Source: Acidobacteriota bacterium
GTDB lineage: Bacteria > Acidobacteriota > Thermoanaerobaculia > Multivoradales > JAGPDF01
Direction: 5' to 3'
DNA: 61,998 nucleotides
NCBI GenBank assembly: GCA_012521815.1
Contig: JAAYLR010000235.1
Location: 1 to 61,998 of the forward strand
A program made the translations under genes and the position numbers. How positions within the stretch are numbered: the stretch's first letter is position 1; the number at the start of each line of letters is the position of its first letter. Below the pieces are notes generated by a model that searched no databases, was not told the origin of the DNA, and saw only the letters and a program-made list of their open reading frames with translations. Positions 1-61,998 of the stretch are shown piece by piece.

Positions 1-912
1 ACGGAGCTGGAAGAGGCGCTGCGCGCGGTCGACCCGGCAATCGTCGACGCCGTCGACTCCGATCGCTGGTTCGCCGCGGTGGTCGCGCTCGCCGGCTGGA
101 ACCGCTGGACTCACGGCACGGAGATCCACGACGCCCGCGACTGGCTCGTCGCCCGCTTCGGAGAGCTGCCGGGGGTGACGGTGACCACGCAGTCGTTCCA
201 GGTCGGGAGCACGATCGCGTGGAACGTGCTCGCGACCCTGCCCGGGCTGGGCGACACGGGGCGCCTCCTCGTCGTGGGCGGCCATTACGACTCGACCTCG
301 CAGAGCCCGCAGATCGCGGCGCCGGGGGCCGAGGACAACGCGAGCGGCTGCGCCGGCGTCCTCGAGCTCGCCCGGATCTTCACCGTCTGGCGGCCGCAGG
401 TGACGATCGTCTTCGCCTGCTACAGCGGCGAGGAGCAGGGGCTCTACGGCGGTGCGGCACATGCCCAGAGCCTCGTCGCCGCCGGGCTCGCCCCGACCGT
501 GGCGCTGATGCTCAACATGGACATGATCGGCTACACGGCCGACGCCGATCTCGACGTGCTGATCGAGACGAACACCACCCATGCCGGACGCCTCGCCGAC
601 TTCCAGGCGGCGGCCGCCACCTTCACCGACCTGCGGGTGGTGACCTCGTTCTCCGCCTCCGGTTCGGACCACGTGCCGTTCCTCCAGCGAGGGATGCCCG
701 CCGTGCTCACGATCGAGAACGACTGGTCGATCTACCCTCACTACCACCGGACGACCGACCTGCCCGGCGCGCTCACCCCGGTGATGGCGGAGAACATCCT
801 CCGGATGAACGCCGCGGTGGTCGCCGCGCTCGCAGACGCGCCGCTCCACGTGCTGCTCGCCGACGGCTGCGAAACGGGCGACCTCGGCGCCTGGTCGGCT
901 TCGTTGCCCTGA
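1..912 (+). CDS. M28 family zinc metallopeptidase (aminopeptidase), 5' end cut by the window edge
   Basis: Frame 1 is open from nt 1 (TELEEALRAV...) into track ORF 79..912. Motifs GGHYDS, AEDNASGCAGVLELARIF, SGEEQGLYG, NMDMIGY and GSDHVPF are typical of M28 peptidases. Confidence 0.8.
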   Translation, partial: TELEEALRAVDPAIVDAVDSDRWFAAVVALAGWNRWTHGTEIHDARDWLVARFGELPGVTVTTQSFQVGSTIAWNVLATLPGLGDTGRLLVVGGHYDSTSQSPQIAAPGAEDNASGCAGVLELARIFTVWRPQVTIVFACYSGEEQGLYGGAAHAQSLVAAGLAPTVALMLNMDMIGYTADADLDVLIETNTTHAGRLADFQAAAATFTDLRVVTSFSASGSDHVPFLQRGMPAVLTIENDWSIYPHYHRTTDLPGALTPVMAENILRMNAAVVAALADAPLHVLLADGCETGDLGAWSASLP

Positions 913-935
913 GTCCGGCCCCGTAGAATCGGCGC

Positions 936-1988
<1,053 letters not shown>

Positions 1989-1991
1989 ACG

Positions 1992-2010
1992 GGTGCGCGC
2001 TCAGCGCACC
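1992..2010. terminator. Short GC hairpin between the convergent mtnA and mraY stops
   Basis: GGTGCGC-gctca-GCGCACC (7-bp stem) overlaps the mraY stop codon. There is no U-tract. Confidence 0.25.
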
Positions 2011-3107
2011 TTGAGCGAGAGGAGCGCGATCGCGGCGAGCAGGAGGGAGACGATCCAGAGCCGCACGACCGCCTTCGGCTCGGCGATCCCGCGGAAGGTG
2101 AGGGCGTGGTGGAACGGCGCGCGCAGCACGAGGCGGCGGCCGAGGCGGGTGCCGATCTTCTCCTGCACGAGCGAGGTGAAGATCTCGAGCACGAAGAGCC
2201 CGCCGGCGATCGGGAAGAGCATCTCCTGACGGAGGAGGAAGGCCATCATCGCGATCGCGCCGCCGATCGCGAGCGAGCCGGTGTCGCCGAGGAAGACCTC
2301 GGCGGGGAAGGCGTTGCGCCAGAGGAAGCCGAGCACGGCGCCGATCAGCGCGGCGCCGAAGATCACCAGCTCCTCGGCGCCGGTCAGGTAGGGGAAGAGC
2401 AGGTAGCGCGAGAGCACGGCGTTGCTCATCACGTAGGCGAAGACGACGTAGACCGCGAGCACCGTGGTGGCCGCGCCGCAGAGCAGGCCGTCCATGCCGT
2501 CGGTCACGTTCACCGCGTTGACGATCGAGAAGATCGCGAAGACCGCGAAGAGGAAGAAGCCGAGGGCGCCGAGGTCGAAGAGCGGCTGCTTGACGAACGG
2601 CACGAAGAGCGCGGTGCGCAGCGCCGCGGGCACCGGGCTCGCGTCGGCGACGAGCAGCCAGGAGAAGGGGACGATGAAGGCGAGCAGCAGGAGCGTCTTC
2701 GTCAGCTGTCCGAGGCCGAAGAGCGACGACCGGAAGCGCACCTTGAGGGCGTCGTCGACGAGCCCCACGAGCCCGAGGTAGACGAAGCCGGCGATCACGA
2801 GCAGCAGCTGCACGCTGTCGAGATGCCCCCAGACGAGCGCCGAGGAGGCGCACGCCAGGAGGACGAGCAGGCCGCCGCCGGTGGGCGTCCCCTGCTTGGA
2901 GTGGGTGTGGAGCGAGAGGAACTCCCCGGAGGTGTCGCGCAGCCGGCGCTGGTAGAGGAAGACCACCAGCTTCCAGCCGAGCAGCACCGCGACGGCGAGC
3001 GAGGTGGCGAGCGCCATGAGGGCCCGGAAGGTGACCGACTCGGCGAGGCGGAAGAAGCCGAAGTCGATCCCGAGCCGTTGCAGCGCATCGATCAGGAGCT
3101 GGATCAT
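2001..3107 (-). CDS. mraY: Phospho-N-acetylmuramoyl-pentapeptide transferase
   Basis: 368 aa and polytopic. Motifs are KQGTPTGGG (K..TPTMGG-like), NAVNVTDGMDGL, GDTGSLAIGG and APFHH. The ATG overlaps the murG stop (ATGA at 3104-3107). Confidence 0.9.
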   Translation of the reverse strand: MIQLLIDALQRLGIDFGFFRLAESVTFRALMALATSLAVAVLLGWKLVVFLYQRRLRDTSGEFLSLHTHSKQGTPTGGGLLVLLACASSALVWGHLDSVQLLLVIAGFVYLGLVGLVDDALKVRFRSSLFGLGQLTKTLLLLAFIVPFSWLLVADASPVPAALRTALFVPFVKQPLFDLGALGFFLFAVFAIFSIVNAVNVTDGMDGLLCGAATTVLAVYVVFAYVMSNAVLSRYLLFPYLTGAEELVIFGAALIGAVLGFLWRNAFPAEVFLGDTGSLAIGGAIAMMAFLLRQEMLFPIAGGLFVLEIFTSLVQEKIGTRLGRRLVLRAPFHHALTFRGIAEPKAVVRLWIVSLLLAAIALLSLKVR

Positions 3108-5071
3108 CGCGGCTCCTCCTCGAGAGCCCGGGCGGCGGCGAGGAACCGCTCCCGGATCCGGAACGACGGGGAGAACTCCGAGGTCGTCACCACGACGCGC
3201 TCGAGCAGCAGCCGCACCGCCATCCGATCGCGCAGGCGGCCGCTTTCGAGGCCCCGGGCCACCGCGTCGAGGAGCGCCTCGCGCAGCCGCACCGACCGCT
3301 CGGTCGCGAACGGCGCCGCGAGCGCGAGGAAGCGGCGCTCGTCGAGCACCGCGACCGCGGCCCGCAGCGCCGCGCCCCGCACCTCGAACCCTTCCCGCCG
3401 CCGCCCCGCGAGGCGCTCGACCCCGCGACCGAGGGCGGGCACGGCGCCGAGCTCGGCGGGGAAGCGCAGGATCAGCGCGAGCGCCTCCCGGCGGACCTCC
3501 CAGTAGGAGTCACCGAGACCGCGCTCCGCGGCGGCCGCGAACCCCTCCCCGCACCGCTCGGCCTTGGCGAGCGCGGCGAGCGCGTTGCGGCGCAGGAACC
3601 CCGGCCAGCGCGCGAGCCCGGCGATGAGCTCCGGATACCGGTCGGCCCGCCGGAGCGCGCCGACGAGCTTGATCCCCCGGTTCACCGTCGCCTCGTCGCC
3701 GGCGGCGAGGTACTCGTCCACCTTGGCGTCGTAGAGGCGGTGGTAGAGACCGCGGGGGGTCGCCTCGAGGTGCGCGACGAGGCTGTCGTACTGCCGCTGG
3801 AAGCGGACGAACGCCGGCTCGACGATCGCGCTCGTGGTGGCCGGCTCGCGCCCGGCGAGCAGGAGCCTGATCGCCTCGGTCGCGAGGCGCGCGCTCTCCG
3901 GGGTGTCGAGGGCGCGCGCCCGGGCCGCGAGCCGCGCCCGGCGTTCGGGGTCGTTCGCGAGCGCGACGATCGCCGCGGCAAGCTCCTCGGCGGGGACCTG
4001 GTCGACCTCGCCGCCGAGCCCGGCCCGCTCGAAGAGCACCTCGACCGCCCCCTCCTCGGCGAGCGCCACGGCGTTGAGCTCCTGGTGATCGCCCGGCAGC
4101 CCCCGCTTCGGGACCGCGATCATCGCGCGGCCGAGCGCCATCGTCTCGGCGAGCGCCCCGGCGCCGGCGCGGCCGACGACGAGATCGGCCGCCCGCTGCC
4201 AGTCGGCGAAGTCGTGGAAGTACTCCGTGGCGCGGTAGAAGAGCTCGCCGGCGGCGTTGCGCGCGGTCCGCGAGGCGGCGTCGAACCGTTCCCCGAGGGC
4301 GGCGGCGAGCCGCGGCAGGCTGTCGGCCACCGCGTCGTACTCCGGGCCGCGGGCGAGCCCGAGGCCGTGGACGATGAAGAGGCCGGGCACCTCGGCGAGC
4401 GCCGGGAGGGCGGCGGCGAGCGCGCGGTTGATGCTGCGCGAGCCGAGCGAGCCGCCGGAGACGACGACGAGCGTCGCCTCCTCGGGCACCCCGAGCCGCC
4501 GGCGGAGCGCGGCCGGCTCCTCCTCGCCGACCTCACGGTAGGCCGCGCGCACGGGGTAGCCGGTAAACAGGCAGCGGGTGCTCCAGACGAAGTACGGCGT
4601 CTCGCGGAAGGCGACGAGCACCAGGTCGGCGAGCAGCGAGGCGGCCTTGTTGAGCAGCCCCGGGGCGAGGTTCTGCTCGTCGAGGACGATCCGGAGGCCG
4701 AGCCAGGGGCGGAGGAGGAAGGCGGCGAAGACCACCGGCGCCGAGGCGTAGCCGCCGGTGGCGACGACGAGCTTCGGCCGGAAGCGGAGGAGATGGCCGA
4801 TCGCCTGGAGCACCCCGCCCGCGATCGTGACCCCGGCGCGCAGCTTGCCGAGCAGGCCGCTGCCGGCCACCGGCGCCGCGCGGACGAAGCCGAGGCGCAG
4901 CCCGTGGCGCGGGACGATCACCTCCTCGGCCCGGCCGCGGATGCCGAGATAGAGGCTCTCGCCGGCGATCCCCGCTTCCACGAGCGCCTCGTGGAGCGCG
5001 AGCGCCGGATAGACGTGCCCGCCGGTGCCGCCGCCGGTCAGGACGACGCGCACGGGACCGGATCGCTTCAT
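3104..5071 (-). CDS. murG: MurG-type UDP-GlcNAc:lipid I glycosyltransferase with a ~280-aa C-terminal helical-repeat (HEAT-like) extension
   Basis: 655 aa. The N-terminal ~375 aa are MurG-like (VVLTGGGTGGHVYPALAL..., GGYASAPV, GRAGAGALAE). The rest is Leu/Ala/Arg-rich repeated helical segments. Confidence 0.8.
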   Translation of the reverse strand: MKRSGPVRVVLTGGGTGGHVYPALALHEALVEAGIAGESLYLGIRGRAEEVIVPRHGLRLGFVRAAPVAGSGLLGKLRAGVTIAGGVLQAIGHLLRFRPKLVVATGGYASAPVVFAAFLLRPWLGLRIVLDEQNLAPGLLNKAASLLADLVLVAFRETPYFVWSTRCLFTGYPVRAAYREVGEEEPAALRRRLGVPEEATLVVVSGGSLGSRSINRALAAALPALAEVPGLFIVHGLGLARGPEYDAVADSLPRLAAALGERFDAASRTARNAAGELFYRATEYFHDFADWQRAADLVVGRAGAGALAETMALGRAMIAVPKRGLPGDHQELNAVALAEEGAVEVLFERAGLGGEVDQVPAEELAAAIVALANDPERRARLAARARALDTPESARLATEAIRLLLAGREPATTSAIVEPAFVRFQRQYDSLVAHLEATPRGLYHRLYDAKVDEYLAAGDEATVNRGIKLVGALRRADRYPELIAGLARWPGFLRRNALAALAKAERCGEGFAAAAERGLGDSYWEVRREALALILRFPAELGAVPALGRGVERLAGRRREGFEVRGAALRAAVAVLDERRFLALAAPFATERSVRLREALLDAVARGLESGRLRDRMAVRLLLERVVVTTSEFSPSFRIRERFLAAARALEEEPR

Positions 5072-5139
5072 CGGGAACCTCTCGCCAGCTGCCGCAACGC
5101 CGCGATCCTAACGCGGCGGCGGTTCTTCCCCACCGCCGC

Positions 5140-6228
5140 TCACCGCGGGCGGTGCGGATCGGCGGCGACCGCGGCGGCGAGCAGGCCGCGTGCCCGGGCC
5201 AGCTCGGCGTTGAGCAGGCTGGCGCCGGCGGCGCCGCGTTCGGCGTTGTGGCCGAGCAGCGCCAGCTTCAGGCCGAGGAGCGGGCAGGGGCGGAGGCGGC
5301 CGACGTGGACCGCCATCCCGTCGGTGTCGTCGAGATCGAGGCGCGCCTGCGGCCGGTCGTCGGCGTCGTGCACCACGAGGGGCGCCGCCGGCGCCGAAGG
5401 AAGCGCGAGCCGCTGCGGCTCGCCGCGCCAGCCGGCGAGCGCCGCGCGCACCGCGGCGAGCGAGGGGTCGCCCGCGAGGCGGACCGAGACCGTCTCGTGG
5501 TGGCCGTCGACGACCGGTACCCGGTTGCAGGCGGCCGAGATGGCGAGCGCCGCCGGCTCGATCCGTTCGCCGGTCAGCCGGCCGAGCAGCTTGCGGGTCT
5601 CCTCTTCGACCTTCTCCTCCTCGCCGCGGATGAACGGGATGACGTTGCCGAGCAGGTCGAGGCTGGCGACGCCGGGGTAGCCGGCGCCGCTCGCCGCCTG
5701 CATCGAGGTCATGAAGACCGCCTCGACGCCGAAGGTGGCGTGGAGCGGCGCGAGCGCCGTGACGAGCACGGTCGCCGTGCAGTTCGGGTTGCAGACGATC
5801 GCGCCGCGCCAGCCGCGCTCGCGGCGCTGGCGGGCGACGAGCGCGAGGTGATCCGGGTTGACCTCGGGCACGAGGAGCGGCACGTCGTCCGCCATCCGGA
5901 AGGCCGAGGCGTTGGAGAAGACCCAGGCCCCGGCGGCGGCGAACTCCGGCTCGAGCTCGCGCGCCGGCGCGCTGTCGAGGGCGGAGAAGACGACCGGTGC
6001 GAACGCGTCGCCAACGCTGGCCGGCGCGAGCACCTGTTCGCCGAGCCCTCCCCACGGCTCGCCGCGCAGCCGCCAGTCGCAGGCGTCGCGGTACCGCTTG
6101 CCGGCGTTCCGGTCGCTCGCGCAGAGGTGCCGGACGGCGAACCAGGGGTGGTGGCTCAGCCGGCGCACGAACCGCTGGCCGACCACGCCGGTGGCGCCGA
6201 GGACGGTGACGGGGATCCGGGGATGCAC
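5140..6228 (-). CDS. asd: Aspartate-semialdehyde dehydrogenase
   Basis: The real gene is the C-terminal 362 aa of track ORF 5140..7398. A GTG start at 6228 is preceded by GGAGAG. The sequence reads VTVLGATGVVGQRF...VCNPNCTATVLV...GHNAERGAAG. Confidence 0.9.
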   Translation of the reverse strand: MHPRIPVTVLGATGVVGQRFVRRLSHHPWFAVRHLCASDRNAGKRYRDACDWRLRGEPWGGLGEQVLAPASVGDAFAPVVFSALDSAPARELEPEFAAAGAWVFSNASAFRMADDVPLLVPEVNPDHLALVARQRRERGWRGAIVCNPNCTATVLVTALAPLHATFGVEAVFMTSMQAASGAGYPGVASLDLLGNVIPFIRGEEEKVEEETRKLLGRLTGERIEPAALAISAACNRVPVVDGHHETVSVRLAGDPSLAAVRAALAGWRGEPQRLALPSAPAAPLVVHDADDRPQARLDLDDTDGMAVHVGRLRPCPLLGLKLALLGHNAERGAAGASLLNAELARARGLLAAAVAADPHRPR

Positions 6229-6251
6229 GGAGCGCTCTCCTTCGTAGCGGG

Positions 6252-7547
6252 TCAGGCCGACCAGGCCGCGAGCGCGGCGTGGAGCGCCGCTTCCGTGGCC
6301 GGGAGCGGCTCGGAGAGGAGCGGCCGGCGCAGCGCCGCGGCGAGCGGCGGGGGCAGCGGGACCGCCGCGCCCGAGACCTCGAACTTCGCCGGGTGCGCGG
6401 TGCCGAGAAAGAGCCCCCGCTCGCCCGGCCGCAGCAGGCGGCGCAGCACGGCCGAGGCCACCGCGCCGTGCGGATCGACGGCGTAGCCCAGGGCGGCGAG
6501 GCGGGCGATCTCCCGGCGGGTGCCGTCGTCGTCGAGGCTCCCCCAGCGGAGCGCCGCCCGCAGCGCCTCGCGATCGTCGCCGTGGAGCCAGGCGATCCGC
6601 TCCCAGTTGCTGGGGGCGCCGACGTCCATGGCGTTGGAGAGCGTCGCGAGGCTCGGCCGCGGCCGCCACGCGCCCCCGTCGAGATAGTCGGGCACGGTGG
6701 TGTTGGCGTTGGTGGCGAGCGCGAGCCCGCCGAGCGGCAGGCCGAGCCGGCGGGCGAGGAGCCCGGCACAGAGGTTGCCGAAGTTGCCCGACGGAACGCA
6801 GACGACCGGCGGCGGGGCGTCGCCGGCGGCCGCGACCGCCTCGAAGTAGTAGAGCACCTGGGCGAGCAGCCGGGCGATGTTGATCGAGTTGGCGGCGACG
6901 AGGCCGTGGCGCGCGACGAGCGCGGGCGCGGCGAAGCTGGCCTTCACCAGGCGCTGGCAGTCGTCGAAGCTGCCGTCGACGGCGAAGGCGCGCACGTTGC
7001 CGCCGAGGGTCGCCATCTGCCGCTCCTGGCGGTTCGAGATGCGCCCGCGCGGGTAGAGCACCGCGACGCGCAGCGCGGGCAGGCCGTGGAAGGCGAGCGC
7101 CACCGCGGCGCCGGTGTCGCCGCTGGTGGCGGTGAGCACGGTGCGCGGCCCCGGCGCGCGGCCCGCCGCCGCCTCCCGCCGGGCGAGGAGGGCGAGGAGA
7201 CGGGCGAGGAAGCGGACGCCGAAATCCTTGAACGAGAGCGACGGCCCGTGGAAGAGCTCGAGCACCGCGAGCCCGTCGGGGAGGCGGACGAGCGGCACGG
7301 GGAAGTCGAACGCCGCGCCGGTGAGCTCGGCGATCTCGTCGCGCGCGAGCTCGTCGCCGAGCAGCTCGGCCAGGAGCGCCGTGGCCCGCTCCGGCCACGG
7401 CATCGCGAGGAGCGTGGCGATCGTCGCCGGCGACAGCGGCGCGAGCCGTGCGGGGACGAAGAGGCCGCCGTCGCCCGGCACGTTGGCGACCACCGCCTCG
7501 AGAAACGAGGCGCGGCGGCCGGGATCACGGGTCGAGACGAGCTCCAC
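6252..7547 (-). CDS. thrC: Threonine synthase
   Basis: This is the C-terminal 431 aa of track ORF 6252..8561. A GTG start at 7547 is preceded by GGAGGG, 2 nt after the thrB stop. The sequence reads GGLFVP...HGPSLSFKDFG...TATSGDTGAA. Confidence 0.9.
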   Translation of the reverse strand: MELVSTRDPGRRASFLEAVVANVPGDGGLFVPARLAPLSPATIATLLAMPWPERATALLAELLGDELARDEIAELTGAAFDFPVPLVRLPDGLAVLELFHGPSLSFKDFGVRFLARLLALLARREAAAGRAPGPRTVLTATSGDTGAAVALAFHGLPALRVAVLYPRGRISNRQERQMATLGGNVRAFAVDGSFDDCQRLVKASFAAPALVARHGLVAANSINIARLLAQVLYYFEAVAAAGDAPPPVVCVPSGNFGNLCAGLLARRLGLPLGGLALATNANTTVPDYLDGGAWRPRPSLATLSNAMDVGAPSNWERIAWLHGDDREALRAALRWGSLDDDGTRREIARLAALGYAVDPHGAVASAVLRRLLRPGERGLFLGTAHPAKFEVSGAAVPLPPPLAAALRRPLLSEPLPATEAALHAALAAWSA

Positions 7548-7549
7548 GC

Positions 7550-8536
7550 TCAGCCCTCCACCCGGCGGGCGCCGTGGGGATCGACCCGGCAGAGGCGGAT
7601 CCGGCAGGCGATCCCCGCGCGCCGCCAGGCCGCCGCCGCGCGCTCGCCCACCGCCGCGGCGTGGGCAGCCGCGGCCACCGCGAAGAGCGCCGGGCCGGCG
7701 CCGGAGAGGCTGCAGCCGAGCGCCCCGGCCTCCCGCGCCGCCGCCTGCACGGCCGCGAAGCCCGGCACCAGCGGCGCCCGGTGGGGCTCGACGAGGAGAT
7801 CGCGCAGGCTCGCGGCGAGCAGTGGCCTCTCGCCCGCGTGGAGGGCGTGGACGAGCGTCGCCAGGTTCTGGGCGTGGGCGACGACGAGCGGGAGCGGCAC
7901 CGCGGGCGGCAGCACGGCCCGGGCCTGGCGGGTGGGCAGCGCGAGCTCGGGCAGGAGGAGCACGAACCGGAGGTCGTCGGGCCACGGCAGCTCCCGGGGC
8001 CCCGCGTCGCCGGCGATCAGACGGACGCCGCCGAAGAGGATCGGCGCGACGTTGTCGAGATGGATCGCGCCGCTCGCGCTGGCCTCGGCCTCGGCGGCGG
8101 CGGCGAGGCGCCCGGCGTCGCCGAGCGGCCGGCCGAGCGCCTCGTCGATCGCCACGACGGCGGCCACCGCCGAGGCGGCGCTCGAGCCGAGGCCGCTCGC
8201 GACCGGCAGCCCCTTGTGCAGCGTCAGGGCGAGCGGCGGCAGCGGCGCGCCGAGCCGGCGGGCGACCGCCTCCCGGGCGCGCCAGACGAGGTTCTCGCGC
8301 GGATCGGCGGGGAGGCGCGCGGCGAACGGTCCGCGGCAGCGCAGCTCGTCGGCCGCCGCCGGCGCCGCGGTGACGAAGTCGCCCCACGGCTCGCCGTCGA
8401 GCGGCGCGAGCGCGACGCCGAGCACGTCGAAGCCCGCCGCCAGGTTGCCGATGCTCGCCGGCGCGAAGACCGTCACCGCGCCGTCGCCGGCGGCGGGCCG
8501 GGGGGCGGGGTCGTGATCGGGTGCGTTCGTTCTCAT
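7550..8536 (-). CDS. thrB: Homoserine kinase (GHMP kinase)
   Basis: ATG at 8536 (MRTNAP...). The sequence reads VFAPASIGNLAAGFDVLG...KGLPVASGLGSSAASAVA. It forms a thrB-thrC-asd co-directional block. Confidence 0.85.
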   Translation of the reverse strand: MRTNAPDHDPAPRPAAGDGAVTVFAPASIGNLAAGFDVLGVALAPLDGEPWGDFVTAAPAAADELRCRGPFAARLPADPRENLVWRAREAVARRLGAPLPPLALTLHKGLPVASGLGSSAASAVAAVVAIDEALGRPLGDAGRLAAAAEAEASASGAIHLDNVAPILFGGVRLIAGDAGPRELPWPDDLRFVLLLPELALPTRQARAVLPPAVPLPLVVAHAQNLATLVHALHAGERPLLAASLRDLLVEPHRAPLVPGFAAVQAAAREAGALGCSLSGAGPALFAVAAAAHAAAVGERAAAAWRRAGIACRIRLCRVDPHGARRVEG

Positions 8537-8922
8537 GGCCTGGATAGCAGAAGCCCCGCATCCTGACTCGAGGAGCGGGGCCGGGGTCTGCGCGCCTGCA
8601 GGCAGCCTCAGGCGGCTCCCGGCCCCGGCGGCACCCCCGCCGTGGCGGTTCCGGCCGGGGTGGCCCGAGAGCGCTGGAGAGCCGCGGCGAAAGGCATGGC
8701 CCGGCACGTTAGCGGCCGCGTGGCGAAGGTGTCAACTCTCGGGATCGCGCCGTGGCCGCGTTTCCCGCCCTACCCGAGCGGGTGAGCCACCCCGCCCCCC
8801 CGCGGCGTCGGGACAGTGGGACCACCCTCACATACTGTTCCGGCGGCAAGCATCGGGGCGCCGCTCCCCCGCCCGGCGCACGGGTGGACGGCGTGCGCCC
8901 GCTTCGAGAGGGGAGTCCCGTC

Positions 8923-10056
8923 ATGGTCATCGGTTCTCCGAGGGAATCACAGCCCCACGAACATCGCGTCGGCCTCACGCCCTTCCTGGCCAACCGGCTG
9001 GTCGAGCTCGGTCATACCGTCCTCATCGAGGCGGGTGCGGGAGTCGCCGCGCACTTCTCCGATGGCGACTATCAGCGCGCCGGCGCGCAGATCGTCTACA
9101 GCGCCGAGGAGGTCTACCGGCGCTCCGACATCGTCTGCCGGGTCGGGGCGGTCGCCGAGAGCGAGATCCCGCTGCTCCGCCCGGGGCTGACGATCTGCTC
9201 GTTCCACCACCTCGCGGTGGCGCCCAAGGAGCGGGTGCGGGCGCTCATGGAGCTCGGGGCGACGCTGGTCGGCTACGAGATCATCCGTGACGCCGCCGGC
9301 TGTCTGCCGGCACTGCGGCCGATGAGCGAGATGGCCGGGCAGCTCGCGATCCACGTCGCCGCCCACCACCTCCAGACCGAGAGGGGCGGGCGCGGCATCC
9401 TGATCGGCCACGTGCCGGGTGTGCCGCCGCCGACGGTGCTGGTGCTCGGCGCCGGGACGGTCGGCCACGCGGCGGCGCGGCAGGCGACCGCCTGCGGCTG
9501 CCACGTGATCGTCGTCGACCACGACCTCCAGAAGCTCGCCCGGATCCACGCCGACTCCGAGGGCCGGGTGGTCACCGCGATCGCCGGGCTCGAGAGGCTC
9601 GAGCGGTATACCTCCGTGGCCGACGTGGTGGTCGGCGCCATCCTCATCCCCGGCGACCGGGCGCCGTTCGTGGTCACCGAGAAGATGGTCGAAGGGATGA
9701 AGGCGGGGAGCGTGATCCTCGACGTCTCGATCGATCAGGGCGGCTGCGTGGAGACGAGCCGGCCGACGACGCTCGCCGATCCGACCTACATCTACCAGGG
9801 CGTCGTCCATTACGCGGTTCCGAACATGACCGCGAGCATCGCGCGCACCGCCTCGCGCGCCCTCGCCACCGCCACCCACGCCTACCTCGTGCGGCTCGCC
9901 GAGCTGGGGCTGGAGAAGGCGCTGGCGGCGGATCCGGGCCTGGCGCAGGGGATCTACATGGCCAACGGCAAGATGGTCAACGCGACCGCGGGCTCGGCGC
10001 TGGGTATCCCGGTGGTCGGGCTGGCGGAGGCGCTGGAGAAGGGGAACCGGGGATGA
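8923..10056 (+). CDS. ald: Alanine dehydrogenase family protein (Ald/PntA-like fold)
   Basis: ATG at 8923 lies after GAGAGGGGAG. The sequence reads MVIGSPRE..HEHRVGLTP...VLVLGAGTVGHAAA...ILIPG.RAP. Trimmed from track ORF 8752..10056. Confidence 0.8.
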   Translation: MVIGSPRESQPHEHRVGLTPFLANRLVELGHTVLIEAGAGVAAHFSDGDYQRAGAQIVYSAEEVYRRSDIVCRVGAVAESEIPLLRPGLTICSFHHLAVAPKERVRALMELGATLVGYEIIRDAAGCLPALRPMSEMAGQLAIHVAAHHLQTERGGRGILIGHVPGVPPPTVLVLGAGTVGHAAARQATACGCHVIVVDHDLQKLARIHADSEGRVVTAIAGLERLERYTSVADVVVGAILIPGDRAPFVVTEKMVEGMKAGSVILDVSIDQGGCVETSRPTTLADPTYIYQGVVHYAVPNMTASIARTASRALATATHAYLVRLAELGLEKALAADPGLAQGIYMANGKMVNATAGSALGIPVVGLAEALEKGNRG

Positions 10057-11351
10057 ACTGGCTCGACGACTACAAGCGCAAGCTCAAGAGCCCCGCCGAG
10101 GCGGTGGCGCTGATCAAGAGCGGAGATCACGTCTACTACGGCGGCAACGCCGCGATTCCCTGGGCCCTGATCCGGGCCCTCGCCGAGCGGCACGACGAGC
10201 TCGAGAACGTGACGCTCTCGCACGTGCTGCTGCTCGGGCAGGATCCGCTCTCGGCGCCGGGGATGGAGAAGAGCTTCCGCCACAACTCGCTCTTCGTCGG
10301 CCCCGCCGACCGCAAGGCGGTCAACGACGGGCGGGCCGACTACACGCCGATCTTCCTCCACCTGATCCCGCGCATCTTCGAGCAGCGGATCGTGCCGCTC
10401 GACGTGACGATGGTGCAGGTCTCCCGCCCCGACGAGCACGGCTTCATGAGCCTCGGCATCGAGACGCTGGCCTCGAAGGGGGCCTGCCAGGCGGCTGAGA
10501 CGGTGATCGTGCAGGTCAACGAGAAGATGCCCCGGGTGCTCGGCGACAGCTTCATCCACGTCAGCCGCGTGGCGGCGATCGTGGAGGCCACCGAGCCGCT
10601 TCCCACCCTCGTGCCGCCGCCGGCCACCGACGTCGAGCGGGCGATCGCCAGGCACGTCTCCTCGCTCATCGAGCCGGGCTGCACCCTGCAGATGGGGATC
10701 GGCGGCATCCCGGACTCGGTCTACGAGGCGATGGACGGCCCCCTCGAGCTCGGCGTCCACACCGAGATGATCTCCGACGGCTGCATGCGGGCGATCGAGC
10801 GCGGCGTGGTCACCGGCACGCGCAAGACGCTCCACCAGGGGAAGGTGGTGATCACCTTCGCCCTCGGCAGCGAGCGGCTCTACTCGTTCCTCGACAACAA
10901 CCCGCTCATCGAGTCGCACCCGGTCAACTACGTCAACGACCCGGTGATCGCGAGCCAGAACGAGCGGCTCGTGGCGATCAACTCGGCGGTCGAGGTCGAC
11001 CTCACCGGGCAGGTCTGCTCCGACTCGATCGGCACCCAGATCTACTCCGGCTTCGGCGGTCAGGTCGACTTCATCCGCGCCGCCGCCCGCTCGAAGGGGG
11101 GCAAGCCGGTGATCGCGCTGCCCGCCACCGCCAAGGGCGGCGCGCTGTCGCGCATCGCGCCGGTCCTCAAGGAGGGCGCCGGGGTGGTCACGAGCCGCGC
11201 CGACGTCCACTACGTGGTCACGGAGTACGGCGTCGCCAACCTCTTCGGCCGGAACCTCCGCCAGCGCGCCGAGGCCCTCATCGGCATCGCGGCGCCGCAG
11301 TTCCGCGACGAGCTCGAACGCGCCGCCAAGGAGCGCAAGCTCCTCCCGTAG
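10053..11351 (+). CDS. Acetyl-CoA hydrolase/transferase family protein (4-hydroxybutyrate CoA-transferase-like)
   Basis: 432 aa. The sequence reads SGDHVYYGGNAAIP...HTEMISDG...EVDLTGQVCSDSIG...GFGGQVDF. The start overlaps the ald stop (ATGA). Confidence 0.85.
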   Translation: MNWLDDYKRKLKSPAEAVALIKSGDHVYYGGNAAIPWALIRALAERHDELENVTLSHVLLLGQDPLSAPGMEKSFRHNSLFVGPADRKAVNDGRADYTPIFLHLIPRIFEQRIVPLDVTMVQVSRPDEHGFMSLGIETLASKGACQAAETVIVQVNEKMPRVLGDSFIHVSRVAAIVEATEPLPTLVPPPATDVERAIARHVSSLIEPGCTLQMGIGGIPDSVYEAMDGPLELGVHTEMISDGCMRAIERGVVTGTRKTLHQGKVVITFALGSERLYSFLDNNPLIESHPVNYVNDPVIASQNERLVAINSAVEVDLTGQVCSDSIGTQIYSGFGGQVDFIRAAARSKGGKPVIALPATAKGGALSRIAPVLKEGAGVVTSRADVHYVVTEYGVANLFGRNLRQRAEALIGIAAPQFRDELERAAKERKLLP

Positions 11352-11380
11352 CCGCCGGCGCCACGGCCCGTCTCTTTCCG

Positions 11381-11410
11381 CGCCCCGGTCTCCGCGAGGA
11401 GGCCGGGGCG
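11381..11410 (+). terminator. GC-rich hairpin downstream of the CoA-transferase gene
   Basis: CGCCCCGG-t-CTCC-gcga-GGAG-g-CCGGGGCG lies 30 nt after the stop codon. The T-tract is weak. Confidence 0.45.
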
Positions 11411-11485
11411 TGTCGTCGATAGGCCGGGGCGGCCGGCGTCAGCCATGCCCGCTGTCCACCGCTCCGGATGCTCCCGCCCGCACCC

Positions 11486-11513
11486 TTGACTGCCACCCGC
11501 CCCCGTGCATACT
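11486..11513 (+). promoter_or_regulatory. Candidate sigma70-like promoter (TTGACT-16 nt-CATACT)
   Basis: TTGACT at 11486-11491 and CATACT at 11508-11513, with a TG two nt upstream of the -10. It is positioned upstream of the membrane-protein gene. Confidence 0.35.
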
Positions 11514-11643
11514 GGCGCAGCGTGAAACGGGCAGCTCCCACCCCTCGTGACGAGGCGGCGCGTGAGCGCAGCCGTTGGTCGGAGTCAAGGACGACCGTGC
11601 GCCGTCACGCCGTGCGCGGAGAGCTGGCGGTAGGGACCCGGTG

Positions 11644-13779
11644 ATGGCAGGTTTCGGACTCCTCCTGGGTTCGTTCGCCGCCGTTGGCCTCGCCCTGGCG
11701 TTCGCCTGGACCTCGTATCTCCTCGCCGACCGGCTCTTTCCCGAAGCGCCGACCTCGACCCGATGGTCGGCGGCTCTGGTCATCGGGGTCGCCGCGCTCC
11801 TCGTCGGTTTCTGGCTCGCGGCCTCCGTCGGCTGCTTCCGGCTCGGCTGCGTGCTGCCTGCGTGGGGCCTCCTGGCAGCCGCGGTGCACACGGCCTTGGG
11901 GCGGAGGCCGCAGCCCTGGCAGCGGCTCCGGGCCGACGGCAGGCGGCTCGTCGAGCTGATCTGCGAACCCGGATACGCACGCTGGCTCGGTCTGGGGGTT
12001 GCCATCGTGGGCGTAGCGAGGCTGCTGCGCGCGCTGGCAGCGCCTCCGCTTGCCTGGGATGCTCTGACCTATCACCTGGTCCGCGCGGGGATCTGGATAC
12101 AGGCGGGCGGCTTCGTCGCCACCCCGGCGCCGGACGCCTGGGGCTACTACGACTGGTTTCCGCCGGGCGCGGACGTGCTCTGGGCGTGGGCCATGCTGCC
12201 GGTTCGCGGCGATGGCCTCGTTCCGATCCTCGGGTTCATCCTCTGGCTGGGGCTCGGCCTCGGCACGTACACGGCATCCCGGAACCTGGGAGGCTCCCCG
12301 CAGCGGGCGCTGCTGGTGGCCCTCGTCGTCCTTTCGACGCCGGGGATGCTCGCGCAAGTCACGGCAGCCTATGCCGATCTCGCGACGACCACGCTCTTCG
12401 CGTTGGGGGCCGGGTTCGTCATCCGGTTGTTCCGCGGTGCGGCTGCCGGTGACTACCTCGGCTGTGCGCTCGCCTTCAGCGCAGCCGTCGCCACGAAGTT
12501 CTCCGCTCTCATCTATCTCGGGCTCGTGCTGCTCGTCGTCTCCGTCGCGCTGCTCAAAGACCGTACCCGGCGCGCTCGCGCGCTCTGGCTAGCCAGCCTG
12601 CTCGCCCTCGTGGTCGCGGTTGGGGTCTGGCCCTACCTGCGAACCTGGGCCAGAACCGGCTCTCCATTCTTTCCGTTGACCGTGACCGTACCGTTCCTCG
12701 GTACCTTCCCGGGCAGCCACGAGCTCACCCTGTTGCTGGAGGGTGCCCTGCTGCCGGAGCAGACCCGCGATCCGTCCGTTGGCGAGCTGCTCCGGGGACT
12801 CTTTGCCGGCCGTCTGGAAGCGGACTGGAGTCACCTCAATCTCGGCCTCGGAGGCGTCTTCGTTCTCCTGGCGGCGGGATTCGGGCTGATCGACCTCCGG
12901 CGCCGCCCGGCGCTGCGATGGCCCGCGGTCTTCCTGCTGGTCTGTGCGGTGCTGACCATCGCGCCCCTTGCCAGCCCGGCGTTCCGTGCCGAACGCATCA
13001 TCTGGTGGGCGAGCGTCGGCCGATTCCTCGGTCCGGCCCTGGTCGCACTCGCGCTGCTCACGACACCGGCAGAGCGCGACCATGTCGATCTCGGGCTCGC
13101 CGGTGCAGTCGTTCTCTCCCTGTTCGCGCTCTTCCCGCTCGGCTTCGGGCCGACAGGGCGCGTCGGGGCGGCCATCCTCCTGCTGGTCATCCTGGCCGTT
13201 GGCCTTCTCTCGGCATTCCTCGTGCGCCTTCTGCACGGACGGCAGATGCGTCTGGCCGCGCTCCTGGTCGTCGTGCTCGCGCTTTCCGGGTTGGCGCGTG
13301 TGGGCCACGATCTGCGGACGGCCCTCCGCTATCCCTTCTACGCCGCCGCGGCCTCCGGGCGGGAGTTCGATCTCCATCCGCTCGATTCCATCTATGCGGC
13401 GAGCTGGCCCGCGTGGCGCTTCCTCGATCGCGAAGCGGGGCTGCGAATCGCGGTGACCGCCGGCTGGGACGGGATCGGGCACAACTGGTACCGCTACCCG
13501 CTGCTGGGGTCGCGACTCCAGAACGAGCTCTTCTACATTCCCGTCACCGCCGACGGCACGGTCATCGACTACCGGCCGCCCGTGCTCGCCTTCCACGAGC
13601 TCGACGGCCGAGCCTGGACGCGGCGCCTTCGAGAGGAAGGCATCGAATACGTGGTGGTACTCCCGCCGACCGCGGTGCCGGAGCTGTACTGGATGGAGCA
13701 GCGGCCGGCGCTCTTCGAGCCCGTGGCCCGGGAGCTCTCGGGCGCCTCTCTGGTCTATCGCGTGGTTCCGCCAGGGTGA
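11644..13779 (+). CDS. Large polytopic membrane protein, possible GT-C-type (ArnT/PMT-like) glycosyltransferase
   Basis: About 15 hydrophobic segments plus a soluble C-terminal domain. An N-terminal WDALTYHL motif sits in the first loop. The start is uncertain: ATG 11644 after GGTAGGGA, or TTG 11575 as used in the track. Confidence 0.55.
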   Translation: MAGFGLLLGSFAAVGLALAFAWTSYLLADRLFPEAPTSTRWSAALVIGVAALLVGFWLAASVGCFRLGCVLPAWGLLAAAVHTALGRRPQPWQRLRADGRRLVELICEPGYARWLGLGVAIVGVARLLRALAAPPLAWDALTYHLVRAGIWIQAGGFVATPAPDAWGYYDWFPPGADVLWAWAMLPVRGDGLVPILGFILWLGLGLGTYTASRNLGGSPQRALLVALVVLSTPGMLAQVTAAYADLATTTLFALGAGFVIRLFRGAAAGDYLGCALAFSAAVATKFSALIYLGLVLLVVSVALLKDRTRRARALWLASLLALVVAVGVWPYLRTWARTGSPFFPLTVTVPFLGTFPGSHELTLLLEGALLPEQTRDPSVGELLRGLFAGRLEADWSHLNLGLGGVFVLLAAGFGLIDLRRRPALRWPAVFLLVCAVLTIAPLASPAFRAERIIWWASVGRFLGPALVALALLTTPAERDHVDLGLAGAVVLSLFALFPLGFGPTGRVGAAILLLVILAVGLLSAFLVRLLHGRQMRLAALLVVVLALSGLARVGHDLRTALRYPFYAAAASGREFDLHPLDSIYAASWPAWRFLDREAGLRIAVTAGWDGIGHNWYRYPLLGSRLQNELFYIPVTADGTVIDYRPPVLAFHELDGRAWTRRLREEGIEYVVVLPPTAVPELYWMEQRPALFEPVARELSGASLVYRVVPPG

Positions 13780-13851
13780 AGGGTCGCCCTCGTCCGGCAC
13801 CCGGCGAACGGACGACGTCCGCCTGGTTCGGATCGAAGCGAGCGGTGACCC

Positions 13852-14349
13852 TCAGCCGCCGTCCCGTGCCCGGCGCAGGCGGAGCGTCTCGCGCAGGAGC
13901 GGCAGGGCGGCGCGGTCTTTCTCGCGGTTGTCGGCTTCCTTGCTCTCGATCACCGCCTCGAGATCGAGAACCCGCTCGGTGAGGTCGCCGAGCCGCACCG
14001 CATGGGAGCGAGCGCGCACTTCGGGCCAGCCCTGCGCCCGGCCGATCTCGCGCATCAGATCGAGCCGCCCGAGGCGGGTCTCGAGCTGGTGGTGGCGCAG
14101 GGTCTCCAGCCGGTCGGCGTCCGGGCGGAGTCGGCGTCCGAGCGGATCCCAGTAGACCGCGTCGAGCTCGGCGAGCGCGGCGAGCAGCCGGGAACGATTC
14201 TCGGGATTGGGGGCGAAGACAACGTCGAGATCGAAGGTGGTCATCGGGGCGCCGGCGAGCACCGCCGCCGTCGCTCCGACCACCACGTGCTCGACGCCAT
14301 GACGCGCGAGCAGCCTCAGGAGCTCACCGAATCTCGGGGTAGCGTCCAC
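13852..14349 (-). CDS. Minimal nucleotidyltransferase-fold protein (toxin-antitoxin-like NTase)
   Basis: 165 aa. The sequence reads GVEHVVVGATAAVLAGAPMTTFDLDVVF, a G..A...G....T.D.D NTase core. The GTG start is embedded in the 3' end of the upstream small ORF. Confidence 0.55.
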   Translation of the reverse strand: MDATPRFGELLRLLARHGVEHVVVGATAAVLAGAPMTTFDLDVVFAPNPENRSRLLAALAELDAVYWDPLGRRLRPDADRLETLRHHQLETRLGRLDLMREIGRAQGWPEVRARSHAVRLGDLTERVLDLEAVIESKEADNREKDRAALPLLRETLRLRRARDGG

Positions 14350-14560
14350 CGGAGAGCTCCAGGAGGTCGGCGACCGCGCGCTCGAGGGCCGCGAGCCGCG
14401 CGGCGGGCGTGCGGTGGAGGCTCGCCCAGATCAGCGTGCGGTCGATCCCCTCGGGAGAGATCGCGACGCTCTCGACCCACGCCGGATAATCCGGATCGCC
14501 GGGCGCGGGAGCGGTGGCGGGATCGACACCGGGCAGGGGCGGCAGCGGGCGAGAGGACAC
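14324..14560 (-). CDS. Small hypothetical protein, putative partner of the downstream NTase
   Basis: 78 aa. It overlaps the NTase start by 26 nt. I recognise no family, and the start could be further downstream. Confidence 0.35.
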   Translation of the reverse strand: MSSRPLPPLPGVDPATAPAPGDPDYPAWVESVAISPEGIDRTLIWASLHRTPAARLAALERAVADLLELSGGRYPEIR

Positions 14561-14683
14561 GGCAGTACGATTCTACGGTCTGCCCCGGGCGGATGACCGC
14601 CGGCCGTCCCCGGCACCACCGGCTGACCATGGTCATGGAGAGACCGCCGCGCCCGGGCTAGGCTCTTCGGCAGGAGGAGCGCC

Positions 14684-15898
14684 ATGCGCCGGATTCCGGG
14701 TTCGCTGTTCGTTCTCTGTCTTCTCGTCACGGCGATCGCCGCCCGCGCCGAGGAGGCGCCGTCGTTCACGCTCGGCGAGGCCCTTCGCAACTCGCGGCTG
14801 ATCGCCGACTTCCGGCTCCGGTTCGAGCAGGTTGACGACGACGCCTTCACCCGGCCGGCGGCGGCGACCACGCTGCGCAGCGCGGTGGGTTTCGAGACCG
14901 GCGAATTCCGGGGCTGGCAGGTGCGGCTCGAGCTGGAGGACGTGAGCGTGGTCGGCGCCGACGAGTACGCCAACGGCGGCTTCGGAAGCGCGAACAACGG
15001 CGTCCTCGGCCGGCCGCTGATCGGCGATCCGGACGGCACCGCGATCCATCGCGCCTTCGTGCGCTGGCAGGGCCATGGCATCACCGTGCAGGCGGGGCGT
15101 GACGAGCTCCTCTTTGGCGACCAGCGCTTTGTCGGCAACGTCGGCTGGCGGCAGCACGGCCAGAGCTTCGACGGCCTGAGCGTGCGCGCTCCGCTCGGCG
15201 CGCAGTGGAAGCTCTCCTACGCCTTCCTCGAAAGCGTGCAACGGATCAACCGCGCGACCGACGAGCTCTCCGGGCACCTCCTCGCGCTCGAGGGGGATCT
15301 CGGGGGCGCCGGGAGGCTGCTGCTGCACGCCGAGCGGCTCGACTACGAGAGCCCCGCCCGCCGCGCGCTCTCGAGCCTGACCTGGGGCGCCGAGTGGAGC
15401 GGGGTCGAGACGTTCGCCGCCGGCCAGTTCCTCTGGGAGCTCGAAGCGGCCGCGCAGCGCGATGCCGCCAAGAATCCGCGGCCGATCGAAGCCGGCTACT
15501 TCTTCGCGAGCGCCGGCTGGGGGTGGCGCGGCTGGACGGCCCGGGCCGGCTGGGAACGGCTCGAAGGCAGCGCGCGCAAGGGGCAGTTCAACACCCCGCT
15601 CGCGACCCTCCACAAGTTCAACGGCTGGGCCGACCGGTTCACGGCGACGCCGATCGACGGTCTCGACGACCGCTACCTCCAGCTCGACGGCCAGCGCGGT
15701 GCCTGGAGCTGGACGCTCGCCGCGCACGATTTCGCCGCCGGCACCGGCAGCGCCTCCTACGGCCGTGAGCTCGACCTGCAGCTGCTCTGGAGGCCGAAGA
15801 GCGGGCTCACCTTCGGCGCGAAGTCGGCGCGCTACGACGCGCGGCGGTATGGCGCCGAGACCACGAAGCTCTGGGTCTGGACGGCGTTCTCGCTCTGA
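14684..15898 (+). CDS. Alginate-export (AlgE-like) family outer-membrane beta-barrel protein
   Basis: It has a signal peptide ([22 protein letters not shown]). The sequence reads [10 protein letters not shown]...[30 protein letters not shown] is CAGGAGGAG. Confidence 0.75.
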
Positions 15899-15909
15899 GG
15901 AGATCACCG

Positions 15910-16461
15910 ATGACCGAACGGCAGCCGTTCTCTCCCGGTCTCCATCTCCACCGCGGGGATCTCACCCGCCTCGCGGTCGACGCGATCGTCAACGCCGCCA
16001 ACGAACGGCTGCTCGGCGGAGGCGGCGTCGACGGGGCGATCCACCGCGCCGCCGGCCCCGGCCTCCTCGCCGCCTGCCGGGCGCTTCCGGAGCTCCGCCC
16101 CGGGGTGCGCTGCCCGACCGGAGAGGCCCGGCTCACGCCCGGCTTCGACCTGCCGGCCCGCCATGTGATCCACACCGTCGGCCCCGTCTGGCGGGGCGGC
16201 GGCCACGGCGAGGACGCGCTCCTCGCCGCCTGCTACCGCAACTCGCTCGCCCTCGCCGCGCGGCACCGGCTCGCGACGATCGCCTTCCCCGCGATCAGCT
16301 GCGGCGTCTACGGCTTCCCTCTCGATCGCGCCGCGGCGATCGCCGTACGCGAGGCGCGCGCCCACCTCGCGAGCGCCGGTGCGGTGACCACGATCCTCCT
16401 CGTCGCCTTCGATTCGGCCGTCCACGACGCCCTCGCCACCGCGCTCGCCGCAGTCCGCTGA
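15910..16461 (+). CDS. Macro-domain protein (O-acetyl-ADP-ribose deacetylase, YmdB-like)
   Basis: 183 aa. The sequence reads [34 protein letters not shown]...[14 protein letters not shown]. Confidence 0.85.
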
Positions 16462-16596
16462 GTGTCGCGCCGGGAGGCGCGCGTCTCCAGCGTTTGTGCG
16501 ATCTCTTCGCGTGCCCTAGGATCGGAGGCAAGCACGAGAGTGCAGGACTGGCGCGGCGACGGAGGGAGTCGTGTCACGGACTCACGGGAGGATCGC

Positions 16597-17784
16597 ATGC
16601 CACACTCGAACAGACCCCCGATTGCGGAGACGGCGACGTCTCCGCGCCGAATCCAGTACGTCAACCGTATCGAGAACGTCTCCGGCCTGCCCCCGGAGCA
16701 GCGGGAAGCCCTGCGCGAGGTCACGCAGCGCTACGTCTTCCGGGCGAACGACTACTACCTCGGCCTGATCGACTGGAACGATCCGAACGATCCGATCCGG
16801 CAGCTGATCATCCCCCGCCTGGAGGAGCTCCACGACTGGGGGCGGCTCGACGCCAGCGACGAGGCGGCCGTCTCGGTGGCGCCCGGCGTGCAGCACAAGT
16901 ATCCGCATACCGTGCTGCTGCTCTGCAACGAGGTGTGTGGTGCCTACTGCCGCTACTGCTTCCGCAAGCGGCTCTTCATGGACGAGAACGACGAGGTCAC
17001 GCACGACGTCTCGGAGGGGATCCGCTACATCGCCGCCAACCCGGCGGTCACCAACGTGCTCCTGACCGGCGGCGATCCGCTCCTGATGAGCACCCGGCGG
17101 CTGCGCGAGATCCTCGCGGCGTTGCGGGCGATCCCGCACGTCCGCATCATCCGGATCGGCTCGAAGATGCCCGCCTTCAACCCGTGGCGGCTCCTCGACG
17201 ACCCCGACCTCCAGGAGCTCTTCCGCACCCACTCGACGCCGCGCAAGCGGATCTACCTGATGGCCCATTTCGACCATCCGCGCGAGCTGACCGATCCGGC
17301 CGTCGAGGGGATCGACCAGTTCCTGCGCTGCGGCGTCGTCTGCGTCAACCAGTGCCCGCTCATCCGCGGCATCAACGACGATCCCCGGGTGCTGAGCGAC
17401 CTCTTCCGGGAGCTCTCGTTCATCGGCTGCCCGCCCTACTACCTTTTCCAGGGCCGGCCGACCGCCGGCAACGAGCCGTACGCGGTGCCGATCGTCCGCG
17501 GGTGGGAGATCTTCCGGGAGGCGCTGCGGATCGGCTCCGGCCTCGCCCGCCGGGCCCGGTACGTCATGTCGCACGCCACCGGGAAGGTGGCGATCGTCGG
17601 GGTGGACGACCGGCACATCTACCTGCGCTACCACCGCGCGAAGGATCCGGATCTCCGCGGGCGGTTCCTGGTCTACGAGCGCGACGACGCGGCGCTCTGG
17701 CTCGACGAGCTCCATCCTGCCGACGACGCCTCGCCGCGCTTCGAACCAACCTCGCTGCTCGGCGTCGACGAAGGGCCGGAATAG
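16597..17784 (+). CDS. KamA-family radical SAM aminomutase (lysine 2,3-aminomutase-like)
   Basis: ATG at 16597 follows GGGAGGA. The sequence reads FRANDYYLGLIDWNDPNDPIRQLIIP and CNEVCGAYCRYCFRKR (CxxxCxxC). Trimmed from track ORF 16462..17784. Confidence 0.85.
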   Translation: MPHSNRPPIAETATSPRRIQYVNRIENVSGLPPEQREALREVTQRYVFRANDYYLGLIDWNDPNDPIRQLIIPRLEELHDWGRLDASDEAAVSVAPGVQHKYPHTVLLLCNEVCGAYCRYCFRKRLFMDENDEVTHDVSEGIRYIAANPAVTNVLLTGGDPLLMSTRRLREILAALRAIPHVRIIRIGSKMPAFNPWRLLDDPDLQELFRTHSTPRKRIYLMAHFDHPRELTDPAVEGIDQFLRCGVVCVNQCPLIRGINDDPRVLSDLFRELSFIGCPPYYLFQGRPTAGNEPYAVPIVRGWEIFREALRIGSGLARRARYVMSHATGKVAIVGVDDRHIYLRYHRAKDPDLRGRFLVYERDDAALWLDELHPADDASPRFEPTSLLGVDEGPE

Positions 17785-17862
17785 CCCCGCGGACCCGGTT
17801 CGTCCGGCCGGGCGCCGGGGCAACGCTCCGCTAGGATCGTCACCACGAGGAGGCGAACCGGC

Positions 17863-19263
17863 GTGGAGCGGGACGGGCAGCGGACGCGGGCCGGACGGCC
17901 ACCGGATGCGGCGGCGGCCGGCGCGGGCGTGCCGCTGCTCGCCGGGCTCGACCCCGCACTGCGCACCGCGCTCCTCGCGATCGCCGGCGCGGTGCGCGCC
18001 GCCGGCGGGCGGGCGCTCGTGGCCGGAGGGGCGGTGCGCGACGCGCGCTTCGGGCTCGCGGCGAACGATCTCGACGTCGAAGTCTTCGGGCTCGACCTCG
18101 CCGCGCTCGAGCGGGTCGCGGGCGGGGTGGCCGCCACCCAGCGGGCCGGCGCCGCCTTCGAGGTGCTGCTCGTCAAGGGATTGCCGCTCGAGCTCGTCCT
18201 CCCGCACCGGGAGGACGGCGGGGTCGGGGTGCCCCCCGATCCCGCGGGGACGTACGCCGAGGCGATCGCCGCAGCCGCCGCGCGCCGCGACTTCACCTGC
18301 AACGCCCTCTACTTCGATCCGTTGAGCGGCGAGCTCCTCGACCCGCACGGCGGCTGCGCCGACTGCGCCGCCGGGCGGCTCCGGCACACCTCCGCCCGGT
18401 TCACCGAGGATCCGCTGCGGGTGCTGCGCGGCATGCAGCTCATCGCGCGCTTCGAGCTCACGCCGGCACCCGAGACCGTCGCCCTCTGCCGCACCCTCTC
18501 TCCGGCCGGGCTCGCGCCGGAGCGGGTCTTCGAAGAGTGGCGCAAGCTCCTCCTCCACGGGATCGCGATCGGCCGCGGTCTCGACTTCCTCGCCGCCACC
18601 GGCTGGCTCGCCCACTTCCCCGAGCTCCGGGCGTTCGCCGATACCGCGGCGGCAGCGGACGAATCTCCGGCGGGCGACCTCCTCACCCGCACCGGCCGCA
18701 GCCTCGACGCCTTCGCCCGCGAGCGGACGGGCGACGCCCGCGAGGATCTCGTCGTCGGCCTCGCGGTCCTCTGCCACGATCTCGGCGCCCCGGCGCCGGC
18801 GAGCGACGGCGCAGCGGGCGCGACGGCGACCCGGTCGTTTCTCGGGCGGATGACCCGCGAGACGGCGCTCCTCGACGAGGTCGTACCCCTCGTGCGCGAG
18901 CTGCCCCGGCTGCTCGCGGTCGCCCCCGCGCCGGACGACGCCGCGATCCGCCGCCTCGCGCGCGATGCCGGCCGTCTCGACCGCCTCTTGCGCGTCGCCC
19001 GCGCGGTGCTCGCCGGGCGCTCGCCCCGCCCGTTCGCGGGCTTCCCCGAAGGCGACCGCCTCCTCGCCCGCGCCCGCGAGCTCGGGGTGGATCGCGCTCC
19101 TCCGGCGCCCCTCGTCCGCGGCCGCGACCTCCTCGCCCTCGGCCTGTCGCCGGGGCCGGAGATGGGCCGGCTCCTCGCCGCCCTCTACGAGCGGCAGCTC
19201 GACGGCGAGATCACGACCCTCGAAGAGGGCCTCGCCCACGCCCGCCGGGAGCGGCCCGCATGA
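17863..19263 (+). CDS. cca: CCA-adding enzyme / poly(A) polymerase family tRNA nucleotidyltransferase with HD-like C-terminal region
   Basis: 466 aa. The sequence reads VAGGAVRDARFG...NDLDVEV...RRDFTCNALYFD...EDPLRVLRG. The GTG start follows GAGGAGG. Confidence 0.8.
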   Translation: MERDGQRTRAGRPPDAAAAGAGVPLLAGLDPALRTALLAIAGAVRAAGGRALVAGGAVRDARFGLAANDLDVEVFGLDLAALERVAGGVAATQRAGAAFEVLLVKGLPLELVLPHREDGGVGVPPDPAGTYAEAIAAAAARRDFTCNALYFDPLSGELLDPHGGCADCAAGRLRHTSARFTEDPLRVLRGMQLIARFELTPAPETVALCRTLSPAGLAPERVFEEWRKLLLHGIAIGRGLDFLAATGWLAHFPELRAFADTAAAADESPAGDLLTRTGRSLDAFARERTGDAREDLVVGLAVLCHDLGAPAPASDGAAGATATRSFLGRMTRETALLDEVVPLVRELPRLLAVAPAPDDAAIRRLARDAGRLDRLLRVARAVLAGRSPRPFAGFPEGDRLLARARELGVDRAPPAPLVRGRDLLALGLSPGPEMGRLLAALYERQLDGEITTLEEGLAHARRERPA

Positions 19264-19979
19264 GCACCGCCCGGGTACGGCGAAGCTGGCGGGCGGCCGC
19301 CCTCGCGGGCGCCATCCTCCTCTGGGCCGCGGGGCTCGTCGGCGCGGCGCTGCCGCAGGCCCGCTGCCTGCGGGTGCTCGACGGCGACTCGGTCGTGCTC
19401 CGGCTCGACGGGCGGGAGATCGAAGCGCGCCTCGACGGGATCGACGCCCCCGAGCGCGGCCAGCCGTTCGGCGACCGGGCCCGGCGCGAGCTCGCCCGCC
19501 TCGCCGCCGGCCGGCTCGTCGAGGTCGACACCCGCGGCACCGACCGGTACGGCCGCCTTCTCGTCCGGCTGCATGCCGGCGGGATCGAGGTGAACCGGGA
19601 GCTCGTCCGGCGCGGCCTCGCCTGGCATTACGAGCGGTACTCCGACGACCCCGCCCTCGCCGCCGCCGAACAGGCCGCCCGCACCGAACGCCTCGGCCTC
19701 TGGCGCGATCCGGACCCGATCCCCCCCTGGACTTGGCGGGCGCGGACGCGGCCCCTCACGCCGACAACCGAACCACCGGCCCCGGCCGCCGCCGGAGCGC
19801 TCCTCCACGGCAACACCCGCTCCTTCGTCTACCACCTCCCCGGCTGCCCCCACGACGACTGCCGCCACTGCACCCGCACCTTCACCACCCGCGCCGCAGC
19901 CGAAGCCGCCGGCTACCGCCCCGCCGGCTGCTGCGCCGGGCGCCAGGAGCGCCCTCCCGGACGACGGCCGCCAAGGTAG
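19260..19979 (+). CDS. Membrane-anchored or secreted thermonuclease (SNase-like) protein with a Cys-rich Ada-like C-terminal tail
   Basis: ATG at 19260 overlaps the cca stop (ATGA). It has an N-terminal hydrophobic segment and reads VLDGDSVVL...IDAPERGQPFG...YGRLLV...LVRRGLAW. The C-terminus reads YHLPGCPHDDCRHC...AGYRPAGCC. Confidence 0.8.
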   Translation: MSTARVRRSWRAAALAGAILLWAAGLVGAALPQARCLRVLDGDSVVLRLDGREIEARLDGIDAPERGQPFGDRARRELARLAAGRLVEVDTRGTDRYGRLLVRLHAGGIEVNRELVRRGLAWHYERYSDDPALAAAEQAARTERLGLWRDPDPIPPWTWRARTRPLTPTTEPPAPAAAGALLHGNTRSFVYHLPGCPHDDCRHCTRTFTTRAAAEAAGYRPAGCCAGRQERPPGRRPPR

Positions 19980-19993
19980 GGCGGAGAGCCGCC

Positions 19994-20035
19994 CAAAAGA
20001 AAACAAACCAGCGCCGGGGCTGCCGGTCGCTGGTT
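19994..20035 (-). terminator. Intrinsic terminator of ssrA (also closes the convergent nuclease gene)
   Basis: The minus strand reads AACCAGCGaCCGG-cagcc-CCGGCGCTGGTT followed by TGTTTTCTTTT, 11 nt after the tmRNA 3' end. Confidence 0.6.
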
Positions 20036-20046
20036 CGGTTGGTTGA

Positions 20047-20398
20047 TGGTGGAGGCGGTGGGAGTCGAACCCACGTCCGGAGAACGCGTCCCGCGAGCAT
20101 CTACGCGCGTAGCCTTCGTTTCAGGTCATCGCCCCTGCGCAGTGGGAGAAGGCCCCCGGCGCAGGCGCCAGCTACGTTTCGACGATCCCGCCGCGGTACG
20201 GAGCCAACCGTGGCGTTCGGTCCACTTTAGCGACGCTCTGGCCCGTGCCGTGGACGAGGGCCCATGGCCAGAACGTGGCGGTCAATCAAGCCGCCAGGGC
20301 GAAGTTGTCGTTGGCAGTTGTGAAGTGCCGTTTTACGAGCGCTAGCTCGGCACGCACCCGCGAACCGCCCTGTTCCCCGTCGAAACCGGTGCGCCCCC
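20047..20398 (-). ncRNA. ssrA: tmRNA (transfer-messenger RNA), tag peptide ANDNFALAA
   Basis: The minus-strand 5' end is GGGGGCGCACCGGTTTCGACGGGGAAC. The 3' end is GGGTTCGACTCCCACCGCCTCCACCA. An internal reading frame GCC AAC GAC AAC TTC GCC CTG GCG GCT TGA spans 20286-20315. Confidence 0.9.
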
Positions 20399-20529
20399 AG
20401 TTGTGAAAGAGCCGGTGCGGGTGGCGATGGCCACCCCGCACTCCCGAGAACGCGACCGGCGGGCCGGGGATTCCCGGGGGCGGCAGGGTACCACGACGAG
20501 GGTGGTCCGGGGCGGGTGCGCCCGCCTCG

Positions 20530-20988
20530 TCACCCCGCCTCGCCGCCAAGCCGGGCGCGGACGGCGTCGAGGAACTCGCGGGGGCCGGCGTTGCGCAGGC
20601 GGGCGACGACGAGCCACCAGGCGGTGAGCGAGAGCAGGAGCGCGGCGGGCAGGAGCCGGATGAGGCGGGGGAAGAACGGCCAGAGCAGGGTACCGAGGCC
20701 GGCGGCGGCGGCGAGCAGGAGGATGGCGACCGCCGGACGGTGGACGTGGATCTCGGCCTCGCCCGGGTGCCAGCCGATCTCCGTGCCGGCCTCGGGGTCC
20801 TCGGATCGGGGAGCGAGGGCGATCTCGCCCCGGACCCGGCCGCGGCGCAGGCCGTAGAGGACGGGCAGGTCGAGCCGGCCGCCGCGCGCGTGCCCCTCCC
20901 AGCCGGCCCCCCAGAGCTCCGCTTCGGCGGCGAGCGCGGCGAGCGCGGCCTCCGGCGCCCCTTCGACCTCGATCCGGAGCGTCTCCAT
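20530..20988 (-). CDS. Hypothetical protein with two C-terminal transmembrane helices
   Basis: 152 aa (METLRIEVEG...). The ATG shares one base with the stop of the upstream aminotransferase gene (TGATG). I recognise no family. Confidence 0.5.
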   Translation of the reverse strand: METLRIEVEGAPEAALAALAAEAELWGAGWEGHARGGRLDLPVLYGLRRGRVRGEIALAPRSEDPEAGTEIGWHPGEAEIHVHRPAVAILLLAAAAGLGTLLWPFFPRLIRLLPAALLLSLTAWWLVVARLRNAGPREFLDAVRARLGGEAG

Positions 20989-21854
20989 CAGCCCGCCTCC
21001 TCCGCTGCGGCCCGCTCGCGCGCCGCGAGGGCGGCGGCGAGCCGGCGGGTCCAGGGGCCGACCGTCCCGTCGCCCACCGGGGTGCCGTCGAGCTGGACGA
21101 CCCCGCGCACACCGGTGAGGGTGCCGGAGACGAACAGCTCCCGCCACGCCTCCCGGTCGGCGAGGCGCGGGGCGCGCTCGACCACGGTGAGGCCGAGCCC
21201 GGCGGCGAGGTCGAGGAGGTGGGAGCGGGTCACCCCGGGCAGGACGACCGCGCCGAGCGGGTGGGTTTCGAGGACCTCGCCGTGGCGCACGAAGAGGTTC
21301 GTGTGCCCCCCTTCGCGCAGCTCCCCGCCGGGGCCCGCGAAGAGGACCTCGTCGGCGCCGGCGTGCGCCGCCGCGAGCCCGCCGAGGACCGAGCCGGCGA
21401 GCGCCGTGGTCTTCAGGTCGCAGCGCTGCCAGCGCCAGTCGGGGCGGGTGATCGCAGTGAGCCCCGGCGCCGCCGCCGGATCGGCGGGGAACGCATAGGC
21501 GGCGGGGAGGAGGAAGCGGGTCGGGGTGAGGCGCGCCCCGGGCTGGTGGAGCCGCTGCGGGGCGGCGCCGCGGGTCACCTGGACGTAGAGGGAGCCGTCG
21601 AACGGACCGGTGGCGGCAAGCAGCGCGGCGATCTCCGCCGCGAGCCCCTCTGGCCACGGGATCTCGAAACCGGCGAGGCTCGCGGCGAGCCGCGCGAGGT
21701 GCGCGGGGAGGAAGAGCGGGTGGCCGCCGAGCACCTTCATCGTCTCGTAGACGCTGTCGCCGAAGAGGAAGCCGCGGTCGAGCGGGGAGATCCGGGCCTC
21801 GGCGAGCGGCCCGATCCGGCCGTCGAGCGAGCAGAGCGGCGGCGGCGCGCTCAT
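20988..21854 (-). CDS. Class IV (fold-type IV) aminotransferase (branched-chain/D-amino-acid aminotransferase or ADC lyase family)
   Basis: 288 aa. The sequence reads RGFLFGDSVYETMKV...YVQVTRG...CDLKTTALAGSVL...EGGHTNLF...LPGVTR. Its ATG overlaps the dus stop (ATGA). Trimmed from track ORF 20988..22946. Confidence 0.8.
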   Translation of the reverse strand: MSAPPPLCSLDGRIGPLAEARISPLDRGFLFGDSVYETMKVLGGHPLFLPAHLARLAASLAGFEIPWPEGLAAEIAALLAATGPFDGSLYVQVTRGAAPQRLHQPGARLTPTRFLLPAAYAFPADPAAAPGLTAITRPDWRWQRCDLKTTALAGSVLGGLAAAHAGADEVLFAGPGGELREGGHTNLFVRHGEVLETHPLGAVVLPGVTRSHLLDLAAGLGLTVVERAPRLADREAWRELFVSGTLTGVRGVVQLDGTPVGDGTVGPWTRRLAAALAARERAAAEEAG

Positions 21855-22837
21855 GCGGCGGCCTCGTCGAGCGAGTCGAAGAACGCCTCCACGGCGGCGA
21901 GCAGGGCCTGGGCGTCCGGGAGCGACTGGAGCTGCTGGCGCAGGCGCCGTCCGCTCGGCAGCCCGTGGGTGTACCAGCCGGTGAACTTGCGCAGCTTGTG
22001 GAGCGCGAACTTCGACGGCTCGCGCTGGGCCACCGCCCGCAGATGGCCGACGATGAGCGAGCGCCGGTCGGCGATGGTCGGCAGGGAGCTCTCGCGGCCG
22101 GCCAGGTGGGCGGCGGTCTGGCGGAAGAGCCACGGGTTCTTCATCGCCGCCCGCCCGATCATCACCCCGTCGCAGCCGGTCGTCCGGAGCATCTCGGCCG
22201 CGTCGGCGGGGGTATGGATGTCGCCGTTGCCGATCACCGGGATTCCCACCGTCTCCTTGAGCCTGCCGATCGCCGGCCAGGCGGCCCGCGCCTCGCCGGT
22301 GAACATCTGCCGCGCGGTGCGGGTGTGGAGGGCGACGCCCTGCGCTCCCTCTCCCTCGCAGATCCGGCCGAGCTCGAGGTAGTTCTGCCGGGCAGTGTCG
22401 AGGCCGAGCCGGAACTTCACCGTGAGCGGGATCGCGATCGCCCGCCGGACCGCGGCGACGATCTCCCGGGCGCGGGCGAGATCGCCCATGAGCGCGCAGC
22501 CGGCGCACCCCTTGAGGATCTTGTTCGCCGGGCAGCCCATGTTGATGTCGCAGGCGTCGGCGCCGAGCGCCTCGACCTGCCGCGCGGCCTCGGCCATCGT
22601 CGCGGGGTCGGAGCCGTAGATCTGGATCGCGAGCGGCCGCTCCTCGGGGACGAAGTGGAGCAGGTCGAGGGTGCGGCGGATCCCGAGCACGAGCGCCTTC
22701 GACGGGATGAACTCCATCGTCACGAGGCCGACGCCGCCGAGCCGCCGGACGATGAGGCGGAAGTCCCGGTCGGTCACCCCGGCCATCGGGGCGAGGACGA
22801 GCGGCGGGTCGATGGCGAGCGAACCGAGGCGCAGCAT
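21851..22837 (-). CDS. dus: tRNA-dihydrouridine synthase
   Basis: 328 aa. The sequence reads LVLAPMAGVTDRDFRLI...DINMGCP...ALHTRT, a Dus family pattern. Confidence 0.85.
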   Translation of the reverse strand: MLRLGSLAIDPPLVLAPMAGVTDRDFRLIVRRLGGVGLVTMEFIPSKALVLGIRRTLDLLHFVPEERPLAIQIYGSDPATMAEAARQVEALGADACDINMGCPANKILKGCAGCALMGDLARAREIVAAVRRAIAIPLTVKFRLGLDTARQNYLELGRICEGEGAQGVALHTRTARQMFTGEARAAWPAIGRLKETVGIPVIGNGDIHTPADAAEMLRTTGCDGVMIGRAAMKNPWLFRQTAAHLAGRESSLPTIADRRSLIVGHLRAVAQREPSKFALHKLRKFTGWYTHGLPSGRRLRQQLQSLPDAQALLAAVEAFFDSLDEAAA

Positions 22838-23005
22838 GGGCCGGCCATTCTACAGGGCGGCGCCGGGGGCCATCCGGTGCCGGAAGCGCCCCGCGACACC
22901 CTCGGGAAGGCGGCCAACCCGTCTCCGGGACCGGTAGAATCGGCATGTCCGCCGCCCCCGGCCTGGCCGGGGGTTCAACCGATGCCGCCCGAAGGGAGCC
23001 CGCCG

Positions 23006-24202
23006 ATGACCCGTCTCCTGTCGTTGGAGGATCTCGACCTCGCCACGCTGCGCGGGGTGCCGGTCCTCGTCCGCGTCGACTTCAACGTGCCGCTCAAGGA
23101 GGGTCGCGTCACCGACGACACCCGGCTCGTCGAGGCGCTGCCCACGCTGCGCGAGCTCACCGCGGCCGGTGCCCGGCTGCTGCTCTGCTCGCACTGCGGG
23201 CGCCCGAAGGGGGAGCGGAACCCGAAGTACAGCCTGCGCCCGGCGGCCGACCGGCTCGCCGAGCTGCTCGGACGGCCGGTGGCGTTCGCCGACGACTGCA
23301 TCGGTGAGCCGGCCGCGGCCGCGGCCGCCGCGCTCGGCGACGGCGATCTCGTGCTGCTCGAAAACCTCCGCTACCACAAGGGGGAGGAGAAGAACGAGCC
23401 GGAGTTCGCCGCGGCGCTCGCCGCCAACGCGAAAGCGTACGTGGACGACGCCTTCGGCAGCGCCCATCGCGCCCACGCCTCGATCACCGGGGTGCTCCCG
23501 CACCTGCCGCGCAAGGCCGCCGGCCGGCTGCTCGTGCGCGAGGTCGAGGCGCTCGCCCGGCTGCTCGGCACGCCGGAGCGGCCGTTCGCGGCGCTCCTCG
23601 GCGGGGCGAAGATCGAAGGGAAGATCGACACGCTCGAAAACCTCCTGCCGCGGCTCGACCTGCTGCTCGTCGGCGGCGGCATGGCGAACACCTTCCTCGC
23701 CGCCGCGGGGCACGACCTGAAGGCCTCGCTCGTCGAGACCGAGCGGCTGGGGCTCGCGAAGGCGATCCTCGAGAGCGCCGCCGAGCGGGGGATCGAGGTC
23801 CTCCTGCCCACCGACCTCGTGGTGACCGACAGCTTCGAGGCGCCGACGCGGCACGAGACGGTCGCCGCCGATGCGGTGCCGGACGGGATGCTCGCGGTCG
23901 ACATCGGCCCGGCCACCCGGGAGGCGTTCGCCGCCGCCGTCGGCCGGGCGCGGACCCTCTTCTGGAACGGTCCGCTCGGGGTCTTCGAGAAGCCGCCGTT
24001 CGACGCCGGCACCCGCGCCCTCGCCGCGGCGCTCGCCGCCTGCCCCGGCTTCACCGTGATCGGCGGCGGCGAGACGGTGGCCGCCGCCCGTCAGGCGGGG
24101 GTGGCCGAGCGGCTCGGGCACGTCTCGACGGGCGGGGGCGCTTCGCTCGAGTTCCTCGCCGGACGCGAGCTGCCGGGCGTCGCGGCGCTGGTGAAGGGGT
24201 GA
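23006..24202 (+). CDS. pgk: Phosphoglycerate kinase
   Basis: ATG at 23006 follows GAAGGGAG. The sequence reads VLVRVDFNVPLKEGRVTDDTRL...SHCGRPKG...LLENLRYHKGEE...GGGDT-like GGGETV. Trimmed from track ORF 21965..24202. Confidence 0.9.
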   Translation: MTRLLSLEDLDLATLRGVPVLVRVDFNVPLKEGRVTDDTRLVEALPTLRELTAAGARLLLCSHCGRPKGERNPKYSLRPAADRLAELLGRPVAFADDCIGEPAAAAAAALGDGDLVLLENLRYHKGEEKNEPEFAAALAANAKAYVDDAFGSAHRAHASITGVLPHLPRKAAGRLLVREVEALARLLGTPERPFAALLGGAKIEGKIDTLENLLPRLDLLLVGGGMANTFLAAAGHDLKASLVETERLGLAKAILESAAERGIEVLLPTDLVVTDSFEAPTRHETVAADAVPDGMLAVDIGPATREAFAAAVGRARTLFWNGPLGVFEKPPFDAGTRALAAALAACPGFTVIGGGETVAAARQAGVAERLGHVSTGGGASLEFLAGRELPGVAALVKG

Positions 24203-24954
24203 GTGCCGTGCGCGCCCGCCGTCCGCTCGCCGCCGCGAACTGGAAGATGCACCTCCTCCGCGCCGACGCCGAGCGCTACTGCGCGGCGCTCCGGGCCGGG
24301 CTGCCGGCGGCGCCCGCCGCCGAGGTCGTGCTCTTCCCCTCCTTCCCGCTCCTGCCGCCGGTGGCGGCGGCGCTCGGCGGCGCTCCCGTCGCCTGGGGCG
24401 GGCAGGATCTCCACGCCGCGGAGAAGGGGGCGCACACCGGCGACGTCGCGGGCGCCCAGCTCGCCGACGCCGGCTGCACCTGGGTCCTCTGCGGCCACAG
24501 TGAGCGGCGCCGCGACCATGGCGAGGGGGACGCGGCGGTCGCCGCGAAGGTGGCCGCCGCGGTTCGCGACGGCCTCCAGCCGCTCCTCTGCCTCGGCGAG
24601 ACCCGCGAGGAACGCCACGCCGGCCAGACCTTCGCGGTGCTCGAACGGCAGCTGCGCGAGGGGCTCGCGAGCCGCCCGGAGCGCTTCGCCGTCGCCTACG
24701 AGCCGGTCTGGGCGATCGGCACGGGGGAGACGGCCACCCCGGAGCTCGCGGCCGAGGCGCACGCCTTCCTGCGCGGGCAGCTCGCCGCCCTCGGCTTCCC
24801 AGCGGCGGCCGTCCGGATCCTCTACGGGGGGTCGGTGACCCCGGAGAACGCCGGCGAGCTCGCCGCCCGGGAGGAGATCGACGGCTTCCTCGTCGGCGGG
24901 GCGAGCCTTGACCCGGGGCGATTCCTCGATATCATCTCCCGTCTCGGTGCCTGA
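24199..24954 (+). CDS. tpiA: Triosephosphate isomerase
   Basis: 251 aa. The sequence reads ANWKMH...CGHSERR...AYEPVWAIGTG...YGGSV. The GTG start overlaps the pgk stop (GTGA). Confidence 0.9.
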   Translation: MSAVRARRPLAAANWKMHLLRADAERYCAALRAGLPAAPAAEVVLFPSFPLLPPVAAALGGAPVAWGGQDLHAAEKGAHTGDVAGAQLADAGCTWVLCGHSERRRDHGEGDAAVAAKVAAAVRDGLQPLLCLGETREERHAGQTFAVLERQLREGLASRPERFAVAYEPVWAIGTGETATPELAAEAHAFLRGQLAALGFPAAAVRILYGGSVTPENAGELAAREEIDGFLVGGASLDPGRFLDIISRLGA

Positions 24955-24980
24955 GGGCGCCGCTCCGGAGGTTTCCCGCG

Positions 24981-25343
24981 GTGATCTATCTCATCTACAC
25001 GATCCACGTCGTCGTCTGCATCTTCCTGATCCTGGTCGTGCTGCTGCAGCAGGGCAAGGGCGCCGACCTCTCCATCTTCGGCGGCGGCAGCTCGATGGCG
25101 GCCTTCGGCGCGCGCAGCGCCACGAGCCTGCTCCACCGGCTCACCGTGGGGGCGTTCGTCGCCTTCATCGTCACCACGCTGGCGATCGCGCTCCTGCAGG
25201 GCAAGGCGCACGGGACGTCGGTGATGGCGGGCGCTGCGGCGGCCTCCGCCCCGGCTACGCCGGCCTCGGCGCCGGCCTCCGAACCGGCGCCGGCCCCGGA
25301 GTCCGCGCCGGCCCCGGTCTCCGCGCCCGCGCCGGTCGAGTAG
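24981..25343 (+). CDS. secG: Preprotein translocase subunit SecG with an Ala/Pro-rich C-terminal tail
   Basis: 120 aa. The sequence reads VLLQQGKGADLSIFGGGSS..FGARS. The tail reads AAAASAPATPASAPASEPAPAPESAPAPVSAPAPVE. Confidence 0.85.
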   Translation: MIYLIYTIHVVVCIFLILVVLLQQGKGADLSIFGGGSSMAAFGARSATSLLHRLTVGAFVAFIVTTLAIALLQGKAHGTSVMAGAAAASAPATPASAPASEPAPAPESAPAPVSAPAPVE

Positions 25344-25415
25344 GGCCTCGGGATACCGGGACGGCGGCCCGCGCCGCCGTCCCGGAAGCTGGTAGACTTT
25401 TCGCGGTTCTTTGAT

Positions 25416-25500
<85 letters not shown>

Positions 25501-25516
25501 ATCCTTTTTGCAACCC

Positions 25517-25553
25517 TCAAAAATCGAGAGGCCCGGCGAGATGCCGGGCCTCT
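25517..25553 (-). terminator. Intrinsic terminator for the PPIase operon (11-bp perfect stem plus U-tract on the minus strand); may also stop the tRNA-Leu transcript
   Basis: AGAGGCCCGGC-gagat-GCCGGGCCTCT spans 25527-25553. On the minus strand it is followed by CGATTTTTG. Confidence 0.6.
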
Positions 25554-25591
25554 TCGTCATCGGGACAGCTCCCGGTGCGGGAGCCGTGCGC

Positions 25592-26167
25592 TCAGGGGGT
25601 GACGAGCGTCGCCTTGGTGATCGTGACCGCCTCGACGGGCACGTTCTGGTGCGGGCCGCGGTTGCCGGTCTTCACCTTGGCGATCGCGTCGACCACGTCC
25701 ATCCCCTCGACCACCTTGCCGAAGACCGCGTAGCCCCAATCCTGCGGCGTCTTGCCGCGGTAGTCGAGGAAGGTGTTGTCGACGAGGTTGATGAAGAACT
25801 GCGCGGTGGCGCTGTGCGGGTCGTTGGTGCGCGCCATCGCCACGGTGCCGCGGCGGTTCTTCAGGCCGTTGTCGGCCTCGTTCTGGACCGCGGCGCGGGT
25901 CGGCTTCTGCTGCATCTCGGCGCTGAAGCCGCCGCCCTGGATCATGAAGCCGGGGATCACCCGGTGGAAGACCGTGCCGTCGTAGTGGCCGTCGCGCACG
26001 TACTGGAGGAAGTTCTCGACGGTCTTCGGCGCCTTGGCGGCGTCGAGCTCGAGCACGATCACCCCCTGGCTCGTCTCGAACCGGACGCGGGGGGACTTGC
26101 CCACCGCCTCGGTGGCGGGCGGGTCGTTGAGCAGCAGGGCGGCGGCGAGCAGCAGGACGGGGCTCAT
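25592..26167 (-). CDS. ppiA: Periplasmic cyclophilin-type peptidyl-prolyl cis-trans isomerase
   Basis: 191 aa with a signal-like N-terminus. The sequence reads [15 protein letters not shown]...[21 protein letters not shown]. The ATG overlaps the upstream gene stop (ATGA). Confidence 0.9.
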
Positions 26168-26511
26168 CGGATCGGCAACTCCTTCGGGTCGGGACCTCCC
26201 GCCGGCCGGCAGACCGGGCATGGGCAGAGCCGGCGGAGGAGGTCGAAACGGTAGATCCCGGTGGCGTGACCGTCGGACCAGCGGAAGGTGAGGCCGTAGT
26301 TGCCCACCGGCTGGATGTCGAGCGGCACGACCGGGCGCTTCGGAGGGTGGAAGACGAGCTCGGCGGGGGCGTGCCCCTGGCAGGTGGCGCAGGGGCAGTA
26401 GCCGCGCAGCTCGTTGTACGGGTATTCGGAAAGGTGGCCGTCCGACCAGCGGATCTCCAGGAGGCGCTCGTCGGGGTGGCGCCGAACCTCGATCGGGGTA
26501 GCGGTGCTCAT
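26164..26511 (-). CDS. DUF971 (gamma-butyrobetaine hydroxylase N-terminal-like) domain protein
   Basis: 115 aa. The sequence reads [27 protein letters not shown]...[25 protein letters not shown]. Trimmed from track ORF 26164..26661. Confidence 0.75.
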
Positions 26512-26742
26512 CGGTTCGTATCGGGGCCCGAAAGCGGGCCGCAAGCATCGATCATAGCCGCTGCCACGGCCGGGTGCGAGGGCGGCCTGCCCGACGCGGG
26601 GACGGTGGCGTCCCCCCGGGAGGACTCTTCGGGGCCGCGGAAGGGGGGTGGAAACCGGCACCGGTCTTGCTCGTATGCTTCTCCGGGCGGAGCCAGCAGC
26701 TCGATCGCCCCTCGCGATTTCGATCCGGAAGGAGGAGTTCCC

Positions 26743-27393
26743 GTGAGACTACGCACCTTCGTCCCTCTCGTCCTGGCGCTCTGCGCCACCACCGCCGCCT
26801 TCGCGCAGCCGCCCGCTTCCGGGTACCGCTTCGAGCTCACGCCGACGGTCTCCTGGCGCTTCGGCGGCGAGCTCGACGGGCGGGATCTCGCCTTCGTCAG
26901 GGCCGATCTGGAGGCCGACGACAGCGCCGCCTACGGTCTCACCCTCGACATCCCGCTCTCGCGCAGCCTGCAGCTCGAGCTGCTCGCCAACCGGCAGCGC
27001 ACCGACCTCGGCTTCGACGAAGGGCTCTTCGGTCCCGATCTCCGCTTCGCGAAGATGGACGTGAGCTACTACCACGTCGGCGTTCTCTTCCAGGGGCACA
27101 GCGGGCGGGTGAGCCCGTTCTTCGTCCTGAGTGGCGGGATCGGGGTCCTCGATCCGAAGCTGCCGGGGGCGCGGAGCGAGACGCGCGCCTCGGTGAGCCT
27201 CGGCGGCGGCGTCAAGGTCTTCTTCGACGATGCCGAGCACATCGGCCTGCGCTTCGAGGGGCGCGGCTTCTGGACCGACATCGGTGACGACTACGGCTGG
27301 GACTGCGGCTATCACGGCCACTACCGCCGCTGCGACTACGACGACGACTTCAGTCAGGGGCAGGTGTCGCTCGGGCTGATCATCGCCTGGTAG
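26743..27393 (+). CDS. Small outer-membrane beta-barrel protein (OmpW/OmpA-beta-barrel-like)
   Basis: GTG at 26743 follows GGAAGGAGGAG. It has a signal peptide (VRLRTFVPLVLALCATTAAFA), alternating beta-strand pattern and a C-terminal aromatic residue (..LGLIIAW). Confidence 0.65.
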   Translation: MRLRTFVPLVLALCATTAAFAQPPASGYRFELTPTVSWRFGGELDGRDLAFVRADLEADDSAAYGLTLDIPLSRSLQLELLANRQRTDLGFDEGLFGPDLRFAKMDVSYYHVGVLFQGHSGRVSPFFVLSGGIGVLDPKLPGARSETRASVSLGGGVKVFFDDAEHIGLRFEGRGFWTDIGDDYGWDCGYHGHYRRCDYDDDFSQGQVSLGLIIAW

Positions 27394-27459
27394 CCGGGCC
27401 CCCCGGACACCGAACGGACCGCGGGCGGGTCTCCGGCGGGAGGCCCGCCCGCTGGCGTC

Positions 27460-29736
27460 TCAGCCGCCCGTCGCCTCGACCCGGTTGCGCCCCGCGCCCT
27501 TGGCGCGGTAGAGCGCACGGTCGGCCTCGGCGAGCAGCTCGAGCGCGGTCGGGCTCCACTCCGCTTCGGCGTCGACGGCGGCGAGCCCGATCGAGACGGT
27601 GACCTTCAGGAGGGTGCCGTCGTCGAGCTCCACCGCGAGGTCGGCGACCGTCTGGCGCAGCTTCTCGGCCACCGCGACGGCGCCGGCGAGATCGGTCTCC
27701 GGCAGCACGACCAGGAACTCCTCGCCGCCGAAGCGGCCCACCGCGTCGGTCGCGCGCAGCGGCGCGGCGAGCGCCTGCGCCGCGCGCTTGAGCAGCAGGT
27801 CGCCGGCGAGATGCCCGTGCCGGTCGTTGACCGCCTTGAAGTGGTCGAGGTCGGCGAGGGCGAGGGCGAGCGGTCGGTGGTAGCGCAGCGCGCGGTTCAG
27901 CTCGAGGTCGAGCTCCTCGAGGATCGCCTCCCGGCGCAGGATCCCCGTGAGCCCCTCGAAGGTCGCCGACTCGAAGAGCCGCGCGTTTTCGAAGACCGTC
28001 GCCACGTGGTGGCTGAGCAGGTTGAGCAGCTCGAGCTCCTCGCTCGTGAACGGCCGCTGGTCGCGCTTCTCGCCGAGCAGCAGGAGCCCCACGAGCCGCT
28101 GCTGGGCGAGCAGCGGCACCGTGAGCTCGGCGTCGAGGCGGTGGAGGCGCTGCGCCATCGAGGCGCTGTGCGCCGCCGGCTGCCGGGCGGGCAGCGGGCG
28201 CGCCGCCCGGCAGAGGAGCTGGATGCCGGGGTCGTCGGGGGAGAGGAGGAACGACTGGTCGAACTGCTCCTCGAAATCGACGAGCGTCGAGGCGAGGGTG
28301 ACGAGCTGCTGGCCCTGCGGGGTGGCGATCAGCAGCGACGCGGAGTCGATGCCGAAGATCCCGGTCAGCTGGCCGACCAGGTGCCGCCCCATGAGCGGCA
28401 GCTTGCCGAGCGCCGGCAGCTCCCGGGCGAGCGCCACGAGCCGCTGCCGCACCGCCGAGCGCTCGGGGAAGAACCGGCGGTCGATGAGCCGCTGGAGCGC
28501 CTGGCGCAGCGGCGCGAAGAGGAGGCCGAGCAGCAGGGTCGCACCGGCGATCACCCAGACCGAGGCGTGCTGACTGCCGACCGCGTGCGAGAAGAGCGCA
28601 CCGCCGGCGCCGAGCGCGGCGTAGAAGACGAGCAGGAGGCTCGTGGTCAGCGCCGTGTAGAGGAGGCCGCGCCGGACCACCAGCTCGATGTCGAAGAGCT
28701 GGTACCGGTAGATCGCGACGAAGACCGCCACCGGGAACGGGAGCAGGATCAGCGGCCACTGGTCGAGCCACGCCCAGCGGGTGATGCCGAGCAGGTCGTG
28801 AGCGCTGCCGATCAGGACCGAGGCGACCCAGGGGAGCAGACCGATCAGCACCAGGCCGGCCTGCTGCCGGCCGCGGGGCTCGGGGTGCCGGGTCGCCTGC
28901 CGGCCGAGCAGCCAGGCCACCCCGAGCGCCCAGGCGGGGAAGCCGAAATGGAAGAGGGTGCGGTAGGCGCCGCGCGCGCTCCACGGCACGAGCCCCAACC
29001 CGAGGCCGTCGGAGAGGAAGCCCGCCGCGACCAGGAGGGTCGCGGTGAGACCGGCGGCGTAGAAGAGCGGCACCATCCACGGCCACCGGGAGACCCACGC
29101 CTGCCGCTCCGGGATCAGCGAGACGAGATGGAGCTCGAGACCGATCTGGATGCCGGTGATCCCGAGGTAGAAGAGCCCGGCCGCGAGCATGAGCGGCGAG
29201 TTGCCGATCAGCTGCTCCGAGGAGGGCGCGGCCAGCTCGAGCGCCACGGCGATCGTGAAGAGCTGCAGCAGCCGGGCGCGCAGGTCGCCACCGGCCTGCT
29301 CGCGCATCAGCCAGGCGATCGCGAGGTAGGCGAGGAGGGTGAGCGCGGTGAGCGCGCTCTGGAGCCACGGCAGCGGGATGCCGGGGCGCACCGTGACCTG
29401 GACCTCTTCCGTGCCGCGCAGGACGCGGTAGACGACCGGCTCGGCGCGGGTGAAGCGCGCCGCCACCGCGTGGTAGTCGAGCAGTTTCCGCACCTCGTGG
29501 CCGTTGACCGCGAGCACCCGGTCGCCGACGGCGAGCCCGTCCCGTTCGGCGGGCTGGCCGGGCTGGAGGCTCACGATCGTGAACCCCCCCGCCGCCGCCT
29601 CGCTGATCACGATCCCGATGCGGCGGCCGCTGCTCAGCTCCACCTGCCAGATCTGGAAGAGGAAGAGGCCGGCGACGGCGGCCGGAACGAGGAGACCGGC
29701 GAGGCGCCGCAGCGGGGAGGTGGCCGGAGTGTTCAC
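27460..29736 (-). CDS. Membrane-bound diguanylate cyclase: N-terminal PDZ, ~9 TM segments, GAF-like domain, C-terminal GGDEF
   Basis: 758 aa. The PDZ-like part reads GGFTIVSLQPGQPAERDGLAVGDRVLAVNG. The GGDEF part reads DHFKAVNDRHGHLAGD...RFGGEEF. Confidence 0.85.
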   Translation of the reverse strand: MNTPATSPLRRLAGLLVPAAVAGLFLFQIWQVELSSGRRIGIVISEAAAGGFTIVSLQPGQPAERDGLAVGDRVLAVNGHEVRKLLDYHAVAARFTRAEPVVYRVLRGTEEVQVTVRPGIPLPWLQSALTALTLLAYLAIAWLMREQAGGDLRARLLQLFTIAVALELAAPSSEQLIGNSPLMLAAGLFYLGITGIQIGLELHLVSLIPERQAWVSRWPWMVPLFYAAGLTATLLVAAGFLSDGLGLGLVPWSARGAYRTLFHFGFPAWALGVAWLLGRQATRHPEPRGRQQAGLVLIGLLPWVASVLIGSAHDLLGITRWAWLDQWPLILLPFPVAVFVAIYRYQLFDIELVVRRGLLYTALTTSLLLVFYAALGAGGALFSHAVGSQHASVWVIAGATLLLGLLFAPLRQALQRLIDRRFFPERSAVRQRLVALARELPALGKLPLMGRHLVGQLTGIFGIDSASLLIATPQGQQLVTLASTLVDFEEQFDQSFLLSPDDPGIQLLCRAARPLPARQPAAHSASMAQRLHRLDAELTVPLLAQQRLVGLLLLGEKRDQRPFTSEELELLNLLSHHVATVFENARLFESATFEGLTGILRREAILEELDLELNRALRYHRPLALALADLDHFKAVNDRHGHLAGDLLLKRAAQALAAPLRATDAVGRFGGEEFLVVLPETDLAGAVAVAEKLRQTVADLAVELDDGTLLKVTVSIGLAAVDAEAEWSPTALELLAEADRALYRAKGAGRNRVEATGG

Positions 29737-29763
29737 GGAGGCACCGGAGGAAGCTCGGGAATC

Positions 29764-30159
29764 CTACCGCGCCGTGAGGTGCCGCGCCACGAGGTAGAGC
29801 CAGTTGGCGCCGAGCGCCGCGGCGAGCGGCCACCGCCACCGGTGCGGCCAGCCCGGCAAAAGTGGCAGCGGGCGCCCGGCCAGGCGGAGGAGGAGCGCGG
29901 CGAGGCCGCCGGCGACGGCGGCGCCCCAGCCGAGGGCGGCGAGCGGGTTGACCGCGAGCGCCGCGAGCGGGCGGCCCTCGGCGAGAGAGAGCGCCGCCCG
30001 CGTCGTCCCGCAGGCCGCGCAGGGCAGACCCGTGAGGGCGAGAAACGGACAGGGTGGCAGCGCCGCCGCCAGCCAGGGGCCGAACGGGGCGAGCGCGAGC
30101 AGCAGGAGCGCCGCGCCGCCCCAGAGCAGACCGAGCTGGCGGACGGAGGCGTCGGCCAC
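29764..30159 (-). CDS. DUF2752 family membrane protein (copy A)
   Basis: 131 aa. It has a CPFLALTGLPCAACGTTRA motif followed by TM helices. Confidence 0.7.
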   Translation of the reverse strand: MADASVRQLGLLWGGAALLLLALAPFGPWLAAALPPCPFLALTGLPCAACGTTRAALSLAEGRPLAALAVNPLAALGWGAAVAGGLAALLLRLAGRPLPLLPGWPHRWRWPLAAALGANWLYLVARHLTAR

Positions 30160-30160
30160 C

Positions 30161-30895
30161 TCAGAACCCGCCGGCGCCCTTGATGGCTCCCGCGATCAGC
30201 CCGCCCGCCAGGATGGCGGCGAACAGGGCGCAGACGCAGCAGAGCACGAGCGGCGCGAAGACCGCCGCGAGCGCCCGCCCCTGCGTGGTGCGGTGGAGCC
30301 GGGCGAGCCCGAGGACGAGGAGCACGATCGCCCAGATCGTCCCCGCCAGCGGCCCCACGATCGGCACGAGGTTGGCGAGCTGGGTCACCGAGGAGTAGCC
30401 GACGACGCGGAACGTCCCTTCGAAACCGGAAGGCGACTGCTGGAGGCCGCCGAAGAGGAGGAGGAAGAGGTGGGTGATCCCGGCGCCGATCAGGAGCCCG
30501 ATCATCGTCATGATCGGTACGAGGATGAGCTGGAAGAAGAACCCGCCGGCCGCGATCGCCGCGGCGGCACCGGCCTGCTCGCCGAGATCGCCGGGCAGCA
30601 TCGCGAGCCAGTTCGTCGGCTTGAACGCGAACGACCAGAGTCCGGAGAAGAGCGCCCCGAGGATGGCCGAGACGATGGCGAAGAGGAGCGGGCTCGCGTA
30701 GTCGCCGCGCTCGCGCATCCGGGCGAAGGCCGCCGCCGGCGCGGTGAGGAGCTCGCGCACGCCGCCGAGGTAGGCGTTGACGAAGCCGAGCCGGGCGCGG
30801 TCTTCCCAGGGGAACGGGTTCCCGGCGGGGCCCGAGGGAGGGAACGGCGGTGGCGGCGGCGGGGGGGGCGCGAGCGGGTTCAGGTCGGTCGTCAT
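30161..30895 (-). CDS. Yip1-domain membrane protein with a polyproline N-terminus
   Basis: 244 aa. The sequence reads LAPPPPPPPPFPP...NPFPWEDR...F.NAYLGGVRELL, followed by 5 TM helices. Confidence 0.7.
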   Translation of the reverse strand: MTTDLNPLAPPPPPPPPFPPSGPAGNPFPWEDRARLGFVNAYLGGVRELLTAPAAAFARMRERGDYASPLLFAIVSAILGALFSGLWSFAFKPTNWLAMLPGDLGEQAGAAAAIAAGGFFFQLILVPIMTMIGLLIGAGITHLFLLLFGGLQQSPSGFEGTFRVVGYSSVTQLANLVPIVGPLAGTIWAIVLLVLGLARLHRTTQGRALAAVFAPLVLCCVCALFAAILAGGLIAGAIKGAGGF

Positions 30896-30922
30896 CGTGC
30901 TCTCCGGGCTGGGCCCGGCCCG

Positions 30923-31330
30923 TCAGTGGGCGAGGCCGGTGAAAGGCAGCAGGCAGAGGGTGCCGAGGGAGACGGCCACCTCCGTGGCGATGAAACGGGG
31001 CCCCGGCCGCCACCGCCAGGGCAGGGCGAGCAGGGTGCGCAGGACGATCTGGGCGGCGATCCAGAGGGCGTAGAGGACGCCGGTCGGGTGGAGGCGCCAG
31101 GCGCCGGCGGGATCGCCCCGCAGCGCGAGGACGAAGGCGCGGCCCGAACCGCAGCCGCCGCACGGCTCGCCGGTGGTGCGCTTGACGAAGCAGAGCTCGG
31201 GCAGGCGCCGCCCGGAGCCGGGCAGCGCGAGCCCTTCGCCGTCCGGTGTCAGTTGGAGCCGGGAGGCGGCGCCGAGGCCCACGAACAGCAGGAGAGCCAC
31301 GAGGAGGTTCACCTGCCGGTAGGTACTCAT
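30923..31330 (-). CDS. DUF2752 family membrane protein (copy B)
   Basis: 135 aa. It has a CFVKRTTGEPCGGCGSGRA motif plus TM helices and is a paralog-type of 29764..30159. Confidence 0.7.
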   Translation of the reverse strand: MSTYRQVNLLVALLLFVGLGAASRLQLTPDGEGLALPGSGRRLPELCFVKRTTGEPCGGCGSGRAFVLALRGDPAGAWRLHPTGVLYALWIAAQIVLRTLLALPWRWRPGPRFIATEVAVSLGTLCLLPFTGLAH

Positions 31331-31373
31331 CGCCGCAGGAGTCGGTTCCGTCGCGCTCCCGGTATCCGGTAGA

Positions 31374-31412
31374 CGCGCTCGCTGCTCACGGCTGCCGCGA
31401 GCAGCGAGCGCG
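31374..31412 (-). terminator. 14-bp perfect GC-rich inverted repeat between the DUF4870 and DUF2752 genes (attenuator, processing site or terminator candidate)
   Basis: CGCGCTCGCTGCTC-11 nt-GAGCAGCGAGCGCG. There is no U-tract on either strand. Confidence 0.35.
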
Positions 31413-31420
31413 GCGCCGCT

Positions 31421-31786
31421 TCAGAACTTCTCGACGAAGCCCGAGAGGCCGGGGATGATGAACCGCTCGCCCTTCGTCGCCTTGACGATGCCGAGGATCG
31501 CGAGGATCAGCCAGCCGAGGGTGACGAGCGGGTAGATGAAGACGGTCAGACAGCCGACCGTCGGCACCATCCCGAGGATGCTCAGCACGACGAAGACGAC
31601 GATGCAGGCGATCGTGAGCACGAGCCCGTTCTTGGCGTGCCACTGCACCTCGGTGTCGTTCTTCTCGACGAGCAGCGGGATCAGCGCGAGCAGGCCGAGA
31701 TACGAGAGCACGAACATCACGGTGCGGTTGTCGCCGGGCGCGGAGGCGGGCGGCGGTGGCGGCGGAGTGGCAATCGGATCGCTCAT
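31421..31786 (-). CDS. DUF4870-like small membrane protein with a proline-rich N-terminus
   Basis: 121 aa. The sequence reads PPPPPPASAPGDN...YLGLLALIPLLVEKND.EVQWHAKNGLVL, with 3 TM helices. Confidence 0.7.
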   Translation of the reverse strand: MSDPIATPPPPPPASAPGDNRTVMFVLSYLGLLALIPLLVEKNDTEVQWHAKNGLVLTIACIVVFVVLSILGMVPTVGCLTVFIYPLVTLGWLILAILGIVKATKGERFIIPGLSGFVEKF

Positions 31787-31878
31787 TGGCGAGCTCCTCT
31801 GTCGATGAGGGGTGGGACAGCGGCGCTAGCTTAGCCGAGCGCCGCGGCGACGGCAACGTGGTGCCGCCTCGCGGCGGG

Positions 31879-32496
31879 CTAGCCGCGCTCGTGATCCGCG
31901 TTCGCGGGAGCGAGGGTGAGGCCGAGGTTGGCGAGCGCCGCCGCGAGCTCCTCCTGCCGCGCGCGCGGGACGCGCAGTGCGAGCCGCGCCACCTCCCCGT
32001 AGCTCTCGGCGAGCAGCTCGATCCCGGGCAGCGCGAGCAGCCGGCGTACCGCACCGAGCTGGGTGAACGGCGCCTCGATCAGGAGCTCGACCGTCGGCAC
32101 GCGCCGTTCGAGCCTCGCCGCGGCCACCGCCTCGCGCGCCGCGAACCCGTAGGCGCGGGCGAGCCCCCCCTTGCCGAGCTTCGTGCCCCCGAACCAGCGG
32201 GTGACGACGAGGAGCGCGTCGGAGACGCCCGCGCCGGCGAGCGCCCGGAGGATCGGTACCCCCGCCGTGCCGGCCGGCTCGCCGGCATCCGCGGCGCGTT
32301 CGTGCGGCGGGTCGCCGAGCCGCCACGCCCAGCAGTGGTGGGTGGCGTCGGCATCGGCGGCGGCGATCGCGGCGAGCGCCTCCCGGGCGGCGGTCTCGTC
32401 GCGGCACGGCACGAGCCGGGCGCGGAAGCGGGAGCCCCGGTCGCGGACCTCCGCCTCGGCCGGGGCGGCGGGGGCGAGGTAGCCGGCCTCGTCCAT
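31879..32496 (-). CDS. yigZ: YigZ / IMPACT-family (UPF0029) protein
   Basis: ATG at 32496 shares one base with the bshA stop. The sequence reads DRGSRFRA...ATHHCWAWRLG...DAGEPAGTAG.PIL...VVTRWFGGTKLGKGGL.RAY. Confidence 0.75.
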   Translation of the reverse strand: MDEAGYLAPAAPAEAEVRDRGSRFRARLVPCRDETAAREALAAIAAADADATHHCWAWRLGDPPHERAADAGEPAGTAGVPILRALAGAGVSDALLVVTRWFGGTKLGKGGLARAYGFAAREAVAAARLERRVPTVELLIEAPFTQLGAVRRLLALPGIELLAESYGEVARLALRVPRARQEELAAALANLGLTLAPANADHERG

Positions 32497-33629
32497 CAGC
32501 CCCGGGCCGCGGCGATCGCCCGGGCGTAGACCTCGCGGTACCGCTCGACGATCGCCGCCTTGGCGAAGCGCGTCGTGGCCCACTGCCGCCCGTGCGCGGC
32601 AAAGCGGCGGTGCCGCTCCGGGTCGGTGAGGAGCGAGAGCGCGGCGGCCGCCATCCCGTCGACGTCCCCCACCGGCCGGAGGAAGCCGTTCTCCCCGTCG
32701 ACCACGACCTCCGGGAGCCCGCCGGCCCGGCTGGCGACGACCGGCACCGCGCAGGAGAGCGCCTCGAGCGCGGAGAGGCCGAACGACTCGGTCTCCGAGG
32801 GGAGGAGGAAGAGGTCGGCCCCCACGAGCACCTCCTCGATCACCGGGAAGTTGCCGAGGAAGACGACGCGGTCGCAGTCGCCGTGTTCGCGGCAGTGCTG
32901 TTCGATCCGCGCCCGCTCGGGACCGTCGCCGACCAGCAGCAGGCGGGCGGGGAGCCGCGCCGCCACCTGCGCGAAGACCTTCACCACGTCGAGCACCCGC
33001 TTCACCGGCCGGAAGTTCGAGATGTGGACGAGGAGCTTCTCCCCCTCCCGCGCCCAGCGCCGCGCGCCGGGGTGATGGCGGGCCTGCTCGTACCGCTCGG
33101 GATCGATGAAGTTCGGCACCACCTCGATCGCCTTGCCCGCGAGGCAGAGCTGATCGACGGTGGCGTCGCGCAGCGAGGCCGAGACCGCGGTCACCGCGTC
33201 GCTTTCGAGGATCCCCCAGCGGGTGGTGGGGAGGTAGCTCGGATCGTTGCCGATCAGAGTCACGTCGGTGCCGTGGAGGGTGGTGACGACGGGCACCGGA
33301 TGCGGCGCGAGGATCTTCTTCGCGAGCACCGCCGAGACCGCGTTCGGCAGCGCGTAGTGGGCGTGGAGGAGGTCGAGCCGGTGGTGGTGGCAGACGTCCA
33401 CCATCGTGCTCGCGAGCGCGAGCGACCAGGGCGGATACTCGAAGAGCGGGTAGTGAGCGGCGACGACCTCGTGGAAGAAGAGCCGGGGGTTGACGAGCGA
33501 GAGCCGCGTGGGGAGGGCGTAGGAGAGGACGTGGACCTCGTCGCCGCCGGCGGCGAGCGCCATCGCGAGCTCGGTCGCCACGATCCCCGAGCCGCCGTAG
33601 GTGGGGTAGCAGCTGATCCCGATCCTCAT
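32496..33629 (-). CDS. bshA: N-acetyl-alpha-D-glucosaminyl L-malate synthase (bacillithiol glycosyltransferase)
   Basis: 377 aa. The sequence reads MRIGISCYPTYGGSGIVATELAMALA..G.EVHVLSY, with a GT4 C-terminal ESFGLSALEA motif. Confidence 0.85.
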   Translation of the reverse strand: MRIGISCYPTYGGSGIVATELAMALAAGGDEVHVLSYALPTRLSLVNPRLFFHEVVAAHYPLFEYPPWSLALASTMVDVCHHHRLDLLHAHYALPNAVSAVLAKKILAPHPVPVVTTLHGTDVTLIGNDPSYLPTTRWGILESDAVTAVSASLRDATVDQLCLAGKAIEVVPNFIDPERYEQARHHPGARRWAREGEKLLVHISNFRPVKRVLDVVKVFAQVAARLPARLLLVGDGPERARIEQHCREHGDCDRVVFLGNFPVIEEVLVGADLFLLPSETESFGLSALEALSCAVPVVASRAGGLPEVVVDGENGFLRPVGDVDGMAAAALSLLTDPERHRRFAAHGRQWATTRFAKAAIVERYREVYARAIAAARG

Positions 33630-34354
33630 CGCAGCCCTCCGGGCAGGAGCCGGAACGGATCGCCGACCGCGAGCGGCAGCCGGCTCCAGAACGGCTCGCC
33701 GAGCTCGGCGCCGACGAGCATCCCGAAGTGGCGCGCCCGCCCCTCGACCGCCCGCCGGAACTCCCGCGAGGCGACCTTGGTGAGCGGCTCGCTGCGCGCC
33801 GCGGCGCCGTCGCGGTGGATCTGGCTCTCGTAGGCGTCGAGCGCGGCCATCTTCGCCGCCCAGCCGTCGGTCACGTCGACCACGAAGCTCGGCGCGAAAT
33901 CGTCGTGCTGCATGTAGCTGAAGAGCGCCGCCGGCCGGTGCGGCTCGCCCGTGCCCCGCCGCGCGAGCCCGGCGTAGAAGCAGGCGTCGGCGAGCAGCCG
34001 GTGGGCACGGCCGTGATCGGGATGGCGGTCGGCCGGGGTGGGGCCGAGGACGAGCTCGGGCCGCAGCGCCCGCAGGCGGGCGATGAGCGCCTCCTCCTCG
34101 GCCGGGCCGGTGCGCAGCCCGCCGTCGCCGCAGTCGAGGAAGTCGAGGGAAACGGCGCCGAGCGCGGCCGCCGCCCGCTCGGCCTCCGCCCGCCGCTCCG
34201 CGGCGCTGCCGCGGGTGCCCATCTCCCCCGCCGTCAGGTGCAGGATGCCGACGCGCCGCCCGGCGCGGGCGAGCCGGGCGAGGGTCCCCCCGCAGCCGAG
34301 CTCGACGTCGTCCGGATGGGCGCCGACCGCGAGAACGTCGACCGTTGCGCTCAT
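33626..34354 (-). CDS. bshB1: Bacillithiol biosynthesis deacetylase (LmbE/PIG-L family)
   Basis: 242 aa. The sequence reads VLAVGAHPDDVELGCGGTLARL...HLTAGEMGTRG...HPDH. Its stop overlaps the bshA start (ATGA). Confidence 0.8.
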   Translation of the reverse strand: MSATVDVLAVGAHPDDVELGCGGTLARLARAGRRVGILHLTAGEMGTRGSAAERRAEAERAAAALGAVSLDFLDCGDGGLRTGPAEEEALIARLRALRPELVLGPTPADRHPDHGRAHRLLADACFYAGLARRGTGEPHRPAALFSYMQHDDFAPSFVVDVTDGWAAKMAALDAYESQIHRDGAAARSEPLTKVASREFRRAVEGRARHFGMLVGAELGEPFWSRLPLAVGDPFRLLPGGLR

Positions 34355-34391
34355 GCGCGTGACTCTAGACGAAACCGGCCGGCCGGCCCGG

Positions 34392-35984
34392 CTACGGCGT
34401 GATCACCGAGAGCCGGCGCGGATCGAGGTCGAGCTGGGCGAAGAGCGCGGCGATGAGCTCCTCGCCGTGGCGGGCCGGCAGGAGCCCGCCGGTGAGGAGC
34501 CGCTCCTGGGGATGGCCGTCGGGCAGGCAGGCGGTGCGGAGCTGGGCGAAGCGCCGGGTGCGCCCCTCGTCGCGCCGCGCCGCCGCCGCGGCCACCCGCG
34601 TGGCGAAGAGCTCGAGGGAGTGGGCGATCCCGTCGCGGGTCTTCGCGAACGGCCGCTCGAGCTGAGCGTCGAGGGCGACCGCCGGGTCGCGGAGCGCGTC
34701 GAGCGCCGCGAGCACCGTCTCGCGGACCGGGGCGACGAAGTCGCCGCCGGCGCGCTCGCCGAGCTCCCGGGCCGCCCCCTCCGGATCGGTGAGCAGCCGC
34801 GCGAGCGGGATCCCGAGGTCGGCGAGGTGCTGCCGCTGCCGCGCTTCGAGCAGGAGCGCCTGCGGCCGGAGCGTCACCCACGGCGCCGGGATCCCGAGCA
34901 CCCGGTAGACGGCGCTCGCCTGCGCGAGGTAGGCGACCTCGCCGGGCCCCATCACCTGGAGCGTCGTGCCGAGGACCGCGTCCTGGATCGCCGGCCGGGC
35001 GAGCACCCCGGGACCGACGACCGTGGGGTTGCCGGCGAGCGCCTCTTCGAGCTCGGCGATCGGATGCTCGCCGGGAGCGCCGCGGAGCGCGAACCGCCCA
35101 CCCGGCCGCCACTCGATCCGCCGCCGGGCGCCGTCGCGGAGCAGGAAGAGCGGGGAGGCATCCGGCTGCGGCGCCACCTGGAGCGGGAAGCCGGCCGCTT
35201 CGACCGCGCGGTCGGCGGCGGCGAGCGCGGCGGCCACCTCGTCGCGCCGGGCGACGAGCGCTGCCTGCCAGGGGGCCTCGGCGGCCTTCAGCTCGGGGAG
35301 GAGGGCGTCGAGCAGCAGCGGACAGCGGGGGCCGAGCAGGCGGGCGAGGAGCCGCGCGAACGCCTCGCCGAACCGGGCGCCGGGGCGGTACCAGCGGCCG
35401 AGCTCGGCGAGCCAGGCGGCACCCCGCTCGCCGGGCAGGAGCGGGCCGAGCGCGGCGAAGAGGCGCTCCACCCGCGCGCCGAGGGTGCGCAGCCCGACCG
35501 GCAGGAGCGGCGCCGGGTCGGGACCGAGATCGAAGTGGTGGACCGCGTCGCCGGCGGTGAGCACGGCGCGGGTCACCTCCTGCCAGTCGTGGTCCTCGGT
35601 GGCCATCCAGAAGATCGCCACCGCCGGCTCCCCCCGCGCCGTGAGCGCCTCGGCCCAGCGCGTCGCCGCCACCGCCTTCACCAGCGTGTAGAGCGGCCCG
35701 CCGAAGAGGCCGACCTGCTGGCCGGCGACCACCACGCGGGTGGCCGGATCGGCGAGCCGTGCGGCGAGCGCGGCGGCCTCCGGATGGCCGTAGGCGGCGT
35801 TGGTCGTGGCGAGCGCGGCGGCGAGCGCCCGGCGGTCGACCGCCGGCGGCTCCCCGCCGGGCAGCTCGCCCGCGGGCAGGAAGCGGAGCGGCGCGAGCAG
35901 CTCGCCCGCCCGGCCGGCGACGAGCGCCGTGGGCAGCGGTGGCAGCAGCCCCGCGACGGCGAGGTCGAAGCCGGGGTCGCTCAT
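34392..35984 (-). CDS. bshC: Bacillithiol biosynthesis cysteine-adding enzyme
   Basis: 530 aa. It carries the signature VVAGQQVGLFGGPLYTLVKA with a coiled-coil-type C-terminus. Confidence 0.85.
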   Translation of the reverse strand: MSDPGFDLAVAGLLPPLPTALVAGRAGELLAPLRFLPAGELPGGEPPAVDRRALAAALATTNAAYGHPEAAALAARLADPATRVVVAGQQVGLFGGPLYTLVKAVAATRWAEALTARGEPAVAIFWMATEDHDWQEVTRAVLTAGDAVHHFDLGPDPAPLLPVGLRTLGARVERLFAALGPLLPGERGAAWLAELGRWYRPGARFGEAFARLLARLLGPRCPLLLDALLPELKAAEAPWQAALVARRDEVAAALAAADRAVEAAGFPLQVAPQPDASPLFLLRDGARRRIEWRPGGRFALRGAPGEHPIAELEEALAGNPTVVGPGVLARPAIQDAVLGTTLQVMGPGEVAYLAQASAVYRVLGIPAPWVTLRPQALLLEARQRQHLADLGIPLARLLTDPEGAARELGERAGGDFVAPVRETVLAALDALRDPAVALDAQLERPFAKTRDGIAHSLELFATRVAAAAARRDEGRTRRFAQLRTACLPDGHPQERLLTGGLLPARHGEELIAALFAQLDLDPRRLSVITP

Positions 35985-36030
35985 TCCGACGGGGTTCTCC
36001 GGCCGCCCGGGCGGTGGCTACGCCGCGCCC

Positions 36031-37038
36031 TCACCGGCTCCGGGCCCCGACATGGAGGACGAGCTCGGCGAGCCGGTGGGCGTAGCCGTACTCGTTGTCG
36101 TACCAGGCCACGACCCGGAAGAGGCGCGCCCCCGCCTGCTGGAGGAGCGGCAGGTCGACGACCGCCGAGCGGGGCTCGCCCACGAAGTCGGCCGAGACGA
36201 GCTCCTCGTCGGTCACCCCGAGGATCGCCGCCAGCTCGCCCGTGGCGGCGGCGCGGAAGGCGTCGGCGACCGCTTCCCGCGACGCGTCGCGGGCGAGCAG
36301 CACGGTGAGATCGACGAGCGAGCCGGCGACGATCGGCACCCGCATCGCGAGCCCTTCGACCCGCCCCGCCATCTCCGGCATCACCCAGCCGATCGAGGGG
36401 ATCGCGTCCGAGGTGGTGGGGATGATGTTGGCGGGCGCGGCGCGCGCCCGGCGCGGGTCGGGGTGCGCCATGTCCACGAGCTGCTGACTGTTGGTCATGC
36501 AGTGGACGGTGTTCATCAGCGCCCGCTCGACGCCGAAGGCGCGGTCGAGGACGCGCAGGAGCGGGGCGAGGCAGTTGGTGGTGCAGGAGGCGTTCGAGAT
36601 CACCCGGTGGCGCGCCGGGTCGAACGTCTCCTCGTTGATCCCGATGCAGAAGGTGGCGTCGGCGTCGGGCAGGATCGCCGAGACGATCACCCGCTCGACG
36701 CCGCCGCGCAGATGCCCGGCGGCGAGCGCCCGCTGGCGGAAGCGGCCGGTGGCCTCGACCACGATCGCGGGCGCGGTGCCCCCCCAGTCGATCGCCTCCG
36801 GGGTGGCGGCGTTCGAGAGCGGCACCCGCCGCCCGCCGAGCCGCAGCGCCCCCGCCTCCCAGCCGATCTCCTCTTCGGCCCGGCCGTGGACGGTGTCGTA
36901 GCGCAGCAGGTGCGCCACCTGCTCCGGGGTGGCCGGGTCGTTGACGGCCACCAGCTCGAGGCCGGGGTAGCGGGGCGCGACGCGCACGAGGGCGCGTCCC
37001 ACCCGTCCGAGGCCGTTGATGGCGAAGCGTGTGGTCAT
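36031..37038 (-). CDS. gap: Glyceraldehyde-3-phosphate dehydrogenase family protein (divergent phosphate-site region)
   Basis: ATG at 37038. The sequence reads FAINGLGRVGR, SNASCTTNCLAP and TVHCMTNSQQ. The usual STGAAKA segment reads TTSDAIPS. Trimmed from track ORF 36031..37137. Confidence 0.8.
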   Translation of the reverse strand: MTTRFAINGLGRVGRALVRVAPRYPGLELVAVNDPATPEQVAHLLRYDTVHGRAEEEIGWEAGALRLGGRRVPLSNAATPEAIDWGGTAPAIVVEATGRFRQRALAAGHLRGGVERVIVSAILPDADATFCIGINEETFDPARHRVISNASCTTNCLAPLLRVLDRAFGVERALMNTVHCMTNSQQLVDMAHPDPRRARAAPANIIPTTSDAIPSIGWVMPEMAGRVEGLAMRVPIVAGSLVDLTVLLARDASREAVADAFRAAATGELAAILGVTDEELVSADFVGEPRSAVVDLPLLQQAGARLFRVVAWYDNEYGYAHRLAELVLHVGARSR

Positions 37039-37225
37039 GGCGCGAGGCGGCCCGGCGTTGCCAGCGGCGCGTGCGGGCCGTCGGGGGGAAGAATGGTAGC
37101 AGGGGGCGGGCACGGCCGCGCAGAACGGCCTCCCCACCCCGCGGGAGGTGCCCCCGGGGGCGCGGAAGTGTTACCTTTACGGATAGTCGCCGAAGCGGTC
37201 CGATGCTTCGTTCAAGGAGCCTCCG

Positions 37226-38914
37226 ATGAAAGACAGAGTGGACAACCCGAAGATCATCTCTCGCACCCTGACAGGCCTCGGACTGACGGCCGCGCTGCTC
37301 GTCGGCCTCGCCGGCCCCGCGGCCGCCGCCGATGCCGCCCAGTGCCGGGGCCACTGGGTCCGCGCCCTGGGCGGTCCCCACGCGGTCACCCGCAAGCCGA
37401 TCAAAGATCTGGCCGACCTCCAGAAGCGCCTGCCCGAGCTCGAGGCCGGCTTCCGCGAGCTGGTCGCCCAGGACGCCTCCCTGTCGCCGGAGATCGCCGA
37501 GGCGCTGATCGCGGCGATCCGGAGCGGGGAAGGGGTGCTCGAGCGCAACGTCTATCGCAAGGAAGAGGTGCGCTGGATGGCGTACCGTCCGGCCCGCGGC
37601 AAGCTCGGGGTGATCGCGCCGCCGTGCATCGACCTCGCGCGCGACTACGCCGCCTTCGAGATCGTCGTCGGCATCGACGATCCGGAGCCGGCGCCGGTGC
37701 CGCCGCCCAACTGCGGCATCGCGGCCACGCGCCAGTGCGAGCGGGAGAACCCGCAGGTCGCGATCGATCTGACCGGCAGCGATCCGGGCGCGCAGGTGAC
37801 GCTGGCCCGCGCCGGCGAGGCGGCTCACGCCATCGCGGTCCCGGGCACGAACTTCACCGTGGCCGACCCGGCGCCGTACAGCGCCGACCTGACCCTCACC
37901 GTCACCGTCACCGCCCCGCCGCCGCCGCAGCGGTTCCGGCACTTCTACCGCTTCCTGCTGCCCAAGACGTGCGGCAACCTCGCCTACTTCGGCCCGGGCG
38001 AGGCCAAGCCGCTGCCGCCGCCGCCGCCCGTCAGCTGCACGAAGAGCGTCGAGGTCGGCCAGTGCGCGCCGTGGTGCGAGATCGACGTCGAGCCGGCCGC
38101 GGTGAAGGTGCACGAGCCGGTGCAGGTGACGATGCGCGGCGGGTTCCACGAGTCGCAGGCGAAGCTCGGGGTCGCGGGTCCGAAGCACGCGACGCCGCTC
38201 GCCGTCACCGCGGCGCCGTTCGCGGTGACCTACGAGCCGCCGGTCCCGAGCTGCCCCGACCAGCCGTACGAGTTCAGCTGCGAGGCGCGCAACGCCGCCG
38301 GCGCCAGCGCCGGCGGGAGCGCCACCGTCACGGCCTCCCACCTGCCGTGGATCCTGCGGCCGTCGCTGCTCGCCTTCTCGCCGACCGACGGCAAGCAGAG
38401 CCGCCACGTGATGATCTGGGACGACCCGGCGCACGAGCGGTTCAAGACCGAGACCGGCTTCGGGCTCGGCCTCGCGCTCGAGCGGCGCTTCAACCAGACC
38501 TGGGGCCTCGAAGTCGGCGGCCTCGCCGGCAAGGCGGACACGAAGTACCGCCTCGATCGCGCCATCGGCACCAGCGGCTCCGCCAGCCACAACGTCACCT
38601 TCTACGCGCTGACCGTCGGCCCGAACCTCCACCTGCTCGGCTGCTGCACGACCGATCTCTACGTCGGCCTGTTCGCCGGCCTCGGCGGGATGGCCGACCC
38701 GAACTACTGGGTCGGTGACCGCCGCCTGCAGGCGACCTTCGACAGCGACTTCGTCTGGGGCGCGCAGCTCGGCCTCGACGTGCCGTTCAAGCCGGTCCGC
38801 GACAGCGGGCTGCACTTCGGCGTGCGGTACATGGGTCTGGAGCAGAAGACCGACATCGGCAAGCTGAAGGTCGATCCGCTGCTCGCCGAGGTGGGCCTCT
38901 TCTTCCGCTTCTGA
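37226..38914 (+). CDS. Outer-membrane protein: uncharacterised Cys-containing N-terminal region (~370 aa) plus a C-terminal beta-barrel ending in Phe
   Basis: 562 aa. It has a signal peptide (..LVGLAGPAAA). The C-terminal ~190 aa show an alternating beta-strand pattern and terminal ..LFFRF. The N-terminal domain matches no family I recognise. Confidence 0.7.
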   Translation: MKDRVDNPKIISRTLTGLGLTAALLVGLAGPAAAADAAQCRGHWVRALGGPHAVTRKPIKDLADLQKRLPELEAGFRELVAQDASLSPEIAEALIAAIRSGEGVLERNVYRKEEVRWMAYRPARGKLGVIAPPCIDLARDYAAFEIVVGIDDPEPAPVPPPNCGIAATRQCERENPQVAIDLTGSDPGAQVTLARAGEAAHAIAVPGTNFTVADPAPYSADLTLTVTVTAPPPPQRFRHFYRFLLPKTCGNLAYFGPGEAKPLPPPPPVSCTKSVEVGQCAPWCEIDVEPAAVKVHEPVQVTMRGGFHESQAKLGVAGPKHATPLAVTAAPFAVTYEPPVPSCPDQPYEFSCEARNAAGASAGGSATVTASHLPWILRPSLLAFSPTDGKQSRHVMIWDDPAHERFKTETGFGLGLALERRFNQTWGLEVGGLAGKADTKYRLDRAIGTSGSASHNVTFYALTVGPNLHLLGCCTTDLYVGLFAGLGGMADPNYWVGDRRLQATFDSDFVWGAQLGLDVPFKPVRDSGLHFGVRYMGLEQKTDIGKLKVDPLLAEVGLFFRF

Positions 38915-38934
38915 TCCTCCTCGGCTGAAACCGA

Positions 38935-38976
38935 CCGGCCGCCGCCGCGCCTCGCGTGGCGGCGGCCGGTGCCGTT
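38935..38976 (+). terminator. Intrinsic terminator after the OMP gene
   Basis: CCGGCCGCCGCC-11 nt-GGCGGCGGCCGG (12-bp perfect stem) is followed by TGCCGTTTCGG. Confidence 0.55.
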
Positions 38977-39062
38977 TCGGGCGGTCCTCCCGCCGTGGCC
39001 TCGGACCGCCGCCGCGCTGGCAGCGGTACCGGCTGCCCCGACCTCGACTAACCTATCCGGCC

Positions 39063-41708
39063 ATGACGACAGCGACGGGGGAGACGGCGCCGGAGCGCGC
39101 CGCCGTTGCGGGCGAGGTGACGACGGCCGGCCGCCGCACCGGACGTCTCGCCGCGCTCTGGACGCGGCTCGAGCACGTCGCGCCGCCGCTCGTGGCGGTG
39201 GCGCTCTTCGCGCTCGCGCTCACGGCGCTGCACCGCGAGCTCGCCACCGTCCACCTCCGGCAGGTGCTCGACGCGGCCCGGGCGCTGGCGCGGCCGCGGC
39301 TCGCCGGCGCGCTCCTGCTGACGCTCGCGAGCTACGGCGTCCTCACCCTCTACGACCGGCTCGGCCTCGCCTATCTCGGCCGGCGGCTCCCCTGGGGGCG
39401 GGTCGCGATGGCCTCCTTCGTCAGCTGCGCCCTGAGCAACAGCGTCGGCCACACGCTGATCGTCGGCGCGCCGGCGCGCTACCGGCTCTACGGCGCGTCG
39501 GGGCTCTCCGCGCTCGACGTCGCCCGGCTCTCGCTCTTCGTGGTCGTCACGTTCTGGGCCGGCTTCTGCGGCCTCGCGGGCGTCGCCTTCACGCTCCTGC
39601 CGCCGGCGCTGCCACCCGCCCTCCACCTGCCGGGGGCGACGGCGCGGCCGCTCGGCTTCGTCCTGCTCGCGCTCCTCGGGGCGTATCTCGCGCTGGTGGC
39701 GCTCCGCCGCCGGCCGTTCGCGATCGGCGGGTGGGAGCTCGAGCTGCCCGCGCCCCGGCTCGCGGTCGCCCAGCTCGCGGTCGCGGTCACCGACTGGATC
39801 GTCGCGGGGAGCGTCCTCTGGCTCCTGCTGCCGGCGGCGTTCACCCCGGCGCCGGGGCGTTTCCTCGCGATCTATCTGCTCGCCCAGCTCGCCGGCATCG
39901 CGAGCCAGGTGCCGGGCGGGCTGGGGGTCTTCGAGACGGTCTTCCTCCTGCTCGCCGGCAGCGGCGAGCCGGCGGCGCTGCTCGGGTCGCTGGTCGTCTT
40001 CCGCTTCCTCTACTACCTCCTGCCGCTGGCGGTGGCGCTCGCGCTGCTCGTTGCACGCGAGCTCGGGCAGCGGCGGGCCGGGCTGCAGCGGGCCGGCCGC
40101 GCGCTCGCGCGGCTGCTGCCGGCGCTCGCCCCGCCGGCGCTCGCCGTGGGCGCCTTCGCCGCCGGCGCCGTCCTGCTCCTGTCGGGAGCGACGCCGGCGC
40201 TGCCGGAGCGGCTGCGGCTGCTCCACGGCCTCGTGCCGCTGCCGGTCGTCGAGGCCTCCCACTTCCTCGGTTCGCTCGCCGGCGCGGGGCTGCTGCTGCT
40301 CGCCCGCGGCCTCGAACGCCGCCTCGATGCCGCCTGGCTGCTCGCCTCCCTGCTGCTCGCCGTCGGCATCGGGGCGAGCCTCCTCAAGGGTTTCGACTAC
40401 GAGGAGGCGCTCCTGCTCGCCGCGCTGCTCGGAGCGCTGCTGCCGGCGCGCCGGAGCTTCTACCGCCGCTCCGCGCTGCTCGCCCAGCCGTTCACGGCGG
40501 GCTGGAACGCGGCGATCGCGCTGGTGCTGATCGGCACGACCTGGCTCGGCCTCTTCGCGCACAAGCACGTCGCCTGGGCGCACGAGCTCTGGTGGCGGTT
40601 CGCGCTGCACGGCGACGCGCCGCGCTTCCTGCGCGCCACGGTCGGCGTGCTCGCGCTCCTCGTGCTCGTCGCGGCGGCGCGGCTGCTGCGCCCGGCCGCG
40701 GCGGCACCCGCCGCGCCGGGAGCGGCCGACCTCGAGCGCGCGGCGGCCGTCGTCGCCCGCTCCCGGGCGACCGGCGCCCACCTCGCGCTGCTCGGCGACA
40801 AGCGCCTGCTCTGGCACCCCGGCGGCGCGGCGTTCCTCATGTACGGCGTCGAGAACCGGTGCTGGATCGCCATGGGCGATCCGGTCGGCGCTGCGGCCGA
40901 GCAGCGCGAGCTCGCCTGGGAGTTCCGCGACCTGGTCGATCGCCACGATGGCTGGACGGTCTTCTACCAGGCGCGGCCCGAAAGCCTCCATCTCTATCTC
41001 GACCTCGGCCTCTCGCTGCTCAAGCTCGGCGAGGCGGCCCGCGTGCCGCTGCCCGGCTTCTCGCTCGCCGGCCCGGAGCGCAAATGGCTGCGGCACGTCG
41101 ACCGCAAGCTCGCCCGGGAGGGGGTGCGCTTCGAGGTGGTCGCGGCGGCGGCGGTCCCCGCGCATCTCGACGCGATGCGCGAGATCTCCGACTGCTGGCT
41201 CGCCACCCGCGCGACCCGCGAGAAAGGCTTCTCGCTCGGCCGCTTCGCGCCCGACTACCTGCGCCGCTGCCCGGCCGCGCTCGTCTGGCAGGGGGAGCGG
41301 CTGGTGGCGTTCGCCAACCTCTGGCTCGGGGCCGACCGCGAAGAGCTCTCGCTCGACCTCATGCGCCACCTGCCGGCCGCGCCGGCGGGGGTGATGGACT
41401 ACCTCTTCCTGCAGCTCGCGCTCTGGGGCCGCGACCAGGGCTACGGCTGGCTCGACCTCGGCATGGCGCCGCTCTCCGGTCTCGAGGAGCGCCGCCTGGC
41501 GCCGCTCTGGAGCCGGGCCGGCGCGCTCGCCTTCCGGCACGGCGAGCACTTCTACAACTTCCAGGGCCTGCGGCAGTTCAAGGAGAAGTTCGAACCGCTC
41601 TGGGAGCCGCGCTACCTCGCCTCTCCCGGCGGCCTCGCGCTGCCGCGCGTGCTCGCGAGCCTCGCGACGCTGATCGGCGGCGGCGCCCGGGGGGCGCTCG
41701 CCCGCTGA
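39063..41708 (+). CDS. mprF: Bifunctional lysylphosphatidylglycerol flippase/synthetase
   Basis: 881 aa. The N-terminal ~14 TM helices include FRFLYYLLPL. The C-terminal DUF2156/LPG-synthase domain reads FYQARPE...KLGEAARV...FSLGRF...NFQGLRQFKEKF. Confidence 0.85.
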   Translation: MTTATGETAPERAAVAGEVTTAGRRTGRLAALWTRLEHVAPPLVAVALFALALTALHRELATVHLRQVLDAARALARPRLAGALLLTLASYGVLTLYDRLGLAYLGRRLPWGRVAMASFVSCALSNSVGHTLIVGAPARYRLYGASGLSALDVARLSLFVVVTFWAGFCGLAGVAFTLLPPALPPALHLPGATARPLGFVLLALLGAYLALVALRRRPFAIGGWELELPAPRLAVAQLAVAVTDWIVAGSVLWLLLPAAFTPAPGRFLAIYLLAQLAGIASQVPGGLGVFETVFLLLAGSGEPAALLGSLVVFRFLYYLLPLAVALALLVARELGQRRAGLQRAGRALARLLPALAPPALAVGAFAAGAVLLLSGATPALPERLRLLHGLVPLPVVEASHFLGSLAGAGLLLLARGLERRLDAAWLLASLLLAVGIGASLLKGFDYEEALLLAALLGALLPARRSFYRRSALLAQPFTAGWNAAIALVLIGTTWLGLFAHKHVAWAHELWWRFALHGDAPRFLRATVGVLALLVLVAAARLLRPAAAAPAAPGAADLERAAAVVARSRATGAHLALLGDKRLLWHPGGAAFLMYGVENRCWIAMGDPVGAAAEQRELAWEFRDLVDRHDGWTVFYQARPESLHLYLDLGLSLLKLGEAARVPLPGFSLAGPERKWLRHVDRKLAREGVRFEVVAAAAVPAHLDAMREISDCWLATRATREKGFSLGRFAPDYLRRCPAALVWQGERLVAFANLWLGADREELSLDLMRHLPAAPAGVMDYLFLQLALWGRDQGYGWLDLGMAPLSGLEERRLAPLWSRAGALAFRHGEHFYNFQGLRQFKEKFEPLWEPRYLASPGGLALPRVLASLATLIGGGARGALAR

Positions 41709-41739
41709 GGCGGAGCGCCGTCCCGCGCCTCTTCGCGGC

Positions 41740-41943
41740 CTACTCCCCCGGCCGGCGCAGGGGCATCACGATCCAGAGCAGGACGTAGACGAGGATCCCC
41801 GGGAACGCCGCCGAGAGGATCGAGCCGAGGACGTAGACCACGCGCAGGAGCGTGGGGTCGAGGCCGAAGTGGTCGGCGAGACCGCCGATCACCCCGGCGA
41901 TCATCCGGTGGTCGGGCGAGCGGCGGAGCGGACGCGGGCTCAT
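41740..41943 (-). CDS. PspC-domain small membrane protein
   Basis: 67 aa. The sequence reads LRRSPDHRMIAGVIGGLADHFGLDPTLLRVVYVL plus one TM helix. Confidence 0.7.
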   Translation of the reverse strand: MSPRPLRRSPDHRMIAGVIGGLADHFGLDPTLLRVVYVLGSILSAAFPGILVYVLLWIVMPLRRPGE

Positions 41944-41987
41944 GCGGTCACCTCCTGTCCGGCAGTACGCAGGATCGCGGGGCGTAG

Positions 41988-44672
41988 TTGCGTGCGGTGG
42001 TGGCGGCCGCGTTACGATCGCGGGGCCGGTCCTCTCGCCGGACCGGGATCGGAGTGCCCGTGTCCCTGCTCGCCACCCTCCTCCTCACCGTCACCCTGGC
42101 CGGCTCGCCGCTCGCTCCGGCCGCCGCCTACGATCCCGCGATCCCCGCGCCCGCGACCGTCCTCGGCCACGAGCTCGGCGCCGAGGTGAGCACGCCGGAA
42201 GAGATCGCGGCCTGCCTCGGCGCGCTCGCCGCCGCCGCCCCGGACCGGGCGCGGCTCGTCGAGTACGCGCGCAGCTGGGAGGGGCGGCCGCTCCACCTGC
42301 TCGTGATCGGCTCGCGCGAGCGGATGGCGCGGCTCGAAGAGGTGCGCGCGGGCCTCGCCCGGCTCGCCGACCCCCGCGATCTCGCCGCCGCCGACGAGGC
42401 GCGGCTGGTGCGCGAGCTGCCGGTCGCGGTCTGGGTGCTCGCCGCCGTGCACGGCAACGAGCTCTCGCCGAGCGAGGCGGCGCTCGCGCTCGCCTACCAC
42501 CTGCTCGCCGCCCGGGGCGACCCGGAGGTCGAGCGGATCCTCGCCGCCACGCTGGTCCTCGTCGATCCGCTCCAGAACCCCGACGGACGCGCCCGCTTCG
42601 TCCACCAGAACCTCCTCGGCCGCGCCGCCGAGCCCGATCCCGAGCCGGCCGCCGCCGAGCACGACGAGCCGTGGCCGGGCGGCCGCGGGAACCATTACCT
42701 CTTCGACCTGAACCGCGACTGGATCGCGATGTCGCAGCCCGAGACGATCGGCCGGGGGCGGCTCTTCGGCGACTGGCACCCCCAGGTGGTGGTCGACCTC
42801 CACGAGATGTGGGGGGACGCGACCTACTTCTTCGCGCCACCCGCCGAGCCGCACCATCCGCTCATCAGCGGCACCCAGCGGCGCTGGCTCGACCGCTTCG
42901 GGGCCGCCAACGCCGCCACCTTCGACGCGCGCGGCCTGCCCTACTTCACCCGCGAGATCTTCGACTCGTTCTTCCCCGGCTACGGCGAGAGCTGGCCGCT
43001 GCTCCACGGCGCGATCGGCATGACGTTCGAGCAGGCGTCGAGCCGCGGGCTCCGCTTCCGGCGCCGCGACGGGAGCCTCCTGCGCTACGAGGAGACGATC
43101 GTGGCGCACCTCGCCGCGACGCTCTCGACGCTTGCCACCGCCGCCGCCCACCACGAGGAGCTCCTCGCCGATTTCGTGGGCGAACGGCGCGGCGCGGTGG
43201 CCGAGGGGCTCGCCGGCGATGCACGCGAGCTCTGGTTCGCGGCCGGCGACGATCCGGCCCGGGCCGAATGGCTCGCCCGCGCCCTCGCACGCCAGGGGAT
43301 CGAGGTCGAGCAGGCCGCCGAGCCGCTCCGCTTCCCCGACGGCCGCACGCTCCCGGCCGGGAGCTTCGGGGTGCCGCTCGCGCAGCCGGCCGGACGGCTC
43401 GCCCGGACGCTGCTCGTCGCCCACACCCCGCTCGATGCCGCCTTCGTCGCCGCGCAGGACCGCCGCCGCGGGAAGCATCTCGAAAGCGAGATCTACGACG
43501 TCACCGCCTGGAGCCTCGCCGAGCTCGCCGACGTCGAGCTCGTGCCGGCCGCCACCCCGCGACCCGGCCGCCGCGTCCGGTACGACCCGCAGGCGCCGGC
43601 CGCGGCGCCCGAGCCGCTGCCGCCCGCCCGGGTCGCCTACCTCGCCCCGTGGGGGCTCGGCACCGCCAGCGCCACCGTGGCGGCGCTCGCCGACGGCCTG
43701 CAGGCGCAGGTGGCGGAGCGGCCGTTCCGGCTCGCCGGGCGGGAGTGGCCCGCCGGCACCGCGATCTTCCGCGTCGCCGGCAACCCGCCCGACCTCGCCA
43801 CGCGCCTGGCCGCGCTCGCCCGGCGCCACGGCACCACCTTCACGGCGGCCGACTCGGGCTTTCCGGAGAGCGGCATCGCCCTCGGCAGCGACCGGGTGCG
43901 GCGGCTCGCCCCCCGGCGGGTGCTCCTCGCCTGGGGCGAGCCGGCCTCGTCGCTCTCGGCCGGGGCCGTGCGCTTCGTCCTCGAGCGCCGCTTCGGCCAG
44001 GCGGTGAGCGCGGTGCGTCTCCGCGCGCTCCGCCGCGCCGACCTCTTCCGCTACGACGTGCTCGTCCTCCCCGCGGGCGACTACGCCGAGGCGCTCACCG
44101 GTCCCGACCTCGAGCGGCTCCGGAGCTGGCTGCGCGAGGGAGGCACGCTCGTGACCCTCGGCGAGGCGTCGCGCTGGGCGGCGGGGGAGAAGGCGGGGCT
44201 GCTCGCGGCGCGGCCGGAGCAGCGCGACGGACGCCCCGAGGGGAGCGAGAAGCCCCCGGCGGCCAGCGCCGCGCCGGCGCCGGCGCCGGAGAGCGCCTCC
44301 GCCCCGGGCGCCGAGCAGCCCGAGGAGACGCCCGGAGCGCTCCTCCGCGTCGAGCTCGACCCGGAGCACTGGCTCGCCGCCGGCAGCGACGGCGAGGTGC
44401 AGGTGATGGTCGAAGGGCGCCGGGTCTTCACCCCGCTGTCGTCCGACCGGGGGCGCAACGCCGGCCTCTACGCCGCCGCCGAGCGGCTGGTGGCCGCCGG
44501 GCTGGTCTGGCCCGAGGCGCGCCAGGCGCTCGCCGGCAAGGCCTACCTGGTCGAGCAGCCGGTCGGCCGCGGGCGGGTGATCGCTTTTGCCGAGGATCCG
44601 GCCTTCCGGGGGATGGCGCCCGCCACCGAGCTGCTCCTGCTCAACGCGGTCCTCCTCGGACCGGCGTTCTAG
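41988..44672 (+). CDS. Secreted M14-family zinc carboxypeptidase-like protein with a large C-terminal extension
   Basis: The sequence reads VWVLAAVHGNELSPSEAAL.LAYHL and NPDGR, with a signal-like LLATLLLTVTLAG. The start is uncertain: TTG 41988 gives an RR-containing n-region, and GTG 42054/42060 are alternatives. Confidence 0.75.
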   Translation: MRAVVAAALRSRGRSSRRTGIGVPVSLLATLLLTVTLAGSPLAPAAAYDPAIPAPATVLGHELGAEVSTPEEIAACLGALAAAAPDRARLVEYARSWEGRPLHLLVIGSRERMARLEEVRAGLARLADPRDLAAADEARLVRELPVAVWVLAAVHGNELSPSEAALALAYHLLAARGDPEVERILAATLVLVDPLQNPDGRARFVHQNLLGRAAEPDPEPAAAEHDEPWPGGRGNHYLFDLNRDWIAMSQPETIGRGRLFGDWHPQVVVDLHEMWGDATYFFAPPAEPHHPLISGTQRRWLDRFGAANAATFDARGLPYFTREIFDSFFPGYGESWPLLHGAIGMTFEQASSRGLRFRRRDGSLLRYEETIVAHLAATLSTLATAAAHHEELLADFVGERRGAVAEGLAGDARELWFAAGDDPARAEWLARALARQGIEVEQAAEPLRFPDGRTLPAGSFGVPLAQPAGRLARTLLVAHTPLDAAFVAAQDRRRGKHLESEIYDVTAWSLAELADVELVPAATPRPGRRVRYDPQAPAAAPEPLPPARVAYLAPWGLGTASATVAALADGLQAQVAERPFRLAGREWPAGTAIFRVAGNPPDLATRLAALARRHGTTFTAADSGFPESGIALGSDRVRRLAPRRVLLAWGEPASSLSAGAVRFVLERRFGQAVSAVRLRALRRADLFRYDVLVLPAGDYAEALTGPDLERLRSWLREGGTLVTLGEASRWAAGEKAGLLAARPEQRDGRPEGSEKPPAASAAPAPAPESASAPGAEQPEETPGALLRVELDPEHWLAAGSDGEVQVMVEGRRVFTPLSSDRGRNAGLYAAAERLVAAGLVWPEARQALAGKAYLVEQPVGRGRVIAFAEDPAFRGMAPATELLLLNAVLLGPAF

Positions 44673-44703
44673 CCGCCGCCCGGCGCCGGGTGCCGCCCGG
44701 CGC

Positions 44704-46077
44704 TCAGACCGGCTCGAAGGTCGCCGTGAAGTGCGGCAGCACCGCGGGGCGCTCGCGGAAGCGCAGGCCGCGGATCGTCTCCCGGCGGGCGTAGAGCTCC
44801 GCCATCCCCTCGACGAGGTAGTCCATATGGCTCTGGGTGTAGACCCGCCGCGGGATCGCGAGGCGCACGAGGTCGAGGTCGGGCCAGCTCCAGACGCCGG
44901 TGTCGGGATCGGGGTGGCCGAACATCACGTTGCCGATCTCGCAGGCGCGCACCCCGAGCTCGGTGTACATCGCCACCGAGAGCGACCAGCCGGGGAACTG
45001 CTCGTCGCGCAGGTGCGCGCAGAAGCGGCGGCCGTCGACGTAGATCGCGTGCCCGCCGTACGGCTTGAGCACCGGCACGCCGGCCTCCGTGAGGTGGCGG
45101 CCGACGTAGGCGGTCGAGGCGATCCGGTAGCGGAGGTAATCCTCGTCGAGGATCTCCTCGAGGCCGATGGCAAGCGCCTCGAGATCGCGCCCCGCGAGGC
45201 CGCCGTAGGTCGGGAAGCCCTCGGTGAGGATCAGGTTCGTGCGCACCTTCTCGGCCCAGGCGTCGTCCTCGAGCGCGATCACGCCGCCGATGTTGCCGAA
45301 GGCGTCCTTCTTCATGCTCATCACCGCGCCGTCGGCGAGCGAGAAGAGCTCGCGCGCGATCTCGAACGGGCTCTTCTCCGCGTAGCCCGGCTCGCGCTGC
45401 TTGACGAACCAGGCGTTCTCGGCGAAGCGGGCGCAGTCGATGAAGAGCGGGATCGAGAAGCGCTCCGCGAGCTGGCGCGCGGCGCGCAGGTTCTCGTGCG
45501 AGACCGGCTGGCCGCCGCGCGAGTTGTTCGTGACCGTCATGAGGACGAACGGGATCTTCTCGCGGCCGTGCCGGGCGAGCGTCTCCTCGAGCGCGGCGAG
45601 GTCGACGTTCCCCTTGAACGGGAAGTCGCTGTCGAGATCGGAGGCCTCCGCGACCGGCAGATCGAGGGCGACCGCCCCGGAGGCCTCGATGTTCGCCCGC
45701 GTGGTGTCGAAGTGGGTGTTGCCGGGGACGATCTGCCCGGGCCGGACGAGGGCGTTGCAGAGCAGCCGCTCGGCGGCGCGCCCCTGGTGGGTGGGGATGA
45801 CGTGCTTGTAGCCGAAGATCCGCCGCACCGAGCTCTCGAAGCGGAAGAAGCTGCGAGCGCCGGCGTACGACTCGTCCCCCTCCATCACCCCGGCCCACTG
45901 CCGGGCGCTCATCGCCGCGGTGCCGGAGTCGGTGAGCAGGTCGATGAGCACGTCGTCGGCGTGGAGACGGAACGGGTTGTAGCCGGCCGCGGCGATGAGC
46001 CGCTCGCGCTCCGCGCGCTCCGTGAAACGGATCGGTTCGACGACCTTGATGCGGAACGGCTCGATGATGGTCTTCAC
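44704..46077 (-). CDS. Beta-eliminating lyase: tryptophanase / tyrosine phenol-lyase family (PLP-dependent)
   Basis: 457 aa. The sequence reads EPFRIKVVEPI...AGYNPF.L...VLIDLLTDSGT.AMS..QWAG...THQGRAAE...SMKKD...GGLAGRD.EA. TnaA and Tpl cannot be separated by eye. Confidence 0.85.
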   Translation of the reverse strand: MKTIIEPFRIKVVEPIRFTERAERERLIAAAGYNPFRLHADDVLIDLLTDSGTAAMSARQWAGVMEGDESYAGARSFFRFESSVRRIFGYKHVIPTHQGRAAERLLCNALVRPGQIVPGNTHFDTTRANIEASGAVALDLPVAEASDLDSDFPFKGNVDLAALEETLARHGREKIPFVLMTVTNNSRGGQPVSHENLRAARQLAERFSIPLFIDCARFAENAWFVKQREPGYAEKSPFEIARELFSLADGAVMSMKKDAFGNIGGVIALEDDAWAEKVRTNLILTEGFPTYGGLAGRDLEALAIGLEEILDEDYLRYRIASTAYVGRHLTEAGVPVLKPYGGHAIYVDGRRFCAHLRDEQFPGWSLSVAMYTELGVRACEIGNVMFGHPDPDTGVWSWPDLDLVRLAIPRRVYTQSHMDYLVEGMAELYARRETIRGLRFRERPAVLPHFTATFEPV

Positions 46078-46316
46078 GGTGGGGGGACCTCCTGGAACCG
46101 AGATTATCCGCCCGCCCCGCCCGCGGCCCCGCGCCAGCGGGTGGGAACCCGGCCCTTCCGGCGGCCCCGGCCCGGGGAATCGGGGCTAGGATCCGGGGTG
46201 GCACTCTCCCCTCGCACCGCATCGGCCCGGTCGCCGGGGCTCCGGGATCGGAGAGCGTCCGCGGGGGACGGGTCCGGCCAGCGCCGCGGCAGCGCGGGCG
46301 GAAAGGAGAGGGAGCG

Positions 46317-46940
46317 ATGCGCAAGTACCTCACCGAGTTCATCGGCACCTTCTTTCTCGTCTTCACGGTCGCGATGGCGGCCGTCGCCGGGCACGCCGGC
46401 GACTTCGCCGGCCTCGCCTACGGCGGCGTGCTGATGGTCATGGTCTTCGCCGGCCGCCATCTCTCGGGCGGGCATTACAACCCGGCGGTCTCGCTCGCGG
46501 CCTGGCGCCGCGGCAGCCTCGCCGGGCGGGAGATGGTCAACTACTGGGTCGCGCAACTGCTCGCCGGCGCGCTCGCCGCCGCCCTCGCGAGCCAGCTCTT
46601 CGGCGTCGCGGCCGCCTCGCCGCTCCCGCTCGTGCGCAGCCAGGCGCTCACCGCCGAGCTCCTCTTCACCTTCGCCCTCGCCTGGGTGGCGCTGCTCGTG
46701 ACCACCGCGAAGGCGACCCACGGCAACGCCTTCTCCGGCCTCGCGGTCGGCTTCACGGTCGTCGCCGGCGTCTACGCCGTGGGCCCGCTCTCCGGCGCCG
46801 CCTTCAACCCGGCGGTGGCGGCCGGGATCGGGATCCTCGGCACGCTCGGCTGGCGCGACGTCGTCGGCTACTGGCTCGTGCAGCTGGTCGCCGGCGCCTT
46901 CGCCGGCCACCTCTTCCGCTACCTCCACCCGCGCGAGTAG
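46317..46940 (+). CDS. MIP-family channel (aquaporin-like)
   Basis: 207 aa. It has two NPA boxes (HYNPAVSLA, AFNPAVAAG) and six TM helices. Confidence 0.85.
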   Translation: MRKYLTEFIGTFFLVFTVAMAAVAGHAGDFAGLAYGGVLMVMVFAGRHLSGGHYNPAVSLAAWRRGSLAGREMVNYWVAQLLAGALAAALASQLFGVAAASPLPLVRSQALTAELLFTFALAWVALLVTTAKATHGNAFSGLAVGFTVVAGVYAVGPLSGAAFNPAVAAGIGILGTLGWRDVVGYWLVQLVAGAFAGHLFRYLHPRE

Positions 46941-46988
46941 GTGACGGCGGCCGGAACGGTTTCGCCGGGGCGGTATGCTCGCCCCCCC

Positions 46989-48041
46989 ATGCGCCGCCCG
47001 CTCGCGCTCGGCATCGAGACCTCCTGTGACGACACCGCCTGCGCGCTCGTCGCGGCCGACGGCCGCGTGCTCGCCTCGGTGGTCGCGAGCCAGCTCGCCG
47101 CCCACCGCCCCTACGGCGGGGTGGTGCCGGAGATCGCCTCCCGCGAGCACCTCCGCGCCTGGCCGGAGGTCTCGGCGGCGGCGTTCGCCCGCGCCGGCGT
47201 CTCCCTCGCCGAGGTCGACCTGGTGGCGGCGACGAAGGGCCCCGGGCTGATCGGCTCGCTCCTCGTCGGCCTCGCGGTGGGGCAGACGACCGCCTGGGCG
47301 CGAGGGCTGCCGTTCCACGGCGTCCACCATCTCGAAGGGCATCTCTTCTCCCCCTTCCTCCGGGAGGCGGGGGAGGCGGCCGAGGCCGCGCCGGCGGAGT
47401 TCGTCGGGCTCGTCGTCTCCGGCGGGCACACGGCGCTCTACGCGGTCGCCGACGGGCGGATCGAGCCGCTCGCCGAGACGCGCGACGACGCGATCGGCGA
47501 GGCGTTCGACAAGCTCGGCAAGCGGCTCGGCCTGCCGTACCCGCAGGGGCCGCGGGTCGACGAGCTCGCCGAGCGCGGGCAGGCGGAGGCCGCGCCGCTC
47601 ACGATCGCCGCGCCCGGGCGCGAGCTCTTCTTCTCCTACTCGGGCCTCAAGACCCAGGCGCTCGTCGCGCTCGGCCGGCTCGAGGAAAAAGGGGTGGCGA
47701 CCACGATCGCGGACGACGCGGAGCCGCCCGCCCCGGTGCTCGATCTCCTCGCCGGCTTCCGCGCCGCGGCGGTCGGCCAGCTCCTCGACCGGCTCGCGCG
47801 GCTCCACCGGCGGCGGCCGATCCCGCTGCTCGCGGTCTCGGGCGGGGTGGCCGCGAACCGCCTCCTGCGCCGCGCGCTCCCCGCCTGGTGCGCCGAGCGG
47901 GAGATCGCGCTGCGCCTGGTCCCCCTGCCCTACTGCGGCGACAACGCGGCGATGATCGCCTGGGCGGCCGAGCAGCGCCACGCCCGCGGCCTCGCCGACG
48001 ACCCCCTGGCGGCGAGCGCGGCGAGCCGCCTCGCGCTCTGA
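46989..48041 (+). CDS. tsaD: tRNA N6-adenosine threonylcarbamoyltransferase
   Basis: ATG at 46989. The sequence reads LGIETSCDDTA...YGGVVPEIASREH...GVHHLEGH...VSGGVAAN. Trimmed from track ORF 46941..48041. Confidence 0.9.
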   Translation: MRRPLALGIETSCDDTACALVAADGRVLASVVASQLAAHRPYGGVVPEIASREHLRAWPEVSAAAFARAGVSLAEVDLVAATKGPGLIGSLLVGLAVGQTTAWARGLPFHGVHHLEGHLFSPFLREAGEAAEAAPAEFVGLVVSGGHTALYAVADGRIEPLAETRDDAIGEAFDKLGKRLGLPYPQGPRVDELAERGQAEAAPLTIAAPGRELFFSYSGLKTQALVALGRLEEKGVATTIADDAEPPAPVLDLLAGFRAAAVGQLLDRLARLHRRRPIPLLAVSGGVAANRLLRRALPAWCAEREIALRLVPLPYCGDNAAMIAWAAEQRHARGLADDPLAASAASRLAL

Positions 48042-48046
48042 CGGAG

Positions 48047-48841
48047 GTGCCGTTGCCGGAACCGGAACGCCCCGCCCGCACGCTCACCGACCTGCTCTGG
48101 GTCCCGGTGAACCTCCTGCAGGTGACGGTGATCTCCCTCTGGACGGCGTTCTGGATCACCCTCGCGCTCCTCGTGACCCTCCTTTCCGGGAGCCGCCGCC
48201 CCTCGCTCTGGCTCGCCCGGAGGATCTGGGCGCCGGGGGTGCTCGCCCTCGACTGCCAGCGGCTCACGGTCACCGGGCGCGAACGGCTCGCCGGCCTCTC
48301 CGGCGCGCTCGTCGTCGCCAACCACACCTCGTACGTGGACATCCCGGTCCTCTTCGCCGCGATCCCCCGCCCGCTCCGCTTCGTCGCCAAGCGCGAGCTC
48401 GCGCGGATCCCGTTCCTCGGCCTCTACATCCGGGCGATGGGGATGGTCTTCCTCGACCGCCAGGCCCACCAGACGGCGCGGACGAGCATCGGCGAGGCGG
48501 CCGCGCTCGTGCGCTCAGGCGAGCTCGTCGTCACCTTCCCGGAAGGGACCCGCGGCCGCGACGGCGAGGTGCGCCCCTTCCGCCGCGGCGGCTTCGCCGC
48601 GGCCCTCGACGCCGGCGCGCCCGTGGTGCCGGTGGGCATCGACGGCTCCGGCAACGCCCTGCCCGCCCGCACCATCCGCGGCCGCCCCGGCCACATTCGG
48701 GTCACGATCGGCGAGCCGCTCCCGACCGCCCCCTTCGCCCCCGACGACCGCACCGCCCTCGCCGCCGCCGCCCAGGCCGCCGTCACCGCGCTCGTCACCG
48801 AGCTCCACGCCGCGGCGAAGACCCCGAAGGGCGGGGGCTGA
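48047..48841 (+). CDS. plsC: 1-acyl-sn-glycerol-3-phosphate acyltransferase
   Basis: It carries NHTSYVDI and FPEGTRG motifs. The start is GTG 48047 or TTG 48053, after GGAGG. Trimmed from track ORF 47888..48841. Confidence 0.8.
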   Translation: MPLPEPERPARTLTDLLWVPVNLLQVTVISLWTAFWITLALLVTLLSGSRRPSLWLARRIWAPGVLALDCQRLTVTGRERLAGLSGALVVANHTSYVDIPVLFAAIPRPLRFVAKRELARIPFLGLYIRAMGMVFLDRQAHQTARTSIGEAAALVRSGELVVTFPEGTRGRDGEVRPFRRGGFAAALDAGAPVVPVGIDGSGNALPARTIRGRPGHIRVTIGEPLPTAPFAPDDRTALAAAAQAAVTALVTELHAAAKTPKGGG

Positions 48842-49251
48842 GGCCGGGCGCGGCCACACGCGCCGCGGCCAGCTACAGGCTCACATCTGCCCGGCTTCCC
48901 GCGGCCGGAGGCGGCGACGCTCGCGATCTGAAGGAATCGAACCCCCGCGATACGATCCGCCCGACAGCTCTTTGCAGCCGCCGTCAACCCGCTGCGCGCC
49001 CCGCCGGCGGCCCGGTCCTCGCCGCCGCGGGGAAACGCCCAGCGCAACGATCGGATGAGGTAGTCCTTGGCCAGACGCAGGAAAGAGACGGGAAGAGCGA
49101 ACGCGACCGCGGCGAGAGTCGGTTCTGAAGGCGTCCAACGGCGGCTGACCGAGTACCTCGGCGGCGACCGACATTACTGGCGCTACTACGGACTGGCGGG
49201 AGCCTTTACGAGCCTCGCGCGCACAGACCGGCGGCGACAGGGGGGTGAGCG

Positions 49252-50805
49252 ATGATCACCGGCGAGATCAGGAATCAGATCGACCGCATCTGGGACTCCT
49301 TCTGGTCCGGCGGCATCTCGAACCCGCTCGAGGTGATCGAGCAGATCACCTACCTGCTCTTCATCCGCCGCCTCGACGACCTGCACACGCTCGAGGAGAA
49401 CAAGGCCAACCGCCTGACGAAGCCGATGGAGCGGCGGGTCTTCCCCGAAGGCAAGGATGCGAGGGGCCGGCCCTACGAGGACTTCCGCTGGTCGCGCTTC
49501 AAGCACTTCGCCCCGGCCGACATGTTCGCCGTCGTCGGCGAGCACGTCTTCCCGTATCTGCGCGCCGACCTCGCGCGCCAGCTCGGCAACGGCGACTCGA
49601 CCTACGCGCACCACATGAAGGACGCGCGCTTCACCATCCCGACGCCCTCCCTGCTCGCGAAGGTGGTGGACCTGCTCGACCAGGTGCCGATGGAGGAGCG
49701 CGACACCAAGGGCGATATCTACGAGTACATGCTGGCCAAGATCGCCACCGCCGGGCAGAACGGCCAGTTCCGCACGCCGCGCCAGATCATCCGGCTGATG
49801 GTCGAGCTGACGGCGCCCACCCCCACCGACGTGATCTGCGACCCGGCCTGCGGCACGGCGGGCTTTCTCGTAGCGGCGGGCGAGTACCTGCGCGAGCGGT
49901 ATCCGAACCTGCTGCACGACAGGAAGCAGAACGAGCACTTCCACCACCGGATGTTCCACGGCTTCGACTTCGACAACACGATGCTGCGCATCGGCAGCAT
50001 GAACATGCTGCTGCACGGCGTCGAGAGCCCGGACATCCGCTACCGCGACTCGCTGGCGCAGGACCACGCAGGGGAAGAGGAAAGCTACACGCTGGTGCTC
50101 GCCAATCCGCCGTTCGCGGGCAGCCTCGACTACGAGAACACCGCCAAGGACCTGCTCCAGATCGTCAAGACCAAGAAGACCGAGTTGCTCTTCCTCGCGC
50201 TCTTCCTGCGGCTCTTGAAGCCCGGTGGGCGCGCGGCCGTGATCGTGCCCGACGGCGTGCTGTTCGGCTCCAGCAAGGCGCACAAGGAGCTGCGCCGCAT
50301 TCTGGTGGAAGACCAGAAGCTCGACGCCGTGGTGTCGCTGCCCGGCGGCGTGTTCAAGCCGTACGCCGGCGTCTCGACCGCGATCCTCGTCTTCACCAGG
50401 ACCAACTCCGGCGGCACCGACTCCGTCTGGTTCTACGACGTGGAGGCCGACGGCTGGAGCCTCGACGACAAGCGCACGCCGCTGCTGGCCGAGGACAAGC
50501 TCGGCCCGGTGCCGAAGACGGCGCTCGCCGCGGACGAGCACCCGAAGAACAACCTGCCCGACGTACTCACCCGCTGGGCCGAACGCGAGGGCAGCGAGCG
50601 CGAGCGCCCGCGCACCGCGCAGAGCTTCTGCGTACCCAGGGCCGACATCGCAGCCAACGGCTACGACCTCTCACTCAACCGCTACAAGGAAGTTGTCCAC
50701 GAAGCCGTCGAGCACCGCCCGCCGAAGGAGATCCTCGCCGAACTGGCAAAGCTGGAGGAGGAGATCCAGCGGGGGATGAAGGAGCTGGAGGGGATGCTGG
50801 GGTGA
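49252..50805 (+). CDS. hsdM: Type I restriction-modification system, DNA methyltransferase subunit
   Basis: 517 aa. The HsdM_N-like N-terminus reads IWDSFWSGGISNP.EVIEQITYLLFIRRLD. Motif I is DPACGTAGFL and motif IV is LANPPFAG. Confidence 0.9.
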   Translation: MITGEIRNQIDRIWDSFWSGGISNPLEVIEQITYLLFIRRLDDLHTLEENKANRLTKPMERRVFPEGKDARGRPYEDFRWSRFKHFAPADMFAVVGEHVFPYLRADLARQLGNGDSTYAHHMKDARFTIPTPSLLAKVVDLLDQVPMEERDTKGDIYEYMLAKIATAGQNGQFRTPRQIIRLMVELTAPTPTDVICDPACGTAGFLVAAGEYLRERYPNLLHDRKQNEHFHHRMFHGFDFDNTMLRIGSMNMLLHGVESPDIRYRDSLAQDHAGEEESYTLVLANPPFAGSLDYENTAKDLLQIVKTKKTELLFLALFLRLLKPGGRAAVIVPDGVLFGSSKAHKELRRILVEDQKLDAVVSLPGGVFKPYAGVSTAILVFTRTNSGGTDSVWFYDVEADGWSLDDKRTPLLAEDKLGPVPKTALAADEHPKNNLPDVLTRWAEREGSERERPRTAQSFCVPRADIAANGYDLSLNRYKEVVHEAVEHRPPKEILAELAKLEEEIQRGMKELEGMLG

Positions 50806-51959
50806 ACGCCGTCCCGTTAGAAGCTGTGTTGGCGTCGTTGGAGAGCGGAGCACGCCCAGCGGGCGGCGCCTCGGTGGACTCGGGCGAGATTCCGAGTCTC
50901 GGCGGGGAACACTTGAACGCCGAGGGCGGATTCAACTTCACGTCTCTGAAACGAATCCCGCGCCCCTTTTTCGAGAGTATTCGAGGCGGGCGAATTGCGA
51001 GCCGTGACATCCTTGTTGTGAAGGACGGAGCCACGACTGGTAAGACGAGTTTCGTGGGTGAGGACTTTCCGTTTCATGAAGCGGCGGTCAACGAACATGT
51101 GTTCTGCCTGCGAGTCGATCAATCCAAGGCGTGCCCGGAGTACGTGTACCACTTTCTTCGCTCGCCTCACGGGCAGCGGTCAATTGCCCTGGACTTTCGT
51201 GGAGCAACTGTCGGCGGCATCTCCCGGGACTTTGCGAGAAAAGTCCGGCTGCCCCTCCCGCCCCTCCCCGAGCAGCGGCGCATTGCGGCGATCCTGGACA
51301 AGGCGGACGCGCTGCGGGCCAAGCGCCGCGCCGCCCTCGCGAAACTCGACACCCTCACCCAATCCATCTTCCTCGACATGTTCGGCGACCCCTTCGAGCA
51401 TCGAGGCGACAGCGTACCTTTGGGCGAGATGGCAGACGTCCTGATGGGTCAGTCACCACCGGGTGCCTCATACAACGTCGCGGGCGATGGAACTCCTCTC
51501 TTGAATGGGCCCACGGAGTTTGGTCCCCGTTACCCTCTCGAAAAGCAGTGGACGACGGAACCGACGCGACTCTGTGCTAAAGGGGACATCCTCTTCTGCG
51601 TCCGGGGTGCCACCGCTGGACGATTGAACCGCGCAGACAAGGTCTACTGCCTTGGGCGAGGCCTCGCCGCCATCCGGCCTCGATCTGGCGCTCCGGTCAG
51701 CGCTGAGTTTCTCTTCGCGGTGCTCGATCGGTACTACGACTACTTCCAAGTAAAGGGCGTGGGGAGCACGTTCATCAACATCAGTCGCCAAGAGCTTGAG
51801 TCACTACCAATACCTAGATCGCACCGTGCGCAGGCGGACGCACTCACTCGGCGAGTCGGTGCTGTAGAGAATGCCAAGGCGGCTCATGTCCAGAGCCTGT
51901 GTGCTCTAGAGTCTCTTTTCGCTTCACTCCAACACCGCGCCTTCCGGGGAGAGTTATGA
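50802..51959 (+). CDS. hsdS: Type I R-M specificity subunit (two target-recognition domains)
   Basis: GTG at 50802 overlaps the hsdM stop (GTGA). The central conserved helix reads [25 protein letters not shown] and the C-terminal helix reads ...[17 protein letters not shown]. The TRDs have the lowest GC in the window. Confidence 0.85.
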
Positions 51960-53035
51960 TGCCTTCCGACTTTCGCCATCCCCCTTCCTACTTTTCCCCG
52001 CGCTTCACCATCACCAACTCGATCACGGCGGCCCTCACGGCGATCGAGCGGGCGCGGGGGTTTCTGGAGGCGGCGACGCTGTCGGAGCAGTGGATCGAGC
52101 GCATGAGCCAGCGGGCGCTGCTCCTCGAAGCGCACCACACGACGCACATCGAGGGCACGCAGCTCACGCTCGACGAAGCGGCGCGGCTGTGGGCGGGCGA
52201 GACCGTCGAAGGTGCGAACCGCGACGACGTGCGCGAGCTGTTGAACTACCGTGATGCCTTCAACCTCGTGGCCGAATATCTCGGCAGCGGCGAGCCGATT
52301 ACCGAAGGGTTGATCCGTGAGATCCACAAGCGGCTGGTTGACGGCGTGCGCGGCGGTTCCGCCCAGCCCGGGCAGTACCGGTTGATCCAGAACTACGTCG
52401 CCAACCGCCGCACCCGCGAGATCATCTACACGCCGCCACCGCCCGAGCAGGTCCCGTCGTTGATGCGTGAGCTGGTCGAGTGGCTGCGCGCCGACGCCGG
52501 CATCCACCCCGTGCTCGTCGCCGGCATCGCGCAGTTCCAGCTCGTGCACATCCATCCGTTCGTGGACGGCAACGGCCGCACCTCGCGGCTGCTCTCGACC
52601 CTTTGCCTGTACCGCTCGGGCTACGACTTCAAGCGCCTGTTCACCCTGAGCGAGTTCTACGACCGCGACCGGTCGGCGTTCTACCGCGCCCTGCAGAGCG
52701 TGCGCGAGCAGGACATGAATCTGACCGGCTGGCTCGAGTTCTTCGTGCAGGGACTGGCCGTGCAGATGGACGAGGTCAAGGCGCGCGGCGAACGAGTGAT
52801 CCGGCGCGACGTGCTCGTGCGCGAGCATCGGCTGAACGAACGGCAGGCGCAGATCGTCGAGGTGCTCATGGGGCGGGATTCTGTGACCATTGAAGATACC
52901 AGGGCCGCGTTACCGCAAATTCCTCGACGCACCCTCCAACGTGATCTCCAGGTGCTGGTCGAAAAACGGATTGCGGTCGCTGAACGAGCCGGTAGAGCCA
53001 GGCGTTATCGCTTACGGGACAATGGTTTACGATGA
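51956..53035 (+). CDS. Fic-family protein (class II, internal inhibitory helix) with a C-terminal winged-helix-like region
   Basis: ATG at 51956 overlaps the hsdS stop (ATGA). The Fic motif is [12 protein letters not shown]. An upstream TTHIEG matches the [ST]xxxE[GN] auto-inhibition motif. Confidence 0.85.
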
Positions 53036-53090
53036 ATTGCGCCAGAATCGCGCCACAAATCGCGCCAAATATGCGCCAGCGATTGCGCCG
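53036..53090. repeat. Five degenerate direct repeats containing GCGCC(A) at 11-12-bp spacing
   Basis: GCGCC starts at 53039, 53050, 53062, 53073 and 53085. The units are aattGCGCCAg, aatcGCGCCAc, aaatcGCGCCAa, atatGCGCCAg and cgattGCGCCGc. The array begins immediately after the fic stop. Confidence 0.7.
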
Positions 53091-53217
53091 CGGATCGTGT
53101 CCGGAGGTCGTACGACGCGGGGCGTGCTATGAGGCAGCCGGCCAGGCGGTGTTCCACAAGGCGCTGGTGACCGATGTGCCCGGGAATGCTCGCGCCGGGC
53201 ATCGGCCCCAGGCATCC

Positions 53218-53245
53218 TTGCATTTCTGGAGCGTAGCTCCATAAT
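53218..53245 (+). promoter_or_regulatory. Candidate sigma70-like promoter TTGCAT-16 nt-CATAAT, predicted to give a leaderless mRNA for the AAA ATPase gene
   Basis: TTGCAT is at 53218-53223 and CATAAT at 53240-53245. The ATG at 53253 lies 7 nt after the -10. There is no Shine-Dalgarno sequence upstream. Confidence 0.45.
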
Positions 53246-53252
53246 TGCATGG

Positions 53253-54419
53253 ATGATCCCTCGCCGGCTTCTCTCGACGCTCATGTCCGCCCTGGCCGAA
53301 GTTCCGGCGGTGGCGCTGCTGGGGCCGCGTCAGGCGGGCAAGACCACGCTGGCGCATGAAGTCGCCGGAACACGGCCGACGGTCTATCTCGATCTGGAGT
53401 CCGAAGCCGACCGCGCAAAGCTCTCCGAGCCTGAGCTCTACCTGGCGCAGCACGCGGACAAGCTGGTCATCCTCGACGAGATCCAGCGCACCCCGCAGCT
53501 CTTCCGGAGCCTCCGCGGGCTCATCGACAAAGGCCGCCGCAGCGGACACGGGACGGGCCGCTTCCTCGTCCTGGGCTCGGCGTCGATCGATCTGCTCAGG
53601 CAGTCGAGCGAGTCGCTCGCGGGACGCATCCGCTATCTGGAGCTCGGCCCGCTCGACGCGGGCGAGGTCGGTCAGGAACGCCTCGACGTACTCTGGCTGC
53701 GCGGGGGATTTCCCGAGAGTCTCCTGGCCGGTACCGATGCGGCGAGCCTGCGCTGGCGCACGGACTTCATCCGCACCTACCTCGAGCGCGACATCCCGCA
53801 ACTCGGACCGCGGATCCCGGCCGAGACGCTGCGCCGGCTCTGGACGATGCTCGCGCATCAGCAGGGTGGTCTGCTCAACGCGGCGGCGCTGGCTCGCGCG
53901 CTGGCCGTGGACGGCAAGACGGTCGCCGCGTATCTCGACCTGCTCGTGGACCTGCTTCTCGTGCGCCGCCTCACGCCCTGGCACGGCAACGTGCGCAAGC
54001 GTCTGGTCAAGTCGCCCAAGGTCTACATCCGCGACAGCGGGCTGGTGCACGCGTTGCTCGGGATCGCCGACCGCGAAGCGCTGCTGGCGCACCCGGCCGT
54101 GGGCGGGAGCTGGGAGGGCCTGGCCATCGAGTCGCTGATCGCCGCCGCGCCGAATGGCGCCGAGCCGCATTTCTTCCGCACGGCGGCCGGCGCGGAGATC
54201 GACCTGCTGCTGAAGCTCCCCGGCCATCGCAAGCCCTGGGCGATCGAGATCAAGCGCGGACTCGCGCCGAAGCTGGAGCGTGGCTTCCGCGTGGCCTGCG
54301 AAGCCGTTCGCCCGGAGCGGCGTCTCGTGGTCTATGGTGGTGTGGAACGTTTTCCGCTGGCGGAAGACGTGGAGACGGTCCCGCTCATCGAAATGTGCGA
54401 AGAGCTCTCTGCAGCATGA
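53253..54419 (+). CDS. AAA-type ATPase with a DUF4143-like C-terminal domain
   Basis: 388 aa. Walker A is LLGPRQAGKTTL and Walker B is KLVILDEIQ. The C-terminal part reads KSPKVYIRDSGLVHALLGI...E..IAA. Confidence 0.8.
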   Translation: MIPRRLLSTLMSALAEVPAVALLGPRQAGKTTLAHEVAGTRPTVYLDLESEADRAKLSEPELYLAQHADKLVILDEIQRTPQLFRSLRGLIDKGRRSGHGTGRFLVLGSASIDLLRQSSESLAGRIRYLELGPLDAGEVGQERLDVLWLRGGFPESLLAGTDAASLRWRTDFIRTYLERDIPQLGPRIPAETLRRLWTMLAHQQGGLLNAAALARALAVDGKTVAAYLDLLVDLLLVRRLTPWHGNVRKRLVKSPKVYIRDSGLVHALLGIADREALLAHPAVGGSWEGLAIESLIAAAPNGAEPHFFRTAAGAEIDLLLKLPGHRKPWAIEIKRGLAPKLERGFRVACEAVRPERRLVVYGGVERFPLAEDVETVPLIEMCEELSAA

Positions 54420-57400
54420 GCCAGTTCACCTTTCTCCAGCGCGAATGGGCCGCCGTCTTCGAGGCGGCGTCCAAAGCGGAAGGCGCCGTGCACGCCGATC
54501 CGCGCACCGCCTGCTTCTATGCCCGCCGGGCGCTGGAGTTGGCGGTGAGCTGGGCGTTCAAGCACGACGCTTCGCTCCGGCTGCCGTACCAGGACAACCT
54601 CTCGGCACTGATCCACGAGCCGAGCTTCAAGCAGACGGCCGGCGAGGCGGTGTTCAGCAAGGCGCGGGTGATCAACACGCTCGGCAACCGCGCGGTGCAC
54701 AGCCACCGGCCGGTGCCCGAGGCGGACGCCGTCGCGGCGGTCCGCGAGCTGTTCCATGTCGCCTACTGGTTCGCGCGCACCTACGGGCGTACGGGCCGGC
54801 CGGCGCCGGGCCTCGCCTTCGACCCGGCCGCGCTGCCGCGGCCCGCTCGGGCGGCGGCGCAGACCGCCGAGCAGCTGCAGGCGCTGGAAGCGCGCCTGCG
54901 CGAGAAAGGCGAAAGCCTCGCGGCGCTCCTCGCCGACAAGACCGCCCTCGACGAGGAGCTCACGCGCCTGCGCGCCGAGGTCGCGAAGGCGAAACAGGCG
55001 GCCGCGGCGCAGCCCGACACGCACGACTACTCCGAGGCCGAGACCCGCGACTACTTCATCGACCTGTTGCTCAAGGAGGCCGGCTGGCCGCTCGATCAGG
55101 CACGAGACCGGGAGTTCGAAGTCACCGGCATGCCGAACGCCGAAGGCAAGGGTTTCGTGGACTACGTGCTCTGGGGCGACGACGGCAAGCCGCTCGCTCT
55201 GGTGGAAGCCAAGCGCACGCGCCGCGACCCGCGGGCCGGGCAGCAGCAGGCCAAGCTCTATGCCGACTGCCTGGAGCGGCAGTTTGGCCGGCGGCCGGTG
55301 ATCTTCTACTCGAATGGTTACGAGCACTGGCTCTGGGACGACACGCGCTACCCGCCGCGCCGGGTGCAGGGGTTCTACAAGAGGGCGGAGCTGGAGCTTT
55401 TGATTCAACGGCGCGAGACACGTCGTCCGCTCGCCGAGGCGGCGATCAGCCCGACGATCGTCGAGCGCCACTACCAGACGCGCGCCATCCGCCGCATCGC
55501 CGAGGCGTTCGAGCGCGACCACGACCGCAAGGCGCTGCTCGTGATGGCCACCGGCGCCGGCAAGACGCGTACGGTGATCGCGCTCTGCGATCTGCTCATG
55601 CGCTGTAACTGGGCCAAGCGCGTGCTCTTCCTCGCCGACCGCGTGGCGCTCGTCAACCAGGCGGTGAACGCCTTCAAGCGCCATCTCCCGGACGCCTCCC
55701 CGGTGAACCTCGTCACCGAGAAGACGGCCGAGGGGCGCGTGTACGTCTCGACCTATCCGACGATGATGGGGCTGATCGACGAGATGTCCCAGGACCGCGC
55801 AGGGCGCGGTAGCGACGGCCAGCGCCGCTTCGGCGTGGGGCACTTCGACCTCGTGATCATCGACGAGGCGCACCGCTCGGTGTTCCAGAAGTACCGCGCC
55901 ATCTTCGACTACTTCGACTCGCTGCTCGTGGGCCTGACCGCGACGCCCAAGGACGAGGTGGATCGCAATACCTACCGACTGTTCGATCTCGAGGACGGCG
56001 TGCCCACCGACGCCTACTCGCTCGAGGAGGCCGTGCACGACGGCTTTCTCGTCCCTCCGCAGGCGGTCTCGGTGCCGCTCAAGTTCCAGCGCGAGGGGAT
56101 CAAGTACGACGAGCTGTCGGAAGAGGACAAGGAACAGTGGGACGCGCTGGAGTGGGACGACGAAGGAGACATTCCCGACCGGGTCGAAGCCGAGGCCGTC
56201 AACCGCTGGCTCTTCAACCAGGACACCGTGGACAAGGTGCTGGAGCACCTGATGAGGCGCGGCCAGAGGGTCGCGGGGGGCGACCGGCTGGGCAAGACCA
56301 TCATCTTCGCCAAGAACCAGCAGCACGCCGAGTTCATCGCCGAGCGCTTCGACGCGAACTACCCGCACCTGAAGGGCGCATTCGCGCGTGTCATCACCTT
56401 CAAGACCGAGTACGCGCAGAGCCTGATCGAAGACCTTTCCATCAAGGACAAGGCTCCACACATCGCGATCTCGGTGGACATGCTCGACACCGGCATTGAC
56501 ATCCCGGAGGTGGCGAACCTGGTCTTCTTCAAGCTGGTGCGTTCGAAGACCAAGTTCTGGCAGATGCTCGGGCGCGGCACCCGGCTCTGCCCGGATCTGT
56601 TCGGGCCGGGCAGGGACAAGGAGTTCTTCTACCTCTTCGACTACTGCCAGAACCTCGAGTACTTCAGCCAGGACATCCCGGGGACCGACGGCTACGCCGC
56701 CGAATCGCTCGCCAAGCGGCTCTTCGACGCGCGGCTGGAGCTGATCGTCGAGCTCGATCGGTGCGCGGAGCAGCCGCGGGACCGGCGGCCTCCGGAGCAG
56801 GCGGCGAGCCACGGCGATCCGGTGAACGAATCGGAGGTGCGGCGAGCCGTCGCTGAGCTGCTGCAGCGCGAGGTCGCGGCGATGAAGGTCGACAACTTCA
56901 TAGTGCGGCCTCACCGCCGTCTGGTCGAGATGTACGCTGACCTTGGGGCGTGGACCGCGCTGACGACGGATGCGATCGCCGAGCTGTCCCAGGAGGTTGC
57001 CGGACTCCCCACCGGGCTCGCTCCGGAAAGCGAGGAAGCCAGGTTTTTCGATCTGATCGTTTTGAAGCTGCAGCTCGCCATTCTTCGCTCTGAACCCACC
57101 TTCGGGCTGCAGGCTCGATTGAGAGAGATCGCCGGGCTCCTAGCGGAGAAGGACGCGATCCCGAGCGTGCGGGAACAGATGGCGCTCATCCAGGACGTGT
57201 TGACCGACGAGTGGTGGCAGGACGTCACGGTTCCGATGCTGGAGTCGATGCGACGTCGCTTGCGCGGGCTCGTCCACCTCATCGACAAGCGGCGACGCCG
57301 GCCCGTCTACACCGATTTCGAGGATTCGATCGGGCAGGAGACCCATTTCACGCTGTCGGGTAGCGCCGTTGGCATCGATCAGACCAGGTTCATCGCCAAG

Positions 57401-57850
57401 GCCCGGGCGTTCCTGCAGAAGCACCTCGATCATCTCGCCGTCGCGAAGCTGAGGCTGAACCGGCCGCTCACTTCGTCCGACCTCTCCGAGCTGGAGCGGC
57501 TGCTTGGCGAGAGTGGCGTCGGCGAGCCGGAAGACATCCGCCGCGCGGCGGAGGATGCTCAGGGCCTGGGGTTGTTCGTCCGCTCGCTGGTCGGAATGGA
57601 CCGGGTGGCGGCGAAGCAGGCGCTGGCGAGCTTCACGGAAGGCAAGACTCTGACCGCGAACCAGCTCGAGTTCGTCAACCTCATCGTGGAGCACCTGACG
57701 GAGCACGGCGTGGTCGAGGCGGCACGGCTCTACGAATCACCGTTCACCGATCTCGCACCCCACGGGCCGGACGACCTGTTCGCCTCGTCGGAACTCGATG
57801 AGTTGATGCGGGTTCTGAATGCCGTTCGGGCCGCTGCGATCGCGGCCTAG
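54416..57850 (+). CDS. hsdR: Type I restriction endonuclease subunit R with an N-terminal DUF4145-like domain and coiled coil (EcoEI-type C-terminus)
   Basis: ATG at 54416 overlaps the ATPase stop (ATGA). The N-terminus reads ARRALELAV...NTLGNRAVH. The PD-(D/E)xK nuclease part reads GFVDYVLWG...LVEAKRT. The helicase motifs are MATGAGKTRT, IIDEAHRS and GLTATP, followed by a long helical C-terminal domain. Confidence 0.85.
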   Translation: MSQFTFLQREWAAVFEAASKAEGAVHADPRTACFYARRALELAVSWAFKHDASLRLPYQDNLSALIHEPSFKQTAGEAVFSKARVINTLGNRAVHSHRPVPEADAVAAVRELFHVAYWFARTYGRTGRPAPGLAFDPAALPRPARAAAQTAEQLQALEARLREKGESLAALLADKTALDEELTRLRAEVAKAKQAAAAQPDTHDYSEAETRDYFIDLLLKEAGWPLDQARDREFEVTGMPNAEGKGFVDYVLWGDDGKPLALVEAKRTRRDPRAGQQQAKLYADCLERQFGRRPVIFYSNGYEHWLWDDTRYPPRRVQGFYKRAELELLIQRRETRRPLAEAAISPTIVERHYQTRAIRRIAEAFERDHDRKALLVMATGAGKTRTVIALCDLLMRCNWAKRVLFLADRVALVNQAVNAFKRHLPDASPVNLVTEKTAEGRVYVSTYPTMMGLIDEMSQDRAGRGSDGQRRFGVGHFDLVIIDEAHRSVFQKYRAIFDYFDSLLVGLTATPKDEVDRNTYRLFDLEDGVPTDAYSLEEAVHDGFLVPPQAVSVPLKFQREGIKYDELSEEDKEQWDALEWDDEGDIPDRVEAEAVNRWLFNQDTVDKVLEHLMRRGQRVAGGDRLGKTIIFAKNQQHAEFIAERFDANYPHLKGAFARVITFKTEYAQSLIEDLSIKDKAPHIAISVDMLDTGIDIPEVANLVFFKLVRSKTKFWQMLGRGTRLCPDLFGPGRDKEFFYLFDYCQNLEYFSQDIPGTDGYAAESLAKRLFDARLELIVELDRCAEQPRDRRPPEQAASHGDPVNESEVRRAVAELLQREVAAMKVDNFIVRPHRRLVEMYADLGAWTALTTDAIAELSQEVAGLPTGLAPESEEARFFDLIVLKLQLAILRSEPTFGLQARLREIAGLLAEKDAIPSVREQMALIQDVLTDEWWQDVTVPMLESMRRRLRGLVHLIDKRRRRPVYTDFEDSIGQETHFTLSGSAVGIDQTRFIAKARAFLQKHLDHLAVAKLRLNRPLTSSDLSELERLLGESGVGEPEDIRRAAEDAQGLGLFVRSLVGMDRVAAKQALASFTEGKTLTANQLEFVNLIVEHLTEHGVVEAARLYESPFTDLAPHGPDDLFASSELDELMRVLNAVRAAAIAA

Positions 57851-57902
57851 GAAAACCTGCCGCCAGCGGCGCGGCGTTCCGATTTCCTCCCCACCCGTCC
57901 CC

Positions 57903-58238
57903 TCACCCCTTCCCTCCCCCCTCCCCCCTCCGCAGCAGCACGAGGTTCCTGGCGTAGAGGAAGGGGAGGAAGAGGAAGCTGAGGATGACGGGGAGCTTGT
58001 CGATGTGGAAGGCGTAGAGGAGGGCGATGACGCTGCCCCAGAAGGAGAGGTGCCAGAAGATCGGGGGGACGACGAGGACGCGTTTCTTCTCCGAGTAGAG
58101 CCACTGGATCACGAAGCGGGAGGAGAAGACCGCGTTGCCGAGGAGGCCGAAGGCGGTCCACCACTTCGACTCGACGTAGAGCCAGGGGAGGAGGGGGGCG
58201 AGGAGGGGGGCCAGGAAGCCGGAGGTCGCGGTGTCCAT
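57903..58238 (-). CDS. Lipid-A-disaccharide synthase N-terminal (LAB_N) domain membrane protein
   Basis: 111 aa. The sequence reads GLLGNAVFSSRFVIQWLYSEKKR...FWHLSFWGSV. It is the C-terminal part of track ORF 57903..59492. Confidence 0.7.
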   Translation of the reverse strand: MDTATSGFLAPLLAPLLPWLYVESKWWTAFGLLGNAVFSSRFVIQWLYSEKKRVLVVPPIFWHLSFWGSVIALLYAFHIDKLPVILSFLFLPFLYARNLVLLRRGEGGGKG

Positions 58239-58288
58239 CGTCTCGTCTCGTTTCCGGGGTTCGGGGGCCGGGCGGGCGGGCCCGGCGG

Positions 58289-59419
58289 TCAGCTGCCTTC
58301 GCCGAGCACCACGGCGACGTCGCGGCGGGTGCCGTCGCGCTCGAGGGTGACGCTCACCGTGGCGCCGGGGCGGTGGCGTTCGAGGGCGAGCAGGAGATCG
58401 GCGCTCGAAGCGACCGGCTCGCCGTCCACGGCGACGATCAGGTCGCCGAGCTCGAGCCGGCCGCGGCGGTCGCGGCGGGTGGGGCGGATGCCGGCGAGCT
58501 CGGCGCCGGAGCCGGGGACGACGTCGACGACGAGCGCGCCGTTGAGCCGCCAGCCGCGCACCACCTCGGCGGCGGCGAGGTGGACGCCGAGCGCCGGCCG
58601 GTGGACGCGGCCGTAGGCGAGCAGATCGGGCACCACCCAGCGGACCGTGTCGACGGGAATCGCGAAGCCGATCCCCGCGTACGCCCCCGAGGGGCTGTAG
58701 ATCGCGGTGTTGACGCCGATCAGCCGCCCGGCGCTGTCGAGCAGCGGGCCGCCCGAGTTGCCGGGGTTGATCGCCGCGTCGGTCTGGATCACGTCGCGGA
58801 TCGGCACCCCGCCCACCGAGTCGATCTCCCGCCCGAGGGCGCTGATCACGCCGGTGGTCAGCGTCTGGTCGAGCCCGAACGGGTTGCCGATCGCGAAGAC
58901 CTTCTGCCCCACCGCGAGGTCGGCCGACGAGCCGACCGGCAGCGGCCGGAGCTGCGCGCGGGGCGCCTCGATCCGCAGCACCGCGAGATCCTTCTCCGGC
59001 GCCGCGCCCACCAGCTTCGCGTCCCAGACCGAGCGGTCGGCGAGCGTCACCTGGGCGGCGTCGGCGTTCTGGACCACGTGGTAGTTGGTGATCACGTGCC
59101 CGGCGTCGTCCCAGAGGAAGCCGGAGCCGGCGCCCCGGGGGATCTCGAGCACGTTGAGGCGGAAGAGATCGCGCCGCACGGCGAGCGAGGTGATGTAGAC
59201 CACCGACGGCGAGGAGGAGCGGAAGAGCTCGATTGTCGTCTGCTCGTCGGCCGCGAGATCGCCGCGCGCCGAAACCGGCGCGAGCGGCCGGTCGCCGCCA
59301 CCCTCGGTCACGACCGGGGCCGGCACGGGAGCGGGCAGCCGCGTGAACCGCTGGCCGGCCGCGAAGGCGAGAGCGAGCAGGAGCAGTAAGAAGAGGAGCC
59401 GGAAGAGTGCGGAGCGCAT
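58289..59419 (-). CDS. htrA: HtrA/DegP-family serine protease with one PDZ domain
   Basis: ATG at 59419 with a signal peptide. The catalytic triad contexts are TNYHVV, KDLAVLRI and GNSGGPL. The PDZ reads LNGALVVDVVPGSGAELAGI. Confidence 0.85.
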   Translation of the reverse strand: MRSALFRLLFLLLLLALAFAAGQRFTRLPAPVPAPVVTEGGGDRPLAPVSARGDLAADEQTTIELFRSSSPSVVYITSLAVRRDLFRLNVLEIPRGAGSGFLWDDAGHVITNYHVVQNADAAQVTLADRSVWDAKLVGAAPEKDLAVLRIEAPRAQLRPLPVGSSADLAVGQKVFAIGNPFGLDQTLTTGVISALGREIDSVGGVPIRDVIQTDAAINPGNSGGPLLDSAGRLIGVNTAIYSPSGAYAGIGFAIPVDTVRWVVPDLLAYGRVHRPALGVHLAAAEVVRGWRLNGALVVDVVPGSGAELAGIRPTRRDRRGRLELGDLIVAVDGEPVASSADLLLALERHRPGATVSVTLERDGTRRDVAVVLGEGS

Positions 59420-59523
59420 GGGAGACGATCCTAGCGCCGCAGGCCCCGGAAGAGCTCCGGTCGTAGGCGCCGCGGTAGGATCGGCGCTCCACACTCCGGA
59501 TGATCCGGGACGAGGAGGTTCCG

Positions 59524-60027
59524 ATGCGTATTGCTGAGACGCTGTTGCCCGAGTTCGATCACGAGATGGCCACCACCCGCAAGGTGCTCGAGCGCCTGCC
59601 GGCCGAGAAGTACAGCTGGACGCCGCACCCGAAGTCGATGACGATGGGCCGGCTCGCCAACCACATCGCCGAGATGGTCTCCTGGGGGGAGGCGGTCCTG
59701 AAGACGAACGGGATCGATCTCCAGCCGCAGGGGGGCGCGAAGCGCGAGCCGTGGGCGCACGCCGAGACCGGGGCGCTGCTCGCCGCTTTCGACGCCGCGG
59801 TAGCCGCCACCCGGGCCGCGCTCCTAGCGACCGAGGATGCCGACTTCGGCGTGATGTGGAGCCTGCGCGCGGGCGATCAGGTCTTCTTCACCCTGCCGCG
59901 CGCCGCGGTCTGGCGCTCGACCCTCCTCAACCACATCATCCACCACCGCGGGCAGCTCAGCGTCTACCTGCGCCTCAACGACCTGCCCGTCCCCGGCATC
60001 TACGGCCCGTCGGCCGACGAAGCCTGA
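59524..60027 (+). CDS. DinB-family (four-helix-bundle, metal-dependent) protein
   Basis: ATG at 59524 follows GGACGAGGAGG. The sequence reads LLPEFDHEMATTRKVLERLP...LANHIAEM...LNHIIHHRGQLSVYLR. Confidence 0.75.
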   Translation: MRIAETLLPEFDHEMATTRKVLERLPAEKYSWTPHPKSMTMGRLANHIAEMVSWGEAVLKTNGIDLQPQGGAKREPWAHAETGALLAAFDAAVAATRAALLATEDADFGVMWSLRAGDQVFFTLPRAAVWRSTLLNHIIHHRGQLSVYLRLNDLPVPGIYGPSADEA

Positions 60028-60119
60028 GCGCGCGGCGCGTCGGCCGCCCCGCCCGCGACCTCCGGTGGGGCGCCGGACTTCTCGCGCTTGACAAGAGGGG
60101 GTCGTCTATACTGGCCACC

Positions 60120-60671
60120 ATGAGAGGGAAATGGCTGGGAGGATCCGCCCTTCTGCTCGCTGCCCTGGCCGCGCTCGGGTTCGCCTGCAAAGGCTCGCAC
60201 CACCCGACCGCGCCGCCGCCGTGGTTGGCCGTCGCCGGCGTCTGGGTCGGCGAGCGCTCGGTGGCGATCGTCACGAAAGGCGAGGACACCTGCCTCGGCC
60301 GTCTGCTCGCCACCCGCCCCCCGAGTCAGATCCGGATCGAGATGGAACTGGAAGAGCCACCCAGGCTCTGGGCCTGGCTCGATATCGACGACGCTGGCGA
60401 GCGTTGCAGGCTTGACGGCGCGGTCCTCGGCTCGGCGGTCTCCTGGACCGAGTTCAGGTGCACTCCGCCCTGCTGGTGGGAGGCGTTCGAATGCGACGGG
60501 CGGCTCTGGTCGTTCTGCCGCACCAGCGCCGGCCAGAGGCAGGAGTTCAAGGGGAAGGTGGAGGCGGGCCGGCTCACCGGTTCCCAGCCGTACGCATTCC
60601 GCGCCACGGCGGGCGACCCCGCGACCGATTACACGGTCGAGCTCCTCTTCCGCTACGACCTCCATCGCTGA
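60120..60671 (+). CDS. Cys-rich hypothetical lipoprotein
   Basis: 183 aa. It has a lipobox (LAALAALGFAC) and 9 further Cys. No SD sequence is present, and a TATACT lies 7 nt upstream of the ATG. I recognise no family. Confidence 0.55.
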   Translation: MRGKWLGGSALLLAALAALGFACKGSHHPTAPPPWLAVAGVWVGERSVAIVTKGEDTCLGRLLATRPPSQIRIEMELEEPPRLWAWLDIDDAGERCRLDGAVLGSAVSWTEFRCTPPCWWEAFECDGRLWSFCRTSAGQRQEFKGKVEAGRLTGSQPYAFRATAGDPATDYTVELLFRYDLHR

Positions 60672-60843
60672 GCGGCGGGCGCTCGCGGCGCGCCGGCAAC
60701 GGGCCCGGGACCTCGGAAGAGGCCCGGGCCCGACGCGTTTCACAGCCAGCGGGCGGAATCCCTAACAGATCTTTCCGGCGGCGGCCGGTACGCTTCCAAG
60801 CAGCGTACCCGAGCTCATCGGCCCCGCCCGGAAGGAGAGAGCC

Positions 60844-61998
60844 ATGAACCGCCTCGCGATCGCCATCCCGCTCCTGCTCTGGATCCTCGCGCCGTCGCCC
60901 GCCCGCGCGGAAATCCTCCTCGCGACCACCTACGACTGCGAGGAGTGGGTCAGCGGCTCCGGCTGGCTCGAGAACTGCGACGGCCTGCGTGACGGGCTGA
61001 CCTGTCACGAGTATCCGTGCGACTGCGAGACGATCACGAGCGCGGCCAACTTTCCGGGCGGTCTCGGCGGGAAGGGGCAGCGGCATCCGCTCTGCGTCGG
61101 TGGCGGCCACAGCGGGGGCGGCACCGGCTTCGACTTCCCCGCGCCGCAGCGGGAGCTCTGGATCCGCTGGTACATGCGCTACGACAGCGACTTCTCCTGG
61201 GATCAGTACCGCGCCAAGATCTTCTACCTCTACACGGACGGCGACGTGCAGCTGATCCCGCAGTTCGGCGACTTCGACCACGGCACCGCCTTCAGCTTCA
61301 CCGCCCAGGGCGCCTCGTACAACAACCCGATCTACGACCGGGGCTTCGACGACATCATGGGCAGCGGCCGCGGCGACGACCAGTGGCACTACTACGAGAT
61401 CCACATCAGGGCCGACACCGACGGCACCGACGGGGTGGGCGAGCTCTGGGTCGACGACCTGCCGGTCCGCTCGCTTGCGAACCTCGACTACGGGATGGCC
61501 GACGGCTCGGGCTGGGCGTGGCTGACGATCGGGAGCAACTACGCTCAGGTGCTCACGAAGGGCAACTGCGACTACGACGACCTCGTGATCTCGAACTCCG
61601 GCCGGATCGGGCCGATCGCCGACGGCGGCACGCTCTCCTGCTACCGCGACGCCGACGGCGACGGCTACTCCGACGGCACCGTCGTGACCGGCGTCCCCGC
61701 CTGCCCGGCCGGCTACGCCGTGGCCGCCGAGCTGATCGCAACGAGCGGCGACTGTGACGATACGAACCCCGCCATCCATCCGGGGGCGATCGAGATCTGC
61801 GACAACGGGATCGACGAGGATTGCGACGGGCGCGACCTGCCGTGCGGCGGCGGCCGGAACCCGATCTGGTCCGAGCCGTTCGACGACGCCGACTTCGGGA
61901 GCCGGGGGTGGCAGGACGACTACGGCAACGTCTGGGTCGATCCGACGGTCAAGTGGAGCGGCCCGGCCTCCTGGCGGATCGCCTGGGACGCCGGCGCG
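60844..61998 (+). CDS. Secreted protein: jelly-roll/polysaccharide-lyase-like N-terminal domain plus Cys/Asp-rich metal-binding-type repeat (CDDTNPAIHPGA.E.CDNGIDEDCDG), 3' end beyond the window
   Basis: It is absent from the ORF track because it has no stop codon in the window. ATG at 60844 follows GGAAGGAGAG. The signal peptide is MNRLAIAIPLLLWILAPSPARA. I translated the open frame by hand to nt 61998. GC3-rich codon usage matches the host. Confidence 0.75.
   Translation, partial: MNRLAIAIPLLLWILAPSPARAEILLATTYDCEEWVSGSGWLENCDGLRDGLTCHEYPCDCETITSAANFPGGLGGKGQRHPLCVGGGHSGGGTGFDFPAPQRELWIRWYMRYDSDFSWDQYRAKIFYLYTDGDVQLIPQFGDFDHGTAFSFTAQGASYNNPIYDRGFDDIMGSGRGDDQWHYYEIHIRADTDGTDGVGELWVDDLPVRSLANLDYGMADGSGWAWLTIGSNYAQVLTKGNCDYDDLVISNSGRIGPIADGGTLSCYRDADGDGYSDGTVVTGVPACPAGYAVAAELIATSGDCDDTNPAIHPGAIEICDNGIDEDCDGRDLPCGGGRNPIWSEPFDDADFGSRGWQDDYGNVWVDPTVKWSGPASWRIAWDAGA

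What the first reader, a model, noticed from the sequence alone, without database searches (positions are those of the whole stretch)
49252..57850. Composite Type I R-M locus: hsdM-hsdS-fic / AAA(DUF4143)-hsdR, a candidate R-M-linked secondary defence module
A complete Type I system is split by two non-R-M genes, each welded to an R-M gene by 4-nt overlaps: hsdM/hsdS by GTGA, hsdS/fic by ATGA, and ATPase/hsdR by ATGA. The locus therefore forms two tightly coupled translational units separated by a 217-bp regulatory-looking spacer. The whole segment has visibly lower GC than its flanks. It has no mobility genes and sits between housekeeping genes. The known precedent is the prr locus, where the anticodon nuclease PrrC is embedded in a Type I system and fires when phage disables the restriction enzyme. 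Here the embedded genes are an auto-inhibited AMPylase-type Fic protein and a P-loop ATPase of a family with no assigned function. I am not aware of that combination being a described defence system.
Basis: partly seen in the sequence, partly recalled or inferred. Interest (0 to 1): 0.75.

Follow-up and report, generated by a model that had tools for sequence, protein, structure and literature searches.

The report
Restriction locus with embedded defence cassettes
A horizontally acquired Type I restriction-modification operon carries two separately mobile single-gene defence cassettes, a SoFic-type Fic toxin and a PDC-S01-type ATPase-nuclease, which is an already described kind of arrangement and not a new integrated system.

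Summary
In detail: hsdM-hsdS-fic, a 217-bp gap, then AAA_14/DUF4143 ATPase-hsdR, with the stated 4-nt overlaps, intact catalytic motifs and low GC. The segment sits between housekeeping genes, and an empty site exists in a related genome.

The claim of novelty is not supported. PADLOC models identify the Fic as SoFic, a validated defence gene. They identify the ATPase as PDC-S01, a candidate found through its embedding in R-M, BREX or DISARM loci.

Comparative loci show two independent cassettes:
- hsdM-hsdS-fic-hsdR without the ATPase is the common, older layout.
- The ATPase is a portable unit with its own 37-bp palindromic promoter-like element. It was inserted into the 5' end of hsdR.
- Most close relatives of either gene lie outside R-M loci.
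- fic has decayed or been replaced in sister loci that keep ATPase-hsdR.

The "regulatory spacer" has three parts: a fic-linked array of 11/12-nt repeats, a relic of hsdR codons ~75-100, and the ATPase promoter.

Two side results may be new. The repeat motif co-varies with the wing of the Fic C-terminal wHTH. About 40% of informative ATPase copies carry hsdR, or a scar of its start, at the same junction.

The parts
49252..50805 (+). hsdM, the Type I methyltransferase subunit (517 aa)
   Evidence: Pfam HsdM_N + N6_Mtase. PADLOC MTase_I at 5e-193 over the full length. NPPF at residue 285. 85-94% identical relatives occur in other phyla.
50802..51959 (+). hsdS, the specificity subunit (385 aa); GTGA overlap with hsdM
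   Evidence: Pfam Methylase_S. PADLOC Specificity_I at 9e-60. Junction sequence. One metagenome copy (L005) has a 2-nt deletion.
51956..53035 (+). fic, a SoFic-type class II Fic AMPylase with a C-terminal wHTH (359 aa); ATGA overlap with hsdS
   Evidence: Pfam Fic_N + Fic. PADLOC SoFic at 1.1e-69, model positions 18-350 of 361. Motifs at 62-67 and 200-211. PDB relatives 7xux, FICD and SoFic. The C-terminus gives weak wHTH hits.
53036..53093 (+). fic-linked array of five direct repeats (GCGCCA cores at 53039, 53050, 53062, 53073 and 53085; spacing 11/12/11/12)
   Evidence: TRF period 11 and 23. The pattern is unique in the window, with 3 hits against 0.17 expected. Equivalent arrays follow the fic stop in 66/71 related loci. 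The motif co-varies with the Fic wing.
53137..53214 (+). Relic (pseudogene fragment) of the hsdR 5' region, homologous to 54638-54711 (HsdR codons ~75-100)
   Evidence: Local alignment score 49 against 19.6 +/- 2.5 for shuffles, with a shuffle maximum of 31. Repeat D6. The same relic is present in L095, L015 and L029.
53216..53252 (+). 5' end of the ATPase cassette: a 37-bp nested palindrome (CCTTGCAaTT-n-TGGA-N8-TCCA-t-AATTGCAaGG) containing TTGCAT-16 nt-CATAAT and abutting the ATG
   Evidence: Information content rises from 0.11 to 1.33 bits per position at exactly -38 across 67 loci. Alignment. Nucleotide homology in ~55 unrelated contexts starts at 53212-53217.
53253..54419 (+). AAA_14 + DUF4143 ATPase-nuclease, PADLOC PDC-S01 type (388 aa)
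   Evidence: Pfam. PADLOC PDC-S01 at 1.2e-89. Walker A and B and the E-x-D / E-x-K motifs are conserved in paralogs of 27-52% identity. DUF4143 is listed in the PD-(D/E)XK superfamily (PMC3424549).
54416..57850 (+). hsdR, the restriction subunit with an N-terminal DUF4145 and a C-terminal EcoEI_R_C domain (1144 aa); ATGA overlap with the ATPase
   Evidence: Pfam. PADLOC REase_I at 5e-164. Motifs. NCBIfam EcoAI/FtnUII family at 261 bits, below the 550-bit cutoff.
57903..58238 (-). Small LAB_N-domain gene (111 aa), probably part of the inserted segment
   Evidence: Called in L001-L005. GC 0.658, like the island. Absent from the empty site in L175.

Best explanation
The segment, roughly 48.8-58.3 kb in window coordinates, is a horizontally acquired Type I R-M operon. 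Its HsdR is related to the EcoAI/EcoEI group and has an N-terminal DUF4145 domain. The operon acts as a scaffold for two unrelated, independently mobile single-gene defence cassettes.

Cassette 1 is a SoFic-type Fic AMPylase together with its own downstream array of 11/12-nt repeats. Its position between hsdS and hsdR is the older and widespread layout.

Cassette 2 is a PDC-S01-type AAA+ / wHTH / PD-(D/E)xK protein with its own palindromic promoter-like element. It entered later, by recombination within the 5' end of hsdR. That event left a decayed partial copy of hsdR upstream and fused the ATPase stop codon to the hsdR start codon.

Inferred mode of action is layered but separable immunity:
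- HsdMSR restricts unmethylated DNA.
- Fic acts as an abortive-infection toxin. Published SoFic AMPylates EF-Tu and stops translation.
- The ATPase-nuclease is a nucleotide-driven nuclease effector whose trigger is unknown.

Shown here: the anatomy, the family assignments, the separate insertion histories and the turnover of cargo. Inferred: all activities, and the independence of function.
For: Family assignments:
- PADLOC gives SoFic at 1.1e-69 and PDC-S01 at 1.2e-89.
- Motifs are intact.

Foreign origin:
- GC is 0.66 against 0.75.
- There is an empty site in L175.
- The neighbouring housekeeping gene has no relative above 60% identity outside its own population. HsdM, Fic and the ATPase have relatives of 75-95% identity in other phyla.

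Older layout:
- hsdM-hsdS-fic-hsdR without the ATPase occurs in L096, L098, L106, L107, L110 and L112.
- Only L095 shares the window's layout.

ATPase insertion:
- An hsdR relic lies at 53137-53214.
- In L076, L063 and L018, hsdR 5' scraps of different lengths precede the cassette.
- The cassette's left border is fixed at -38.

Independence from R-M and from each other:
- Only 15/80 ATPase loci have same-type Type I genes within 10 kb.
- 274 of 349 neighbouring genes are singletons.
- Most Fic relatives of 62-70% identity lack same-family Type I genes.
- fic is deleted or truncated in L016, L018, L007 and L015, while ATPase-hsdR persists there.
- The same slot holds ThsB-TIR + Schlafen-like, PDC-S32-like or other SoFic genes elsewhere.

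Literature:
- Embedded defence genes in Type I R-M.
- SoFic defence.
- EF-Tu AMPylation and DNA binding by SoFic.
- PDC-S01 described as an ATPase fused to a PD-(D/E)xK domain.
Against: - No activity was tested.
- One PDC-S01 representative gave no protection against T4, T5 or T7 in E. coli (bioRxiv 10.1101/2024.09.26.614923), so a defence role for the ATPase is unproven.
- The Fic scores far below the NCBIfam SoFic equivalog cutoff (78 against 550 bits). It is therefore a distant SoFic relative.
- Within the closest Fic clade (>=75% identity), 8 of 10 informative loci are embedded in R-M.
- The ATGA junction with hsdR, or its scar, is present in 24/62 ATPase loci. A functional tie to R-M in these sub-clades is therefore not excluded.
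- The AF2 model of the ATPase is poor (pLDDT 54.6).
Confidence: 0.7

Rival explanations
1. PrrC-like guard. Fic and/or the ATPase are kept latent by the HsdMSR complex. They fire when a phage anti-restriction protein disables it.
For: - Embedding is recurrent.
- Translational coupling occurs at hsdS/fic and ATPase/hsdR, and the ATGA junction with hsdR is kept in eight independent genome contexts.
- The closest Fic clade is nearly always embedded in R-M.
Against: - Intact solo copies of both genes outnumber embedded ones. PrrC, by contrast, is almost exclusively embedded.
- fic is lost repeatedly beside an intact ATPase-hsdR.
- There is no similarity to PrrC or RloC.
- Fic carries its own auto-inhibitory helix, and published SoFic is regulated by dimerisation.
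Confidence: 0.12
2. In this context Fic is chiefly a DNA-binding controller. Its wHTH binds the repeat array downstream of its gene. It thereby governs the next gene (hsdR in the ancestral layout), much as C-proteins time restriction in Type II systems. AMPylation would be secondary.
For: - The array follows fic in 66/71 loci.
- The array occupies most of the fic-hsdR intergenic region in loci without the ATPase.
- Wing type matches motif in 59/62 loci. Wing type changes ~23 times on the tree of the catalytic domain.
- The SoFic dimer binds specific DNA.
Against: - The array is present whatever gene follows.
- In the window the array is separated from hsdR by the relic and the ATPase cassette.
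- The Fic catalytic and inhibitory motifs are fully conserved.
- The wing and the array are physically adjacent, so their association could reflect linkage alone.
Confidence: 0.1
3. The ATPase cassette is a selfish, self-propagating gene and not a defence gene. In this reading a AAA+ / wHTH / PD-(D/E)xK protein promotes its own spread, and the 5' end of hsdR is a favoured landing site.
For: - The borders are sharply defined and identical in >55 unrelated contexts across >10 phyla, at 75-95% protein identity.
- Insertions into hsdR at different breakpoints share one cassette border.
- Weak fold matches include the MuB and TnsC AAA+ transposition proteins.
- A negative phage assay exists for one PDC-S01.
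Against: - There are no terminal inverted repeats at both ends, no fixed target-site duplication and no transposase or integrase domain.
- The fold matches have TM 0.2-0.27 on a poor model.
- No relatives were found in viral contigs.
- The borders coincide with promoter and stop codon, as expected from selection on a minimal functional gene.
Confidence: 0.08

Closest known systems
Defence genes embedded in Type I R-M, BREX or DISARM loci ('guilt-by-embedding', Payne et al., bioRxiv 10.1101/2024.01.29.577857)
   Same: Non-R-M genes are nested between hsd genes. Both inserts match PADLOC models of known or candidate systems, and the cargo varies between copies of the same R-M family.
   Different: This locus holds two different cassettes at once. 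Their insertion histories can be read from an hsdR relic and from fic remnants in sister loci.
The prr locus (PrrC anticodon nuclease within EcoprrI hsdMSR)
   Same: An effector gene sits inside a Type I operon and is co-transcribed with hsd genes.
   Different: There is no ABC-ATPase or anticodon-nuclease homology. PrrC is almost always embedded, whereas both genes here are mostly solo. Dependence on HsdMSR was not tested.
SoFic single-gene defence (Millman et al. 2022; S. oneidensis SoFic and E. coli Sofic structures)
   Same: A class II Fic with an N-terminal inhibitory helix, the HxFx(D/E)GNGRxxR motif and a C-terminal wHTH. It gives a full-length PADLOC SoFic hit.
   Different: It shares only distant sequence similarity with SoFic itself (NCBIfam 78 bits against a 550-bit cutoff). 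It is followed by a repeat array that is not mentioned in the papers read. The 70-aa ORF after fic is an hsdR relic and not an AS1-like antitoxin gene.
PDC-S01 (PADLOC candidate; COG1373 / DUF4143 ATPases)
   Same: AAA_14 + DUF4143 architecture, a PD-(D/E)xK-type C-terminal motif, a single gene, often near defence genes.
   Different: This is a very conserved sub-clade (75-95% identity across phyla). It has a fixed 37-bp palindromic 5' element and an ancestral ATGA fusion to hsdR. Its function is still untested.
Type IB R-M systems (EcoAI/EcoEI)
   Same: HsdR carries the EcoEI_R_C domain and is most similar to the EcoAI/FtnUII and PRK11448 models.
   Different: Scores are below the equivalog cutoffs (261 against 550 bits; 293 against 729 bits).

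Membership tests
Type I restriction-modification system | HsdM N6-adenine methyltransferase with AdoMet-binding and NPPF motifs | tested here: met
   Pfam N6_Mtase at 2.5e-61 and HsdM_N. NPPF at 285 and DPACGTAGF.
Type I restriction-modification system | HsdS specificity subunit with two target-recognition regions | tested here: met
   PADLOC Specificity_I models cover residues 65-385. Pfam Methylase_S.
Type I restriction-modification system | HsdR with a PD-(D/E)xK nuclease and an SF2 translocase | tested here: met
   HSDR_N, ResIII and Helicase_C. D249...E265xK267, GKT at 382, DEAH at 483.
Type I restriction-modification system | Sequence-specific methylation and restriction activity | not testable with these tools
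   Requires methylome data or plaque assays.
Type IB (EcoAI/EcoEI) family | HsdR reaches the family equivalog score | tested here: not met
   NCBIfam restrict_EcoAI at 261 bits against a 550-bit cutoff. PRK11448 at 293 bits against 729. The EcoEI_R_C domain is present.
SoFic defence (PADLOC/DefenseFinder sense) | Fic motif HxFx(D/E)GNGRxxR | tested here: met
   [12 protein letters not shown] at 200-211.
SoFic defence (PADLOC/DefenseFinder sense) | Full-length match to the SoFic profile | tested here: met
   PDLC03963 at 1.1e-69, protein residues 17-352, model positions 18-350 of 361.
SoFic defence (PADLOC/DefenseFinder sense) | Orthology with S. oneidensis SoFic (NCBIfam equivalog) | tested here: not met
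   NF046030 at 78.5 bits against a 550-bit cutoff.
SoFic defence (PADLOC/DefenseFinder sense) | Protection against phage; AMPylation of EF-Tu | not testable with these tools
   Known only for other family members.
PDC-S01 candidate | AAA_14 ATPase fused to a DUF4143 (PD-(D/E)xK) domain, matching the PDC-S01 profiles | tested here: met
   Pfam at 1.7e-25 and 1.2e-45. PDLC04790 at 1.2e-89. E-x-D and E-x-K are conserved.
PDC-S01 candidate | Anti-phage activity | not testable with these tools
   The family is unvalidated. One member was negative against T4, T5 and T7.
PrrC-type R-M-dependent guard | Near-exclusive embedding in Type I loci | tested here: not met
   ATPase: 15/80 loci have same-type Type I genes within 10 kb. 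Fic: 17/59 have HsdR as the downstream neighbour.
PrrC-type R-M-dependent guard | ABC-ATPase plus anticodon-nuclease domains | tested here: not met
   No PrrC or RloC hit in Pfam or PADLOC.
PrrC-type R-M-dependent guard | Latency imposed by HsdMSR and release by anti-restriction factors | not testable with these tools
   Needs genetics and biochemistry.

The most novel reading that the evidence does not exclude
In the R-M-embedded sub-clades the parts are functionally wired. Fic is tethered through its wHTH to the repeat array in front of hsdR. It both gates hsdR expression and serves as a back-up toxin. The PDC-S01 ATPase, ancestrally translationally fused to hsdR, is a second R-M-coupled effector.
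Probability: 0.13. Interest if true: 0.75.

Novelty: new member of a known kind. Interest (0 to 1): 0.4.

Why it matters
As a composite locus this is one more example of defence genes nested in a Type I R-M operon, and both inserts are already in PADLOC.

Its value lies in how clearly the history can be read:
- There is an empty site in a related genome.
- An hsdR relic marks the ATPase insertion.
- Sister loci show fic being swapped or decayed.

This illustrates how the conserved 5' end of hsdR and the hsdM/hsdS genes flank a slot where cargo is exchanged.

Two by-products could matter more.

(1) The Fic repeat array. An array of direct repeats at about one helical turn follows this Fic clade, and its motif matches the wHTH wing type. 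This gives a concrete, testable DNA target for a SoFic-type toxin whose regulation is unresolved.

(2) The PDC-S01 clade. PDC-S01 is reported as the fourth most common defence candidate in prokaryotes, and its function is unknown. This very conserved clade has a fixed palindromic operator-like element and an ancestral start/stop fusion to hsdR. Both are handles for experiments.

Tried and rejected
- **The 70-aa ORF 53032-53244.** It overlaps the fic stop codon by ATGA, and I considered it as an AS1-like antitoxin gene. I rejected this. Its C-terminal half is a decayed copy of HsdR residues ~75-100. Its N-terminal part simply reads through the repeat array, and no ORF is conserved there in other loci.
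- **Structured RNA in the spacer.** Folding gives z = -0.24 against shuffles, and there is no Rfam match.
- **Sigma-70 consensus scan.** It found no promoter in 48.8-58.4 kb. The TTGCAT-16-CATAAT element falls below that scan's threshold and is supported only by conservation.
- **Mobility signatures.** There is no tRNA at the borders. There are no convincing flanking direct or inverted repeats and no integrase or transposase domains.
- **Phage carriage of the ATPase.** No relative was found in IMG/VR contigs.
- **Structure of the ATPase.** It has no PDB sequence relative. The AF2 model is poor because the permitted alignment is shallow (pLDDT 54.6). Foldseek gives only generic AAA+ initiator and clamp-loader matches at TM ~0.25, so these were not used beyond 'AAA+'.
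- **Fic-type repeats upstream of hsdM.** None were found.
- **E. coli Sofic/AS1 locus.** I could not check it for a comparable array, because no sequence was available to the tools.

Full report
**1. Observation**

The six-frame ORF list and the junction sequences confirm the anatomy exactly as described.
- hsdM is 49252-50805.
- hsdS runs from GTG 50802 to 51959 (GTGA overlap).
- fic runs from ATG 51956 to 53035 (ATGA overlap). A second in-frame ATG at 51959 would give a 1-nt overlap.
- A 217-bp gap spans 53036-53252.
- An ATPase gene is 53253-54419.
- hsdR runs from ATG 54416 to 57850 (ATGA overlap).

Pfam gives these domains:
- HsdM_N + N6_Mtase.
- Methylase_S.
- Fic_N + Fic.
- AAA_14 + DUF4143.
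- DUF4145 + HSDR_N + ResIII + Helicase_C + EcoEI_R_C.

All catalytic signatures are present:
- HsdM has NPPF at 285.
- HsdR has D249...E265xK267, GKT at 382 and DEAH at 483.
- Fic has [12 protein letters not shown] at 200-211, plus the class II inhibitory motif T62xxxE66G67.
- The ATPase has Walker A at 24-31, D75E76, E315xD317 and E332xK334.
- The ATPase residues are also conserved in paralogs of 27-52% identity.

GC is 0.662 in the locus, against 0.753 on the left flank and 0.71 on the right.

**2. Setting**

The flanks encode a beta-eliminating lyase, a MIP channel, TsaD and a PlsC-like acyltransferase on the left. HtrA and DinB lie on the right.

The acyltransferase's best relatives outside its own population are only 58-60% identical, and they come from Thermoanaerobaculia. 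In one such genome (L175) the same gene order holds, with the acyltransferase and htrA only 27 nt apart. That is an empty site.

The inserted segment is therefore about 48.8-58.3 kb. It probably includes a small LAB_N gene at 57903-58238 (minus strand). That gene has island-like GC and is absent from the empty site.

No tRNA, integrase or flanking repeats mark the borders.

In contrast to the housekeeping neighbour, HsdM, Fic and the ATPase have relatives of 75-95% identity. These occur in Gemmatimonadota, Myxococcota, Nitrospirota, Acidobacteriota, Pseudomonadota, Spirochaetota, Planctomycetota and others. The segment is a horizontally transferred island.

**3. What the two inserts are**

Against PADLOC-DB the Fic protein matches SoFic over its full length at 1.1e-69. 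The ATPase matches PDC-S01 at 1.2e-89.

SoFic is a validated single-gene defence system. According to the papers read:
- SoFic AMPylates EF-Tu switch I and blocks translation.
- SoFic is active as a dimer and binds specific DNA through its C-terminal wHTH.
- An E. coli homologue is toxic.

The PDC candidates were defined precisely because they are found embedded in BREX, DISARM and Type I R-M loci. PDC-S01 is described as an ATPase fused to a PD-(D/E)xK domain and as the fourth most common defence candidate. DUF4143 is listed in the PD-(D/E)XK superfamily. One PDC-S01 representative gave no protection against T4, T5 or T7.

So both inserts, and the principle of embedding, are already described.

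Two caveats apply:
- By the stricter NCBIfam equivalog model, the Fic is only a distant SoFic relative (78 against 550 bits).
- HsdR is EcoAI/EcoEI-like but below the cutoffs.

**4. Are the inserts recurrent partners of Type I systems?**

*The ATPase.* I examined 80 genome loci with relatives of 64-95% identity.
- Same-type Type I genes lie within 10 kb in 15 of them.
- The ATPase directly abuts a full hsdR in 7 of 62 informative loci.
- The neighbourhoods are otherwise extremely diverse. Of 349 flanking genes, 274 are singletons. They include housekeeping genes.

*Fic.* I examined 80 metagenome loci with relatives of 62-92% identity.
- HsdR is the immediate downstream gene in 17 of 59. At least two HsdR families are involved.
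- Schlafen-like genes are the downstream gene in 7 of 59.
- In the closest clade (>=75% identity), 8 of 10 informative loci are embedded as hsdM-hsdS-fic-hsdR.

Embedding is therefore far above chance but not obligatory. Intact solo copies predominate for both genes. This differs from PrrC, which is almost exclusively embedded.

**5. History of the locus**

The layout hsdM-hsdS-fic-hsdR without the ATPase is the common one. It occurs in L096, L098, L106, L107, L110 and L112. Only L095 shares the window's full arrangement.

Nucleotide homology between the window and nearly all ATPase loci starts sharply at 53212-53217 and ends at or just after the stop codon. Across 67 loci, information content jumps from 0.11 to 1.33 bits per position at exactly -38.

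The conserved 37 bp form a nested palindrome, CCTTGCAaTT-n-TGGA-N8-TCCA-t-AATTGCAaGG. It contains TTGCAT-16 nt-CATAAT and runs directly into the ATG. There is no room for a Shine-Dalgarno sequence. I infer a self-contained promoter and operator with a leaderless or near-leaderless start.

Immediately upstream, 53137-53214 is homologous to hsdR 54638-54711. The alignment score is 49, against 19.6 +/- 2.5 for shuffles. At the protein level, AGQAVFHKALVTDVPGNARAGHRP aligns with AGEAVFSKARVINTLGNRAVHSHRP.

Other loci carry hsdR 5' scraps of different lengths in front of the same cassette border. These are L076 (nt 1-47), L063 (1-70) and L018 (19-95).

Downstream of the ATPase stop codon, 17 further loci that lack an adjacent hsdR still carry the first 16-160 nt of hsdR at the identical ATGA junction.

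I read this as follows:
- The ATPase clade was ancestrally fused to the hsdR start.
- It has repeatedly recombined into, and out of, the conserved 5' (DUF4145-coding) part of hsdR.
- In the window's lineage it entered a fic-containing locus and left a partial hsdR copy that decayed.

The exact mechanism is inferred. It could be homology-facilitated illegitimate recombination or Campbell-type insertion of an excised circle.

**6. Cargo turnover**

In sister loci that keep ATPase-hsdR, fic is:
- internally deleted in L016;
- truncated in L018;
- reduced to its last ~110 nt plus the repeat array in L007-L014 and L015.

In L007 the slot holds a ThsB-type TIR gene and a Schlafen-like ATPase. Other copies of the same R-M family hold Schlafen-like plus PDC-S32-like genes (L061), other SoFic genes (L044, L077) or nothing (L047). 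In L044, L061 and L077 the ATPase sits upstream of hsdM instead.

The two inserts are thus separable from each other and from the R-M genes. This argues against one integrated module.

**7. The 217-bp 'spacer'**

It is a mosaic of three parts:

(i) 53036-53093 holds five direct repeats. Their GCGCCA cores start at 53039, 53050, 53062, 53073 and 53085, spaced 11/12/11/12 nt. This pattern occurs nowhere else in the window, with 3 hits against 0.17 expected.

(ii) The hsdR relic.

(iii) The ATPase palindrome.

The spacer has no unusual RNA fold (z = -0.24) and no Rfam match.

The 70-aa ORF that overlaps the fic stop codon is not a gene. It reads through the repeats and then through the hsdR relic, and it is not conserved as an ORF elsewhere.

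**8. A side result: Fic and its array**

Equivalent arrays of 3-7 direct repeats, spaced alternately 11/12 or 10/13 nt, follow the fic stop codon in 66 of 71 related loci, whatever gene comes next. The array therefore belongs to the fic cassette.

The core motif co-varies with the sequence of the predicted wing of the C-terminal wHTH:
- The wing G-x-G-P-T-D-P-x-R-x-Y goes with [GA]TGACA in 30/31 loci.
- The wing G-E-T-N-x-L-x-Y goes with GCGACA in 29/31 loci.
- The window's wing, ERAGRARRY, goes with GCGCCA.
- Fisher's exact test gives p = 5e-16, uncorrected for phylogeny.

The recognition-helix region RRTLQRDL is constant across the classes.

On a tree of the catalytic domain, wing type changes about 23 times. 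The wing + array block has therefore been exchanged repeatedly.

The C-terminus gives only weak wHTH hits, to BlaI, DeoR and HxlR families. Close homologues carry precomputed wHTH domains.

The simplest reading is that the Fic wHTH binds this array. The caveat is that the wing codons and the array are less than 150 nt apart, so their co-inheritance could reflect linkage alone.

The role of such binding is unknown. It could be autoregulation, control of the downstream gene, or tethering or titration of the toxin. None of the SoFic papers I read mentions the array.

**9. Mechanism and verdict**

Most likely (confidence 0.7), this is a transferred Type I R-M operon carrying two autonomous defence cassettes that act as independent layers:
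- restriction by HsdMSR;
- abortive infection by Fic-mediated AMPylation, by analogy with SoFic and EF-Tu;
- a nucleotide-dependent PD-(D/E)xK effector of unknown trigger.

hsdR is now co-translated with the ATPase. It is probably transcribed from the ATPase's own promoter as well as by read-through.

The PrrC-like guard model remains possible for the R-M-embedded sub-clades. It is disfavoured by the abundance of intact solo copies and by the repeated loss of fic.

The finding is real but ordinary in kind. Both inserts are catalogued, and the locus is a new member of a known class. The Fic wing-array pairing and the hsdR-linked PDC-S01 cassette are the parts worth following up.

Noticed in passing
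window 53036-53093; loci L095-L174: Arrays of 3-7 short direct repeats, spaced 11/12 or 10/13 nt, follow the fic stop codon in 66/71 related loci. The core motif (GCGACA, [GA]TGACA or GCGCCA) matches the wing sequence of the Fic C-terminal wHTH in 59/62 loci. The wing + array block has been swapped ~23 times relative to the catalytic domain.
   Followed up: yes
window 53216-53252; loci L015-L094: A 37-bp nested palindrome with a TTGCAT-16-CATAAT element forms a sharply conserved 5' border of the ATPase cassette in 67 loci from >10 phyla. It abuts the ATG with no Shine-Dalgarno spacing.
   Followed up: yes
window 53137-53214 vs 54638-54711: The spacer contains a decayed duplicate of hsdR codons ~75-100. 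Different-length hsdR 5' scraps flank the ATPase cassette in L076, L063, L018, L029 and L015. In addition, 17 loci without an adjacent hsdR keep the first 16-160 nt of hsdR after the ATPase stop codon.
   Followed up: yes
L005:2137-3289 (same population as the window): One metagenome assembly of the same organism has a 2-nt deletion in a TTT run of hsdS, at window ~51066. It frameshifts the gene. This is either an assembly error or a natural hsdS-off variant.
   Followed up: partly
window 57903-58238 (-): A 111-aa LAB_N-domain gene (similar to the lipid-A-disaccharide synthase N-terminus) has island-like GC (0.658) and is absent from the empty site in L175. It seems to have arrived with, or next to, the R-M island.
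   Followed up: partly
L007-L014 (Polyangiaceae UTPRO1 and related contigs): The same ATPase-hsdR pair is preceded by a ThsB-type TIR gene and a Schlafen/AlbA_2-HATPase gene. A ~110-nt fic 3' remnant and the GCGCCA repeats are retained. TTGCAA-containing repeats follow the Schlafen gene. Several assemblies break just upstream of the TIR gene.
   Followed up: partly
L056:596-7112; also L024, L044, L057, L061, L064, L069, L070: Divergent DUF4143 ATPase paralogs (27-52% identity) cluster next to the conserved copy, with up to four in 7 kb in L056.
   Followed up: no
window 20047-20398 (-) and 25416-25500 (+): A tmRNA gene (tag ANDNFALAA) and a tRNA-Leu(GAG) gene. Both are far from the island and unrelated to it.
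   Followed up: no
HsdR residues 1-211 (window 54416-55048): The N-terminal DUF4145 region of HsdR also matches the PADLOC candidate PDC-M16A at 5.6e-19. It is the segment where all the observed recombination junctions fall.
   Followed up: no
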